The position numbers were made by a program, and so were the translations under genes. This document shows positions 1-64,000 of a stretch of 64,000 bases of DNA, one piece after another. The notes under the pieces were generated by a model. The model saw only the letters and a list, made by a program, of their open reading frames with translations, was not told the DNA's origin and made no database searches. Source of the DNA: Anaeramoeba ignava BMAN. Lineage: Eukaryota > Protista > Anaeramoebae. How positions within the stretch are numbered: position 1 is the first letter of the stretch; every line of letters begins with the position of its first letter. The DNA lies in contig JAPDFW010000059.1 in the NCBI GenBank assembly GCA_028826165.1, positions 434,001 through 498,000 on the forward strand, written 5' to 3'.

Positions 1-1578
1 GTAATTGATGATTAAGAGACATATAAATGATAATATCCTGATTATCGATCATATTTATTGGTTTTATTGAAAGCAACTCGTTAATAGTCAAATTTTCAAT
101 TTTGTTTTTAAGTTCTAAATCCAAATCCAATTCATTTTCAAACTTTTTCAATTCAATAATTTCCTTAATTTTTTCTTGAGATAATTTTTGGTTGAAAGGT
201 TGTATTTCAAAATTATTTTCTCGAATTGAATAAAATTTATTTTGATCAAAAACCCCAATATTTTTCATAATATCCTTTTTGATTTTTTCTATTCTTTTGC
301 TAAAATATTCCTTTGTTTGCTTTTCCAAGTTTTTCCAAAATTTAACCCATTCTAAAAATGTAGGACAAATAATATTTTGAATCATTTCATACAATCCATT
401 TTGGTTAATAGAATCAAGAATAATTTCGAAAAGTTGATCAGATTCTTTTTTTTTAAAAAGAATTTCAAATAAAGAATATTTAAGATCTTCTGTGTAAAAA
501 AGGGTATTTATTGTTTTTGGAGTGATAATATTCTTGAAAATTTGAGAATTAAAACAAATTTTGAGCATGAAAATAGATTCTTTAATAAAATTTTCGTTAA
601 CTTCTTTTTTGTTAAGTTCTTCAGATTTGAGTTTAATAATATCAAGAGTTGATTCAGATATTTGAAGAGCTTCAAAAATTGGGATAAACCATAAAAGTTT
701 AAATCTGTAATTTTTTACTAAAATTTTTGAAATGAAGAGTAAATTTTCTTTTATTTTTGATATAAAAGTGTTAAGAGAAGGTATTTGAATTAAATGATAA
801 ATAACTTCATAAAAATGAACTAAATCTCCAATATTTGTAATTTGTGTTGTTGGGAAAAAAAGAACTTCTGAAAAATTTCTTTGCATATTCTTAGCAACAG
901 AATGATGAAATAAAATAATAAGAAAAGTTCTAAATAATGGAAATTTTTGATATTGGCTCTTGATTAAATTATAAACTGCTGAAGAAAATAGGTTTTCAAG
1001 ATATTTTTCATTATTTTTGATTTGAGAAATTGTTCCATTATAGTTTCATGCACTTTAATAATTTGAGTAAAACTTGATTGGATTTCAATTTGATTTTGAT
1101 TTGAATTTTGATTTCCAAATTCAATATCACTTTCACTTTCACTTTCACTTTCAATTTGATTTTGATTTTGATTTTGATTTCCGAAAATGTTTTCTTCAAA
1201 TTGAATTATAAGAACAATTAGAAATTCTGATGCAATTATTTCTTTTTCGTTTTCATTTCCTTTTTGGCTTTTGCTTTTCTTTTCTTTTTCTGTAAAAATG
1301 AAAAAATTTAAATTTGATTGAGTTTTTTCAAAAGGAAAAGTTTTTTTGATTGGTTGTGATCTCTTTTGATGTTTTGTTTTTATTTTCTGTTTTTTCATTT
1401 CGATTGACCATTCTTTAAGAGTTTTTTCATTTGATTCATCTTTAAAAATCCAAATATTTTGATTTTGATTAGATTGAATCATTTCTTTTTCATTGCATTT
1501 AAAAGTGATTTTATTTTTATCTTTTTTTCTTTGTTTGTAACAAATGAAAAGTTGAGGTTTTAAATTGTTTTGAGACAT
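1..1578 (-). CDS. Large hypothetical protein, 5' part; runs off the left edge; one apparent frameshift near 1030
   Basis: ORF 964-1578 continues after a 1-nt shift in a T-run (GAA CAA TTT [T]CT CAA) into a frame (SQIKNNEKYLENLFSSAVYNL...) that is stop-free to position 1. No recognisable domain. Confidence 0.6.
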
Positions 1579-1690
1579 TTTTTAAAAATGAAAAAAAATG
1601 AAATAAAAAAAAGGAAAAAAAAATAAATGAAAAAATATTTTTTCCTTTTTTTCTTTATTTTTTTTTTCCGGTTTTTAATTAATTTGAAAA

Positions 1691-3593
1691 ATGATTACAA
1701 TTATTCCTTTATTTAAATTTTATCCAATTTATTTTATTCCAATTACAAATGAAAATAAAAGAGAATTTAGTTTTAAATACATTCATGAACTACTTTGTCA
1801 ACAATTACAAAAGGAAAAAGAAGAGATATTTCTTCAACCATTCCAAAATTATTATGACAAAGAAAATTTGACGATGGAACAAATAAAAGGCAAAATCATT
1901 TCAATGAGATTTTTACACAAAAACAAATATGAAGTGAAATCTGAACATTGCTTAACTCACGAACAATTTCCAATAACAATATCAAATGAAACAACAACAA
2001 AACAAATGAAGGAAAAAATATCATCACAATTATATATTCCTTTTGATGATTTGCGGTTGATTCATCGCGGAAGAGATATGGAAGATCCAAAAAATGCGGA
2101 GAATTATGATATAAAAGAAGATTCAATAATTCATATTGTTTTTTGTTATGTTATTTCTCAACACCATATTTATTATTATCTTCCTTCTCAAGAAACAATG
2201 ATTGAAAGTTATCAAAAATATTTTGATAAAAACAACCAATTAAACTTCAAAGAAAATGAACCGATTATTCTGGTTCATGAATATTGCTTTCCTCATTCTC
2301 AACCGAATTCAGAACATCTAGGTGTGAGAAGGGGGATCAGTTTTTATTGCCAATGCTTGAACGAGAAGTGTTCATTGAGCGGATCTTTTTTCTTGGTTAA
2401 TCCGCATTTGAGCCAAGTGAACGAACCATATTTTGTTAAGATCAAACCATTTGAATTTTCATCTCAAATTGAATGTCCGTCTTGTGGTCAACATAACTGC
2501 CAAATTGAGAGGATTTTCTTGCAAGATTGTTGGGTTATGTGGCATGGATACAAAAACAAGAATTATACCTATCAGAACTGGATTTCTGTTCCCAGAGATT
2601 GCCAGCATATTCGTGATCGTCGACTTCAAAATAATTATATCAATACTGTTTCTGATTTTGATAATTTGGAGCAGTGGAATAACTTGGAAATTGTTGTCTC
2701 TTTTCATTTACAGTGTTCTTTATGCTTCCAAATTTATTTTTTCCAGTTTGATCGGTATAGATCAGAGATTTTGACTTGCAGAAAATGTTTTCGCACTTTT
2801 GATAAGCAATGTTATGAAGATTTTTTGCAGACAAATTCAATCGATCCAAAATCTCAATTCTGTCCTTTTTGTAGGTCTTCAGTAACAAATGATTTCCTTA
2901 ATCTTTCCCAGAGAAATGCTGGTGATTTGAGGGTTTTATGCAATGATGGTGTTGAACTGCAAGTCCATTATCTTCTTTTTCAAGCACGACTTTCTTTGGA
3001 TGAAAATTTAAGTCAAAAATTATCAAAGGAAAGAATATGCTCAGTTTTAGGGAAGTATAACTCAGAATTTGTGCAGAGATTTATTGGTTGGATTTATTCA
3101 GGATATGAAAAGAGGGAAATCACAGAAGAAACAAGTTTGGGAGAAGTTTTTGGGTTATTTTGGGAAAATCGGGATTGGGAACAAATTTATGAATCAAAAA
3201 GTGGGTATAATGGGTTTGTTTCTGATTTGAGAAGGTTGTATGAAAGTGATGAAACGAAGGATTTTAAGATTATTGTTGAAGAAAGTGATTTTTGGGTTCA
3301 CAAGTTTGTTCTTGAAGCTCGGAGTGAGTTATTTCGGGAGATGTTTGAAAAAGTGGAAGATTCATCTAATTGTGTCCATGATTATTCTGGGAAGTCGAAG
3401 GAAAGCTTTTTCTGTTTTGGTTAAGTGGCTTTATTTTGATTTGTGTGATGAGGATGTTTGTCGAGATGTTCGAGAAGAGTTGGAGGATTCTCAAGAATAT
3501 TTTCAATTTTCTAAGGATCCTTTGAATGGGGAGAGTTGGAGCTATTGTGGATTTGTATCTTCTTTGAGTGAGATTAAACGAAAAATTTTTTAA
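1691..3593 (+). CDS. Ubiquitin-like + Cys-rich Zn domain + RING-like + tandem BTB/POZ protein (frameshift near 3410)
   Basis: Ubl (MKEKISSQLYIPFDDLRLIHRGRDMED...YDIKEDSIIHIV); CxCxxxxC...CPSC region; CSLC..CRKC..C..CPFC; two BTB starts (DLRVLCNDG..VHYLLFQAR; DFKIIVEE..VHKFVLEARSELFREMF). The C-terminus continues in ORF 3240-3593 after an extra T. Confidence 0.75.
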
Positions 3594-3619
3594 TCTCCGA
3601 AGCAATTCAATTTAAATAA

Positions 3620-6067
3620 TCAAAAAATTTATTAATTAAATATAATTTAAAATAAATTTATAAATTAAATATTAATTAAAAATAGATTTATTTTTATTTA
3701 TTTTATTTGATTAAATATTAAATTTAAAAATAATTAAATAAAAAGTGGAATATATTTATAAATATAATTTAAAATAAATTTATAAATTAAATATTAAATT
3801 AAAATAGATTTATTTTTATTTATTTTTGATTAAATATTAAATTTAAAAATAATTAAATAAAAAGTGGAATATATTTATAAATATAATTTAAAAATAAATT
3901 TATAAATTAATTATTAATTTAAAATAAATTTAATTTTATTTATTTTATTTGATTAAATATTAAATTAAAATTAATTAAATAAAAAGTGGAATATATTTAT
4001 AAATATAATTTAAAATAAATTTATAAATTAAATATTAATTTAAAATAGATTTAATTTTATTTATTTTTAATAATTAAATATTAAATTGAAAATAATTAAA
4101 TAAAAAGTGGAATATATTTATAAATATAATTTAAAATAAATTTATAAATTAAATATTAATTTAAAATAGATTTAATTTTATTTATTTTTTTAATTAAATA
4201 TTAAATTGAAAATAATTAAATAAAAATTTTAAAAATATATTTATAAATATAATTTAAAATTGGTGTTGTAAATAATTAAAATTTAAAATAAATTTATAAA
4301 TTAAATAATTAAAAATAGATTTATTTTTATTTATTTTTTTTGATTAAATATTAAATTTAAAAATAATTAAATAAAAAGTGGAATATATTTATAAATATAA
4401 TTTAAAATAGATTTATAAATTAAATATAATTAAAAATAGATTTAATTTTATTTATTTTTATTTATTAAATATTAAATTGAAAATAATTAAAAATAAATAA
4501 ATAAATAAACCAATTTTTAAAAATAAAAATAAGAAAAAATATAAATTTAAATTTATTTGATTTTAATTAAATAAAAAATGGAATAAAAAGTGGAATATAT
4601 TTATAAATATAATTTAAAATAAATTTATAAATTAATTATTAAATTAAAATAGATTTAATTTTATTTATTTTTGATTAAATATTAAATTTAAAAATAATTA
4701 AATATAATAAATAAATAAATATAATTTAAAAATAAATTTTTAAAAATAAAAATAAGAAAAATAAATTTAAATTTAAATATTAAATTAAAAATAATTAAAT
4801 AAAAGTGGAATAAATATAAAGTGGAATATATTTATAAATATAATTTAAAAATAAATTTATAAATTAATTATTAATTAAAATAGATTTAATTTTATTTATT
4901 TTATTGATTAAATATTAAATTGAAAATAATTAAATAAAAAGTGGAATATATTTATAAATATAATTTAAAATAAATTTATAAATTAAATATTAATTAAAAA
5001 TAGATTTATTTTTATTTATTTTTGATTAATTAAATATTAAATTGAAAATAATTAAATAAAAAGTGGAATATATTTATAAATATAATTTAAAATAGATTTA
5101 TAAATTAATTATTAATTTAAAATAGATTTAATTTTATTTATTTTTTTGATTAAATATTAAATTTAAAATAATTAAATAAAAAGTGGAATATATTTATAAA
5201 TATAATTTAAAATAGATTTATAAATTAAATATTAATTGAAAATAGATTTAATTTTATTTATTTTATTTGATTAAATATTAAATTGAAAATAATTAAATAA
5301 AAAGTGGAATATATTTATAAATATAATTTAAAATAAATTTATAAATTAAATATAATTAAAAATATATTTAATTTTATTTATTTTTGATTAAATATTAAAT
5401 TAAAAATAATTAAATAAAAAGTGGAATATATTTATAAATATAATTTAAAATAGATTTATAAATTAAATATTAATTTAAAAATAGATTTAATTTTATTTAT
5501 TTTTTTAATTAAATATTAAATTGAAAATAATTAAATAAAAAGTGGAATATATTTATAAATATAATTTAAAATAAATTTATAAATTAAATATTAATTTAAA
5601 ATAGATTTAATTTTATTTATTTTTTTGATTAAATATTAAATTAAAAATAATTAAAAATAATAAATAAATAAACCAATTTTTTAAAAATAAAAAATAAGAA
5701 AAAAAATAAATTTAAATTTAAATTGGTGTTGTAAATAATTAAATAAAAAGTGGAATAAAAAGTGGAATATATTTATAAATATAATTTAAAATAAATTTAT
5801 AAATTAAATATTAATTGAAAATAGATTTAATTTTATTTATTTTTTTAATTAAATATTAAATTTAAAATAATTAAATAAAAAGTGGAATATATTTATAAAT
5901 ATAATTTAAAATAAATTTATAAATTAAATATTAATTTAAAATAGATTTAATTTTATTTATTTTTATTTGATTAAATATTAAATTAAAAATAATTAAAAAT
6001 AATAAATAAATAAACCAATTTTTTAAAAATAAAAAATAAGAAAAAAAAAATAATTTAAATTTAAATT
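3620..6067 (+). repeat. About 120-bp AT-rich tandem array abutting the tRNA-Val 5' end
   Basis: AAAAGTGGAATATATTTATAAATATAATTTAAAA recurs at about 3741, 3860, 3982, 4104 ... 5060, 5180, 5301, 5418, 5538, 5878. Confidence 0.9.
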
Positions 6068-6140
6068 GGTGTTGTGGTGTAGGGGTTATCACGTCAGTTT
6101 AACACACTGAAGGTCCCAAGTTCGATTCTTGGCAACATCA
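6068..6140 (+). tRNA. tRNA-Val(AAC)
   Basis: 73 nt; acceptor stem GGTGTTG/CAACATC+A; anticodon arm TCAGT-TTAACAC-ACTGA; T-loop GTTCGATT; followed by T-runs (Pol III terminator). Confidence 0.96.
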
Positions 6141-6331
6141 TTTTATTTTTTTTATTTTTTGTTTTTATTTTGTTGTTTTGTTTTGTTTTGTTTTGTTTTT
6201 GTTGTTTTTGTTTTTGTTTTTGTTTTTTTGTTTTTGTTTTTGTTTTTGTTTTTGTTTTTAGTTTTGTTTTTAAATCTAAATCTTGTTTTGGTTTTTAAAA
6301 TGAATTTTTTAGTAAATTTTATTTTAAAAAG

Positions 6332-7867
6332 TTAATTTTGTTTAATAGAAATTTTAGGATTATTTTCTAATAAAGAAAACTTTTCAAAAGGAGTTTTAAT
6401 TTTATCTGGATTAATTTTGTTTTTTAACTTGTATCTAGTCATAAGTTTTGTACCGACTTTATCCATAACATTAATAGCATGATCCAAATCCGATTTAGTA
6501 TGAGCAGAACTAACACAAAGCCTGATTCTTGTATCGACCAAATTTGTAGCAGGAAAACCAACAGAAACAAGAGCAAGACCTTTAGCAAGACATTTTCGGG
6601 AAAACTCAGCAATAACAGAAGGACAATAAATAAGAACAGGAATGACAGGAGAATCCATATCTCCAATCGTATAAAAACCCTTATTGATAAGACTCTTGCG
6701 GAGATAGTTTGAATTTTCCTTGAGTTTTTTGACTCTTTTATTTCCGACATTTTTGTCCATAATAGAATCGAGAGCAACAAGGATCTGTTCAGCGCAAGCG
6801 GGCGACAAAGAATCAGCATAGATCGAGGAATAACTCTTGAGACGGAGAGTATCAATAATATCCTTGTCAGCTGCAATATAACCGCCAACTGACCCAAATG
6901 ACTTTGTAAATGTTCCCATTAAAATGTCAACATCAGAAGGGTTTAAATTGTAGTAATCCACAACGCCTCTGCTGCTCTCGCCAATCGCGCCGATGGAGTG
7001 CGCTTCATCAATATAAAGATAGCATTTGTATTTTTTCTTCAACGCAATAATTTCCGGCAACGGAACAATTTCTCCTTCCATTGAATAAATGCCTTCCACA
7101 ACAATCATTATTTTCTTCCAAGGCCGTCCTGTTCGCGGCTGGCCTTTCACAATCGCGTTGCGGATCACCTTCTCCAGATGATTCATGTTGTTATGCTGGA
7201 ATACGCGAACCGTTGCTTTTGACGACCGTGAGCCCCAAACTAACGACGCGTGATTCAGACAATCGGAGATGATTAAACTTTCCTTTCCGCAAATTAACGG
7301 CAATGAAGTACTGTTTGTTGCAAACCCCATTGCAAAACAGATCGCATCTTCCTTCCTTACAAATTCCGCAACCTTCTTCTCAAGCTCAATCAACTTCTGA
7401 CTGCGTCCAACCTCGTTTCTTGTCGAGCACATTGCTGGCGAGTAATTTTCAAGTGTTTCAACGATTTTTTTATCATGAAAACCTGAAGGAACCGTGAATC
7501 CGAGGTAATTATACGATCCCATGTTTAAACATTTCTGTGTTTTGCCTGTAAATTCGAGTTGATTAACTTTATTAGGGACAAATTTTCTTTCCAAAACATC
7601 GATCCATGCTGCTGGTGAAGATGAAATGGGTCGGTTTAAAATATCATGTACTCTTCCATATACTTTTCGTACATAAAATGCTTGGAATGAATCCGTTAGT
7701 GGCGCTAATATCTTCCTTTTCTTCCCTGATTTTACTAATCCTAATACTGAAAAAAATGATGCGCATACTTTCTCAAATAGATCTTCTAAATACCCAAATA
7801 TTATCATCACTCCATACGTCATATATACTGTTACTATGTTGAAAAATGTGATTGGATACTTTGTCAT
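6332..7867 (-). CDS. LCB2: Serine palmitoyltransferase catalytic subunit (LCB2/SPTLC2)
   Basis: Intronless 511 aa; CLNMGSYNYLGF, NHASL, VEGIYSMEG, YIDEAHSIGA and the PLP-lysine motif GTFTKSFG. Confidence 0.96.
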   Translation of the reverse strand: MTKYPITFFNIVTVYMTYGVMIIFGYLEDLFEKVCASFFSVLGLVKSGKKRKILAPLTDSFQAFYVRKVYGRVHDILNRPISSSPAAWIDVLERKFVPNKVNQLEFTGKTQKCLNMGSYNYLGFTVPSGFHDKKIVETLENYSPAMCSTRNEVGRSQKLIELEKKVAEFVRKEDAICFAMGFATNSTSLPLICGKESLIISDCLNHASLVWGSRSSKATVRVFQHNNMNHLEKVIRNAIVKGQPRTGRPWKKIMIVVEGIYSMEGEIVPLPEIIALKKKYKCYLYIDEAHSIGAIGESSRGVVDYYNLNPSDVDILMGTFTKSFGSVGGYIAADKDIIDTLRLKSYSSIYADSLSPACAEQILVALDSIMDKNVGNKRVKKLKENSNYLRKSLINKGFYTIGDMDSPVIPVLIYCPSVIAEFSRKCLAKGLALVSVGFPATNLVDTRIRLCVSSAHTKSDLDHAINVMDKVGTKLMTRYKLKNKINPDKIKTPFEKFSLLENNPKISIKQN

Positions 7868-7949
7868 TTTTGTTTGAAATCTTTTTGCAATAACAAAAAA
7901 AAAAAACCAAAAAAAAATGAAAAAAAAAAAAATAATTTTTTGTAATTTT

Positions 7950-9615
7950 TATTTATTTTAAATTTAATAAATTTTTTAATCTATTTATTTTAAAATAGAT
8001 TATTAAATTAATCTTATTTAATTATATTTAATTTTTATTTTTATATTTTTAAATTAAATTTTAAATTTTTAAATAAATTTTTATTATTAAATTAATTTTA
8101 TTTATATTTTTATTTTAAATTTTTAAATAAATTTTTAATTTTTAATTAAAATTTGTTTTAAATTTAAAATAAATTAACCTTTATTTAATTATATTTAATT
8201 ATATTTATATTTTTAAATTCAATGTCAATTTCATTTTTTTAATCATTTTTTTTTAATATAAATATTTATTTTAAATTTATAAATTTTTATTCTATTTAAT
8301 TTAAAATAGATTAATAAATTAACCTTATTTAATTATATTTAATTTTATTTATATTTTTTAAATTTAATTTTTAAATAAATTTTTAATAATTTTTTTTAAT
8401 ATAAATATTTATTTTAAATTTATAAATTTTTTAATCTATTTAATTTAAAATAGATTATTAAATTAACCTTATTTAATTATATTTAATTTTATTTATATTT
8501 TTTAAATTCAATGTCAATTTCATTTTTTAATCATTTTTTTTAATTTAAATATTTATTTTAAATTTATAAATTTTTAATCTATTTAATTTAAAATAGATTA
8601 TTAAATTAACCTTTATTTAATTATATTTAATTATATTTATATTTTTATATTAAATTTTTAAATAATTTTTTAATAATTTTTTTTAATATAAATATTTATT
8701 TTAAATTTATAAATTTTTTATTCTATTTAATCTAAAATAAATTAATAAATTAACCTTATTTAATTATATTTAATTTTTTTATATATTTTTAAATTTAATT
8801 TTTAAATAGATTTTTTTATCATTTTTTTTAATATAAATTTTAATTTTAAATTTATAAATTTTTATTCTATTTAATCTAAAATAAATTAATAAATTAACCT
8901 CATTTAATATTATTTAATTTTTTATATATTTTTAAATTTAATTTTTAAATAGATTTTTTATCATTTTTTTTAATATAAATTTTTATTTTACATTTATAAA
9001 TTTTTATTCTATTTAATCTAAAATAAATTAATAAATTAACCTTATTTAATATTATTTAATTTTATATATATTTTTAAATTTAATTTTTAAATAGATTTTT
9101 TATCATTTTTTTTAATATAAATTTTAATTTTAAATTAATAAATTTTTTATTCTATTTAATTTAAAATAAATTAATAAATTAACCTTATTTAATATTATTT
9201 AATTTTATATATATTTTTAAATTAAATGTCAATTTCATTTTTTTATCTTTTTTTTAATTTAAATATTTATTTTAAATTTATAAATTTTTAATCTATTTAA
9301 TTTAAAATTGATTATTAAATTAACCTTATTTAATTATATTTAATTTTATTTATATTTTTAAATTCAATTTTTAAATAGATTTTTTAATAATTTTTTTTAA
9401 TATAAATTTTAATTTTAAATTAATAAATTTTTTATTCTATTTAATTTAAAATAGATTATTAAATTAACCTTATTTAATTATATTTAATTATATTTATATT
9501 TTTTATATTCAATGTCAATTTCATTTTTTTATCATTTTTTTTAATTTAAATATTTATTTTACATTTATAAATTTTTTTATTCTATTTAATCTAAAATAAA
9601 TTAATAAATTAGCCT
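7950..9615. repeat. About 144-bp AT-rich tandem array between divergent genes
   Basis: AATTAACCTT marker recurs at about 8176, 8321, 8466, 8608, 8752, 8896, 9038, 9181, 9322, 9466. Confidence 0.9.
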
Positions 9616-9672
9616 TTAAAAAATCATTTTTCATTTTTCATTTTTATTTATATATATTTTTTTAAAGATTAA

Positions 9673-11485
9673 ATGAAACAAAATCATTCAAAATTTTCTC
9701 AAATCAAAGAAATAAATCTTCCTCAAATAAATTCATTTGAAAAAAACAATCAACAATATAAATTCCCACAAAAAACACAAAAACAAAATTTAAGATTAAA
9801 TAGTCGAGCAAAATCATCACCAAATTATTCTGAAAATACAATTTCTTTAAAAAAACCAAATCCAAAATCAAATATAAAAAAAAATTCTTTCCAAAATAAT
9901 AATTTTCACAATAATTTTAATCAAGAATTAGAAGAAATAACGAATCAAAATTCCTCAATTAATCCCAAAAAAGAAATTGAAATAGAAAAAGAAATTTCAA
10001 ATATTCTTAAATTTGATAATAACCTTTCTCCTTTTATTTTAAATGAAGAAAAACAAAACAAATTTATTCAAGAAATCGAACTTTTACAGTCTAAAATAAA
10101 TCGTGTTTTAAAGGATTTTTCAGAAACAAAAATTTATTCAAATTTAAATTTAAATTCAACTTTAATTTCTTCACAAAATTTTGAAAATGAAGAATTTAAA
10201 CCATTTCTTAATGATAATTATAATTTTATTCAACTTTTGGAAAATTGGGGTTTATTAGAAATTCATGATATTTTTATCAATTCATTACAAAATCCAAATC
10301 AAATTGAAAAATATTCTAGAAAGTATAAAAACAGTAAAATTAAACTTAAGGATATTAAAACAAGAAGAAACAAATTGAAAAAATCTCTTTCAGAAAAATT
10401 AGATGAAGTTTTTCAAATGGAAAAAATATTTATATTTCAAAACACAAATCAAAATAAAAATGAAAATCAATTTAAAAATGAAAATCAAAATCAAAATCAA
10501 AATCAAAATAAAAATCAATTTGGAAATCAATTTAAAAATCAAAATCAATTTAAAAATCAATTTGAATATAAAAATCAAAATCAAAATCAATTTGGAAATC
10601 AAAATCAAAATCAATTTGAAAATCAAAATCAAAATCAAAAATCAAAATCAAAATCAAAATCAAAATCAAAATCAAAATCAAAATCAAAATCAAAATCAAT
10701 TTGAAAATCAAAATCAATTTAAAAATCAAAATCAAAATCAAAACAAAAATCAATTTGAAAATCAAAATCAATTTGGAAATCAATTTGAAAATCAAAATCA
10801 AAATCAATTTGAAAATCAAAATCAATTTGAAAATCAAAATCAAAATCAAAATCAAAATCAAAATCAATTTGGAAATCAATTTAAAAATCAAAATCAATTT
10901 GGAAATCAATTTGAAAATCAAAATCAAAATCAATTTGAAAATCAATTTAAAAATCAATTTAAAAATCAAAATCAAAATCAATTTAAAAATCAAAATCAAA
11001 ATCAAAATCAAAATCAAAATCAATTTGAAAATCAAAATCAATTTGAAAATCAAAATCAAAATCAAAATCAAAATCAAAATCAAAATCAATTTGAAAATCA
11101 ATTTGAAAATCAATTTGAAAATGAAAATGAAAATCAATTTGAAAATCAATTTGAAAATCAATTTGAATTGGAAAATCAATTTAAAAATCAATTTGGAAAT
11201 CAATTTGAATTGGAAAATCAATCCAATTCTCTATCTTCAATTTTTTATTTCAATGAAAATGATTCTAATCAAAATTTTCAAGAAATAAGTTCAGATTTAT
11301 TTTCAAATGAAACAAAAGAAAAATATTCTCAAAATTATTTAAAAAATTTAAATGAATTTGGAATGAAAATTAGTAAAAGTGATCCATTATCAATTTTAAA
11401 AACAAATAAAATTGGAATTGAAGAAATCTCAAATGAAATGAATTCAGGAAATCTTTCATTAAGTGATGGAGAATTTTTAATTTAA
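9673..11485 (+). CDS. Hypothetical Asn/Gln-rich low-complexity protein (frameshift near 10640)
   Basis: ORFs 9673-10704 and 10403-11485 join through the NQ/NQFE repeat after a single extra A. TCATTTTT repeats precede the ATG. Confidence 0.6.
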
Positions 11486-11790
11486 AATTTTTGATAAAAG
11501 AAAAGAAAAGAAATTAATTTAAAAAATCTTTCATTAAATTGAATTGAATTAAATTGAATTAAATTGAATTGAATTTTCTTGGATTATTTGCAAAACAACC
11601 AAGAAAACAAAATCATTTTTTTAAAAAAAAAACAAAGAAAAAATTTGATTAAAAAAAAAATGAAATGAAACAAACTTCGAAATTTTTTTTCAAACTAAAT
11701 CCAATTTCCAAAATTTAAATGAAATTAAATGAAAAAAAAAAGTGGATTGAAATGAAAGTGAGAAAAACTGTTTAAATAAAGAAAAATCAA

Positions 11791-12949
11791 CTAGCAACAA
11801 CCCATTGAATTTTTTTTAAGTTGATCATCAGAAGATAAAGTAAGAGGAATTTTATGGATTTGATTATTTGGTTTTTGAAGAATAGCTTTTGTTAAAGATT
11901 GAACAGCATCATCAACATTTGTTTTATTTTTAGCAGAAACAAAATGAAAAGCAGAAAATCCATTTTTAGTTGCATATTGATTCAAATCAACAAGAACGTT
12001 ATTTTCTAAATCGCATTTGTTTGCTAATAAAATTACTGGTATTTGTTCTCCATCTGTTTGTGCTTTGTCATCTAACTCTTTTTTCCATTCTTTTACATGT
12101 CGGAAACTGGATCGATTATTTACATCAAAAACTACAAATGCTGCTGATGCATTTCGATAGAATTGTGGTGTAATTGATCTAAAATTTGGATTTCCTGCAA
12201 TATCTAATTTTTTCCAATTCATTTGAAATTAAAATTCATTTATTAAATTAAAATTCATTTATAAAATTAAAATTCATTTATAAAATTAAAATTGATATTG
12301 AAATTAAATTTAAAATTAAAATAAAAATTAAAATTAAAATTAATATTAAAATTAAAATTAAAATTAAAATTAAAATTCATTTATAAAATTAAAATTCATT
12401 TATAAAATTAAAATTAATATTAAAATTAAAATTAAAATTAAAATTAAAATCAAAATTAAAATCAAATTAAAATTAAAATTAAAATTGAATTTGAAATTAA
12501 AATTGAATTTGAAATTAAAATTAAAATTAAAATTAAAATTAAAATCAAAATCAATATTAAAATTGAATTTAAAATTAAATTTAAAATTAAAATTGAAATT
12601 CATTTATAAAATTAAATTTAAAATTAAAATTAAAATTCATTTATAAAATTGAAATTAAAATTGAATTTAAAATTAAATTTAAAATTAAAATTGAAATTCA
12701 TTTATAAAATTGAATTTAAAATTAAAATTAGAATTGAATATTTTTACCCCAATATTGAATTTTAATTGTGTTATTGTCTGATTCAATTGTTTGCATTACA
12801 AAATCAACACCTATTGTACTACTTTCAGAAACGTTGAATTTTTGACCAGTTATTCTTTTAACAAAACTAGTTTTTCCAACAGCAGGATCTCCAACAACTA
12901 AAACTTTATAAAGAAGTTCAACTTTTTGAATTAAACCAAGATCACTCAT
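11791..12949 (-). CDS. Rab32/38/29-family small GTPase, 2 exons
   Basis: GDPAVGKTS, STIGVDF, YW-G|gt...ag|AT giving WDIAGNPNF, WKKELDDK..IPVILLANKCD, SAK, C-terminal GCC. Intron about 12204-12747. Confidence 0.88.
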
Positions 12950-13135
12950 TATTAAAAATTTTCTTAAATTTTATTTTGAAATTTTTTTTTATTTTTAATT
13001 TTTATTATTTTTTCTTTTTTAAAAAATGAAATGAAAAAAATGAAAAAAATGAAAAAAATGAAAAATGAAAAATTAATTCATTTTCTTATTTGGATTTTTG
13101 ATTTCTTTTCTTTTCTTTTTCTTTTCTTATTAAAA

Positions 13136-14377
13136 TTAAACTAATTTATCATGATAAAATGCTATCATTTGTGTTGTTTGCATATAAGATTGATGAACCA
13201 AAAATAAAGGAGGAGCTAAAACATCTTGTTTTGCTTGATGGATTCTTTGTAATTTCTCTTTACAAGAATAATTTGCTTGTTCATACTTTTGTTTTGATTC
13301 TTCAGCATTTTTTTGAAGCTTTTTTTTTTATCAAAAAAATATTTCCAAAATTTTTTAATTCAATTTAATTAATTTGATTTAATTTAATTAATTTAATTGA
13401 TTTGATTTGATTTGATTTGATTTAATTGATTTAATTTAAATTAATTTAATTGATTTAATTGATTTAATTGATTTGATTTAATTTTTGAATTGATTTGATT
13501 TGATTTGATTTGATTTGATTTGATTTGATTTGATTTAATTGAATTAATTTAATTTAATTTAAATGATTTAATTTAATTTAATTAATTCAATTTAATTGAT
13601 TTAATTTAATTTGATTTAATTGATTTGATTTAATTTAATTTAATTTAATTTAATTGATTTAATTTTTTAATTTATAAAATAACTTACTTTCTCTTTTAAA
13701 TCTTTTTTCTTGCTTTTCTCTTCTTTTAAAAGTTTATTTCTTGCTACATCATAATCTAATTGTGCTGTATTTCGGTTTTTAACTTCTTGTTCTAAATCTT
13801 TCATCATTTGAATTCTTGAATCAAAAAATTTAATTGAATTTTCTTCAACAAAATCCTTTTTAAGATTTTTCATTTTGAAATTTTTTTTAATTTTAAAATT
13901 TTTGTATTTTAAAAAAAAAAAAGCAAAAATTTTACTAGAGTATTTTCAATTGATTCTGAATTATTTGCAAGAAAATCAAAAGCATTATTTTCTATTCCAG
14001 AAATTTGTGTTAAAACTTTTCCTAATTTTTTATTAATTTTCTGAAATTTTTCAAGTGATTCCATAAATTTTAAAATTCCATTTTTTCTGTTAATAAAAAA
14101 AAAATTGTTTTTTAATAATAAAGAAGAAATTTAAATTTTAAAAAGAATAATATTATCAAATTTTACAATTCTTCTGTTTCTTTTTGATCTTGTTGGAAAT
14201 TCTAATTAAAATTAAATTCAAAGTTAAATTAAAATTAAAATTAATTTTTTATTCAATTTATTTTTTATTTACAATATAAAAATCATCAAATTCTTCATCA
14301 GTTGTTTTTTCACCTTTACCCATTTTTAATTTAAATTCTTTTGTTTTATTCCCTATAGATTGTTTAAATTTTTTCAT
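13136..14377 (-). CDS. BAR-domain protein (amphiphysin/Rvs161/BIN3-like), 5 exons
   Basis: Spliced product MKKFKQSIGNKTKEFKLKMGKGEKTTDEEFDDFY...VKNRNTAQLDYDVARNKL...AEESKQKYEQAN; all four introns are GT-AG and in frame. Confidence 0.75.
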
Positions 14378-14509
14378 TTGAAAAAAAATAAAAATGAAAA
14401 ATGAAAAAATGAAAAATGAAAAATGAAAAATGAAAAATAAAATTTCTATTAATTTTTAATTTTTGAAAAGAAAAGAAAAGAAAAAAAAGAATTTGTTTTG
14501 TTTTGAGAA

Positions 14510-17499
14510 TTATAATTTGGAAAGATCCATTTCTTCAACAACATCTTTAAGGTTTTTAAGTTGTTGAAAATCAAGTTGTTTTTTTGAAGAATTTTTTTTG
14601 GTTTTTAATTTTTTTTGAAGATCAATTTTTGAAGAATTTTTTTGAGATTTTCTTTTTTTTTGATTTGATTTCTTTAAAGATTCCTGATTTGATTTCTTTA
14701 AAGATTTTTGATTTGATTTCTTTAAAGATTCTTGATTAGATTTTTGATTTGATTTCTTTAAAGATTTTTGATTTGATTTCTTTAAAGATTTTTGATTTGA
14801 TTTCTTTAAAGATTTTTGATTTGATTTCTTTAAAGATTTTTGATTTGATTCTTGTTTTTCTGAAGAAAAATTTGAAGATTCTTGAAGAAATTTTTCTTTT
14901 GCATTTTGAAGATTAATTTGATGTTTTAAATATTGAGTTAAAGGACTTGAACGAAGTTTCTTTTCCAAAGAAAGGAAATCATTGATGAGAACAGAATTTG
15001 AAGGAGCAAAAGAGATTTTGTCTCGATTTGTTTTAACAAAATCAACATTTTCCTTGATTTTATCAGCAAATTGTCTGACTTGAATAGCAAACTTTGCAAT
15101 TTTAGTGTTTTTGGAGAATTTCTTAAGAATATAAATACCAGGAACAGCCAATTCAGGAAAGGATATACGATATGAATTTGTCTCATAATGTTCAAGCAAT
15201 AAACGAAGTGCTTGTTTGATAGAATTCTCTTGAAAATATGAATTTCCAGTTTCTTTCTTAGAAACATGAAGAATAGTATTATTTGTTAGTGAAAATTTTG
15301 ATGGTTGATTTAGTTTGGCTCGTTTCTTTAATTCCGATGATTCAAAAACACTCAGAAGATATTGTGCAACAGGGATAAATGAATCTGTACATCTTGATAA
15401 AATGTTAAGTGATTGAATTATTATAAATCTCATTGGAATGTGAATTGTACTTGGAAATAATTGCATTACTCCTATTGCTATTTCTGTAATTGGAAATGAT
15501 AATTCACGAAGTGTAGAATCAGGATATTTGGAAATGATTTGAATAATTGTTCTTAATGAACTTATAAATTGCCAATTTAAAACGGACGATTTACTTTTCT
15601 ATTTAATTTTAATTTAAATTTAAATTTTAATTTCAAAATGAATTTTAATTTCAAAATGAATTTTAATTTCAAAATGAATTTTAATTTTAATTTTGATTTT
15701 AATTTTAATTTTAATTTTAATTTCAAAATGAATTTTAATTTTAATTTTAATTTTAAATTTTAGAATATACTTTAGATTTATCATTTATTGCTTTTCTTAA
15801 AATTAATCCTAATTGACGTATAAAAACAAAAAGATGTTGATAAGATGTTGTTGTATCAAGTCCAAATAAATCAGTAACGCAATTCATCATAAAATAAATT
15901 GAATTCACATTCAAAGATGTTATAAAATGGCAATTATTCATAAATGTTTTATAAGTTTTCTAAATTCAAAATTCAATTCAAAATTAAAAATTCAAAATTT
16001 AAAATTCAAAATTCAAAATTAAATTTCTTTTTTACTTTAAGACATTTTTCATAAAAATTAATTGAAATAAATTGTGCTAATTTTCTGATTATTAAAAATG
16101 CTTTAGATTGATTTTTCTGATCTTGTTCCCAAATTTTCAATAAGCTCTAAAATAACATAAAAGAATATTTTTTTATAAATTAAATTAAATTAAATTAAAT
16201 TAAATTAAATTAAGAAATACATTTAATAAAATCTCTCTGAGATTTGGATAGCAAACAACATAAGGAAGAAAATGTAAATCAATTTGAGAAAGAATATACT
16301 CTTTAACACTTGATTCTGATGGTTGATTAAGGAAATAAATTGTATAAGAAACAATTACTTTTGTTAAACCTTTAATTGATCGAAAATTTGGTAAATTTTG
16401 TGGAAGAGTTGAAACACGTTCAGGACCACTAAAATTAAATCAAATTTTATTAATAATTTCGAATGATTTTAATTATAATTTTAATTTTATAATATAAATT
16501 TTAATTTTAATTTTAATTTTAATTTTTTAATTTTAATTTTAATTTTAATTTTAATTTTAATTTTAATTTAATTTTAATTTTAATTTTAATTTAATTTTAA
16601 TTTTAATTTTAATATTTTTACAGTAATGACCATTTATCTGATTCGTAATTAATAGATTTATCAAGAAAATTCACTATTCTATCAACACAAAATAATAGGA
16701 AATCAAAGAATAATTTTGGATCTTGGAAATTAAATTGAGGAGGTTTAATATTCAATTTTTCTAATAAACTTTTTTGTTCTTTTTTTTGTTCTTTTTTTGG
16801 AACTTTAAATTTAAGTTCTTTCGAAGGAATTTGTTTGTCAGGTTGATAATGAAAAGCGCATATACTAAAATAAATTTGAAGTAATTCTTTCAATAAATTT
16901 TTTGGCATAATTTTTGAATCAGGAGCAATTTTTTTCCATTTTTCAAGATCTTCTGAATTTAAAAACTTTAATTTTGAAAAATCAACTCCAGAATTTTCTT
17001 TTTCAGAATTTTCTGTTTGAGAATCTGTTAGCATTGGATTAATAGGTTTAGGATATTGTTGATTTTCTCCTTCTTGGTCTGAATCTTCAAGATCATCTAA
17101 ATCTGGGTTATTCATATCATATTCAGAATCATCTGAATCACTAATTGATTCTAAAGCATTATGAGAAAATAATTGATTTTGTTTAGAATTTTGATTTTCG
17201 AAATCAAATTGAAAATTGTTTTCATTTTCATTTAATTCATTTTCATTTTCATTTAAATCACTTTCTGAATCACTTTCTGAATCACTTTCTAAATCATTTA
17301 ATTCATTTTCTATTTCATTTTCATTTTCATTTTCATTTTCATTTTCTAAATCATTTATTTCATTTTCTAATTCATTTTCTATTTCATTTTCTAAATCATT
17401 TTCTATTTCATTTTGATTTTCATTTTCATTTTCATTTTCATTTTCATTTTCTATTTCATTTTCATTTTCAATAACAGCAAATTTATTTTTCTTATTCAT
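14510..17499 (-). CDS. NOC2: Nucleolar complex protein 2 (Noc2/NOC2L), multi-exon
   Basis: Acidic N-terminus; YQHLFVFIRQLGLILRKA, VLNWQFISSL, ISFPELAVP, FAPSN motifs; C-terminal KKSNQ(K/E)SL repeats. Confidence 0.9.
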
Positions 17500-17611
17500 T
17501 ATTTTATTTTATTATAAAAAAAAAATGAAAAAAATGAAAATTAAAATTAAAAAAAAATTTTTTCATTTTTCTTTTTTCTTTTTTAATAAATTTTAATAAA
17601 ACAAAAAAAAA

Positions 17612-18832
17612 ATGGATTTAAAACAAACTAAACATAATATTGTTGATCGACCATTTAGCAAAGAATCACATCAAATTAATTTAAGTACATTTACTTTTCT
17701 TTTCAGTCAATTTGTACAATATTCACATGAAAGAGTTGATAATCCTGAAGCTTTTGCTGAAAGACTTTCTCGTTCAGGTCAAGCTATTGGTGTTCGTCTT
17801 TATGAATATACTTGCTTTCGTGCTGAAAAAACTCCAAAACGTGAATGTAAAGTTCAAGATATTTTGCTTTTTATTAAAAAAGAAATTTGGAAAATGATTT
17901 TTGGTCGTCCAGCTGAAGGTCTTGTTAAATTACCTGATGACCAACCTCAACATTGTAATTATTTTATAAAATTTAATTTTAATTTTAATTTTAATTTTAA
18001 TTTTAATTTTAATTTTAATTTTAATTTTAATTTTAATTTTAATTTTAATTTTAATTTTAATTTTAATTTTAATTTTAATTTTAATTTTAATTTTATAAAT
18101 TAATTTTAATTTTAATTTTGATTTTAATTTTGATTTTAATTTTAATTTTAATTTCAATATTAATTTTAATTTTATAAATGAATTTTAATTTTAATTTTAT
18201 TTTTAATTTTAATTTTAATTTTAATTTTAATTTTAATTTTAATTTTAATTTTAATTTTATAAATGAATTTTAATTTTATAAATGAATTTTAATTTTAATT
18301 TTAATTTTGAATTTAATTATAAATATAATTTTAATTTTAATTTTAATTTTAATTTTAATTTTAATTTTTTAATTTTAATTTTAATTTTAATTTTAATTTT
18401 AATTTTAATTTTAATTTTAATTTTAATTTTTAATTTTAATTTTAATTTTAATTTTAATTTTAATTTTGAATTTAATTTTAATTTTAATTTTTTTATTAGA
18501 TTATTTCCTTGAAGCAAATCAATTCGAAAATCAATTTACAACAGCTCTTTATGCAAATGGTTTAAAATGTGCTCCTTTTGTTTCAGGAATAATTAAAGGA
18601 GTTCTTGATTCTGCAAATTTTGTAAAAAAAAAAAAAAATAAAAAAATAAAAAATAAAAAATTTAATCAATAAAAATTTAATCAAAAAAAAAAATGTCAAA
18701 AAAAAAAAATAGCCGGCAGTTGTAATGGCAGCTACAATTACTCATAATGATCAAGATTCTTCAATGGATAAAAAAGTTGGTTATTTTATTAAATTTGATC
18801 CTTCAGTTTTACAAAGAGATGAAAAAATTTAA
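17612..18832 (+). CDS. TRAPPC5: TRAPP complex subunit TRAPPC5/Trs31, 3 exons
   Basis: INLSTFTFLFSQFVQYS..RLSRSGQAIGVRLYE..IWKMIFGRPAEGL | ..LKCAPFVSGIIKGVLDSANF | PAVV..IKFDPSVLQRD. Confidence 0.9.
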
Positions 18833-19096
18833 AAATTTAATTTGCAAAAAAAAAAAGAAAAGAAAAGAAAAATTAAATTTAAAATCAATTTGAAATCTTC
18901 TCAAAAATACTCTTTTTTTTTTTCTTTTGATAAAATTTTTTCAATTATTTTTTTTAAAAAAAAAGAAGAATAAGATCAATTTTAATCAATGTCAAAAATA
19001 TCTTTTTTTTTTTGATTGTTTTTTTTTTGATTGTTTTTTTTTTTGATTGTTTTTTTGATCATTTTTTTTCTTCCAAATTTTTGTTTTTTTAAAAAA

Positions 19097-20997
19097 ATGA
19101 AAAGTAATCAAAATTCACCAAAAATTCCTAAAATTAAATCTCAAATTGAAATTGGAATTGATAATTTTGATTCAAAAAATTCACAAAATCCAATTTTTAC
19201 AGAAAAAATAACATTAGAAGCTTGTTTAAAAGAAGGAATTTTACCAAAAGAATTAATTTTTATTCCTTTATCTCATTTTCAAAATGGAAAAGAAGATGGA
19301 ATAATTTCTCAAATGAAATTTGAACATTTTGAAAAAAGAAGATTGAAAAAAATTGAAGATGTAAAAAAACAAAAAGAAAAAATTTTAAGAGAAAGAGAAA
19401 AAGAAAGAGAAAAAAAAAATGAAAATGAAAATGAAAAGAAAATGAAATCAAAGAAGAAAAAGAAGAAGAAAAAGAAGAAGAAAAAGATTCAGCAATTGAA
19501 AGAGTAAGTGAAAAAAAAAATAAAAAAAAAAAGTGGAATAAAATTAAAAAAAAGTGGAAATAAAATTTTTTTTAAATTAGGAAATTAAAAGAAACCAAAT
19601 TCTCCAAAGAAGAAAAGCAAAAGAACTTGAAGATTTAATTTCTCAAGAACTCCAAAGTTTGGAAATTGAAGAAAAAAATAGAGAAAGAGAAGAAAAAGAA
19701 AGACTAGAAGATCTTAGAAAGAAAAAAGAAAAGGAAAAGAAAATTAGAAAAGCTTTGGAAATTAGAAGAGAACAAGAAGAAAAAAGAAGGAAAAAATTAG
19801 AAGAAGAAGAAAGAAAAATGCAACAAAAATATCTCGAACAACTCAAAAAATGAAATTTTGACAGCTTCTCAAATTAAAAATGCAACAAAAATATCTCGAA
19901 CAACTCCAAAAAGAAAAAGAAAGGAAATTAAAAGAAGAAGAAAAACAAAAAAAGGCAAAAAATTTAGAATTGCAAAAAAAAGAAGAAAAAGCAAAAAAAC
20001 AGAAAGAATTAATTGAGAAAATTAGGGAAAAAGAAGAACAAAAAAAATTGGAAACTGAAAAATATCTTGAAGATTTAGAAAAAAAAGAAGAAGAAAGAAG
20101 ACAAAAAATGGAAGAAATGAAAAGGAAGAAAATTGAGGAAGAAAAGAAGGTTTCAGAACAAAAATTACAAGCAATGATTGCAGCAAGAGATCGTGCAAAA
20201 AAACAATTGCTTCAAAAAACAAGAAAATTTATTGAAAGAGATCAAAAAGTAGAAGAAAGATTGAAAAGATTAGAAGAAGAAAGAAGAAAAGAAATTGAAG
20301 AGAAAATTACTTCTCAAAAACAAAAAGAAGAAATGAGACAAAATAAATTAGAAAGAGCTTCTCAAATACAAGAAATGAAAATAAGACAATTAGAAGAGAT
20401 ACAAAAACAAACTGAGCAGATAATTTCAGAGAAGAAGAATGAGCAACAACAAGAATTAATATTGAAAAGAGAAGTAAGTAAAAAATTCCAAAAAAAAAAG
20501 TGGAACAAAAAAAAATTAATCAAATTTTTTTCTTCTTTTAGAAAATTAAATTAAAAAGAAAAGCAAAAGAAGAAAATATTGAAAGAATGAAAAGAAAACA
20601 ACAATATCGAACTTCAAAACAAATGGAAAAAATTGAAAAAGATACTCAAAAAACTCAAAAACTTAAAATGAAAAGAGAAAAAATTGCTCAAATTAGAAGA
20701 GATATGAATATTCAAACTATGATTGAGAAGAAAAAAGTATTAGAAAATATTGAGAAAATTAAACAACAAGGTTTATCTTCTCTTTTTAAAAATGAAACAA
20801 CACTTGAAGATGCAATTAGATCAATAACTTCAATGTCTAATTCAAGAATAGGAACATCATTCTCACAATTAAATGAAAGAAATTCTGTTTTTTCCTCAAT
20901 TTCAAAAAGAAATCAAATTGAAAATGAAAATGAAAATGAAAATGAAAATGAAAATCAAAAAGAAAATGAAAATGAAGAAAGCAATCTTTCAATTTAA
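19097..20997 (+). CDS. Coiled-coil E/K-rich hypothetical protein, at least 3 exons, with apparent frameshift and internal duplication
   Basis: Introns at about 19504-19580 and 20473-20541; N-terminal LEACLKEGILPKEL..KFEHFEKRR block; long EK heptads. Confidence 0.6.
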
Positions 20998-21074
20998 ACA
21001 AAAAAAATAAAAAGAAAAAATTTTTTTTGGATTGTTCCACTTTTTTTTTTTTTTGCTTTTTTTAAAAAATTGTT

Positions 21075-22069
21075 TTAAAAAAATTCTTGTTTTAAATCAT
21101 TAGGCATTTCTGCAATGCAATTACCGCAATGAATGCAAGATGAACTATTAATATATGATGAATTTCTTTCAATAGAAACTTTCATTGGACAAACTCTATT
21201 AAGCATTGAATTAATATCTTCAGTTCTTTTGGATTTAATTTTGATTTTTAAAAACTTATAATCACTTGGAATTCCAAGAATAGTTCCTAAAGGACAAACA
21301 TATCTGCAAAAGAATCTTGGATAAATTGTAGATGAAATGAGTGTTGCAAGAAGTAATACAATTTTAATCCAAGCAAGTACTTTTAATTCAAAATAATTTA
21401 ATTCAAAATAATTTAATTCAAAATAATTTAATAATTTTTATAAAATACCAGAAGTAAAAAAAACACTTGGTTTCCAAAATAATGCCCATGGAATATATGC
21501 AAATAAAGTTGAAGATGGAGAAATAACATTAAAAGGGCAATCACTAAACGGCTATTAAATAAATAATTAAATTAAAATTCATTTATAAAATTTAAATTAA
21601 AATTTAAAATACATTTTTATACTCTTTTTCATAATCTTGAGAACTTAATCCAAAAAGAAAAGCAAGAAAAAGGAAAATAACAACAATTGCATATTTCAAT
21701 TCCTTAAAATTTTTCCATATCTTTTCCAAAAGAACGTTTTTTAATAGGAATATAAGCCATAAGATCTTGAACAAACCCAAGAGGACAAGCCCAACCACAA
21801 AAAAGCTTTCCAACAGTTAAACTTGTTGTTAAAATAACACCAAGTGCTAATATTGGTAAAAGTCCTGATGTCAATGAATACTCAAGTAAATCATATGCTC
21901 CTATTGCTGTTGAATAAAGTGATTGTGTTGGATGAAGAAAGGGAACAATTATACTGCTTGATTTAATCCCAAATATTTTGCTGTAAAGAAAAACAATCAC
22001 AATAATTTGTATCAAATGTCGCAAATATTGAATTTTTCTTTGTTTATTAATTTGAAAAGGCTTATACAT
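21075..22069 (-). CDS. Prokaryote-type membrane 4Fe-4S binding protein (NapH/MauN/NosR/YccM-like), 3 exons, frameshift near 21707
   Basis: Hydrophobic helices; two CxxxCP motifs (LFCGWACPLG, RFFCRYVCPLG); C-terminal RVCPMKV...SSCIHCGNCIAEMP. GT-AG introns at about 21552-21612 and 21380-21448. Confidence 0.85.
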
Positions 22070-22602
22070 TTTTTTTTTATTTTTGAAAAGAAAAAAATGA
22101 AAAAAATGAAAATTTAATTTTAATTTTAATTTTAATTTTAATTTTAATTTTAATTTTAATTTTAATTTTAATTTTAATTTTTGATTTTAATTTTAATTTT
22201 AATTTTAATTTTAATTTTAATTTTTGATTTTAATTTTGTTTTTAATTTTAATTTTAATTTTAATTTTAATTTGAATTTTAATTTCCAAATTGATTTTTAT
22301 TTTAATTTTGATTTTGATTTTTATTTTTATTTTGATTTTGATTTTGATTTTAATTTTGATTTAAATTTTGATTTTGATTTAAATTTTAATTTTAATTTTA
22401 ATTTTGATTTAATTTTAATTTTAATTTTAATTTTGATTTTGATTTTAATTTTAATTTTAATTTTGATGTTGATTTTAATTTAAATTTTAATTTTAATTTT
22501 AATTTTAATTTAAAATTTAATTTTAATTTTAATTTTAATTTAAATTTTGATTTTAAATTTTAATTTTATTAAAATAATAAAATTTAATTTTTATTTTTAA
22601 TT

Positions 22603-24400
22603 TTAATTTTTTAATTTTAAATTTTGATTTTGATTTAAGTTTTGATTATTAAATTTCTTAATTAATAAATCAAATAAATTTGGATTTGTTTGATTTAATT
22701 GAAAATAATCAATTCCAGTTTCTAATTCATCAATAATTTGTTGTGTAATTTGAATTTCATTTTTAATTTGATTTGAATAAATCCAATATTCAAATATTTG
22801 AAATGATTTATTACTTAATTCACTATAATCTGTAACTTTATTTGATTTATCTTCAGTTACAGATAAAAACATTCCTCGATATAATTCACTTCTCATTATT
22901 AATATTAATTTGGGAAATTTATATTGTTTTTCTTTTCTTTCAATAATAAAATCTTTTTCATTTTCATTTAAATAAATTCTTTTCATTGTTTCTTCAATTT
23001 TTTCATTTGAATTTATAATTTCTTTAATTTCAGAATATAATTTTGGATTTATTATTCTATTTGAATAAATCATTTCAAATATTTGATTTGATTCTTTAAT
23101 TGATTTTTTGAAATAATTTCTTGAAGTTTTTAATTTGATTTTCATTTTGATTTTTTAATCTATATTTCAATATTAATTTATGAGCTTCAATTATTTCTCC
23201 ATTTTTGGTTTTAAATGAAATATCACAAAATTCTTTTCTTTTCAAATAATTTTATCAAATCTTCTTCAAGATTGGAAAAAGAAGGAGGAGAATAATAAAG
23301 AAATGATTTTTCATTTTTGCAAAGAATATGATAATTGGAAATATCTTCATTAAATCTTAATTTAGGAAGTTCAATTTGAATTGGAATTAATTGTGTATTT
23401 GTATCTTCAGTTCCTAATTGACCATATTCATTATTTCCAAATCCAATTAATTTTGAATTAGAAGTTAAAATCAAATTATACATATTTCCAACAGAAAAAT
23501 CAAGAATATAATCATCATTTCCAAATAAAGATGATTTGATTTCAGTAAATTCATAAGTATCTTCATTTTTGCCAAGTCCATTATATCGAAAATTTCCACA
23601 TGAATAAAGTTTTCTTTTTGGATTTTCATCTTCATTTTCATTTTCAATCAACATTATTGAATGAAACCCTCCACATTTAATATCAATTATTTTGCCTTTT
23701 GGAATATTTTGGATTTTGGTTAATTTTTGGATTTTTAGTTCATATCTTCTTGATTCTCCTAATCCAAGTTGATTAAATCCATTATCACCACATCCAAATA
23801 ATTCTTGATTTGAATTTAAAAGAAAAATACAATCTGAAGTATTTCCTGAAAATATTTTAGAAACATTTTTCATCATTAAAATTGGTTTTTCTGTTTTTTT
23901 AAGTGTTTCAGAATCAAAACCAAGTTGACCATATTCATTTGAACCAAATCCATAAGCATTTTGATTTGAAGTTAATAAGTAAATTGATTTGTATCCAGAA
24001 ACAATATCTTGAATTACTCTATCATCTGTATCTTTAATTAATGATGAAATATTAATAAATTCTTTTGGATTAATATTTTCTCCTTTGGCAAATACATTTC
24101 CTTCTATTGTTAAAATAGCTTCGTTTTCAATACCAACAGTTACTTTTTGAATATTTTCAATTTGGATTTTTTCAGGATTTTGATTTGAATCTCTTTCTTT
24201 TAAATATTCTATTGCTTTTCCATTTTTAAAAAGGAAAATTGTTGAAAAATAACTTGATGAAATTTGTTTAATTTGTTTTTCATTTTCATTTTCATTTTCA
24301 TTTTCAAATTTAAATTGAATTGGTTTTGTTATTTTTTATTTGGTTCATTTTTGAAAAGAATTGGATTTTGATTTCTTCCAAAAAATATAATTTCATTCAT
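22603..24400 (-). CDS. RCC1-repeat + BTB protein (several homopolymer frameshifts)
   Basis: RCC1 repeats (GSNEYGQLG, GDNGFNQLG, GNNEYGQLG, CGGFHSI); BTB-type CDISFKT..AHKLILKYR and RSELYRGMFLSV..DKSNKVTDYS. Confidence 0.8.
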
Positions 24401-24463
24401 TTTTTAAAAAGAAAAAAATGAAAAAATGAAAATTTAAAAATTTAAATTTTAATTTGTTTTTGT

Positions 24464-27400
24464 TTAGCTCAAATGAAAATTTTCTTTTCCTTCAGAAATT
24501 GCAAAAAGAAATTTTTGTTTTAAAATTAATTGAGAAGAATATTCAGGAATTTTAAGATTATTTGAACAAGTCATAACAGTTGGCAAACAATTATCAGGTT
24601 TATTGTTTCCACTTTCACGCCTAACTACTGATAATTTAGGTTTTAAATTTCGAATTCCACCAACAGGAAGACTTGAGCTTCCAGTAACAAATTGAAGAAA
24701 ATTTCTCTGAGTTTTTGGATCCATTTCACACATGAAGGAGATTAAATATTGAACAACATTTGAATTTTTTGAGTATCCATGTTCGCAAATGATATTGTCT
24801 TGAAGTGTTTCTTTTGTCCACTGTTCGACATATCCATTGACCATCACATCAAACTCTTCAAATCTCAGAGCTTGCAGATATTTGCTGGGAAATATACTGT
24901 TTAATCCTTTTCTGAAACGGTTGATTTGCTTTTCGACTCCTTTTCCAAGTTTGTATTCAATCACCAAATTCACATATTCTCCCAAATTATCCAAATCAAG
25001 ACTTATATCTTTTCCTCCAGGTTTTAATTCAATCTCCTCATAGCCTGGAACAGTGAAATCAAGAAATAAGCTTTGGATATATTGCTGTTGGTTTTTGTAT
25101 TTGGATCTATCTAGGTTTTCCCCCTCTTTTCTTTTGTCTTCTTCGTATTCCCGAGATATCTTCATAAAATCCAATATTGATTTCACAATTTCTGGTTCAA
25201 TTTCCATTATGTCTTCAATATTCAACTTTTTCCCGCTAACAGCTTGGAAGAACGGCTTCGAAAATGGGAGCTCAATTATTCGATGATCAACAATTGCTTT
25301 TCCCACAAACTTCCCCATAAACTCAAACAACTCCAAAGTTTTTTCATCCTCAATTTTTGAGCAATCCATAAGTTTGGGGAAAAGTCCATAATTTGTTTCA
25401 ATATATTCTTCGTCTGAATCTTGGTTTTTTCCAAATTCTTCTTTCCATAATCTGTATTTTCTTTTCCTTAATTCCCTCGAAACAAGAAAATAGAATTCAG
25501 ATGTTAAACCTGATCCAAAACCAACTTCTCCTTGATACTCCACTTCCAAGCTTCGTGGCTGAGTGATCTCCTTTCGGTTCATCACGTGCATCGCATATTT
25601 CAGGATTTCTTCTCGCGAAATTCTTGCTTTGAAAGGCGGAGGTTTGAATTTCTGGAAATTAAATACTTGGAATATTTCTGAATTTGATTCACTTGTTGGT
25701 TTCCGTTTTTCATTTATCAAATCTTCAATTTTCCATATGCCTCTGCTTGTCATAATTTTGAATGCTAAAAATCTTGTTTCAAATGAAAACAAAAATCGAT
25801 ATCCATGCAAAAGCATGTATTTGTACCATCCAGGAATGAAGGAGTCGAAATTAAATTTCATGTGTTTCAAACTCTGGAATATTTTGGAATCCATTGTTTT
25901 GGAAATGAATTCGTTGTTGGATATCTTTATGTTCAAGAAATCATCCTTACTCGTTTGTTTTTGTTGGGAATTGTCTGTTTTCATTTGAAGTAAGTAGCTT
26001 TCGTGGTTCCGATTCATTGTTTCAAGAAAATACAGAATATTTGTTGTTTGATACACAAAAAAAATATCTTTGTTCATTGAGTTGAATTTTTGTTGTGCTT
26101 TTCTTTTTCGGTATATTTCTTGTATGATGGGTGTTTGATTTAGTGATGTGATTTTATTTCTGTTATTTTCATCTTCTTCATTTTTATTTGATTTGGCTTG
26201 TTTTTTCGATTCTCTTCGTTTTTTATGTATTTTGTAAGCAATTTCGAAATTTTGATGTAATAAATTTCTGCTATCAAAAGGTTGTTCTGGAGAATCAAAA
26301 AATCCCAAACATCTAATAATTTCATCGATAACCATTGAGCCTTCCTTCATTTTCTTCCCATTACAATAGAAACTAATATTTTCTGCTTTAGGTGGTGTTC
26401 CTAAATCTTCTTTTTTTCTCTTTTTTCTGCCTGATCTTCTTTGATTTTCATTTTGATTTTCATTTTGGTTTTGGTTTTGAGTCTCATTGTCTAATTGTTG
26501 CTGTAAAATATCAATTTCCATATCAACAACACTTCGATTAAATGGTTCTTCGCTTGTGAACAGTCTTTGATATAAATTGCATAAATCGCATTCCAGAATA
26601 TATTGTTTTTTTCCTTTTTTTGCTTTTCTTATTTTGTGTTCTAATTGTTCGTATATTTCGCTCATCATGATTTGAAGATCACTGACCAAAAAAAATCCAT
26701 AGCATTGAGTATAAAGAGCAGAATAATCTTTTTCTTCTTCTCCTCCATGACTTTTTCTTTTCTTTATAAATTTAATATCCAAAGGTGCTTTTTTGGAAAG
26801 AAGTTGAGATATTCCATGATTTTCTAATGTCTCGAATTTTTCTATTGTTGAAAGTAGATTTTGAAGCATTCGAACAAGAATTACAATACTTTCTATTTCT
26901 TCTTGGTGATTTTTATCATCTGTTTTTGGATTATATTGATATTTTTTTATCCATTGATCTTTTTTCATTTCATCTTCATTTTCATTTTCATTTTGATTTT
27001 GATTTTCATTTTCATTTTCATTTTTTCGGAAAAATACTTTTAAGAAATTGTAAACCCTTTGAAGATGTATTTCTGTGGTATTAATTTCTTGATTTGAATT
27101 GAGTAAATCATTTCCCGTTATATAATTAAATAAAGCCTCTACCATTCCAGTTTTAATCATTTCAAATGGTGTTAATCCGTTTTCAAATTGAATAATTTTA
27201 CTTAAATGAGAAAGAGCTTGTAATTCTTTGTTTGGAATATATAATGCCTGCAATATATTTTGTATTTTGGATATTTTATGTAACTCAATAGAAAAAAGTT
27301 TATTGATTTTCTGGTTTCCTGTTGATTGTTCTGAAAATTTCAAAATGTAGCTGATCATTGCATTCATCCAATCATGAATTTCAAACATTTTCTCTTTTTT

Positions 27401-30374
27401 CGGTTCAGAATTATTGCTTAAATCCCCCGCACTTTGAAAAAAAATATTATTATTTAGGCTCACATCTTTTTTTTCTCCCATTTCCTCATTTACAAAATTC
27501 AAATTTGCTGTATTAACATCATTGTTAGTTTTTTCTTTTAGTTGATTAATTTTCTTTTGAATTTCTTCCAATTTTATTTTCAAATGTTCGACTTGTTGGA
27601 TTATTCCTTCTTGAATAAAAATGAAGAAGAACTTTTCAAGATGTGTTTTTATTAGTAAAACAATAATAGCCAATCCTAATCCGTTAATTTCAATTCCATT
27701 TTTTAAAGGTAGCAATTTAGAAACAAATGATGATATTGTTTTGTCCATGTTTTCTGCAAAAAAATCATTTGATTGTTTTCCCATAAAATACAACATTTTT
27801 ATTACCACAATTAGACTTTTTATTTTGTGATTTTTTGATGTTAATCGTGGATAAATTTGGGTTATTAATGGATGTAATAGCTCTTGTGTAATTTTTTGAA
27901 TTGTTTCATTTTTTTCATTTTTTTCATTTTCATTTTCATTTTCATTTTGATTTTGATTTTCCTTTTCCTTTTCCTTTTCATTTTCATTTTCATTTTCATC
28001 TTCTTCTAAAATTATCCATTTATTATTTTCATTTTGATTTAAATCTTGTGGAATTGTATTTTCAATTGTTTCTTGTTCTGATTTCCTTTGAATAATTCTT
28101 TTCAAATTTTCAAATTCTAAACCTCCTTGCTTGATTTCATTATGAAATATACTTAACATAAATGGAAAAGAAAAATTATGAAAAGAATTACTATTATGCT
28201 TCTCTAATATTTCCATCATTTCAAAGATGTCTGTTAATGAACTTGGTAATAGTCTATTGGGTAATTTTGGTAACAATGAATTGATTAAGAATAAAATATC
28301 TGATAATTTATATTCTGTTTGAGTTATTTGTATTTTCATCTTTTTCGGTGTTGATGATGGTGTTTTTAATTGAGAATCTTCTACAAAATTATTTTCCATT
28401 TCCAATAATTTTTTGTTATATATTTTTTTTTCATTTATTTCAATTTTATTTTCATTTATTTCAATTTTATTTTCATTTATTTCAATTCCATTTTCATTTA
28501 TTTCATTTTCATTTATTTCAATTTGATTTTCATTTTGATTTTGATTTTCATTTTGATTTTGATTTTCAATTTGATTTTCATTTTCAATTTGATTTTGATT
28601 TTCAATTTGATTTTCATTTTCAATTTGATTTTCAATTTGATTTTCATTTATATTTGTATTTTCTGATTGTGAAATTGCTTTTTTCAAAATTGAAATGATA
28701 TCATTTCTAATTATAAACATTCGAGAAGAATTACTATTCTCAGAAATATTTGCAATTGCTCTTAAAAAAGATGAAAATGTTTCATTTTTTAATATTGGAT
28801 TTGAAACCTGTTTCTCAAATAATTTTATCATTTGAGAAATTGTATTTTCATTTATAAAATTTGTGATATCATCTGAATTTTTTAAACAAGTTTGGATCAT
28901 TCCAACTAAAGAACTACATGCTAAATCAATCACTGTAGAAATAATTGATTTAATTTGATTTGATATAAATTTAATATTTATTATTTTGTTTTGTTTTGTT
29001 TTGTTTTGTTTTGTTTTGTTTTGTTTTGTTAAAATTACTTCCTGTTTCTTGCGAATTAAAAAAATTAAGAACAATTGGAATTGCTGTTTCAAATTGAGAA
29101 TTTAAATTTCGAGGAATTGTTCTCGAAATATTTTTAGCTGCTATTAATGCTTTTTTCTGATAAAAAGAGGAAAAAAATTCAATATAATTTAAAACAGCTA
29201 ATAATGCTCCTTCTTTTGCCATTTCTTCACCATATCTTTTGGAAAGAACTTCAACTATCTATTTTTAAATATAATTTTAATATTATATTTTTTATTCAAT
29301 ATTTACTCTTCTTTTTCTTTTTCTTTTTCTTTTTCTTTTTTTTTTCTTTTACATCCATCGAAATTTCAGCAATTTCAATTACTTGAATATCTAATAATTT
29401 TGAAATGAGAATAGGAATAATATCAAATTTAATAAAAATCATTTGGAATGGATTAGATTCTCTAACAAGATTGTAAATGCATTGAAGAGACAAAACTAAA
29501 AAGTAAATTCAATCAAATTTAAACATTAAATGAATATTTCTTTTTCTTTGTTTCTTTTAAAATAATAATAATAATAAAAATAAAAATAAAAATAAAAATA
29601 TTGTTTAAAGTCATCATTTACGAATATTATCTTGTATTGAATCTGAAGAAAGTATTAAAACAAGATTTTCTATTAATTCTTGATCGAATTGAAGTAATTC
29701 TTCTTCTTGAGAATATAAAATTTGGTTCTTTAATTGATATAAAAATTGTCTCTTCTCTTGTTCTGTTTGTAAATTAGCTAAATTTGAATTCTTTTTTGGT
29801 TTATTTTCTTTTTGAAAATATTTGAACAAAAAAAAATTAAGTTGAATATAAATGAACTTGAAACAATAATTTTGATTTTAAAACAAAAAAGATATAAATC
29901 AATTTTTTTTATACTTCTTGAATTACGATTCCAATTTGATCTATGTATAGTTCTTGAAGGACGAAAAATTTGAGTAAAATCATTTGAAATTTCAAAAGGA
30001 TTATTTGGGATAAAAATATTAGGTTGATAATTTATTTCTTCAAATTGTTGATAATTTATTTCTTGATTTTGTTCATTATTTATTTCTTCATTTTGTTCAT
30101 TATTTATTTCTTGATTTTGTTTATTATTTATTTCTTCATTTTGTTCATTATTTTTTTCTTCATTTTGTTCATTATTTATTTCTTGATTCTGTTTATTATT
30201 TATTTCTTCATTTTGTTCATTATTTATTTCTTCATTTTGTTTATTATTTATTTCTTCATTTTGTTTATTATTTATTTCTGTTGCTTCTTCTGTGGTTTTT
30301 TTTTGTCTTGCTTTTCTTGAAGATGATCTTGTTCTTGGTTTTCTGATTCTTCTTGATTTATTTTTTTTTTCCAT
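24464..30374 (-). CDS. HECT E3 ubiquitin ligase, TRIP12/Ufd4/UPL3-like, 5 exons
   Basis: ARM-type exon GALLAVLNYIEFFS; HECT domain LEVEYQGEVGFGSGLTSEFY...FLQFVTGSSSLPVGG...LPTVMTCSNNLKIPEYSS...FHLS with catalytic Cys; N-terminal 8-aa EEINNEQN repeats. Confidence 0.92.
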
Positions 30375-30640
30375 AAAAAATAATTTAAAATAAAATAAAA
30401 TAATCTAAAAGGAAATAGAAATAATTTAAAAAGAAATAAAAGGGAAAAATGAAAAAAAAAAATTTTAAAAAAAAAAAAATTCTTTTATTTTGTGGTTTTT
30501 TATTTCAATTCATTTCAATTAAATTAAAAAAAGATGAGTCATTTAATCAAATAGAAAAAAAAAAAAGAGAGAAAAATATCAAAACAAAAAAGTCCGATTT
30601 TCCTTTTTTTTTATTCCATTTAATTTTGAATTTAATTTTT

Positions 30641-32971
30641 TCATTTTCTTTTTCTTAAAATTCTTTTCCATTTTCCAGATTTATAATCAATTTCAAGAAA
30701 AATTTGATCCATAACTTCATCATCTTTAATAGTTTCATTTAATAAAAATCTTTCTGTTCCAGTTAATAATTCATTATCATAAAATCCTAATAAAAATTGA
30801 GTCATTACAAATTTTGTTTGAACTGTTAATTTGTTATTTAATTCCAAAAAAGATTTTGAAATGACACCAAAATAGGTTAACTGCTGTAATTTTTCATCCA
30901 ATAATTCATTAATATAATCACTATTACTAACTGTGATTTGTTCAGATTTATTTATTGGGAAATTAAACTATTTTATAATTGGTTTTGTTTTTAGTTTAAA
31001 ATATAAATATTATTAATATTAATATTAATATTATAAATTTACTTCCAAAATTTCTTCAGTTGAAATTTGATCCAATTCTGGTTTTTTTCCAATATTTTTT
31101 TTTGCTTTGTCTTTAGTTTTTGCTCTTTTGATTTTATTTTTCGAATTAAAATCATCTTCGTTTTTATCTTCATATTCATTATCATTTTCATCTTCATCAT
31201 AATTATCATTATAAGAATCATTTTCATCATCATAATTGTCATAATTATCATCAATTTTCTTTTTTTTAGGTTTAGGTTTATTTTTAGGTTGAGTTTTACT
31301 GATATTCTTAATATTCCTATTTTTTTTAGGTTTAGTTTTATTATTTCTTCCTTCATCTTCTTTATCATCATAATCGTCATCCTCAAAGTTTGTTTCTTTT
31401 AAAACTTGTGATTTTTTTTCAATTCTTTTTCCAATTTTTTTGAAGTTTTTATTTTCTTCATTTTCATTTTCTTGATTTTCTTGATTTTCATTTTCATATT
31501 CATTTTCATTTTCATTTGTAAAATTAAGATTTTCTGAATCTTTATTTTCTATATCCATTTGACTTGAAATTTTTCTTTGATTTTGTTTTGTTTGTTTTGG
31601 TTTTCTTTTCTTGCTTTGTTTTGGTTCTCTTTTTTGTTCTAAATTTAATTTTATTGTTTTTTTTTCCAAAAAAAAAAAAAAAAAACGGAATTAAAATGTT
31701 ATCTAATCAAATTAATGATCAAATAAATTGAATAATTTTTACTTGTTTTTGTTTTTGCTTTTGAAGTTTTTGTATTAGATTTTGATTTAGATTTTGTTGT
31801 TTTTTTTTGGTCATTTTTTTCTAAAAGTTCTCTTCGTTTTTTTTCAAGATCCATAATTTCCGAAACAGAAAGCATTTCCGTTTTAGCTCTTGTTGTTTTA
31901 TGAGACATTGCAAGTCGAGAAAATTTTCTTGGATTTGGAACAGGTGTTTGTGTTTGATTTTGTGTGTTTGTGTTGTTTGGAGTGTTTCTTTCAATTTCTG
32001 ATTTGTTTTTTTCTGAATATTGATTTGTTTTTTGTTGTGGTATTTGTGGTGATTTAGATTTATTTTTAGATTTTGTGGTTATTTCATTTAATTCGTTTAT
32101 TGGATTTTCTTTGTTGAAGCACATTGGAGTTTGATATTGTTTTTTTATTTTGAAGTGTGGATTATTATTGTATGTATGATTTTCATTAATATCTTTTGAT
32201 TTTTGATAAATGTATTTGTCTTCTAATTGAGGAATTTGGAAAGATTTTAATTTGGAAATTTCTGATTTATAAGTTTGAAGACTGTTTTGAAATTTGTCAT
32301 TTTCTATTTGGATATTTAATACCTTTTTTTTTCGAATATTAATATAAATATAAATTTAAAAATTAAATTAAATATTTAATTAAATATTAAATATAAATAT
32401 AAATATAAATATAAAATTAAATATAAATATTAATTTAAATATAAATATAAAAATTAATATAAATATTAAATATAAATATAAATATAAATATAAATATTAA
32501 ATATAAATATAAATATTAAATATAAACATTAAATATAAACATTAAATATAAATATTAAATATAAATATTAAATATAAATATTAAATATAAATATTAAATA
32601 TTGATTTAAATACTAAATATAAATACTAAATATAAAATTAAATATTAAAATAAATATAAATATTGTTTTGTAAATTTTACACTCTCTGTTTGATTTGTTT
32701 CAGATGATAAAGGTTTTACAATTTCTGCAATAACTCTAACCCATTCATCTTTATCTTTACAAGCAGTTTCAATCATTGTTAATAAAACACCTTTTACTCT
32801 ATTCATTTCTCTTTTATTTGCAAAAATTAAAGCAAGTAATGTTTTAATTTTAGTTTGTGATTCCATTGTTGAAAATTGTTGTTGAATTTCTGGTAAACTT
32901 TCAGAAGTAAGTTGAGAAGCTAAATGTTGTGTATTCCAAGTTGTTTCATCCATTTTTAAAGCAGAAATCAT
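30641..32971 (-). CDS. NELFA: Negative elongation factor A (NELF-A/WHSC2)-like, 4 exons
   Basis: N-terminus WNTQHLASQLT..TKIKTLLALI..DKDEWVRVIAEIVK, then LNIQIE..QLEDKYI..HFKIKK; C-terminus NKLTVQTKFVMTQFLLG..FLEIDYKSGKWKR. All blocks match my recollection of metazoan NELF-A. Introns are in frame. Confidence 0.8.
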
Positions 32972-33262
32972 TTTAAATGAAAAAAAAAATGAAAAAAAAA
33001 ATGAAAAAAAAAATGAAAAATGAAAAATTTTTAATAATTAAAAAAAAAAAAGAACCAACGAGTTTATTAAGCAAAATTAAAATAAATCCTTCAAAAGAAC
33101 ATTATTAAATGTTTTTGGTTTTGTTTTTTTTGGAAAGAAAAAGAAAAAGAAAAAGAAAAAGTTTGTTATTTTTTTTTTTGTTTAAAATTAAATTGATGTT
33201 GAGAAAAAAAAAATCTGAAAAGGAACCATTTTGAAATCATTTGGTTTATACATTTCAGAAAT

Positions 33263-35271
<2,009 letters not shown>

Positions 35272-35441
35272 ATTTTTTTTTTTTAAAAAAGTAACCAAAA
35301 ACAAAAATAAAAAAAAAAACAAGTAAAAGAATTAAAGAATGAAAGAAAGGGAAAAAAAAAATGAAAAAAAAAGATTTTATGAAAAAAAATTTTTTTAATT
35401 TGAAAAAAAGAAAGATAAATTTTTGATTGGATAAAGTTTAT

Positions 35442-37649
35442 TCAATAATAATAATCATCATCGTCATTATTACGAGATTTGTTTTTAATTGCGAGATTTA
35501 ATGTAGAATTTTTATGAAGTTGATAAAAATCAACTGCATCATCTAATTCTTTTTTGACATTTTCACTACAATTAGAATCAATGTAATCGAAATAGAAAAA
35601 GTGGATCAACTCAAAAACAGCTTCATAACTTCTTCCACTATAATCTGTGACTGAATTAGAAGCATCATCGCAACTCAAGAACATTCCTCTGAATAAATCA
35701 CTTCTTGTAAACAAAATGAGCCGATGAGACATAATTGGTTTTTCTTCGGCAAGAATTGCAAAATCAAATGTTTCTTTACTTTCATATAAAATTTGGAGAT
35801 CTTTCAAAAGTCCTTTTCTTCCCTTTTTCTTTCTGATCCACGAGGTATCAAGACCCAACGGTTGGATAATCGGCAAAATGGCATCTTCGTCAATTTGACT
35901 TAATTTGGGATTTGTGAATCCAGTGTAAAGAAACATCAAAAACAAACGCACTTTTGTTGATGGATATTTGGATATTTCTTGTCTTAAAATATTCAAAAAT
36001 GGATCATCTTCGAAAAATTGCAGATCTTTGACATGTCCCAAAATTCTAAGTTGGATTAGTAGTTTATGAACTGGGAAAAAATTATCATTTGAATAAAACC
36101 CTGAATCTGTGATTTCTTGTCTTTCAAAAAGTTTTCTAAAATCACGAGTAATTGAAAGTAAATTTGCCTTCAAATTAGAAATGAATTGTTTATAAGCTCC
36201 TTTTCTACTAACTTTATTGAAATTTGCGTCATGAAATCCAAATATTGTAACCGTCTCTTTATTCCAATATTTATAATATTTTTTTGCCATTTGAAGTGGA
36301 CTTTCTCCGTTATAATTTTCCTGGTTAATATCAACTTCATGTTCCAATAAACAAGTGATAAAATCCATTGGCAGTCTTCTTTGAATAGCATGATGCAACA
36401 CATTGTTATTTTTTTCATCAACAAATGCAGGATCTGCTCCAAACTCAAAAAGAAGAGAAACAAGATCCATATTTGCTTGTTCAACTAATATTAACAACGG
36501 TGTTTTGTTTTTTTTTGATTTAACATTTGGATCTGCTCCCTTTTCAAGACATTCCCTCACAATTTCTTTTGGATAATTGTTCATGCACATAAGCATCAAT
36601 GGCGTATATCCTTCTGAATTCGTTTGGTTGATCATAGTTGTCAATGACAAGATATAGCGTACAAGATCACCACTTCCTTTACTTTTCAATGCCAAATGAA
36701 GAGGAATCTCTTTTTTCGAGTTTAGCGCATCAAAGCTCAACCCTTTTTCCACAAACAACACCAAAGTCTCTTTTTTGGAATTTGATTTGCAAAGAAGATG
36801 CAAAAAGTTATTTTTTTGATTATCAAGAGAATTGACAGGAACATTTTTTGCCAGAAAAAGTTCGATCATTTCCGGCATAATAGATTTTGAAGAACATAAA
36901 TAATGGAGAGCATGATTATGAAGACGATCTTTTTGGTTCAAAGTCATTTTTGTCTTGTTGATCAAGACGGTGAGTGTTTCTTTGGTTGGTTTCGACATGC
37001 ACAAATAGTGGAGAGCAGTTCTTTTTTCCTTGTCTATGCTATTCCCGTCGATCCCTTTCTTAAGAATAAGAGGAACAATCACAGAGCGCACATCTTTGCT
37101 TTTGTTGCGACAGGCAAAATGCAAAGGTGTTTGTCCTGTGCTGTCCACAAGATCCTCTACAAAAGCAAGGGTTTTTTCGAGAAAACTCACAACACAATCA
37201 GAATCACCACTATTTTCGCAAATGTAATGAAGAGGCAGTCGATTCTGCGAATCCCGAACAAAATAAAGCTTCTCTGTTGGCGCAAGAATGCCGAGAAGTT
37301 CTGAATCAAAATTTTTTTTCATGCATAAATAAATTAAGGGGGTTTTTCCTTCATTATCTTTTGCATAAATATTACCCCCTTGTCTGATCAATGATTTGAT
37401 CATCCCTATTCTTGGCGTTTCTGTCATACATGCATAATGTATTGGCTTTTTCCCATATACATCTTTTTTGTTTCCTGGGATTCTATATTTTTCAAAAAGT
37501 TCAACAATTGCAATTCTTGAATCATTTTGTGCTGCAAAATGAAGTACATTTTGATTTTTAGAATTTTTTAATGTTGACACGTTATGACTACGAATATAAT
37601 TTCTAACTCCTTTGATCGAATTATTTTCAATTAAATTCCAAATATCCAT
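35442..37649 (-). CDS. Ankyrin-repeat + tandem BTB protein
   Basis: Many ankyrin repeats (GxTPLH-type); then VHKLLIQLR and FDFAILAEEKPIMSHRLILFTRSDLFRGMF..DASNSVTDYSG. Confidence 0.9.
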   Translation of the reverse strand: MDIWNLIENNSIKGVRNYIRSHNVSTLKNSKNQNVLHFAAQNDSRIAIVELFEKYRIPGNKKDVYGKKPIHYACMTETPRIGMIKSLIRQGGNIYAKDNEGKTPLIYLCMKKNFDSELLGILAPTEKLYFVRDSQNRLPLHYICENSGDSDCVVSFLEKTLAFVEDLVDSTGQTPLHFACRNKSKDVRSVIVPLILKKGIDGNSIDKEKRTALHYLCMSKPTKETLTVLINKTKMTLNQKDRLHNHALHYLCSSKSIMPEMIELFLAKNVPVNSLDNQKNNFLHLLCKSNSKKETLVLFVEKGLSFDALNSKKEIPLHLALKSKGSGDLVRYILSLTTMINQTNSEGYTPLMLMCMNNYPKEIVRECLEKGADPNVKSKKNKTPLLILVEQANMDLVSLLFEFGADPAFVDEKNNNVLHHAIQRRLPMDFITCLLEHEVDINQENYNGESPLQMAKKYYKYWNKETVTIFGFHDANFNKVSRKGAYKQFISNLKANLLSITRDFRKLFERQEITDSGFYSNDNFFPVHKLLIQLRILGHVKDLQFFEDDPFLNILRQEISKYPSTKVRLFLMFLYTGFTNPKLSQIDEDAILPIIQPLGLDTSWIRKKKGRKGLLKDLQILYESKETFDFAILAEEKPIMSHRLILFTRSDLFRGMFLSCDDASNSVTDYSGRSYEAVFELIHFFYFDYIDSNCSENVKKELDDAVDFYQLHKNSTLNLAIKNKSRNNDDDDYYY

Positions 37650-37997
37650 TTAAAAATTAAATTAAAAAAAAGAAAAAAAAGAAAAAAAAAGAAAAAATGG
37701 AATTTGTTTTTTCATTTTTTTCTAATTTAAAAAATTTAGAAAAATTTATTCAAGCACATATAAATAATATTAATTTCATTTCTATGTTTATTTCTTTATC
37801 TTAAATATTAGATAATAAATGAAATTAATTTTTATTATTTATTAAAAAAAAAAAACAAAAATTTGTGCAAAAATAATTTATTAGAAAGAGAGAATCAGAG
37901 CATATTCTTGAAGAATTATTGAATATGTCTACAAAACTCCCTATAATTTATTAATCTTGCTTATTATTTTTTTTAAAAAAAAGAAAAAGAAAATTAT

Positions 37998-40608
37998 TTA
38001 ATTTGAATCAATATCTTCTAAATTCATTCCTTCAAAAAGTTTATGTTTTAAAGCTTGTTCTGCAGTAATTCTATTTTCTGGGAAATAGTCACACATTTTT
38101 AGAATTAAATCTAAAAATAATAAATGTTCAGGATCATTTGAGATGAGATCTCTAATTTTTGGTAATCTTTCAACACGTTCTTTACTTTTACTACTTGAGA
38201 ATATTTTAGGAACATTTAAAAGGTTATGAGAATTAAAATATTTAGAAGCATCTCCACTAAAAATAAATAAAAGAAATTTAAATTTGAATTTTTTTTTGAA
38301 TTTTAAAATGAAAATTTCTTACTTAATTTGTTTAACTAAATTAATTGGAATTTGACCAAAAACTTTTTCCATCATTGCTAAATGTTCAGAATTTTCATGG
38401 GTTTGAAACAAAACAGTTCCTGTATATATTTCCATAAGAATGCAACCGATACTCCATATATCACAACTAAATGACCAACCAAGTCCTAATTAAAAATAAA
38501 GATGAAAATAAAAAATGAAAAAGTGGAACAAAAAAAATTTTTTTTTTTCGAAATTTGATCAAATATAATTATAAATAGAACTATAAATAGAACTACCTAA
38601 AATCACTTCAGGAGGTCTATAATGGCGAGTGCAAACAATTGTGGAATGATATTCATTGATATTAATAGCGTTTCCAAAATCAATAAGTTTAATAGATGAA
38701 GAGTTTGGAACTTTCAAATCAAAAACTTTGTGATTTGATTGGGAATTTCTAGAAGAAAATTGATTAGAGTTATCATTAACAGGAACAAGATGAAACTTTC
38801 TTGAGCGAAGTAAGATATTTTCAGGTTTTAGATCAGTATGAGCAGTATTATGAGAATGGAGAACTAAAGTGTATATTTTAAGGAAAATTGAATTTTTTTT
38901 TTTTTGGTTGAGCAAAGAGAAATTGTTTCCAACCGATTCAATGACCAGTTCTTTTTTTTTTTTTTTTGGAAATAAGATGAAAAAAAATGTGCGAAAATGT
39001 TGACTATTTACAGTTGACTGATTTGAGGATTTCTACTGTGACTTTTTTCACATATGGAAATGGAAATCCTCGATATCGATTCATTTTGAGGAAATCATAA
39101 AGAGAATATCCTAATTGTTCGAAAACAATACAAAAATGATCTTCGAATGTAAAGTTATCATATAATCGAACAATTCCACTTTTTTAACCAAAATTTTTCA
39201 ATATAAATGAATTATATTAAAATTTTAATATTATTTTAATATAAATTTTTTTTTTTGTTTTATCAACAATTTATTTTCTGGATCTTCTTTATTAAGTTTT
39301 GTAAGTATTTCAACTTCATATTTCGCTGCGCGACAATATCTTTCTATATTTCTAATAATTTTTAAAGCAACTTTTTGGTTATTTGTTGTATCTTTACATT
39401 TTAGAACTCTTGAGAAAGTTCCTAAGATTTTTATTAAATTTAAACAATTTCAATTTGATTTTGATTTTGATTTTGATTTTAATTTTGATTTTAATTTTGA
39501 AATGAATTTAAACAATTTTTGAAATGAATTTAAACAATTTTTGAAATGAATTTAATTTTAATTTTGGATTTGGTTTTGATTTTGATTTTTATTCAATTTA
39601 AACAATTTTTGAAATGAATTTGATTTTGATTTTGATTTTAATTATTTTGATTTTGATTTTGATTTTGATTTTGATTTTGATTTTAATTTTAATTTTGATT
39701 TTGATTTTGATTTTGATTTTAATTTTAATTTTTGATTTTAATTGGTTTGAAATATACCTTCTCCAAGAGTTTTTATAACCAAATCTAATTAAAATAAATT
39801 TTAATTAATAAAAGTGTTATTTTTATTTTGGTTTTGGTTTTGGTTTTTGGAATTTAAAGAGAAAAAAAATACATTTAGGTGTTATATAATCTCCTTTTTT
39901 AGAAATAATATGACCTTCTTTAGTTGATTTAAAATTAGAATTTCTATTAGGTGATTTTTTATGAGAATTTTTATCTCTTTTTGGTGAATAACTATTTGAA
40001 TTTTCTGATCGAAATTTTGAATTCTAAATTTTTGAAAAAAAAAGAAATTTTGTTTTTTTCGTTTTTGTTTCAAAAATTTAGATAAGAAGAATAAAAAGTA
40101 ATTGAAAATTAAAATCTAAATCACTTGTCTAGAATTTTTTTGATTTGTATTATGGTGATGATGATAGTGATGTTTTTGATGCGAATAATGATAGTGATTA
40201 TGATTATGATTATGATTATTATTATGATGGTAATGATGATTATGACGATAATGTTTATGGTTTTCATTTTTATGTTGAGAATAATGATCTGTTTTTGGGA
40301 AATGATTATGATGATTATGATGTCGGTTATGATTTTGATGATGAATTTTTTCGTTAAAAGTTTTTTCAACTGAACTTTTTTTTTGATTATCAGAATATTG
40401 ATTTAATCTAGAATAATCATAATTTCTATTTGAAATAATATTTTCATTAATATAAGTATCTGAATTTCTAAAATAACGAGAAGGAAATTCTTTTGATTTT
40501 GATTTTGATTTTGATTTTGGTTTTGATTTTTGATTTTGATTTTGATTTTGATTTTTTTCTTTTTTTAGAACGATGTGAATTTTGATAAGAAGAATTAAAA
40601 TTATTCAT
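37998..40608 (-). CDS. CLK/LAMMER dual-specificity kinase, multi-exon (frameshift near 40530)
   Basis: [48 protein letters not shown]. Confidence 0.93.
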
Positions 40609-40941
40609 AAAAATAAAAAAATGAAAAATGAAAAATGAAAAATGAAAAATTAAATTTGGTTATAAAATTTTTATTGGTTTTAAAATTAAAATAGATTTTG
40701 ATTTTAATTTTGATTTTGATTTTGATTTTGATTTTAATTTTGAATTTGATTTTGATTTTGATTTTGAATTTGATTTTGATTTTGATTTTAATTTTGATTT
40801 TGATTTTGATTTTGATTTTGATTTTGATTTTGATTTTGATTTTGATTTTGATTTTGATTTTGATTTTGATTTTGATTTTGATTTTGATTTTGGTTTTGAT
40901 TTTGATTTTGATTTTTAATTAAATTTTTTTGATTTTGATTT

Positions 40942-43900
40942 TTAATTAAATTTTTTTGATTTTGATTTTAATTGATTCAAAGGATTCATAATATCAAAAG
41001 CACCTGAACCATTAGCACCAACACGACCAACAACAATTCTAGAAGAAGGTGTTCTAAGATCATCATAATCACCATGAAGAACCGATTCAAGAAGGAATTT
41101 AAAAGTAGTTTCGAAGCTCATTTTCTGGAATGGGGAAACTGAGGAATTCATTGTGATTCTATTAAGAGCACGGAAAGTGCCTTCATATGTCATATAATCA
41201 GCAATTAGGGACAAATGACGTGTATCAACGCTTACACTATAAACTTTGAATACTTTTTGGATTTCGAGAATAATTGATTCCCGAGCTGCCTCAACACCGT
41301 ATGTATCTAGAATCGCAGCGATATCGTTACACTCAAGATCTTCAATATCAATCATTGTACTGTAACTGTGTGCTGCGGTTAGATTCACCCCTTCTGTTTG
41401 AAGATAGAACTTGTCTTTTCCTTTGTTCTCCTTTTTTAATACATAACATCTTTGTATCCCTTTTACATTGTGAACTTCTGTTTTTTTACTCGCTTCTTCT
41501 ATCAAACTTGATATCAAAAATTTCGGTGTGTTTAATGGAACGTGAATTGCAAATTGGCATGTTTTGAGTTCTTGATCAACAAGGTTTTGTTTGATTTCGA
41601 TTGGAGTTGATTCTTTTGTATTTTGGGATTTTTCTCTTGTTTTCGTCTTTGTAAGTGTTTTATCAATATTTTCTATTTGATTTTCGTCATTTTCATCATT
41701 TTCATCATTTTCAATTTGATTTTCATTATTTTCAATATTTTCATTTTGATTTTCATTATTTTCATTATTTTCATTATTTTCATTTTCAATCCTAATTGTC
41801 TGATTTCCAGCAACATCTGTTGTATTTTGCTTCTTGTTTTTCTTTGTTAAGCTTTGTTCATCATCTGCTTCATCATAAGTTGCCTTTTCAGTTTTTTTGT
41901 CTTTACGTTGAGCCTCTGTCATATCATCTTCATTATCCAGATTAGAATTTTTATTCTGATCAGTTTCACCGAATTCAGCATCACCTTTTGAGACTGTTTT
42001 GTTAACAATAATATTACTTGAATGATATTTTGAGATTTCCTTATTGATAATCTTATTTAGCAAAGGCAGGAAGAATATGTTTATAATTGAATTAAGAGAT
42101 TCTTGAGTTTTCCCAATTTTTCGGAGACGTTTTGAGCGCAGATTAAGTTTGATATGATATACTCTCTCAGGATTTCCACTAAGAAGCTGCAAAGATTCCG
42201 AGACTTGAATTGACGAGATGACTCCTGAAAGAGAGATATTTGATAGCAAAAGTGCGAGTTGTGTAGCGTCGTCGCGAGTGAGATGATCTTTGAGAGGAAG
42301 TATCATTGTTGGTGTTGATATTTTCTTGCTTGCTGTCATGATAACTTCTCGCAAACGAGGAATTCCCAGTGTTAAATTTGTTGCTCCAAATCCAGCAAGA
42401 TGAAAAGTGTCGTAGAGATTGATTCCGTGAAGATTCGCAAATGTTCTGTTGTCTGAAACGGTAAGATCGTAAACATGTTTGTGTGTTGGCTCAACTTCTT
42501 CAATATTTACAATATCATCGAAATGTATATCATTGTGAATCAAACGCTTTAGAATTTTGTGTTCCTTTGTGCTCATCATGTTTTGATTTAATTTTAGCTC
42601 TTTTTTGAGCAAGAATCGTGAATGAGAACCTTTGAAATGTTTTGTATTTATTCCTGGAATCATATCCTGATCAAGATTTTGTTTCTGCTCGTTTTCTCGA
42701 ATTTTTTCCATTTCAAATGATTTGGATTGCAAAATTGTACCAATTTTAAATGCAAATTTTTGCGCCCAATGATTTGAAAGTTGTAATTGGTGTTGGTCTC
42801 CAATTTCTGCAACAATACCAAATCTATTTAGAAGATGAATCATTAAAGAGAAAGTCTTTTCATCACGGAAGTGTGTTTTGATGGAAACGGAATCTTTTTT
42901 TTGAGTAATTATCGATGTTGTGTTGATTGATGCATCAAGAAATCCTTTTAAAAATGAGGATTTTGATAGTAAAAACCAATTTGGAAGTGTTGGCTTGTTC
43001 AAATCCATGAAACAAAATTGCAAGAAAAGAATCAGAAACGAAGATTCAATTTGGATTTGGTTAGATCGGATATTGTTTGATGTATTATAATTGAAATTTG
43101 AAATATTTTGGATTAAATTGCCTTTCAAAAAGGAAAGATTGGTTGTTTTTGTATCAATTGAAGATAAAAGTCTTTTTCTAAATTCATCAAGAATGCTGTG
43201 GAAACTGGATGTGAAAAGATGGACAATGTGGTTTATTTGAGGAAAGTCTTTCTTGTCGATATTGATTGATATCAAGGAATGGGGATAATTTTTTGAAGAA
43301 GAACCATTGATGAAAAAAATGCCGAGAAAAAACCCGAGTTCGAAATTAAGAGGAATATTAAGTGGGATTGAAGGATCAAGATGAGGATGAGAAGATAAAG
43401 AAGAGGTATTGAAAATATTGTAGAAAAGTGATTTTTGGGAGATGTATTGAGAAAAAGACAGGGAGGAAATTTGGGCATTTTCTGGGATAGATATTCTTTT
43501 TGTAATTGGGATGTAATCTCCGAGAGAAAGAGAAGCGCCTGAAACAGGTACAATTTTGTTGTTTATTTGGCGAAGAAAAGATTTTGCTTTTGTGGCAATT
43601 ACAGAACGACCTGATCTTGTTGTAATTTTCAAGAGAGTTGATGAACCATCTTTGTTTATTGGCAGATGGCGAGTTACAGCCTCTAATGTTTTCCACTCAA
43701 TTTTACCTTTTTTACTAACTGATAAAACTGAATAATTGGATGATTTATCAATGTTGATCAAGGTTGTATCGTTTGGAAAGCGTTCGATAGATGGAGAATT
43801 TGGAGCTGTTTTGGAAATTAAAGAATCAATAAACTCGCCCATTTTTGTTGTTGTTATGAGGTTTGTTTGCTCGTTTTTGAGGATAATTTCTTCTTGCCAG

Positions 43901-46900
43901 TCCACTGAGTTTAGCGTGTTGTGAACGATGATTCCTGATGATGTTGTGAAGCTTTGAGAGGTTTTAACTGAGAAGTCATAAACATATTTGGTTTTGGGGA
44001 TGATTGGTGTGATTTCAACAATTTCATCCCATATGATTTTGCTGTTTATTGCGTTTTCGAGTGTTTTCATTTGTGAGGAGAGTTTTAGTTTGATATTTGG
44101 ATCATTTGCGATGATTTTTTGTATTAAATTGAAGTGTTTTTGGAGAAGACTTCTTGGTATTGTTTTTTTCGGAAGAGATTTGGGTTGTGGAAGAGAAGGG
44201 AAAGAATCTGATAGATGAGCATATATTTCGTGAACAAGTCCATCTATACCTGGGATTAAGTCTTGGAAAGTATTTTGGGGTTGCTGTTTGAATTGGGCAA
44301 TGCTTGGTATTTTGAGAGTATATGTTTTTTTGGATTTGGAATAATGGAATGTGGAGAATATTTGGAGTCTACTGAGAAGAAGAGCTATTGAGTAAGTTGT
44401 TGTTCTTTCAAGAATAGTGTATTTTTTGTGATTGATGCTGTTACTTCGAAGTTGTTGATAAATGGTTTGTTTTTTGGAATTGGGATTTTTTTGGGAAAGA
44501 ATCAAGAACATTGACAAAAATGATTCAATAAAAGGATCATGAGCAGAATATAGAAAATGAGGGAAAGATTGCTGTGATTGAGGGAAAAGATGATGGAAAA
44601 GAAGACAATATTCAGATTGGATATGAAGTGTTAATTTGAAAGTGGATAAAGAGGTATCTATTGAATGAGAATAAACTGAAAAAGCAGAAGAGCGAGCAAA
44701 AGAAAGAAATTCAGAAAGAAGAAGATTTGCAATATCAAGAGAAGGGATATTAGAGAAGGATATGGAAGAAGGATGAGTATCAAGATTATCGACAGATCCA
44801 GAAAAGAGATAAGCCGCACAAACAGAAGCGAAGAAAGATGAAAGATGAATTTTCGAAGGAAGAGGATGATTTAAATAGAGAAACTTTTCAGAACAAGAAT
44901 TTGAAAGAGGAAGATTGTTTGCAACAGGGAGAAAGTGTCCTGTGCGGAGATCTGAGCCGCGAATAGGAATAATATTATTGTTTGAGCGAGTGAGGAAGGA
45001 ATGAGAAGGTGTTGCACATACATGACGACCTGATTTTGTTATGATATTGATAAGAATACCGTTGGGAGGATGCCGAGAGATCTGAGAAACAGGGAGCCAA
45101 TCAACAGATTCGTTGCGGCATATTCCAGGCACAAGAAGATTAAGAGATGATGGGATGTCTAAAACAAGGGAATCAGAAGAGTTGTGAATTTTTCTCGCAA
45201 ATTTTGAGAATTGAGAAAGAAGAGAATCAATGAAATTTCCAATTGGAAGAGTGGATATTGATTTACCAAAACGTAGAATAACACCCTCATCATAAGCAAG
45301 ACTCATCTGTGTTGAGGGTTCGCCTATGGATTGTGCAGCAATGATTCCAACAGTTTCTCCTGGTTGAACAAGACTGTAGAAATATTTAAGAAACATAAGC
45401 GAACGGAATTGTGCAGCGGTTGGTTTGTCAGTTTGGTCTGGAGCTTGATTTGTGCTATATGATATTTTTTGTGGAGATGAGAGAAGATTATCAGGGTTGG
45501 ATTCAATGTATTTCTGGATTTGGTAACTGAGCTTATCGGAAATGGCTCCTAGATTGCGCGAAGGATCAAGAATAGAAATCACAGGATCTATAAAGGGAAG
45601 AAGTTTGGCAAGGCCTGTGTATGATGAGAATATATCTTGAGGGAGAAGATGAGCGAAATCTGGATGTGATTTTGCAAATTTTTCAAGAAGGGTTTTGGGG
45701 TTTTTGAATTGGGTTGTTTGTTTGACTGCGGATTTTTGTATAAGAGATATTTTTTGGTTCATATCAAAAACAGAGTCTTCATTTTGTTCGAGAATTTTGT
45801 CGACTATTGAGCGATTATCTATTTTTTCTGAGATTTCGTTTGTATGTTTTAAATTTTCATCTGAATTTTCATTTAAATTTTCATCTGAATTTTCATTTAA
45901 ATTTTCATCTGAATTTTCGTCTGTTTTTTCCAAATTTTTTGCAATTTTCGACAAACGAGAAATGGTTTGAGAAATCAAAGCAGAATTGTATTGTGTTGCT
46001 TGACGATCATAAGAAAGAGCTTCTCTTGTAGAAAGAATACGGGCAACAACCTTAGGTTGGTATTTATCAATAAGAGCACGACAATTACGGAGAACGAAAA
46101 TAAATTGGTCAAGAAATTTTGATTTCGAGACATCGATGCCATCCTCGCCATAGAGGAATTGGATAATACTTCCATCGGAATCTCTGACTGTTGAATCGTA
46201 GTGAACACGAAGACCTTCGAGATGCTTAATAAGACATCGTTGGAGATAACCACTTCGACTTGTCTTGACTGCTGTATCAACAAGACCTTCACGGCCTGCC
46301 ATTGAATGGAAGAAATATTCTGGCGGAGATATTCCTGTCAGAAAACGATTGCGCACAAATCCTCCTGCTCGTGCTGTTAAATCAAAAGGCGCAAAACAAG
46401 GCAGGCTTTTTCCACTCGTCATAAGAGGTACTCTTCTTCCCTCTAATTCTTGTTGGCCAAGTAGGCATGATATTTGAGAGAAGTTTACTACGCTTCCCTT
46501 GGCTCCGGAACTAGTCATTAATGATAGGAAATTTTGTGGGAATCTTTTCACTTGTCCGACTGGAATTGATTCTTCAATTATTTTAGTTGTGATTTTACTG
46601 AGTGCGCTTTTCATGAGGGAATCTAGTTTGCCGCCTGATTGTTCAGGATCTGCGGCTATTTTATGGCGTAATTTACTTCTAATTTGAGCGCGATGAATAG
46701 ATTTGAGGAGATTATTTTCATCTTCATCTTCATTTTCGTTTTCCAATAAATTTTCATCATTTTCATTTTCATTTTCATCTTGATTTTTATTTTTTGGATT
46801 TGGATTTGATTCTGAACGAAGTGGAGCTTCATCAACAAATTCTTGTGTCACTCTTTCTGCTTCATCATCTGCAGAAACAAAAAGTTCGCGACGAATTTTC

Positions 46901-49900
46901 TCAGCATTTTTGTTCATGAGCATATCATCCATCCCACAAGTAAAACCATGGATCTGAAGATAGTAAGTGAAAAGTCTGCCAAGAGCAGAGAGCAAAGTAT
47001 CGGCAAAGGAAGGACCATATAATTCAAAGACGGAATGAACAAGACCGAAGTTAGAAGCACCGAATTGAGCACGATCAAGAACGCCAGTAAGAAGCTCGTT
47101 CTCGACAACGATGACTGTACCCTCTTCTTTAGCAGCAGAACCTCCCCAAACAGAGACGGGAACTTTAGTATTTGAGACGATTGAGATGGGGTGTTTTCCA
47201 CAAGTGAGATGAGCAAGAAGAAACGAGATGATCTGCTTTCCAGTCCACAAAGGTTTGGGTTTAATGATAGCAGGAATTCCAAGATGGAACCTGGTTTGCT
47301 CTACACTTCGCGGATCGTTGATATCCTCGTTTGAATATGGGGAGAAGAAACTTTGTCGGACACCACGTATCTCGCTCCCATCACCGAAGGCAGAATAAAG
47401 AAGTTGCATAGCTTGTGGACGTGTAAAAAATGTATTCTTTTGAGTAAGAAGAATTCCAGTGACAATATTGTCTTGAATAAGTCCACGCAGAGGACGGCCA
47501 TCGGTACCAGATGTGTATTGCCGTTCTGCGCCAGCGATTTCATACGCCTCAGCGCGGGAGATATGATCCTGAGGGAAGTGGAGATTCATCTCATCACCGT
47601 CAAAATCAGCGTTATAAGAATTACAGTTTGCGTAGTGAAGTCTGATAGTATTCTGTCCATATAGAATTTTAGCGCGATGAGCCATTATACTGGGTTTATG
47701 TAAAGTTGGCTGTCGATTCACAAGCAAAACATCGCCAGCCAGAAGATGTCTTCCGACCTTTTTGGAAGCGAGAAGATCCGCAAAGGGATCTGGGGTTGTG
47801 TTGTTTGCAGGGTTTGAATGAGCGGGGGTGCGTCGCGGTTGTGTGAGTAATTTTTTGCTGAGCGCAACGCGTTGTGGTCTTGTCAGATATTGGAGATTGA
47901 AAATGCTTCCTCGCTCGTCAAGAAGATAGTTGGCACCGGGATAGCGATCGGGTCCGTTGACAACTGCTTGTCGCAAACGTTTGACGTTATGTTGGGTCAC
48001 TGGTTCTGGAAATGACAGTTTTTTTGCGAACCGCAACGGAACACCAATTTCGTTGGTGCGAATTAACGGATCCGGTGAAATAACAGATCTTGCTGCATAA
48101 TTAACACGCTTCCCCATCATGTTGCGACGGAAAAGACCCTCCTTCTTCTCCATCACCTGTCGTATTCCTGGAGTCGGGTGAAAGTCCCGTGAAAATGCTG
48201 CGTCGTATAGGCAGTTCACATTGTATTGAAGCATGTTCCACGCGCCGATAACCCCTCCAAACCGCCGATCAACGACTGTTGTCTCATCATCCTTCTTCTC
48301 TTGATCTTGCTCGCTCTTTTTCGGTGTCTCCATCTGTTTCGACAGCACCATGATCCGCATATTCCATTCCATCACTTTCGCAAAAAATCGTGTTTGCACA
48401 TGATCCGCAAATGTTTCTCCAAGAAAATTCGGCGGACGAAACCGAGGTGGAGTGACAGGCAATACATTCAAGAAGAACATCTCTGCAGTACTTTCTCTTT
48501 GCACACGGAAGTTATCTTGTGTCTTCTGGGAATCGATGTTTTGGGAGTTTTGGCTGAGTGATCCGAAAAGTATATCCATTGAAGTTTTTTCATTTTCCCA
48601 CAGAAGTTTTATGTGTCGCTCCACTTCTATTGTGGATAAGAATTTTGCTTTGCTCCACGGTTTTATCCCTGCTTTTTCTGTCTCACTTCCGTCTTGGTCT
48701 TGCTCCTTTCTCTTCTTTCCGCGTGCTGTGCCGAGAACGTTTCTCATTGCTCTATTGTGTTCTTTTAATTCTTTCCGTTGCCGGGGTGTCAACGGTTTCA
48801 AGAAAATTTTTGTCTGTTTATCTGCCCTGTAGTCAAATGCAACGCCTCCGCAGTTTTCGCAGCGTCTTAGTTTTCCAATTTCATCCAATAATTTTTTGAT
48901 TATTTCTCTCCTGTTCTTCTCTCCATACACAGTCTTCTCGCGCTCCCAACTGCTCTTCATTTCGCTTTGTTGTGCTTCTTTATTCTTCTTCGCGTTTCTT
49001 TCCTCTCTCTCGCTTGTCTGTTTCTTTATCACTCCCGCTTTTTCCAGTATGTTTTCTATCATCCTCTCCACAGTTTCTTCTGTTGTCTCTTTGTTTTTCT
49101 CGCTGGTTTTTTTGCTTTTTTTATTTCCCTTTTGCGTGCTTTCATCTTCCACAAGGAATTCCTTGATGTCGCTTTTTTTTGCTTGTTTTTTTTCGTTATC
49201 CGAGTCAAACAGTGCGTCTGAATCGAATTCGTCTTCATTTTCTTCCATTTCAATTTCTTGGTTCTTTTTTTTGCCCAATTTCTGTTGTTTTCGTTTTTTG
49301 GAGAGTTCTTGTCTTTCTTGTGCTTTTTGATGTTTGTGCATGTTGTAGGAGAGCTTATCCAGCATCTCCATTTCAGAGAAATATCCTTTGTCAAGAAGCA
49401 GTAATTTTGCCATTATTATTTTCAGTCTAATTGGTGATATTTTCATTCTATGGCAGAATAGGCATGTGCATTTCATTAATTTGAATAACATTTTAAATGC
49501 AAATGGGTTATATATTGGTACACATAATCGAATATGTCCGAAGTGACCTGGACATTGTGTGTGACTTTTTATTTCAATTTTTATATAAATTATTATATAA
49601 ATTATTATATAAATTATTATATAAATTATTATATAAATTATTATATTAATTATTATATAAATTATTATATTAATTATTATATAAATTATTATATTAATTA
49701 TTATATTAATTATTATATAAATTATTATATTAATTATTATATAAATTATTATATAAATTATTATATAAATTATTATATAAATTATTATATAAATTATTAT
49801 TTAAATTATTATATAAATTATTATATAAATTATTATTTAAATTATTATATAAATTATTATATAAATTATTATATAAATTATTATATAAATTATTTAATAA

Positions 49901-51443
49901 ATTATTATATAAATTATTATATAAATTATTATATAAATTATTATATTAATTATTATATAAATTATTTTATAAATTATTATATAAATTATTATATAAATTA
50001 TTATATAAATTATTATATAAATTATTATATAAATTATTATATAAATTATTATATAAATTATTATATAAATTATTATATAAATTATTATATAAATTATTAT
50101 ATAAATTATTATATAAATTATTATATAAATTATTATTATTATATAAAAATTATTATATAAATTATTATATAAATTATTATATAAATTATTATATAAATTA
50201 TTATATAAATTATTATATAAATTATTATATAAATTATTTAATAAATTATTATATAAATTATTATATAAATTATTAAATAAATTATTATATAAATTATTAT
50301 ATAAATTATTATATAAATTATTATATAAATTATTATATAAATTATTATAAATTATTATATAAATTATTATATAAATTATTATATAAATTATTATATAAAT
50401 TATTATATAAATTATTTTATAAATTATTATATAAATTATTATATAAATTATTTTATATAAATTATTATATAAATTATTATATATAAATTATTATATAAAT
50501 TATTATATAAATTATTATATAAATTATTATATAAATTATTATATAAATTATTATATAAAATTATTATATAAATTATTATATAAATTATTATATAAATTAT
50601 TATATAAAATAAATTATTATATAAATTATTTTATAAATTATTTTATAAATTATTATATAAATTATTATATAAATTATTATATAAATTATTATATAAATTA
50701 TTTAATAAAATTATTATATAAATTATTTATAAAATTATTATATAAATTATTTTATAAATTATTATATAAATTATTTTATAAATTATTATATAAATTATTT
50801 TATAAATTATTATTATAAATTATTTTTATAAATTATTTTATAAATTATTATATAAATTATTATATAAATTATTATATAAATTATTATATAAATTATTATA
50901 TAAATTATTATATAAATTATTATATAAATTATTTTATAAATTATTATATAAATTATTATATAAATTATTATATAAATTATTTTATAAATTAATATATATA
51001 AATTATTTTATAAATTATTATATAAATTATTATATAAATTATTATATAAATTATTATATAAATTATTATATAAATTATTATATAAATTATTATATAAATT
51101 ATTATATAAATTATTATATAAATTATTATAAATTATTATATAAATTATTATATAAATTATTATATTAATTTTTATATAAATTATTATAAATTTAATGGTT
51201 TGTAACAAAAAAAATATTGTAAATAATTTGTAAATACTTTAAAGAACACGTTTCACAAGTTGACATTGGATCTATTGGTCCCATTCTAGGATCATAAAGT
51301 CCTCCTCTAATTGGAATATTTAATTCATCTGTAACTCTATTTGTTGTTATTTCACAACAACTAAGCTTTAAAATTTCTTCTGATTTATAAAAACCAAAAG
51401 ATACATTTTCAATTCTTGTATTAACAAATGTTCTAAGTTCCAT
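40942..51443 (-). CDS. RPA1: RNA polymerase I largest subunit, 2 exons (51238-51443, 40942-49564); 2942-aa precursor with two inteins, about 1980 aa mature
   Basis: [72 protein letters not shown]; Pol I-type FHLAG..TLGIPRLRE and KMSFETT. Confidence 0.97.
42409..43908 (-). mobile_element. Intein 2 in RPA1 (500 aa), non-canonical, with degenerate LAGLIDADG endonuclease
   Basis: Inserted after TLN; starts SVDWQEE; block B VIATKAKSF; LGFFLGIFFING and FLKGFLDA remnants; block F HVYDLTV; ends NLYD; +1 residue is Thr of TFHLAG. Confidence 0.92.
43918..45303 (-). mobile_element. Intein 1 in RPA1 (462 aa) with degenerate LAGLIDADG endonuclease
   Basis: Inserted after GEPSTQM; starts SLAYDE; block B VCATPSHSF; block F YVYDFSV; ends IVHN; +1 residue is Thr. 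Confidence 0.95.
49565..51237 (-). repeat. 1673-bp GT-AG intron of RPA1 made almost entirely of a 12-bp repeat (ATAAATTATTAT)n
   Basis: Donor AA|GTATTT and acceptor AAAAAG|T restore CETCSLNHTQCPGHFGH. Confidence 0.92.
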
Positions 51444-51449
51444 TTAAAC

Positions 51450-51500
51450 AAATTTAAAAAAAAAAAAAATGAAAAATGAAAAAATGAAAAATGAAAAAAA
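51450..51500 (-). promoter_or_regulatory. Reiterated initiator-like element (TTTCATTTT)n upstream of RPA1
   Basis: Four TCATTTTT copies between the tRNA terminator and the ATG; the same motif precedes most genes in the window. Confidence 0.6.
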
Positions 51501-51525
51501 AATTAAAAAAAAAATAAAAATTAAA

Positions 51526-51598
51526 TGATGTTGCCAAGAATCGAACTTGGGACCTTCAGTGTGTTAAACTGACGTGATAACCCCTACACCACAACACC
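51526..51598 (-). tRNA. tRNA-Val(AAC), identical to the 6068-6140 copy
   Basis: Exact reverse complement of the first copy. Confidence 0.96.
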
Positions 51599-51599
51599 A

Positions 51600-52190
51600 A
51601 TTTAAAATTATTTTTTTCTTTTTCTTATTTTTATTTTTAAAAATATTATATTATATATATTATATTTTTAATATTTAATAATTTTATTCCACTTTTTTTA
51701 TAAATAAATAACTTAATAATTAATTATAATTTAATTATATTTCTTTTTATTATTTATATTTTTAAAAATATTATATTATATATATTATATTTTTATTATT
51801 TATTAATTATATTTTATTTAGATTATTTTTATTCCACTTTTTTTATAAATAATTAAAATAATAATTAATTATAATTTAATTATATTTCTTTTTCTTATTT
51901 ATATTTTTAAAAATATTATATTATATATATTATATTTTTATTATTATTTATATTTTATTTAGATTATTTTTATTCCACTTTTTTTATTAATAATAAAATT
52001 AATAATTAATAATAATTAAATTATATTTCTTTTTATTATTTATATTTTTAAAAATATTATATTATATATATTATATTTTATTTATTTATTATTTATATTT
52101 TATTTAGATTAATTTTATTCCACTTTTTTTATTAATAAATAAATTAATAATTAATAATAATTTAATTATATTTCTTTTTATTATTTAAAT
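51600..52190 (-). repeat. About 144-bp tandem array (4 units) upstream of the second tRNA-Val
   Basis: TTCCACTTTT (AAAAGTGGAA on the tRNA strand) at about 51687, 51832, 51974, 52117. Confidence 0.85.
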
Positions 52191-52505
52191 TAAACTTCTT
52201 TTTCTTGTTTTTTTTTTTTAAATTCAAAATTTTTTTTCATTTCCAAAAATCATTTTTTTTTCTTTTCTTTTCTTTTCTCAATGAATAAATTTGTTTGGAA
52301 AGTAAATTATTAAATAAACAAAATTCACTAAAAACTATCTCTGTTTTTTTTTTCTCATCAAATTTTCTTTTTAAAATCTTAATTCTAATTATTATTTAAC
52401 AAAAATTATTGATAAAAATTACAAAAGAAAAAAACAATAGATTCACAAAATCAAAATCAAAATCAAAATCAAAATCAAAATCAAAATCAAAATATAAATC
52501 AAAAT

Positions 52506-52877
52506 ATGAATCAAAATATGAATAAAAATATGAATCAAATTGAATACCAAAGATATCAACAATACGCAGAATATCAAAGATATCAATATGCAGAATATCA
52601 AAGATATTTATATTTCTTACAACTTCAACAAATGCAAAGACAACAATTAGCATACCAATTACAACAATTCCAACAAAAATTTCCTTATTCATCTTCTTCT
52701 TCACATTTCTTTGCAAATTGTTATGAAACTCTCCCTAAAAATTTTAATAAAACAAATGTTATGTCTCGATATATTGATGCAACAAAAAATTTACCTCAAT
52801 CCATTTTAAATTTACGAACCAACTCACAAATAGATCAACAAAAACAAATTGAAGTTCCAACTAAAAAAACAAACTAA
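52506..52877 (+). CDS. Small Gln/Tyr-rich hypothetical protein
   Basis: 123-aa ORF with coding-like composition and EYQRYQ repeats; no homology recognised. Confidence 0.45.
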   Translation: MNQNMNKNMNQIEYQRYQQYAEYQRYQYAEYQRYLYFLQLQQMQRQQLAYQLQQFQQKFPYSSSSSHFFANCYETLPKNFNKTNVMSRYIDATKNLPQSILNLRTNSQIDQQKQIEVPTKKTN

Positions 52878-53009
52878 AGAGAAAAAAAACCTTTTTTATT
52901 TTTAATTATTTTTTTTTTTAGTTTATTTTTTTTTTAATTAAATATAAAAAAATTTTTTTTTTTTTTAGTTTTTCATTTTTTTTCTTTTTATTTTTCTTTT
53001 CTTAATAAG

Positions 53010-55841
53010 ATGAATAATTTTCTATTCTGTTTGGATAACTCATTCAATAAATCTCAAGAAAATCAAGACTCAATCCAAAAACAAAAACTTTTTCTTGCAC
53101 AATTTTTTGCTTTTATGAACAAAAAAAATATTCCTATTCAAGTCGCACTTTTCAATTTAGAATCCGAAAATCCAGTTTTACTTCAAGAATTTACAAAAGA
53201 AGAAAAAGAGATTGAAAATTCATTTGAAAAATTAAGCTTAATTGAGAAAAAAATTGATATTGGAAACTATTTAAACGAAGTTATTGATTATCTAGAGTCT
53301 TCCAATTCAGATTCACCAACAGAAATTATGGTTCTAGTCTTTCACAGATGCTTTTTTGCATCCAAGTTGAATGTCAAAGAAGATTTGCTGAGCAAAATAT
53401 CTATTTGTGTCATTGATTTTACGGTTGAACTTGATAACTTTATGATTTTCAACGAGTTAAAAAAGATTTTGCCTCATTTTAAATCATTTCGAATTTCTTT
53501 CAATGAGAATAATCTAATTGACGATTCTAAGCTTGAAGAAGTGTTTATTTTGAGTGAAAAAAAACACGAAAAAAAACAAGAACCACAAAAGAAAACAAAT
53601 ATTGATCACGATTCATACATTCGAACATATACCCAATCATCCCTTTTCTCTCCGTTCAAAAAGCTCAAATCCAAAGAAAATCCGTTGATCAAATCTTCCC
53701 AAATCCAAAAAAGAGTCCAACAAGAAATTGCAAAACAACAAGAATATGATTTTGACGAATTAATTTCCGATCCAAAAAAAACCCAGATCAAAATCAATCT
53801 CCAAAATTTAACCAGCTTGCTCAAAGAAGTCGATTCACATATTCAAGAAATCAAAACCCAATCAGACGAGATCGTCAATCGATATACAGAGTTATCTTTG
53901 AGTTTTATTGAATCAAACATCACAAAAGCTTTGGAGGATACAAATCAAGCAACACAAACGGACGCAAACTCAAAAGAATCAATTGAAATACAACTTTCAA
54001 TAGTCCTCTCATTTTTGGATGAATCAGAAATGAATGAATTCATGTCAAATCAGGAAAAGAACGCAGAAACTCCAAACCCTGAAATTGATCCCACCCAAAA
54101 CAAAGAAAAAGCCCAAGAACAACCAAAAGAAGTCAGAAAAGGGATGAATGATTTGGTTCAGGACAATCCAAAAAACCAAGAAGGAAACCAAAGTAAATAT
54201 GTTTTTAATCAAGACTCAGATTCAGATCCAGATAATGGATTTCAACATCCAGTTATGCGTATTCCCTCTAATCATTTCATGGATTCAGATTCAGATTCAG
54301 ATTCAGATTCAGATTCAGATCCAGATAATGGATTTCAACATCCAGTTATGCGTATTCCCTCTAGTCATTTCATGGATTCAGATTCAGATTCAGATTTAGA
54401 TTCAGATTCAGATTCAAATCCAGATTATACAAATTTCATGAAAAAATATTCAGATAAAAAGGATCACTCGAATCCCCATTTTGATGATCCAAGAATGGGA
54501 ATGGGAATGGGAATGAGAATGGGAATGGATAGGGATATGATAATGGGAATGAGAATGGGAATGGGAATGGGAATGGATAGGGATATGGGAATGGGAATGG
54601 GAATGGGAATGGATAGACATCTTCCAAGAATGGGAATGGGAATGGGTATGGGTATGGGAATGGGAATGGGAATGGGAATGGGTATGGGTATGGGTAATTT
54701 TGAAAAAGATCCCTTGAGTGATATTAAAGACTTCGAAAAACAAGTCGAAGGCGAATTTAAAAGACAAGAGGATTTTTGGAAAGAAGTCCAGAAAAAAGTC
54801 CCTTCTGACCCCATCTTTTGTTCAGATGAAAAAAATACAATTACAATCCAAAATAATATCCAACTTTTATATCATTATTTAGATGAAATTTCTTCAAAAT
54901 TGCAAGAAAATATAAAAAAAAAAGAAATTCAAGCAAATAAATTGAAAGAACAAGAGGATCATTTAAAGAAAAGACAAGAAGAAATTCAACCAAAAAAAAA
55001 AGAAGATAAAGATGAAAATGAAAATAAAAAAGAAGATAAAGATGAAAATGGAAAAGAAGATGAAAATAAAGATGAAAATGAAGATAAAGATAAAGATGAA
55101 GATAAAGATGAAAATGGAAAAGAAGATGAAAATAAAGATAAAGATAAAGATAAAGATAAAGATAAAAATAAAGATAAAGATGAAGATGAAGATAAAGATG
55201 AAGATGAAAATAAAGATAAAGATAAAAATGAAGATGAAAATAAAGATGAAGATAAAGATAAAGATAAAGATAAAGATGAAGATAAAGATAAAGATAAAGA
55301 TAAAGATAAAGATAAAGATAAAGATGAAAATGAAAATAAAGCCAAAATTTATTTGAATTTTGATATAAATGAAACCCGTAAAAAATTGGAAAAAGGAAAA
55401 AAGAAGGAAAAAATTCTAATTCAAATTCATGATATTTATGATTCTCTTAAAACTAAAGTTGAAACTCGAATTTCTGAATGGATTGATTGGAACTCAAAGC
55501 TTGATTCTGGGAAACCGCTTACTGAAGAACAACTGATAAAAAGACAAAAAGAGAAAAAAGAAGAAGAAGAAAAAAAAATGTTTTCAATGAAAGATACTTC
55601 TTTAATAACTATGAATGATCTTGCTATGAGTGAAGATTATGAAGATGAAGATGATGATGATGATATTATTTATGATTCTGATGATGATGACGACGAAGAT
55701 TATAATGATGATGATTCTGGTGATGATAATTCTGGCGATGATAATTCTGGTGATGATAATGATGGTGATGATAATTCTGGTGATGATAATGATGGTGATG
55801 ATAATGATGGTGATGATAATTCTGATGATGGTTCTGATTAA
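53010..55841 (+). CDS. Hypothetical protein with a degenerate vWA-like N-terminus and low-complexity (DS, MG, DK, D/G) tracts
   Basis: 943-aa intronless [11 protein letters not shown] start and alternating strand/helix pattern suggest v[19 protein letters not shown] is duplicated. Confidence 0.7.
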
Positions 55842-55844
55842 TCT

Positions 55845-56175
55845 TTAATGATTTTATTGATTTTATTGATTTTATTGATTTTATTGATTCAAATGATTTT
55901 ATTGATTTCAATGATTTTATTGATTTTATTGATTCAAAATGATTTTATTGATTTAAATGATTCAAATGATTTTATTGATTTAAATGATTTTATTGATTTT
56001 ATTGATTTTATTGATTTTATTGATTTTATTGATTCAAATGATTCAAATGATTCTATTGATTTTATTGATTTTATTGATTTTATTGATTCAAATGATTCAA
56101 ATGATTCTATTGATTCAATTGATTTTATTGATTTTATTGATTTAAATGATTTTATTGATTCAAATGATTCTATTG
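55845..56175. repeat. 9-bp microsatellite (GATTTTATT/GATTCAAAT)n between convergent genes
   Basis: Direct inspection. Confidence 0.85.
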
Positions 56176-56336
56176 CAAAATTCTTTAAAAACAATTTTTT
56201 TTTCAATTTCCTTTTTTCTTGCTTTTTTTTTAAAAAAAAAGAAAAATTTTTTCTCATTTATTCTTATTTGAAAAAAAAAAAGAAAAACCAAATCAAATAA
56301 AAGGTTATTTGATTATTAATTCATTTTGTAAATTAA

Positions 56337-58444
56337 TTAAACTTCTTGATAAGATTGGAAACGTTTTTTGCAAGTAAAAGTAAGTGCAAAACCATCTCCA
56401 ATTAAACTTGGAAAATCTTTCCAAAAAGTTAAATTTGGAATTATATTTACTCCTTTTGATTTTTTAAAAATTCCTTTATAACCTATTCCAATACCACAAT
56501 AAAGAACTGATCCACAAGAGATTCTTTTATATTTTTTTTGTATTTTTTTTGTATTTTTTTTATAACAAGAAAATGAACAAAAAAAAAATTTATTATTTTT
56601 AAAAAAATAAAGAAAGATTTGGAATATTTATTTTTTTTTTTCTCAATTTTTAAAAAGTGAGAAAAATTTTTTTTTCTTACATTATAATAAATATCCAACC
56701 TCCAGATAGTTTCGAATTGGTTTCATTTGATTGACAAGCATGTTTTGTAGATATTTGAAAAAGTAATACATTAGTTGAATCTTGAGTAAAGTTATCGAAA
56801 GCTTGAAATTGATATAAAATTGATTTAAAATTGATATAAAATTGATTTAAAATTGATATAAAATTGATTTAAAATTGATTTAAAATTGATTTAAAATTGA
56901 TTTAAAATTAATATAAAATTGATTTAAAATTGATTTAAAATTGATATAAAATTGATTTAAAATTAATATAAAATTGATTTAAAATTAATTTAAAATTGAT
57001 TTAAAATTAATTTAAAATTGATTTAAAATTGATTTAAAATTGATTTAAAATTGATATAAAATTGATTTAAAATTGATATAAAATTGATATAAAATTGATT
57101 TAAAATTAATATAAAATTGATATAAAATTGATATAAAATTGATTTAAAATTGATTTAAAATTAATATAAAATTGATTTAAAATTAATTTAAAATTGATTT
57201 AAAATTGATTTAAAATTGATATAAAATTGATTTAAAATTGATTTAAAATTGATTTAAAATTGATTTAAAATTGATATAAAATTGATTTAAAATTGATTTA
57301 AAATTGATTTAAAATTGATATAAAATTGATTTAAAATTGATTTAAAAATTGATATAAAATTGATTTAAAATTGATATAAAAATTGATATAAAATTAATAT
57401 AAAATTAATTTAAAATTAATATAAAATTAATATAAAATTGATTTAAAATTAATATAAAATTAATATAAAATTGATTTAAAATTGATTCAAAATTGATTTA
57501 AAATTGATTTAAAATTGATATAAAATTGATATAAAATTGATATAAAATTGATTTAAAATTAATATAAAATTGATTTAAAATTGATTTAAAATTGATTTAA
57601 AATTGATATAAAATTGATATAAAATTGATTTAAAATTGATTTAAAATTGATTTAAAATTAATATAAAATTAATATAAAATTGATATAAAATTGATATAAA
57701 ATTGATTTAAAATTGATTTAAAATTGAATTACAAATTATTTTCCCACCAACTTTTTCATCACATCCAAAACTAATCTAAAAAAAAATAAATACAAAATTG
57801 TAAAATTAATATTATATAAAATAATAAAATTAATAATAAAAATCAATTCCAAAAAAAAAATAAATATATAATAAATACTCTTAATATTTGATTAGTTTGA
57901 CCTGGATATTCAACATAAAATCCATAACTTTTATCATTAGGATTAACAAATTTCCAAGTTCCTGGTTGTTTTCCAAACTAAATTTAAACAAAAAAAGGAA
58001 GAAGAAGAAGAGCAAATTTTTAAAAATTTTTGACATTTTGAAAAATGATTTACATAACTACAAGTTGAACCAGTTTCATTAATAAATTCATGATTTAAAA
58101 TTCCCATAAGATTATTATTTGAATCAACAACATTTAAACAACAAGAACATAAATTATTTTCTTCAAAATCAGAATCAATTAAAGTAGAACAAATTCTAAA
58201 AAAAAAGTAATAAAATTTTTGAAAAATAATTGGATCTGGAGAACTGTAAATCCAAAAACTAAAAATATAATTTAAAATATAATTAAAAATATAATTAAAA
58301 ATTTAATTAAAAATATAATTTATTTTTTTTAGTTTACGTTTCATCTAAATCGCTTAAATCAAATTCATCAAAGCCACATGGTTTTGTTTTAACAAAAGTA
58401 GAAAAAATGCAAAAAAAACCAAAAAAAAACAAAAAGTAATTCAT
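56337..58444 (-). CDS. Mannose-6-phosphate receptor (MRH)/ATG27-family type I membrane protein, about 6 exons
   Basis: Signal peptide; YYFFFRICSTL, ISFGCDE, FQISTKHAC; TM from LSGGWIFII; tail IPNLTFWKDFPSLIGDG...YQEV (YxxPhi). Not in the ORF track; reconstructed by splicing. Confidence 0.82.
56810..57730. repeat. 11-bp repeat (AAAATTGAT[T/A]T)n filling an intron
   Basis: About 80 units, by direct inspection. Confidence 0.92.
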
Positions 58445-58830
58445 TTTATTTATTTTATAATTAAATTATTTAAAAAAAAAAAAAAGTAAATTGAAAAATG
58501 ATTTTAAAAAATTAATTACAAGATGATGTCATCACGAAAAAAAAAAATTTTAATTAAAAAATAAATAAAAAAAAAATTAATTAAAAAATTAATTAAAAAT
58601 TAAATAATGATATCATCACGAGATCTCTTGTTTATTTTTTTATTTATAATTTTAATTTAAATTTAAATTAAACATTAAATTAAAAAAAAAAAATTTAAAA
58701 AAAAAAAATTTTAAAATAATTCTTTTCATTATTCTTTTTTATCTATTTTTTTATCTATTTTTTTATCTATTTTTTTTTTTAAAAGCAAAACAATTCAAAA
58801 AAAAATTTTTTATCATTTTCAAAATTCCCA

Positions 58831-60284
58831 ATGAATATTAAAAGTTTTTTAAATCCATTTACTTTTGATGAGAATGAAGAAGATGATTTCGAAGATTTCA
58901 ATGATATTGTTAGACCCAATTATCTTGATTGGAATTCAAAAATCAGTAAAAGTACAGAAAGTTATGAACAAACAAAAGAACAAGAATCACTTCAATATTT
59001 TTTTGATTCAGTGAATAATTTCTCTGAAAAAACCAATAATCAAAAATTAACTGAACCCGAAGATGAATTTAGTTTTGAGTCCAATTCCAATTTTGATTTC
59101 AATTTGATTTCTAATAAAAATCAATTTGAAAATCAAAATCAAAATCAAAATCAAAATCAATTTGAAAATCAAAATCAAAATCAAAATCAAATTGAAAATC
59201 AAAACCAAAATCAAAATCAAAATCAAATTAAAAATCAAAACCAAAATCAAAATGAAAATCAAAACCAAAATCAAAATCAAAATCAAAATCAAAATCAAAA
59301 TCAAATTCAAATTCAAAATCAAAATCAAAATCAAAATCAAAATCAAAATCAAAATCAACAAATATTACAAAACACAAATCCTCGTTTTTTGGAAACTGAA
59401 TGGCTTTCCAAACTACAATTTCAAGATAACTACTTAGATACTTTTTATGTTGAAAACCTTATTACTTCTTTTCCAAAAATTCAAAAAATACAGATCAAAA
59501 TATAAATCAAAATATAAATCAAAATATAAATCAAAATACAGATCAAAATATAAATCAAAATATAAATCAAAATACAGATCAAAATATAAATCAAAATACA
59601 AATCAAAATACAAATCAAAATATAAATCAAAATATAAATCAAAATATAAATCAAAATATAAATCAAAATACAAATAAGCATATAAATCAATATTCAGATC
59701 AAATTGAAATCTTTAAACTTCCAAAAAATAAACCATTTGGATTTGAATACAAACATGAACACAATTTAGAAAACAAAATAAAAGAACAAAATCCAATAAC
59801 CACAAAAAATGAAATAATGACTCAACTAATTGAACCACTTCAAAAACAACAAAAAAACGAGATCACAACTGAACAAAAAGAAAAACAAGAAGAAAAAACA
59901 CAAGAAGAATCAATTGGTGATATTTTGGATCAATCACAAATAAATCCCGAATTAATAAACTATTTCCTTCAAAAACCAAAACCATGCATTGGAAAAAGAT
60001 TAGATAAATTAGCGAGCTATTATCAACAACACATCACAGGATGGAACAAAGATACATATCAAAAATATCTTGATTGTGGAGATAAACCTTCTCTTGTTGA
60101 AATCAATAATGATATTTTTGTTTTAATGGCAAAATTAACTTGGCCTAACAGAAAAAGTCCAGAATTTTATAAACAAAAAGCTTATAATTCAAGAAGAGGA
60201 ATTTCCAAATTTCTTAAAAGAGCTTTTCAACTTGAAAACAAAACTCAATACAAACATGGAAGATTAGTTTATAGAAAAGATTAA
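58831..60284 (+). CDS. NQ-rich protein with a basic C-terminal, possibly ETS-like winged-helix domain (frameshift near 59487)
   Basis: ORF 58831-59505 joins ORF 59817-60284 through the TDQN/INQN 12-bp repeat if one A is added to an A-run; the intervening frame is stop-free. Confidence 0.6.
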
Positions 60285-60667
60285 TTCCCTTCTTTCTTTC
60301 TTTCTTTCTTCTTTAATTCAATCCAATCCAATCCAATTTCGATTTTGTTCTTTTTTTTTTCTTTTGTTTAAAATAATTTTTTTTTTCTTCTTTTTTTTTG
60401 ATCAAATTTAACTTGAAGAAATAAAAAAAAGCAAAAAAAAAAATAAACAAATTTTTAATTTTAATTTAAACTTAATTAATTAAAAATAAAACTTTTTATT
60501 TTTATTATTAGTTTTATTTTTGGAAATGAAAAAATTTTTTTTCATTTTTTTTTTCTTTTCATTTTTTTTTCTTTTTCCTTTTCCCTTTTATTATTTTAAA
60601 AATATATAAAAAAAAATATCTTCTTAAAAATAAAATAAAAACAAAAAAAAAAACAACTTTTGTTCTT

Positions 60668-60847
60668 ATGACAGAAGAACAAATTACATTTAAATTCCTT
60701 TTAATTGGAACTTCCAGAGTTGGAAAGAGTTCAATACTTCTTCGATTTTGCGATAATAAATTCAATGAAAGTATTGGAATTACAATAGGAGTTGATTTTA
60801 AATTTGGTGAAGTTATGGTTGACAACAAGAATATTAAAATGGAAATT
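60668..60847 (+). CDS. Rab GTPase (Rab18/Rab1-like), exon 1 only
   Basis: FKFLLIGTSRVGKSSILLRF..ITIGVDFK..IKMEI|GTAAAT; the rest of the gene lies beyond the window. Confidence 0.85.
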
Positions 60848-60899
60848 GTAAATTAACTTTTAATTTTTTCTAATAAAAAAACAAACCAAAACAAATCAA

Positions 60900-63800
60900 T
60901 AATAAATATAATATTAAATATAAAATTAAATATAATATTAAATATAATATTAAATACAATAATAAATATAAAATTAAATATAATATTAAATATAAAATTA
61001 AATATAAAATTAAATATAATATTAAATACAATATTAAATATAATATTAAATATAAAATTAAATATAATATTAAATATAAAATTAAATATAAAATTAAATA
61101 TAAAATTAAATATAATATTAAATATAATATTAAATATAATAATAAAATAAATATAAATATAATATTAAAAAATAATATTAAATATAATAATAAATATAAT
61201 ATTAAATATAAAATTAAATATAAAAATAAATATAAAATTAAATATAAAATTAAATATAATATTAAATATAAAATTAAATATAAAATTAAATACAATATTA
61301 AATATAATATTAAATACAAAAATAAATATAAAATTAAATATAATATTAAATATAATATTAAATACAAAAAATAAAATAAAAATTAAAAATAAATTAAAAT
61401 ATATTAATAAATATAATATTAAATATAAATTAAATATAAAATATAAATAAAATAAAATATTAAATACAATAATAAATATAATATTAAATATAATATTAAA
61501 TATAAAATTAAATATAAAAATTAAATATAAAATTAAATATAAAATTAAATATAAAATTAAATATAAAATTAAATATAAAATTAAATATAATATTAAATAT
61601 AATATTAAATATAAAATAAAAATTAAATATAAAATTAAATATAAAATTAAAAAAAATTAAATATTAAATATATAAAATTAAATATAATATTAAATATAAA
61701 ATTAAATATAAAATTAAATATAATATTAAATATAATATTAAATATAAAAATAAAATATAATATAAATATAATATTAAATATATAAATAAATAAAAATATT
61801 AAATAAATAAAAATAAAAAATATAATAAATAAATATAAAATATTATAAAATTAAAATATTAAATATTAAATATAAAAAAATTAAAAATAAATATAATATT
61901 AAATATAAAATTAAATATAAAATTAAATATAATATTAAATATAATATTAAATATAATATTAAATATAAAATTAAATATAAAATTAAAAATATAATATTAA
62001 ATATAATATTAAATATAAAATTAAATATTTTAGTTTTATATTAAATATAAATTAAATATAATATTAAATATAAAATTAAATATAAAAATTAAATATAAAA
62101 TTAAATATAAAATAAAAATAAATATAAAATTAAATATAAAATAAATATAAAAATAAATATAATAAAAATTAAATATAAAATTAAAATATAAAATTAAATA
62201 TAAAATTAAAATATAAAATTAAAATAAAAATTAAATATAAAAAAAATAAAATTAAATACAAAATTAAAAAATTAAAATATAAAATTAAATATAATATTAA
62301 ATATAAAATTAAAATATAATTAATAAATATAAAATTAAATATAAATAAAATTAAAATATTAAATATAAAATTAAATAAAAATTAAATATAAAATTAAATA
62401 TAAAATTAAATATAATATTAAATATAATATTAAATATAATATTAAATATAAAATTAAATATAAAATTAAATATAATATTAAATATAAAATTAAATATAAA
62501 ATTAAATATAATATTAAATATAAAATTAAATATAAAATTAAATATAATATTAAATATAATATTAAATATAAAATTAAATATAAAATTAAATATAAAATTA
62601 AATATAAAATAATTAAATATTATTAAATATAAAAATTAAATATAATAAAATTAAATATAAAATTAAATATAAAATTAAATATTAAATATAAAATTAAATA
62701 TATTAAATATAAAATTAAATAAAATATAAATATAAAATATAAAAATAAATATAAATATAAAATTTAAATATAAAATTAAAATATAATATTAAAAATATAA
62801 TAATAAAAATATAAAATTAAATATAATATTAAATATAAAATTAAATATAAAATTAAATATAATATTAAATATAATATTAAATATAATATTAAATATAAAA
62901 TTAAATATAATATTAAATATAAAATTAAATATATAAAAATTAAATATAAAAAAATATAAAATTAAATTATAAAAATTAAATAAAATTAAATAAAAAATTA
63001 AAATAAAATTAAATATAAAATTAAATATAATATTAAATATAAAATTAAATATAATATTAAATATATTAAATATAAAATTAAATATAAAATTAAATATAAT
63101 ATTAAATATAAAATTAAATATAATATTAAATATAAAATTAAATATAAAAATTAAATATAAAAATTAAAATAAAATTAAATAAAAATATTAAATAAAAATT
63201 AAAACAAAAATTAAATATAAAAATTAAATATAAAATTAAATATAAAACAAAATAAAAAAATTAAAATATAAAATATTAAATATAAATATAAATATAAAAA
63301 AAATAAATATAAAAATTAAATATAATATTAAATAAAAATTAAATATAAAAATAAATATAAAATTAAAATATAAATTAAATAAAAAATTAAAATAAAATAA
63401 TAAAAATAAAATAAAAATATAAAATTAAATATAAAATTAAATATAAAATTAAAAAATATAAAATTAAATATAATATTAAATAAATATAAAATTAAAATAT
63501 AAAATTAAATATAAAATTAAATATTTAAAATTAAATAAATATAATATTAAATATAATATTAAAATATAAAATTATAAAATTAAATATAATATTAAATAAA
63601 AAAAAAATAAATTAAATATAAAATTAAATATAATATTAAATATAAAAATTAAATATTAAATATAAAATTAAATATAAAATTAAAATATAATATTAAATAT
63701 AATATTAAATATAAAATTAAATATAAAATTAAATATAAATGACAAAATAAAATTAAATATAAAATTAAATATAATATTAAATATAATATTAAATATAATA

Positions 63801-64000
63801 TTAAATATAATATTAAAATATAATATTAAATATAAAATTAAATATAATATTAAATATAATATTAAAATAAAATAAAATTATACAATATTAAATATTAAAT
63901 ATAAAATTAAATATAATATTAAATATAAAATTAAATATAATAAAATTAAATATAATATTAAATATAATATTAAATATAATATTAAATATAATATTAAATA
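60900..64000. repeat. More than 3 kb of 12-bp repeat (AAATATAA[A/T]ATT)n, presumed Rab intron 1
   Basis: Almost no G or C over 3 kb; follows the GT donor at 60848. Confidence 0.9.

What the first reader, a model, noticed from the sequence alone, without database searches (positions are those of the whole stretch)
42409..45303. Twin inteins separated by a 3-residue extein in the Pol I trigger loop
Seen: the universally conserved GEPxTQMTLNTFH motif is split as QM-[462 aa]-TLN-[500 aa]-TFH, so only 9 bp (43909-43917) of host sequence separates the two elements. Established: this motif is the trigger helix/loop needed for nucleotide addition, so both inteins must splice precisely; inteins in nuclear genes are rare, though Anaeramoeba is known to be intein-rich. 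Inference: each intein is effectively the other's extein context, so splicing may be ordered or cooperative. Each insertion also destroys the other's homing site, so the pair could only spread as a unit by co-conversion. The pair could act as a post-translational switch on rRNA synthesis.
Basis: partly seen in the sequence, partly recalled or inferred. Interest (0 to 1): 0.88.

Follow-up and report, generated by a model that had tools for sequence, protein, structure and literature searches.

The report
Twin inteins splitting RPA1 trigger loop
The only RNA polymerase I largest-subunit gene of this intein-rich amoeba carries two real self-splicing protein inserts just three residues apart in its catalytic trigger loop; the inteins are already catalogued, and the same twin layout turns out to be common in giant-virus RNA polymerases, where each intein comes and goes on its own.

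Summary
The minus-strand ORF 40942-49491 is the genome's single RPA1 gene. Its GEPSTQM-TLN-TFH motif is split by a 462-aa insert (43918-45303) and a 500-aa insert (42409-43908), with 9 bp (43909-43917) between them. Both inserts pass Pfam's Intein_splicing cut-off, match solved inteins by sequence and fold, and are 24% identical paralogues of each other.

What the tools added:
- Site a (TQM/T) is the classical archaeal rPol A'' intein site.
- Site b (TLN/T) holds a separate family with Ser1, block-B T-K-A-K and a C-terminal Asp.
- The same genome has an a-intein in RPC1 and a b-intein in RPB1.
- The identical twin layout, always keeping TLN, occurs in about 100 giant-virus RPB1 protein clusters, alongside a-only and b-only forms.
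- Two viral contigs 96% identical in DNA differ only by the exact presence or absence of intein a next to an occupied site b.

So the pair is not an obligate unit. Both homing-endonuclease active sites are degenerate here, so the pair is fixed. Ordered splicing and a regulatory switch remain untested speculation.

The inteins belong to the published Anaeramoeba catalogue (PMC10710043). RNA reads could not be obtained. Other notes of this scan describe other inteins of this genome.

The parts
40942..49491 (-). RPA1 (RNA polymerase I largest subunit) reading frame from the first ATG to the stop. The exon continues upstream to about 49578, and the true 5' exon(s) lie beyond an AT-repeat intron.
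   Evidence: Searches give the ORF. The N-extein scores 817 bits to S. pombe RPA1 (7aoc) against 385 for the best RPB1. The C-extein scores 274 bits to RPA1 against 89 for RPB1. It is the only RPA1 copy in the 42.8-Mb genome. One search shows the upstream frame.
45304..45324 (-). N-extein end, G-E-P-S-T-Q-M, the first half of the trigger-loop motif.
43918..45303 (-). Intein a (462 aa). It has Ser1, block B A-T-P-S-H-S-F-L (44992-45015), block F V-Y-D-F (43966-43983), C-terminal H-N and +1 Thr. The LAGLIDADG remnants are A-A-Y-L-F-S-G (44797-44817) and a lost second motif (44485-44520).
   Evidence: Pfam PF14890, 66.5 bits. PDB sequence hits to TFIIB mini-inteins 5o9i/5o9j and PI-PkoII. The fold matches HE-associated inteins. 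It is allelic with archaeal rPol A'' inteins.
43909..43917 (-). Three-residue extein T-L-N (ACG CTA AAC). The L and N correspond to Rpb1 L1081 and N1082 of the trigger loop.
   Evidence: It is invariant in all 41 aligned twin cassettes. The numbering comes from Rpb1 H1085 being the trigger-loop His (PMC4574878), counting back along the motif.
42409..43908 (-). Intein b (500 aa). It has Ser1, block B A-T-K-A-K-S-F-L with no His (43573-43596), block F V-Y-D-L (42457-42474), C-terminal Y-D and +1 Thr. The LAGLIDADG remnants are G-I-F-F-I-N-G (43303-43323) and F-L-D-A-S-I-N-T-T-S (42913-42942).
   Evidence: Pfam PF14890, 45.5 bits. PDB hits. It is 24% identical to intein a over the full length, E 3e-26. 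It is sister to the RPB1 intein of the same genome, and both are sister to all viral b inteins. T-K-A-K and the terminal Asp are family-wide.
42391..42408 (-). C-extein start, T-F-H-L-A-G. It includes the trigger-loop His.
   Evidence: The C-extein aligns from residue 1213 of S. pombe RPA1 and 1204 of yeast A190.

Best explanation
Two separate class-1-type inteins of related but distinct site-specific families interrupt the single RPA1 gene at adjacent trigger-loop sites. Intein a sits at TQM/T and intein b at TLN/T. The gene is translated as one 2849+ aa precursor. Each intein then excises itself by its own chemistry. Intein a uses Ser1, block-B T-x-x-H, a terminal His-Asn and +1 Thr1859. Intein b uses Ser1, a block-B Lys in place of His, a terminal Asp and +1 Thr2362. 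Either order of splicing yields the canonical GEPSTQMTLNTFH trigger loop needed for nucleotide addition.

The central LAGLIDADG endonuclease domains are kept as folds but have lost their catalytic acidic residues. The pair is therefore no longer mobile and is inherited vertically. The twin state arose by independent occupation of two neighbouring sites, including transfer between RNA-polymerase paralogues. It was not imported as an obligate unit.

Shown: the anatomy, the homology, the family membership, the independence of the two sites in nature, and the decay of the endonucleases. Inferred: that both splice efficiently in vivo, and in which order.
For: Anatomy and intein identity:
- Exact anatomy.
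- Both inserts pass the Pfam Intein_splicing cut-off.
- Sequence matches to solved inteins.
- The AF2 model (pLDDT 74.6) matches TliVMA, PI-PkoII, PhoVMA and PI-PfuI inteins and I-DmoI-type LAGLIDADG folds.

Host gene:
- The host is RPA1 and is single-copy.
- TLN is invariant in all 41 aligned twins.

Conservation pattern:
- The splicing halves are 35-42% identical to viral homologues, against 19% for the middle domains.
- Block residues are conserved, and T-K-A-K plus the terminal Asp are the norm of the whole b family in essential viral RPB1 genes.
- A precedent for a block-B-His-less intein that uses Lys is Tko CDC21-1 (PMC7765530).

Other occurrences and history:
- RPC1 has intein a only and RPB1 has intein b only in the same genome.
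- RPA1-b and RPB1-b are sisters, 99 SH-aLRT.
- Site a is occupied alone in 61 archaeal A'' genes.
- Viral twin, a-only and b-only states interconvert.

Endonucleases:
- The endonuclease acidic residues are present in 40 of 40 viral a inteins and 38 of 40 viral b inteins. They are lost in RPA1-a, RPA1-b, RPC1-a and RPB1-b.
- No LAGLIDADG Pfam hit appears at E <= 0.1.
Against: - There is no direct evidence of splicing for this protein. RNA reads could not be obtained, and no proteomic data for RPA1 are reported in the main text of PMC10710043.
- Intein b lacks three textbook residues: the block-B His, the penultimate His and the terminal Asn.
- AF2 gives no confident geometry for the junction. 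Cassette residues 475-479 have pLDDT below 50 and the pTM is 0.51. Steric interference between two folded inteins three residues apart is therefore not excluded.
- The placement of the Anaeramoeba a-inteins in the trees is weak because of long branches, with support of 69-92.
Confidence: 0.8

Rival explanations
1. Coupled maturation. The two active sites are bridged by only T-L-N, so the inteins interfere sterically or cooperate. Splicing would then be obligatorily ordered, for example a first and co-translationally, then b. This two-step maturation could gate Pol I activity.
For: - Thr1859 must enter the active site of intein a, while the Asn1861 carbonyl is the scissile bond of intein b. Only one residue lies between them; this follows from the sequence.
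- AF2 is unsure at the junction.
- Intein a is fully synthesised about 500 codons before intein b, which would favour a-first. This is inference.
Against: - Both families also occur alone at their sites in archaea, in viruses, and in RPC1 and RPB1 of this genome. Neither needs the other.
- The flanking -3..-1 and +1..+3 residues are the same in single and twin contexts.
- The nucleophiles are Ser and Thr, not Cys, so the known redox-type conditional splicing is unlikely.
- No data point to regulation.
Confidence: 0.15
2. One of the two inserts, most likely intein b with its atypical residues, is a dead intein. In that case RPA1 would work with a permanent 500-aa insertion, or the gene would be non-functional.
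For: Intein b has T-K-A-K instead of T-x-x-H, Tyr instead of the penultimate His, and Asp instead of the terminal Asn.
Against: - The same three features are conserved across the whole b family in giant-virus RPB1 genes and in RPB1 of this genome, both essential genes.
- The splicing halves are conserved while the endonuclease part decays.
- A 500-aa domain inside the trigger helix, between N1082 and T1083 equivalents, is hard to reconcile with catalysis. That rests on established trigger-loop function.
- The gene is single-copy with an intact frame.
- PMC10710043 notes atypical C-terminal residues shared with Nucleocytoviricota in its 'cluster 9'.
Confidence: 0.04
3. The inserts are removed at the RNA level as introns, or the whole 965-aa block is one composite element that excises from its outer junctions only.
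For: Nothing positive. The genome does have spliceosomal introns, including one just upstream in this gene.
Against: - No GT...AG is present at either pair of boundaries.
- The inserts are in frame and free of stops.
- They are 33-35% G+C like coding DNA, whereas the upstream intron-like DNA is an AT repeat.
- Both have strong intein homology.
- Outer-junction excision would delete T-L-N, which is invariant in all twins.
Confidence: 0.01

Closest known systems
Archaeal rPol A'' inteins (Mja rPol A'', Nph rPol A'', named in PMC1635734)
   Same: - The insertion point is the same as for intein a: G-E-P-G-T-Q-M | S...T-H-N | T-M-R/N-T-F-H. This was seen in 61 complete archaeal genes, including Methanocaldococcus and Haloquadratum.
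- They share Ser1, H-N/T ends and a similar N-terminus (S-L-P/A-Y-D-E).
- The Anaeramoeba a-inteins fall near them in the trees.
   Different: - The host is archaeal subunit A'', not eukaryotic RPA1.
- None of the archaeal genes examined also has intein b.
- Many of them keep a full endonuclease.
Giant-virus (Nucleocytoviricota) RPB1 inteins at the same two sites; probably 'cluster 9' of PMC10710043 for site b
   Same: - The twin layout is identical, with T-L-N between the inteins, in 78 of 138 retrieved proteins by a strict pattern and in nearly all the rest by eye. It also occurs in GVMAG contigs of IMG/VR.
- The b family shares Ser1, T-K-A-K and the terminal Asp.
   Different: - The host is viral RPB1 without CTD heptads.
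- The viral inteins keep intact LAGLIDADG catalytic residues and are polymorphic, so they look mobile. The RPA1 pair is degenerate and fixed.
- Sequence identity is only 26-31%.
[quoted passage not shown]
   Same: Two inteins lie in one conserved domain. Experiments and phylogeny there also found no co-homing as a unit and found invasion of singly occupied alleles, which matches the viral L160/L210 pair.
   Different: The spacing here is only three residues, so each intein lies inside any plausible recognition site of the other. In addition, the endonucleases are dead in RPA1.
Back-to-back POLQ/HELQ inteins of Anaeramoeba (PMC10710043 Fig. 6 legend; scan note s1-703049)
   Same: They occur in the same genome and the same kind of event: two inteins placed next to each other in one motif.
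   Different: - That pair was reported as unrelated inteins at one point of a helicase.
- Here the two inteins are paralogues, separated by a conserved three-residue extein.
- The layout recurs across viruses.
Tko CDC21-1 intein (block B without His, Lys-assisted; PMC7765530)
   Same: Intein b also lacks the block-B His and has a conserved Lys in that block.
   Different: No evidence shows that the Lys plays the same role. Intein b also ends in Asp.

Membership tests
Intein (HINT-domain protein-splicing element) | In-frame insertion that interrupts a conserved host motif, whose removal restores the motif | tested here: met
   Removing both inserts restores G-E-P-S-T-Q-M-T-L-N-T-F-H. The exteins align to RPA1 on both sides.
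Intein (HINT-domain protein-splicing element) | Significant match to the intein splicing-domain profile and the HINT fold | tested here: met
   PF14890 scores 66.5 and 45.5 bits against a cut-off of 35.8. PDB inteins match by sequence. Foldseek finds 7qss at E 9e-20 and 2cw7 at E 8e-19.
Intein (HINT-domain protein-splicing element) | Nucleophile at position 1 and at +1 of the C-extein | tested here: met
   Intein a has Ser1397 and Thr1859. Intein b has Ser1862 and Thr2362.
Intein (HINT-domain protein-splicing element) | Block B T-x-x-H | tested here: inconclusive
   Intein a has T-P-S-H, so the feature is met. Intein b has T-K-A-K, so it is not met, but this is the conserved state of the whole b family. 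A precedent exists for Lys-assisted inteins (PMC7765530).
Intein (HINT-domain protein-splicing element) | Terminal His-Asn (block G) | tested here: inconclusive
   Intein a ends in H-N, so the feature is met. Intein b ends in Y-D, and the Asp is nearly invariant in the family. PMC10710043 mentions atypical C-terminal residues shared with Nucleocytoviricota.
Intein (HINT-domain protein-splicing element) | Demonstrated protein splicing | not testable with these tools
   There are no reads and no proteomic data for RPA1. Splicing is inferred from the gene being single-copy and essential.
Active LAGLIDADG homing endonuclease | Two LAGLIDADG motifs, each ending in a catalytic Asp or Glu | tested here: not met
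   Intein a has L-F-S-G and no D-G-D-G. Intein b has F-I-N-G and N-T-T-S. The viral consensus is L-A-D/E-G with D-G-D-G-N for a, and L-A-E-G with G-D-G for b. No Pfam LAGLIDADG hit appears at E <= 0.1.
Active LAGLIDADG homing endonuclease | LAGLIDADG alpha/beta fold between the splicing halves | tested here: met
   The AF2 secondary structure and Foldseek matches to PI-PkoII, PI-PfuI, I-DmoI and I-Tsp061I.
RPA1 (Pol I largest subunit) | Closer to RPA1 than to RPB1 or RPC1 over both exteins | tested here: met
   The N-extein scores 817 bits to RPA1 against 385 to RPB1 and 353 to RPC1. The C-extein scores 274 against 89 and 85.

The most novel reading that the evidence does not exclude
The three-residue micro-extein makes the two inteins one functional maturation module. 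The folded state of one intein would sterically gate the other, so that RNA polymerase trigger-loop assembly is a fixed two-step process. This could explain why the twin layout is so widespread and stable in giant-virus RPB1 and was retained in a nuclear Pol I gene. A weaker form of the idea is that the twin is a composite selfish element in which one endonuclease can carry both inteins into empty alleles.
Probability: 0.15. Interest if true: 0.65.

Novelty: new member of a known kind. Interest (0 to 1): 0.45.

Why it matters
For the amoeba itself this is one more entry in an already published list of about 100 inteins, so the locus alone is not news.

What may be useful is the wider picture:
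- One trigger-loop hot spot holds two site-specific intein families.
- One of these families is shared with archaea.
- The families occur singly and as a twin three residues apart in giant viruses and in the Pol I, II and III paralogues of one eukaryote.

This is the tightest natural test bed I know of for how neighbouring inteins affect each other's splicing and homing, a question opened experimentally only for sites much further apart (PMC10643990). The near-identical viral pair with and without intein a shows that invasion or loss next to an occupied site does happen.

Tried and rejected
- **Supplements of PMC10710043.** Dataset S1 and Fig. S6 are not held. I could not confirm that the three-residue spacing is shown there.
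- **Site b in archaea.** A DNA pattern for an empty site a plus an occupied site b found nothing in 446 sampled archaeal genomes. The same pattern recovers only 7 of 33 viral b-only loci, so this negative is weak.
- **Careful tree.** The IQ-TREE 'careful' search did not finish in time. The quick mixture-model tree was used, and the position of the Anaeramoeba a-inteins stays unresolved.
- **Junction geometry.** The AF2 model is not confident at the junction, so no steric conclusion was drawn.
- **Organism names.** None could be obtained for the metagenomic RPB1 proteins. Viral origin rests on gene context, GVMAG contig names and the absence of CTD repeats.
- **Species.** The species of the window was not verified.
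- **Spliced model.** I did not build or search a joined (spliced) RPA1 sequence. The exteins and inteins were searched apart, by reference.
- **Rejected readings.** Introns, a single composite intein, and a pseudogene were considered and rejected (see the rival explanations).
Full report
**1. The observation**

The finding lies on the minus strand. ORF 40942-49491 translates without a stop into 2849 aa. A script located the pieces:
- G-E-P-S-T-Q-M at aa 1390-1396 (45304-45324)
- insert 1 at aa 1397-1858 (43918-45303, 462 aa)
- T-L-N at aa 1859-1861 (43909-43917; ACG CTA AAC)
- insert 2 at aa 1862-2361 (42409-43908, 500 aa)
- T-F-H-L-A-G at aa 2362-2367 (42391-42408)

**2. The host gene**

The N-extein scores 817 bits against S. 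pombe RPA1 (7aoc), 385 against the best RPB1 and 353 against RPC1. The C-extein scores 274 bits against RPA1, aligning from RPA1 residue 1213 and yeast A190 residue 1204, and under 90 against RPB1 and RPC1. A six-frame search of the whole 42.8-Mb assembly with 800 aa of the N-extein finds only this gene plus RPC1 (contig 76) and RPB1 (contig 67). This is therefore the only Pol I largest-subunit gene.

The His of T-F-H is the trigger-loop His, Rpb1 H1085 (PMC4574878). Counting back along the motif, site a lies between the equivalents of M1079 and T1080, and site b between N1082 and T1083.

**3. Both inserts are inteins, not introns**
- Both pass Pfam's curated Intein_splicing threshold, with 66.5 and 45.5 bits against 35.8.
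- Both match solved inteins by sequence: TFIIB mini-inteins 5o9i/5o9j, PI-PkoII and the KlbA intein.
- An AlphaFold2 model of the whole cassette was built on an alignment with 40 viral twins (mean pLDDT 74.6). It shows two beta-rich splicing modules, each wrapped around an alpha/beta domain. Foldseek matches it to endonuclease-bearing inteins (TliVMA 7qss E 9e-20, PI-PkoII, PhoVMA, PI-PfuI) and to I-DmoI-type LAGLIDADG enzymes.
- The boundaries have no GT...AG.
- The inserts are 35% and 33% G+C, like the exteins at 39%.
- The intron-like DNA just upstream of the ORF is a pure AT repeat.

The rejection of the intron reading therefore rests on sequence alone.

**4. Anatomy of the two inteins**

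The two inteins are paralogues. They are 24% identical over their full length, middle domains included, with E 3e-26.

| Feature | Intein a | Intein b |
|---|---|---|
| Position 1 | Ser1 | Ser1 |
| Block B | T-P-S-H | T-K-A-K |
| Block F | V-Y-D-F | V-Y-D-L |
| C-terminus | H-N | Y-D |
| +1 residue | Thr | Thr |

An earlier scan note (s1-707784) flagged the atypical residues of intein b. I checked them against the family. In 40 viral b-inteins block B reads T-K-(A/G)-K in nearly all, and the terminal Asp is nearly invariant. RPB1 of this genome has the same features. They therefore define a working variant family and are not damage. A block-B-His-less intein that uses a Lys is known (Tko CDC21-1; PMC7765530). 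PMC10710043 says its 'cluster 9' inteins share atypical C-terminal residues with Nucleocytoviricota.

**5. Relatives in the same genome**

Six-frame searches with each intein, read in frame, show the following:
- RPC1 carries an intein at T-Q-M|T-L-K, which is site a (31% identical to RPA1-a).
- RPB1 carries one at T-L-N|T-F-H, which is site b (46% and 37% identical in its two halves, with T-K-A-K and a terminal Asp).
- More distant relatives sit in four CRM1/exportin paralogues, in MCM proteins and in Pol epsilon.

So Pol I has a and b, Pol III has a, and Pol II has b. This matches the 'differential intein insertion' in RNA polymerase subunits mentioned in PMC10710043 (SI Fig. S6, not held).

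**6. The twin is widespread outside the amoeba**

A database search restricted to the 965-aa cassette returned 183 long proteins, all RPB1-type with Intein_splicing and usually LAGLIDADG_3 domains.

Parsing them gave these results:
- 78 have the strict pattern GE-x-x-T-Q-(M/L) | S/C...V-H-N | T-L-N | S-(V/I)...D | T-F-H.
- Almost all the others show the same V-H-N-T-L-N-S junction with small motif variants.
- A few are b-only and one is a-only.

Several lines point to giant viruses:
- Their contigs are packed with short ORFan genes and carry split RPB1 genes.
- None of the 138 proteins has CTD heptads.
- The same cassette is found on IMG/VR contigs named GVMAG, meaning giant-virus MAGs.
- One hit is a UniRef 'viral metagenome' protein.

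Among the best 80 IMG/VR loci, 16 are twins, 22 are a-only, 33 are b-only and 9 could not be parsed.

**7. Site a is the old archaeal site**

In 61 complete cases the insert is a single intein of 200-545 aa: S-(L/I/V)-P-x-x-E...T-H-N | T-M-(R/N)-T-F-H. The hosts include Methanocaldococcus, many Halobacteria including Haloquadratum, Micrarchaeota, Woesearchaeota, Heimdallarchaeota, Thermoplasmatales and Archaeoglobaceae. This is the site of the long-known rPol A'' inteins (named in PMC1635734). None of these genes also has intein b.

**8. Phylogeny**

In a 122-row tree, all b-inteins form one clade (95). RPA1-b and RPB1-b are sisters (99), and together they are sister to all viral b (97). The viral a-inteins form a clade (96).

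With archaeal sequences added, RPA1-a and RPC1-a fall outside the main viral a clade (97-98) and near the archaeal a-inteins. Support is only 69-92 and the branches are long.

I therefore read the RPA1 twin as assembled from two separate histories, with b exchanged between the Pol I and Pol II paralogues. I do not read it as one imported cassette, but the a side is not settled.

**9. Is the pair an obligate unit?**

No, for four reasons:
- The single states are common (sections 5-7).
- On the intein trees, occupancy of the neighbouring site changes at least 15 times on the a tree (92 rows) and at least 24 times on the b tree (111 rows).
- Viral loci L160 (twin) and L210 (b-only) are 96% identical in DNA on both sides, and their b-inteins are 97.8% identical. 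They differ by exactly 1425 nt, which is intein a, between the ATG of T-Q-M and the ACN of T-L-N.
- Both endonucleases of L160 have intact motifs.

Intein a was therefore gained by, or precisely lost from, an allele whose site b, 9 bp away, was occupied. This agrees with the Haloferax MCM experiments, in which double inteins invade singly occupied alleles well and empty alleles poorly (PMC10643990).

**10. Mobility of the RPA1 pair**

In 40 viral twins the catalytic motifs are present: L-A-(D/E)-G and D-G-D-G-N in a (40 of 40), and L-A-E-G and G-D-G in b (38 of 40). In RPA1 they read L-F-S-G / lost in intein a, and F-I-N-G / N-T-T-S in intein b. RPC1-a and RPB1-b are equally degenerate.

Identity to the viral homologues is 35-42% in the splicing halves but 19% in the middle domains. 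The endonucleases are therefore dead, probably kept only as structural scaffolds, and the pair is fixed.

**11. How it most likely works**

One precursor is made. Each intein runs the standard four-step reaction with its own nucleophiles. The product is the same whichever intein goes first. Intein a is complete about 500 codons before intein b and needs only Thr1859 downstream, so it may often splice first. This is inference.

The flanking three residues on each side are the same in single and twin contexts, and each family functions alone elsewhere. A requirement for the partner is therefore unlikely. Steric interference is not excluded, because AF2 is unsure at the junction. I found nothing that bears on a regulatory 'switch'. 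The nucleophiles are Ser and Thr, not Cys, which argues against the known redox-controlled type.

**12. What is known and what is new**

Anaeramoeba inteins, including RPA1 as a host, were published in 2023 (PMC10710043). That paper also notes inteins 'next to each other' in POLQ. A scan note (s1-703049, not re-tested by me) describes that pair as back to back. Other notes of this scan call the genome A. ignava, which I did not verify.

The main text does not describe the three-residue spacing in RPA1, its recurrence in giant-virus RPB1, or the allelism of site a with the archaeal A'' intein. A search of the held literature for adjacent, tandem or twin inteins found only the Haloferax study. 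I rate the locus as a new member of a known kind, with moderate interest that comes from the comparative picture rather than from the amoeba gene.

**Limits**
- No reads and no proteomics were available.
- The supplements were unavailable.
- The search for site b in archaea was weak.

Noticed in passing
window 49492-50100 (- strand): The RPA1 frame stays open upstream of the first ATG. Only about 29 codons there (about 49492-49578, ...C-P-G-H-F-G-H-I-R-L...) look coding. Beyond them lies a long AT-only tandem repeat that translates as I-I-I-Y repeats. So the 5' exon(s) with the first ~70-100 aa of RPA1 must lie further upstream across an AT-repeat intron. The Pfam Rpb1_1 domain is not seen in the ORF.
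   Followed up: partly
L160:2046-3470 versus L210:4214/4215 (IMG/VR contigs 3300027736_002897 and 3300042549_009654): Two giant-virus contigs 96% identical in DNA differ by the exact presence or absence of a 1425-nt intein at site a, while both carry a 97.8%-identical intein at site b. Both endonucleases look intact, which suggests a live intein polymorphism in a virus population.
   Followed up: yes
G000:C67:263292-263525 (RPB1 gene of the same genome): A further Intein_splicing match (33.8 bits) lies about 3 kb upstream of the trigger-loop intein in RPB1. RPB1 may therefore hold a second intein at another site.
   Followed up: no
L004-L007 (G000 contigs 93, 12, 13, 72): Four CRM1/exportin-1 paralogues each carry a 530-aa intein at H-P-G-I-K-D-M | S-C-D-T-F. 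These inteins are related to the site-a family and have Ser1 and H-N/S ends.
   Followed up: partly
L009 (G000:C106:80617-84105): An MCM gene has two inteins separated by a 23-residue extein. One sits in the Walker A loop (…S-V-S-K | C…H-N | S-Q-F…) and a second follows soon after. This is another close pair in this genome.
   Followed up: no
L023, L025 (metagenomic giant-virus contigs): The viral RPB1 genes that carry the twin are themselves split. Domains Rpb1_1 and Rpb1_2 lie on a separate ORF 0.4-1.4 kb upstream of the rest, as expected for an intron or an inserted element. Some carry a third Intein_splicing hit.
   Followed up: no
window 40942-49491, several places (e.g. aa ~905-945, ~1160-1185, ~2560-2640): RPA1 holds long Asn/Glu/Asp-rich low-complexity inserts (N-E-N-E..., E-N-S-D-E-N-L-N repeats) between conserved domains. 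This is typical of a very AT-rich genome.
   Followed up: no
L031 (Heimdallarchaeota MAG WAPZ01000684.1): An Asgard archaeon carries a site-a intein with the extein T-L-K-T-F-H-Y-A-G-V-R, as in eukaryotic RPC1. In the first tree it is the nearest neighbour of the Anaeramoeba RPC1 intein (93 SH-aLRT; not stable in the second tree).
   Followed up: partly

What the first reader, a model, noticed from the sequence alone, without database searches (positions are those of the whole stretch)
42409..43908. Intein 2 lacks three canonical catalytic residues (TxxH to TKAK, penultimate His to Tyr, terminal Asn to Asp)
Seen: Ser1; block B is ATKAKSF rather than TxxH; block F Asp is retained (VYDLTV); the C-terminus is NLYD|T. 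Established: class 1 splicing uses the block-B His for the N-O/S shift and terminal Asn cyclisation; Asp- and Gln-terminated inteins are rare exceptions. Inference: because RPA1 is essential and the 8.6-kb exon is intact, this intein probably splices by variant chemistry (Lys as general acid, Asp anhydride formation) or with help from the adjacent canonical intein.
Basis: partly seen in the sequence, partly recalled or inferred. Interest (0 to 1): 0.85.

Follow-up and report, generated by a model that had tools for sequence, protein, structure and literature searches.

The report
Histidine-free, Asp-ended intein family member
The odd second intein in this amoeba's RNA polymerase I gene is not decayed: it belongs to a large, conserved family, mostly in giant-virus RNA polymerases, that has swapped all the usual catalytic histidines for lysine or arginine and the final asparagine for aspartate, so it very probably still splices by a variant chemistry.

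Summary
Intein 2 (42409-43908, minus strand, 500 codons) splits the RPA1 trigger loop at TLN^TFH. It has Ser1, block B ATKAKSF, block F VYDLTVSDNRTF, and ends LYD|T. The GAC and TKAK codons are unchanged in contigs of three runs from two studies.

A fourth histidine is also missing: the block-F His is Arg.

These residues are the norm for the intein's family. Among 150 representatives at this site (clusters at 50% identity or less):
- Ser1 in 139/139
- Lys at the block-B His position in 133/147
- block-F Asp in 145/145
- Arg/Lys at the block-F His position in 130/145
- terminal Asp in 139/139

A sister family in the bridge helix (TAVK^T) shares Lys plus Asp. The neighbouring TQM^TLN family (intein 1 type) is canonical (TxxH, HN).

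About half of the TLN^TFH inteins have no neighbouring intein, and this genome's own RPB1 carries one alone. No helper is therefore needed.

In intein 2 the endonuclease has lost both catalytic acids while the splicing residues are intact.

Best reading: an autonomous, active intein with histidine-free chemistry.

The atypical C-terminal residue was apparently noted in the 2023 Anaeramoeba intein paper, in a supplement I could not read. I found no report of the family-wide Lys-for-His replacement. The scan had already flagged this stretch once, as twin inteins (s1-707777).

The parts
40942..49491 (-). [quoted passage not shown]
   Evidence: It is the only RPA1-type locus in the assembly; the other two Rpb1-type loci are RPB1 (C67) and a third on C76.
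43918..45303 (-). Intein 1, 462 aa, at site GEPSTQM^TLN. It is canonical: Ser1, block B ATPSHSF, ends VHN|T.
   Evidence: Its allelic family is canonical: block-B His in about 121/126 and HN ending in 117/117.
43909..43917 (-). Three-codon extein Thr-Leu-Asn between the two inteins. It corresponds to trigger-loop residues T1080-N1082 of yeast Rpb1.
   Evidence: The alignment of the paralogous RPB1 ends at yeast N1082. The nucleotide-interacting region 1077-1085 is described in PMC5127505.
42409..43908 (-). Intein 2, 500 aa, at site TLN^TFH; the subject of the finding
43906..43908 (-). Ser1 (TCA), the N-terminal nucleophile
   Evidence: Invariant in the family: 252/252 and 139/139. Both serine codon families are used across viral loci.
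43582..43593 (-). Block B Thr106-Lys107-Ala108-Lys109, in place of TxxH. Lys109 occupies the His position.
   Evidence: No variant in the reads-derived contigs.
43297..43338 (-). First LAGLIDADG motif, degenerate. The family has GAYLAEG; here it is GIFFING, so the catalytic Glu is lost.
42916..42954 (-). Second LAGLIDADG motif, degenerate. The family has GYFSGDG; here it is DASINTT, so the catalytic Asp is lost.
42439..42474 (-). Block F VYDLTVSDNRTF. Asp481 is retained. Arg488 sits where the usual block-F His lies.
42409..42414 (-). Tyr499-Asp500 (TAC GAC), in place of His-Asn
42406..42408 (-). Thr+1 (ACT), the C-extein nucleophile and first residue of TFH

Best explanation
Intein 2 is a functional, self-sufficient member of a conserved clade of inteins. 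The clade lives in the active-centre elements of RNA-polymerase largest subunits, mainly in giant viruses (Nucleocytoviricota). Two copies are in this amoeba's nuclear genes, in RPA1 and RPB1.

The clade uses no catalytic histidine and no cysteine. Its fixed set is Ser1, Thr(B7), Lys at the block-B His position, Asp(F4), Arg/Lys at the block-F His position, a variable penultimate residue (often Arg), a terminal Asp, and Thr/Ser at +1.

Most likely path (inferred, class-1-like):
1. Ser1 makes the N-O acyl shift. The Lys109 ammonium group and Thr106 do what His and Thr normally do at the scissile amide.
2. Thr+1 takes over the N-extein by transesterification, with help from Asp481.
3. Asp500 cyclises to a succinic anhydride and releases the intein. 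Arg488 polarises the carbonyl or stabilises the oxyanion.
4. An O-N shift seals TLN-TFH.

Shown: the residues, their conservation, the fold, and independence from a neighbouring intein. Inferred: that splicing occurs here, and the roles of the individual residues.
For: 1. Family-wide conservation at the same site. Among 150 representatives clustered at 50% identity or less: Ser1 139/139, Lys at B10 133/147, Asp at F4 145/145, Arg/Lys at F13 130/145, terminal Asp 139/139, penultimate His only 2. Alignment A1 of 57 members: Ser1, F4 Asp and terminal Asp are invariant; the T, K and K of TKAK are at 90% or more.

2. Selection acts on the amino acid, not only through shared descent. Across 80 giant-virus loci, Lys B10 uses AAG 53 and AAA 27; terminal Asp uses GAT 51 and GAC 24; Ser1 uses both AGY and TCN codons.

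3. Sixty mini-inteins of 184-300 aa with no endonuclease keep the same residues.

4. Inside intein 2 the endonuclease has lost both catalytic acids, which 40-41 of 41 full-length relatives keep. Every splicing residue matches the family.

5. Between-run differences in intein 2 (6 synonymous, 5 non-synonymous) all lie in residues 201-376. None lies in the splicing lobes.

6. The host site is in the nucleotide-interacting region of the trigger loop, in a single-copy essential gene.

7. At least 111 relatives, and this genome's RPB1 intein (GTKAKSF ... MMD|TFH), have no adjacent intein.

8. With block-B and F13 columns removed, the Lys/Asp types form one side of a branch. The AU test does not reject their monophyly (p 0.546).

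9. The model is a confident HINT plus LAGLIDADG fold.

10. Reviews accept Asp cyclisation as a variant of step 3 (PMC4031507 and PMC10663303).
Against: There is no direct evidence of splicing for any member: no junction peptide, no in vitro assay. No RNA run was identified, so expression of this gene is not shown.

The block-B His is described as essential in most inteins. Lys has a much higher pKa, so a simple one-for-one swap as general acid is not self-evident.

In 14 of 147 representatives the B10 residue is Leu, Glu, Arg, His, Asn or Asp while the B8 Lys is kept. The key basic residue may therefore not be B10 alone.

Conservation counts come from related sequences, and part of the set was retrieved with a pattern that contains TKAK.

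The tools return no coordinates for the model, so no active-site geometry could be examined.
Confidence: 0.72

Rival explanations
1. Intein 2 is active, but by a route that differs more deeply from class 1. Three examples. The N-terminal step could be driven mainly by strain or by the -1 Asn rather than by Lys109. The B8 Lys107 rather than B10 could be the catalytic base or acid. The C-terminal break could occur without Asp cyclisation.
For: B10 is replaced by non-basic residues in 14 of 147 representatives, and these keep B8 Lys and the terminal Asp. The bridge-helix sister family has Glu, not Lys, at B8 and a hydrophobic residue at F13, so the auxiliary residues are not uniform. PMC6333167 shows that bulk at -1 can compensate for loss of the His. 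PMC4031507 notes that 'other mechanisms are possible' for Asp-ended inteins.
Against: Ser1, Thr+1, F4 Asp and the terminal Asp are invariant, which is the set that a class-1-like four-step path needs. The -1 residue here is Asn, which is not bulky.
Confidence: 0.2
2. Intein 2 cannot splice alone. It depends on the adjacent canonical intein 1, or on a host factor, for example for folding or for one of its cleavage steps.
For: In this gene the two inteins are only three residues apart. 121 relatives show the same twin arrangement.
Against: At least 111 relatives have TQx-TLN directly before the intein, with no neighbour. The RPB1 of the same genome has a Lys/Asp intein alone at this site. The family occurs in very diverse viral genomes, which argues against a specific host factor.
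Confidence: 0.05
3. Intein 2 is a dead remnant. It stays in the mature Pol I as a large trigger-loop insertion, or the gene is a pseudogene or an assembly error.
For: Four canonical catalytic residues are missing and the homing endonuclease is degenerate. Bacterial RNA polymerases tolerate large trigger-loop insertions (Si3, PMC10895346, listed).
Against: The missing residues are replaced by the family's own conserved set. The ORF is intact over 8.5 kb, and the exteins show only synonymous differences between runs. It is the only RPA1 in the assembly. The codons are confirmed in independent assemblies. The insertion lies between N1082 and T1083 of the nucleotide-interacting region, not at the loop tip.
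Confidence: 0.03

Closest known systems
Trigger-loop (TLN^TFH) inteins of giant-virus RPB1 genes (metagenomic Nucleocytoviricota, GVMAG contigs)
   Same: Same insertion site. Same Ser1 / TKAK / F4 Asp / F13 Arg-Lys / terminal Asp / Thr+1 set. 25-50% identity. Same HINT plus LAGLIDADG layout.
   Different: Most viral copies keep intact LAGLIDADG catalytic acids; the window's copy has lost both. The hosts are viral RPB1-type subunits, whereas here the host is a nuclear RPA1.
Anaeramoeba intein catalogue (Gallot-Lavallee et al. 2023, PMC10710043), 'cluster 9' with atypical C-terminal residues shared with Nucleocytoviricota
   Same: Same organism group. RPA1 is listed as an intein host. An atypical C-terminal residue and a viral link are stated in the main text.
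   Different: The details are in a supplement that is not held here. I could not confirm that this intein is in cluster 9, nor whether the Lys-for-His and Arg-for-His replacements were noticed.
Asp- or Gln-terminated class 1 inteins (Amitai, Dassa and Pietrokovski 2004, as cited in PMC1635734 and PMC4031507)
   Same: A terminal Asp replaces Asn, and splicing is thought to go through Asp cyclisation.
   Different: From my own knowledge, not tested here: those inteins keep the block-B His. Here all catalytic histidines are absent as well.
Thermococcus kodakaraensis CDC21-1 intein orthologues (Tori et al. 2012, via PMC4031507 and PMC6333167)
   Same: They naturally lack the block-B His and use a lysine to activate the N-terminal junction. 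The PhoCDC21-1 structure is among the fold matches.
   Different: There the Lys (Lys58) lies outside the motifs, about 23 residues after B10. Here that position is Tyr132, and the Lys sits at B10 itself. They are a small archaeal group, according to the reviews read; whether they end in Asn I know only from memory and did not test. This is a large viral and eukaryotic clade ending in Asp.
A. flamelloides RPA1 intein (P0275) at the same TLN^TFH site
   Same: Same host protein and same junction in a sister species. Ser1 and Thr+1.
   Different: It is fully canonical: ATQSHSF, block F ...NNDHTF, ending CHN. Its endonuclease motifs are intact. It is only 23% identical to intein 2. It shows that this junction does not force the variant chemistry.
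PI-PkoII, TliVMA and PI-PfuI (solved HINT plus LAGLIDADG inteins)
   Same: Overall fold and domain order.
   Different: In the sequence alignments, PI-PkoII and the TFIIB inteins carry His at the block-B position where intein 2 has Lys. The rest of their catalytic sets was not compared here. Sequence identity to the model is about 15%.

Membership tests
Intein (HINT splicing domain, Pfam PF14890) | In-frame insert in a conserved host motif; its removal restores the motif | tested here: met
   GEPSTQM-TLN-TFHLAG is restored after removing both inserts.
Intein (HINT splicing domain, Pfam PF14890) | Profile match above the curated cut-off, and a HINT fold | tested here: met
   PF14890 scores 45.5 bits against 35.8. 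AF2 pLDDT is 88.1. Foldseek E is 1.8e-22 to the TliVMA intein.
Intein (HINT splicing domain, Pfam PF14890) | Nucleophile at residue 1 and at +1 | tested here: met
   Ser1 and Thr+1
Intein (HINT splicing domain, Pfam PF14890) | Block B Thr-x-x-His | tested here: not met
   Thr is present, but His is replaced by Lys109. The position is confirmed by profile alignment to PI-PkoII and the TFIIB inteins.
Intein (HINT splicing domain, Pfam PF14890) | C-terminal (His-)Asn | tested here: not met
   Tyr-Asp, TAC GAC at 42409-42414
Intein (HINT splicing domain, Pfam PF14890) | Demonstrated protein splicing | not testable with these tools
   No proteomic or in vitro data for this intein. The 2023 paper confirmed splicing only for three other inteins.
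Class 1 inteins ending in Asp | Residue-1 nucleophile, +1 nucleophile, and a terminal Asp able to cyclise | tested here: met
   Ser1, Thr+1 and Asp500. The mechanism class is described in PMC4031507.
Class 2 inteins | No nucleophile at residue 1 (Ala1) | tested here: not met
   Ser1 is invariant in the family.
Class 3 inteins | Cys at block F position 4 (WCT triad) | tested here: not met
   F4 is Asp481, and is Asp in 258/258 relatives.
Tko CDC21-1-type His-less inteins | Compensating Lys about 23 residues after the B10 position | tested here: not met
   That position is Tyr132 (family consensus G-D-Y). The Lys is at B10 itself.
Lys/Asp RNA-polymerase inteins (the clade defined here) | Ser1, Lys at B10, Asp at F4, terminal Asp, Thr/Ser at +1, inserted at TLN^TFH or TAVK^T of an Rpb1-type subunit | tested here: met
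   All features are present. The nearest relative is this genome's RPB1 intein, at 50-51% identity over the splicing lobes.
Anaeramoeba 'cluster 9' (PMC10710043) | The authors' network cluster with atypical C-terminal residues and Nucleocytoviricota members | tested here: inconclusive
   Both properties hold, but the cluster list is in a supplement that is not held.

The most novel reading that the evidence does not exclude
The Lys/Asp inteins are a monophyletic catalytic variant of the intein fold that uses no histidine and no cysteine. The set is Ser1, Lys at B10, Asp at F4, Arg/Lys at F13, and a terminal Asp. The variant has colonised both mobile active-centre elements, bridge helix and trigger loop, of giant-virus RNA polymerases and has jumped into Anaeramoeba RPA1 and RPB1.

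It would be a natural, widespread counter-example to the rule that the block-B histidine is indispensable. In effect it would be a further mechanistic class, and its block-B and block-F substitutions have not been described.
Probability: 0.45. Interest if true: 0.75.

Novelty: new variant of a known kind. Interest (0 to 1): 0.62.

Why it matters
The block-B histidine is called the most conserved intein residue. The reviews I could read list only one small archaeal group and one pseudogene without it.

Here there are hundreds of natural inteins in essential polymerase genes that lack that histidine, the block-F histidine, the penultimate histidine and the terminal asparagine, all together. Each is replaced by a conserved alternative.

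That gives a ready-made natural experiment on what those residues really do. It also gives a set of small (about 185-240 aa) cysteine-free, histidine-free inteins that could behave differently towards oxidation, pH or metal inhibition. That last point is speculation.

It also means that transcription in many giant viruses, and Pol I and Pol II assembly in this amoeba, depend on this chemistry.

Tried and rejected
- **Sequencing or assembly error:** rejected. Contigs of three runs from two studies agree at the key codons.
- **Unexpressed paralogue:** only three Rpb1-type loci exist in the assembly and only one is RPA1. Expression itself could not be checked, because no run is on record as RNA. 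The one reads call was used on contigs.
- **Removal at RNA level:** no joints were seen in any run. The kind of run X4 is unknown, so this is weak evidence.
- **Helper intein:** rejected.
- **Tko CDC21-1-type compensation:** rejected.
- **The invariant His81 (VTRH) as a stand-in for the block-B His:** set aside. The canonical intein 1 family and other canonical inteins of this genome carry the same His.
- **Strict co-variation of B10 Lys with terminal Asp:** not supported as a rule. A few members have His, Leu or Glu at B10 and still end in Asp. With a single origin, co-variation cannot be tested independently anyway.
- **Named cultured virus carrying the family:** the look-up gave only generic names.
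- **Supplement of PMC10710043:** not held.
- **Tree placement of the A. flamelloides intein:** one search used a wrongly cut row, which was my error. It was redone. The position remains unresolved.
- **Organism name:** Anaeramoeba ignava rests on earlier scan notes and on the fit to the 2023 paper. I did not prove it independently.


Full report
**What is there.** The window holds one intact 2849-codon ORF on the minus strand, 40942-49491. Its exteins match Pol I RPA1/RPA190 far better than RPB1 or RPC1: 770 bits against 386 and 358.

Two in-frame inserts interrupt the trigger-loop motif GEPSTQM-TLN-TFHLAG.
- Intein 1 (43918-45303, 462 aa) follows QM.
- Intein 2 (42409-43908, 500 aa) follows TLN.

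Both match Pfam Intein_splicing above its cut-off.

The genome is 42.8 Mb in 147 contigs and holds many related inteins. This fits the published description of Anaeramoeba ignava (PMC10710043), and earlier notes of this scan use that name. I did not prove the name independently.

Read directly from the DNA, intein 2 has:
- Ser1, TCA at 43906-43908
- block B ATKAKSF, with T-K-A-K at 43582-43593
- block F VYDLTVSDNRTF at 42439-42474
- Tyr-Asp, TAC GAC at 42409-42414
- Thr+1, ACT at 42406-42408

A family profile aligned to solved inteins puts Lys109 on the block-B His of PI-PkoII and of the TFIIB mini-inteins.

The residue seven places after the block-F Asp, normally His, is Arg488.

Contigs of three public runs from two studies cover 41800-45800. 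They show no difference at these codons, no indels and no joints.

An AlphaFold2 model built on 57 homologues is confident (pLDDT 88.1, pTM 0.89). It matches HINT plus LAGLIDADG inteins: TliVMA at 1.8e-22, then PI-PkoII and PI-PfuI.

**It is the family norm, not decay.** I searched with the intein region of the precursor and with the intein alone against 1.84 billion representatives. The second search gave 863 hits at E of 1e-3 or less and 155 at 1e-30. Almost all returned proteins are RPB1-type subunits from metagenomes.

I built HMMs of the N- and C-terminal splicing lobes and read off the key columns in 263 proteins.

At the same TLN^TFH site (263 inteins):
- Ser1 252/252
- Lys at B10 245/260, with TKAK in 194
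- F4 Asp 258/258
- F13 Arg/Lys 243/258
- terminal Asp 252/252
- +1 Thr 226, Ser 19

Restricted to the 150 representatives clustered at 50% identity or less, the figures are 139/139, 133/147, 145/145, 130/145 and 139/139. Only two have a penultimate His.

Sixty members are mini-inteins shorter than 300 aa with no endonuclease, and they keep the same set.

A pattern scan of IMG/VR found 229 loci. Many are on GVMAG contigs (giant-virus metagenome assemblies, by their names) of up to 434 kb. Across the 80 loci kept:
- Lys B10 is coded AAG 53 and AAA 27
- terminal Asp is coded GAT 51 and GAC 24
- Ser1 uses both AGY and TCN codons

The amino acids are therefore maintained through synonymous turnover. 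One caveat: the scan pattern itself contained TKAK. The Asp and Ser were not part of it.

**Two sister families sharpen the picture.**
- Many of the same viral proteins carry a further intein in the bridge helix (TAVK^T, 138 cases). These also have Ser1, Lys at B10 (117/138) and a terminal Asp (138/138).
- The inteins at TQM^TLN, the intein 1 type, are canonical. About 121/126 have the block-B His and 117/117 end in His-Asn.

I built a tree of the splicing lobes with the block-B columns removed. The Lys/Asp inteins of both sites fall on one side of a single branch from the canonical ones.

**The sister species.** RPA1 of A. flamelloides (P0275) carries an intein at the very same TLN^TFH junction, and it is fully canonical: ATQSHSF...NNDHTF...CHN. 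Its endonuclease motifs are intact. It is only 23% identical to intein 2. One metagenomic relative of it was found (P0389).

Its place in the tree is unresolved. The free search puts it next to the bridge-helix clade. A tree that keeps all Lys/Asp inteins together is slightly better and is not rejected (p-AU 0.546).

Two conclusions follow. The extein junction does not impose the variant chemistry. And the 'shared RPA1 site' of the two Anaeramoeba species hides two different inteins.

**No helper is needed.** Of the TLN^TFH inteins, 121 sit three residues after a canonical intein, as here. At least 111 follow TQx-TLN directly.

Within this genome, contig C67 encodes RPB1 (379 bits against 162 for RPC1). 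The alignment stops at yeast N1082, exactly at the insertion point. That gene carries a Lys/Asp intein (GTKAKSF ... MMD|TFH) and has no upstream intein. It is the closest relative of intein 2, at 50-51% identity over the splicing lobes. This fits the inter-paralogue transfers reported for Anaeramoeba.

**Signs of selection inside intein 2.** Full-length relatives keep the LAGLIDADG catalytic acids: GAYLAEG in 40 of 41 and GYFSGDG in 41 of 41. Intein 2 has GIFFING and DASINTT, so its homing endonuclease is dead. Its splicing residues nevertheless all match the family.

The differences between runs point the same way:
- exteins: 4 synonymous, 0 non-synonymous
- intein 2: 6 synonymous, 5 non-synonymous, all in residues 201-376 and none in the splicing lobes
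- intein 1: 1 synonymous, 3 non-synonymous, in residues 334-393

The numbers are small.

**How it most likely works.** The site lies between N1082 and T1083 (yeast numbering) of the nucleotide-interacting region of the trigger loop, where substitutions are poorly tolerated (PMC5127505). The gene is the only RPA1 in the assembly. Excision is therefore required.

The invariant set is Ser1, Thr+1, F4 Asp and terminal Asp. That is what a class-1-like four-step path needs: N-O shift, transesterification, cyclisation of the last residue (here Asp to an anhydride), then O-N shift. Reviews accept Asp cyclisation as a variant of step 3.

I infer that Lys109 takes the place of the block-B His at the N-terminal scissile amide. 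I also infer that Arg488, often together with an Arg at the penultimate position in relatives, takes the place of the two C-terminal histidines.

These roles are inference. Two observations warn against over-reading them. Fourteen of 147 representatives have a non-Lys residue at B10 but keep Lys at B8. The bridge-helix family has Glu at B8 and a hydrophobic residue at F13.

**What is known already.** PMC10710043 catalogues the Anaeramoeba inteins and names RPA1 as a host. It states that 'cluster 9' inteins have atypical C-terminal residues that are also found in Nucleocytoviricota. The details are in a supplement that is not held here.

RPB1 (polr2a) inteins in a cultured giant virus are mentioned for Bodo saltans virus (PMC5871332).

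Reviews of 2014, 2018 and 2023 describe the block-B His as the most conserved intein residue. The first two name only the Tko CDC21-1 orthologues and one pseudogene as lacking it. In CDC21-1 the rescuing Lys lies about 23 residues downstream. In intein 2 that position is Tyr132, and the Lys is at the His position itself.

Full-text searches for a lysine or histidine-free block B in viral or RNA-polymerase inteins found nothing.

**Verdict.**
The 'helper intein' half is not.
- This intein is an ordinary, catalogued member of its family.
- The family is the interesting thing: a large natural clade of histidine-free, cysteine-free, Asp-terminated inteins in polymerase active-centre elements.
- Splicing itself remains untested.

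The scan had flagged this same stretch once before, as twin inteins (s1-707777).

Noticed in passing
window 42409-45303; proteins P0011, P0012, P0016, P0019, P0020 and others: The twin arrangement is common in giant-virus RPB1-type proteins: a canonical intein after TQM, then three extein residues TLN, then a Lys/Asp intein. It occurs in 121 of about 240 cases. It is therefore inherited or repeatedly assembled, and is not peculiar to this amoeba.
   Followed up: partly
proteins P0002-P0022 and many others (site TAVK^T[AS]E of the bridge helix): A third allelic intein family sits in the bridge helix of the same viral polymerases. It has 138 representatives, with Lys at the block-B His position in 117 and a terminal Asp in all 138. 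Many viral RPB1 precursors carry three inteins.
   Followed up: partly
P0275:1406-1832 (A. flamelloides RPA1): The sister species has a fully canonical intein (TQSH, block-F His, His-Asn, intact LAGLIDADG acids) at the identical TLN^TFH junction. It is only 23% identical to intein 2. The 'shared RPA1 site' of the 2023 paper is thus occupied by different inteins.
   Followed up: partly
L002 (G000:C67:258176-261691), minus strand: This genome's RPB1 carries a 520-aa Lys/Asp intein at the same site (GTKAKSF ... MMD|TFH). Block F has Leu where intein 2 has Arg. It has no upstream intein. It is the nearest relative of intein 2, which suggests transfer between the Pol I and Pol II genes.
   Followed up: partly
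L006 (G000:C76:195891-199301), plus strand: The third Rpb1-type gene is probably RPC1, judging by its TFHFAGVASM motif (not tested). It has only a canonical intein at the TQM site (TFSH ... THN|TLK). The three polymerases of one cell therefore carry three different intein combinations at the trigger loop.
   Followed up: no
window 42916-42954 and 43297-43338: Both LAGLIDADG catalytic acids of intein 2 are lost. All between-run differences in the intein fall in this central domain (residues 201-376).
   Followed up: yes
window 43918-45303 (intein 1): Intein 1 has Gln where the block-F His usually lies, as do most of its allelic relatives (Gln, Asp or Glu). It keeps the block-B His and His-Asn. 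The block-F His is thus dispensable across the whole wider clade.
   Followed up: partly
proteins P0089, P0124, P0143, P0155, P0164, P0168, P0186, P0252, P0256, P0259: A minority of TLN^TFH inteins have Leu, Glu, His, Asn or Asp at the B10 position. Most keep Lys at B8 (two have Arg there), and those whose C-terminus could be read end in Asp. Either B8 Lys can substitute or these copies are inactive.
   Followed up: no
window about 45900-46150 and 41300-41500 (RPA1 exteins): There are long acidic low-complexity repeats (NENSDENL-type and NENNEN-type runs) inside the RPA1 exteins. They are absent from the solved Pol I structures that the exteins match.
   Followed up: no
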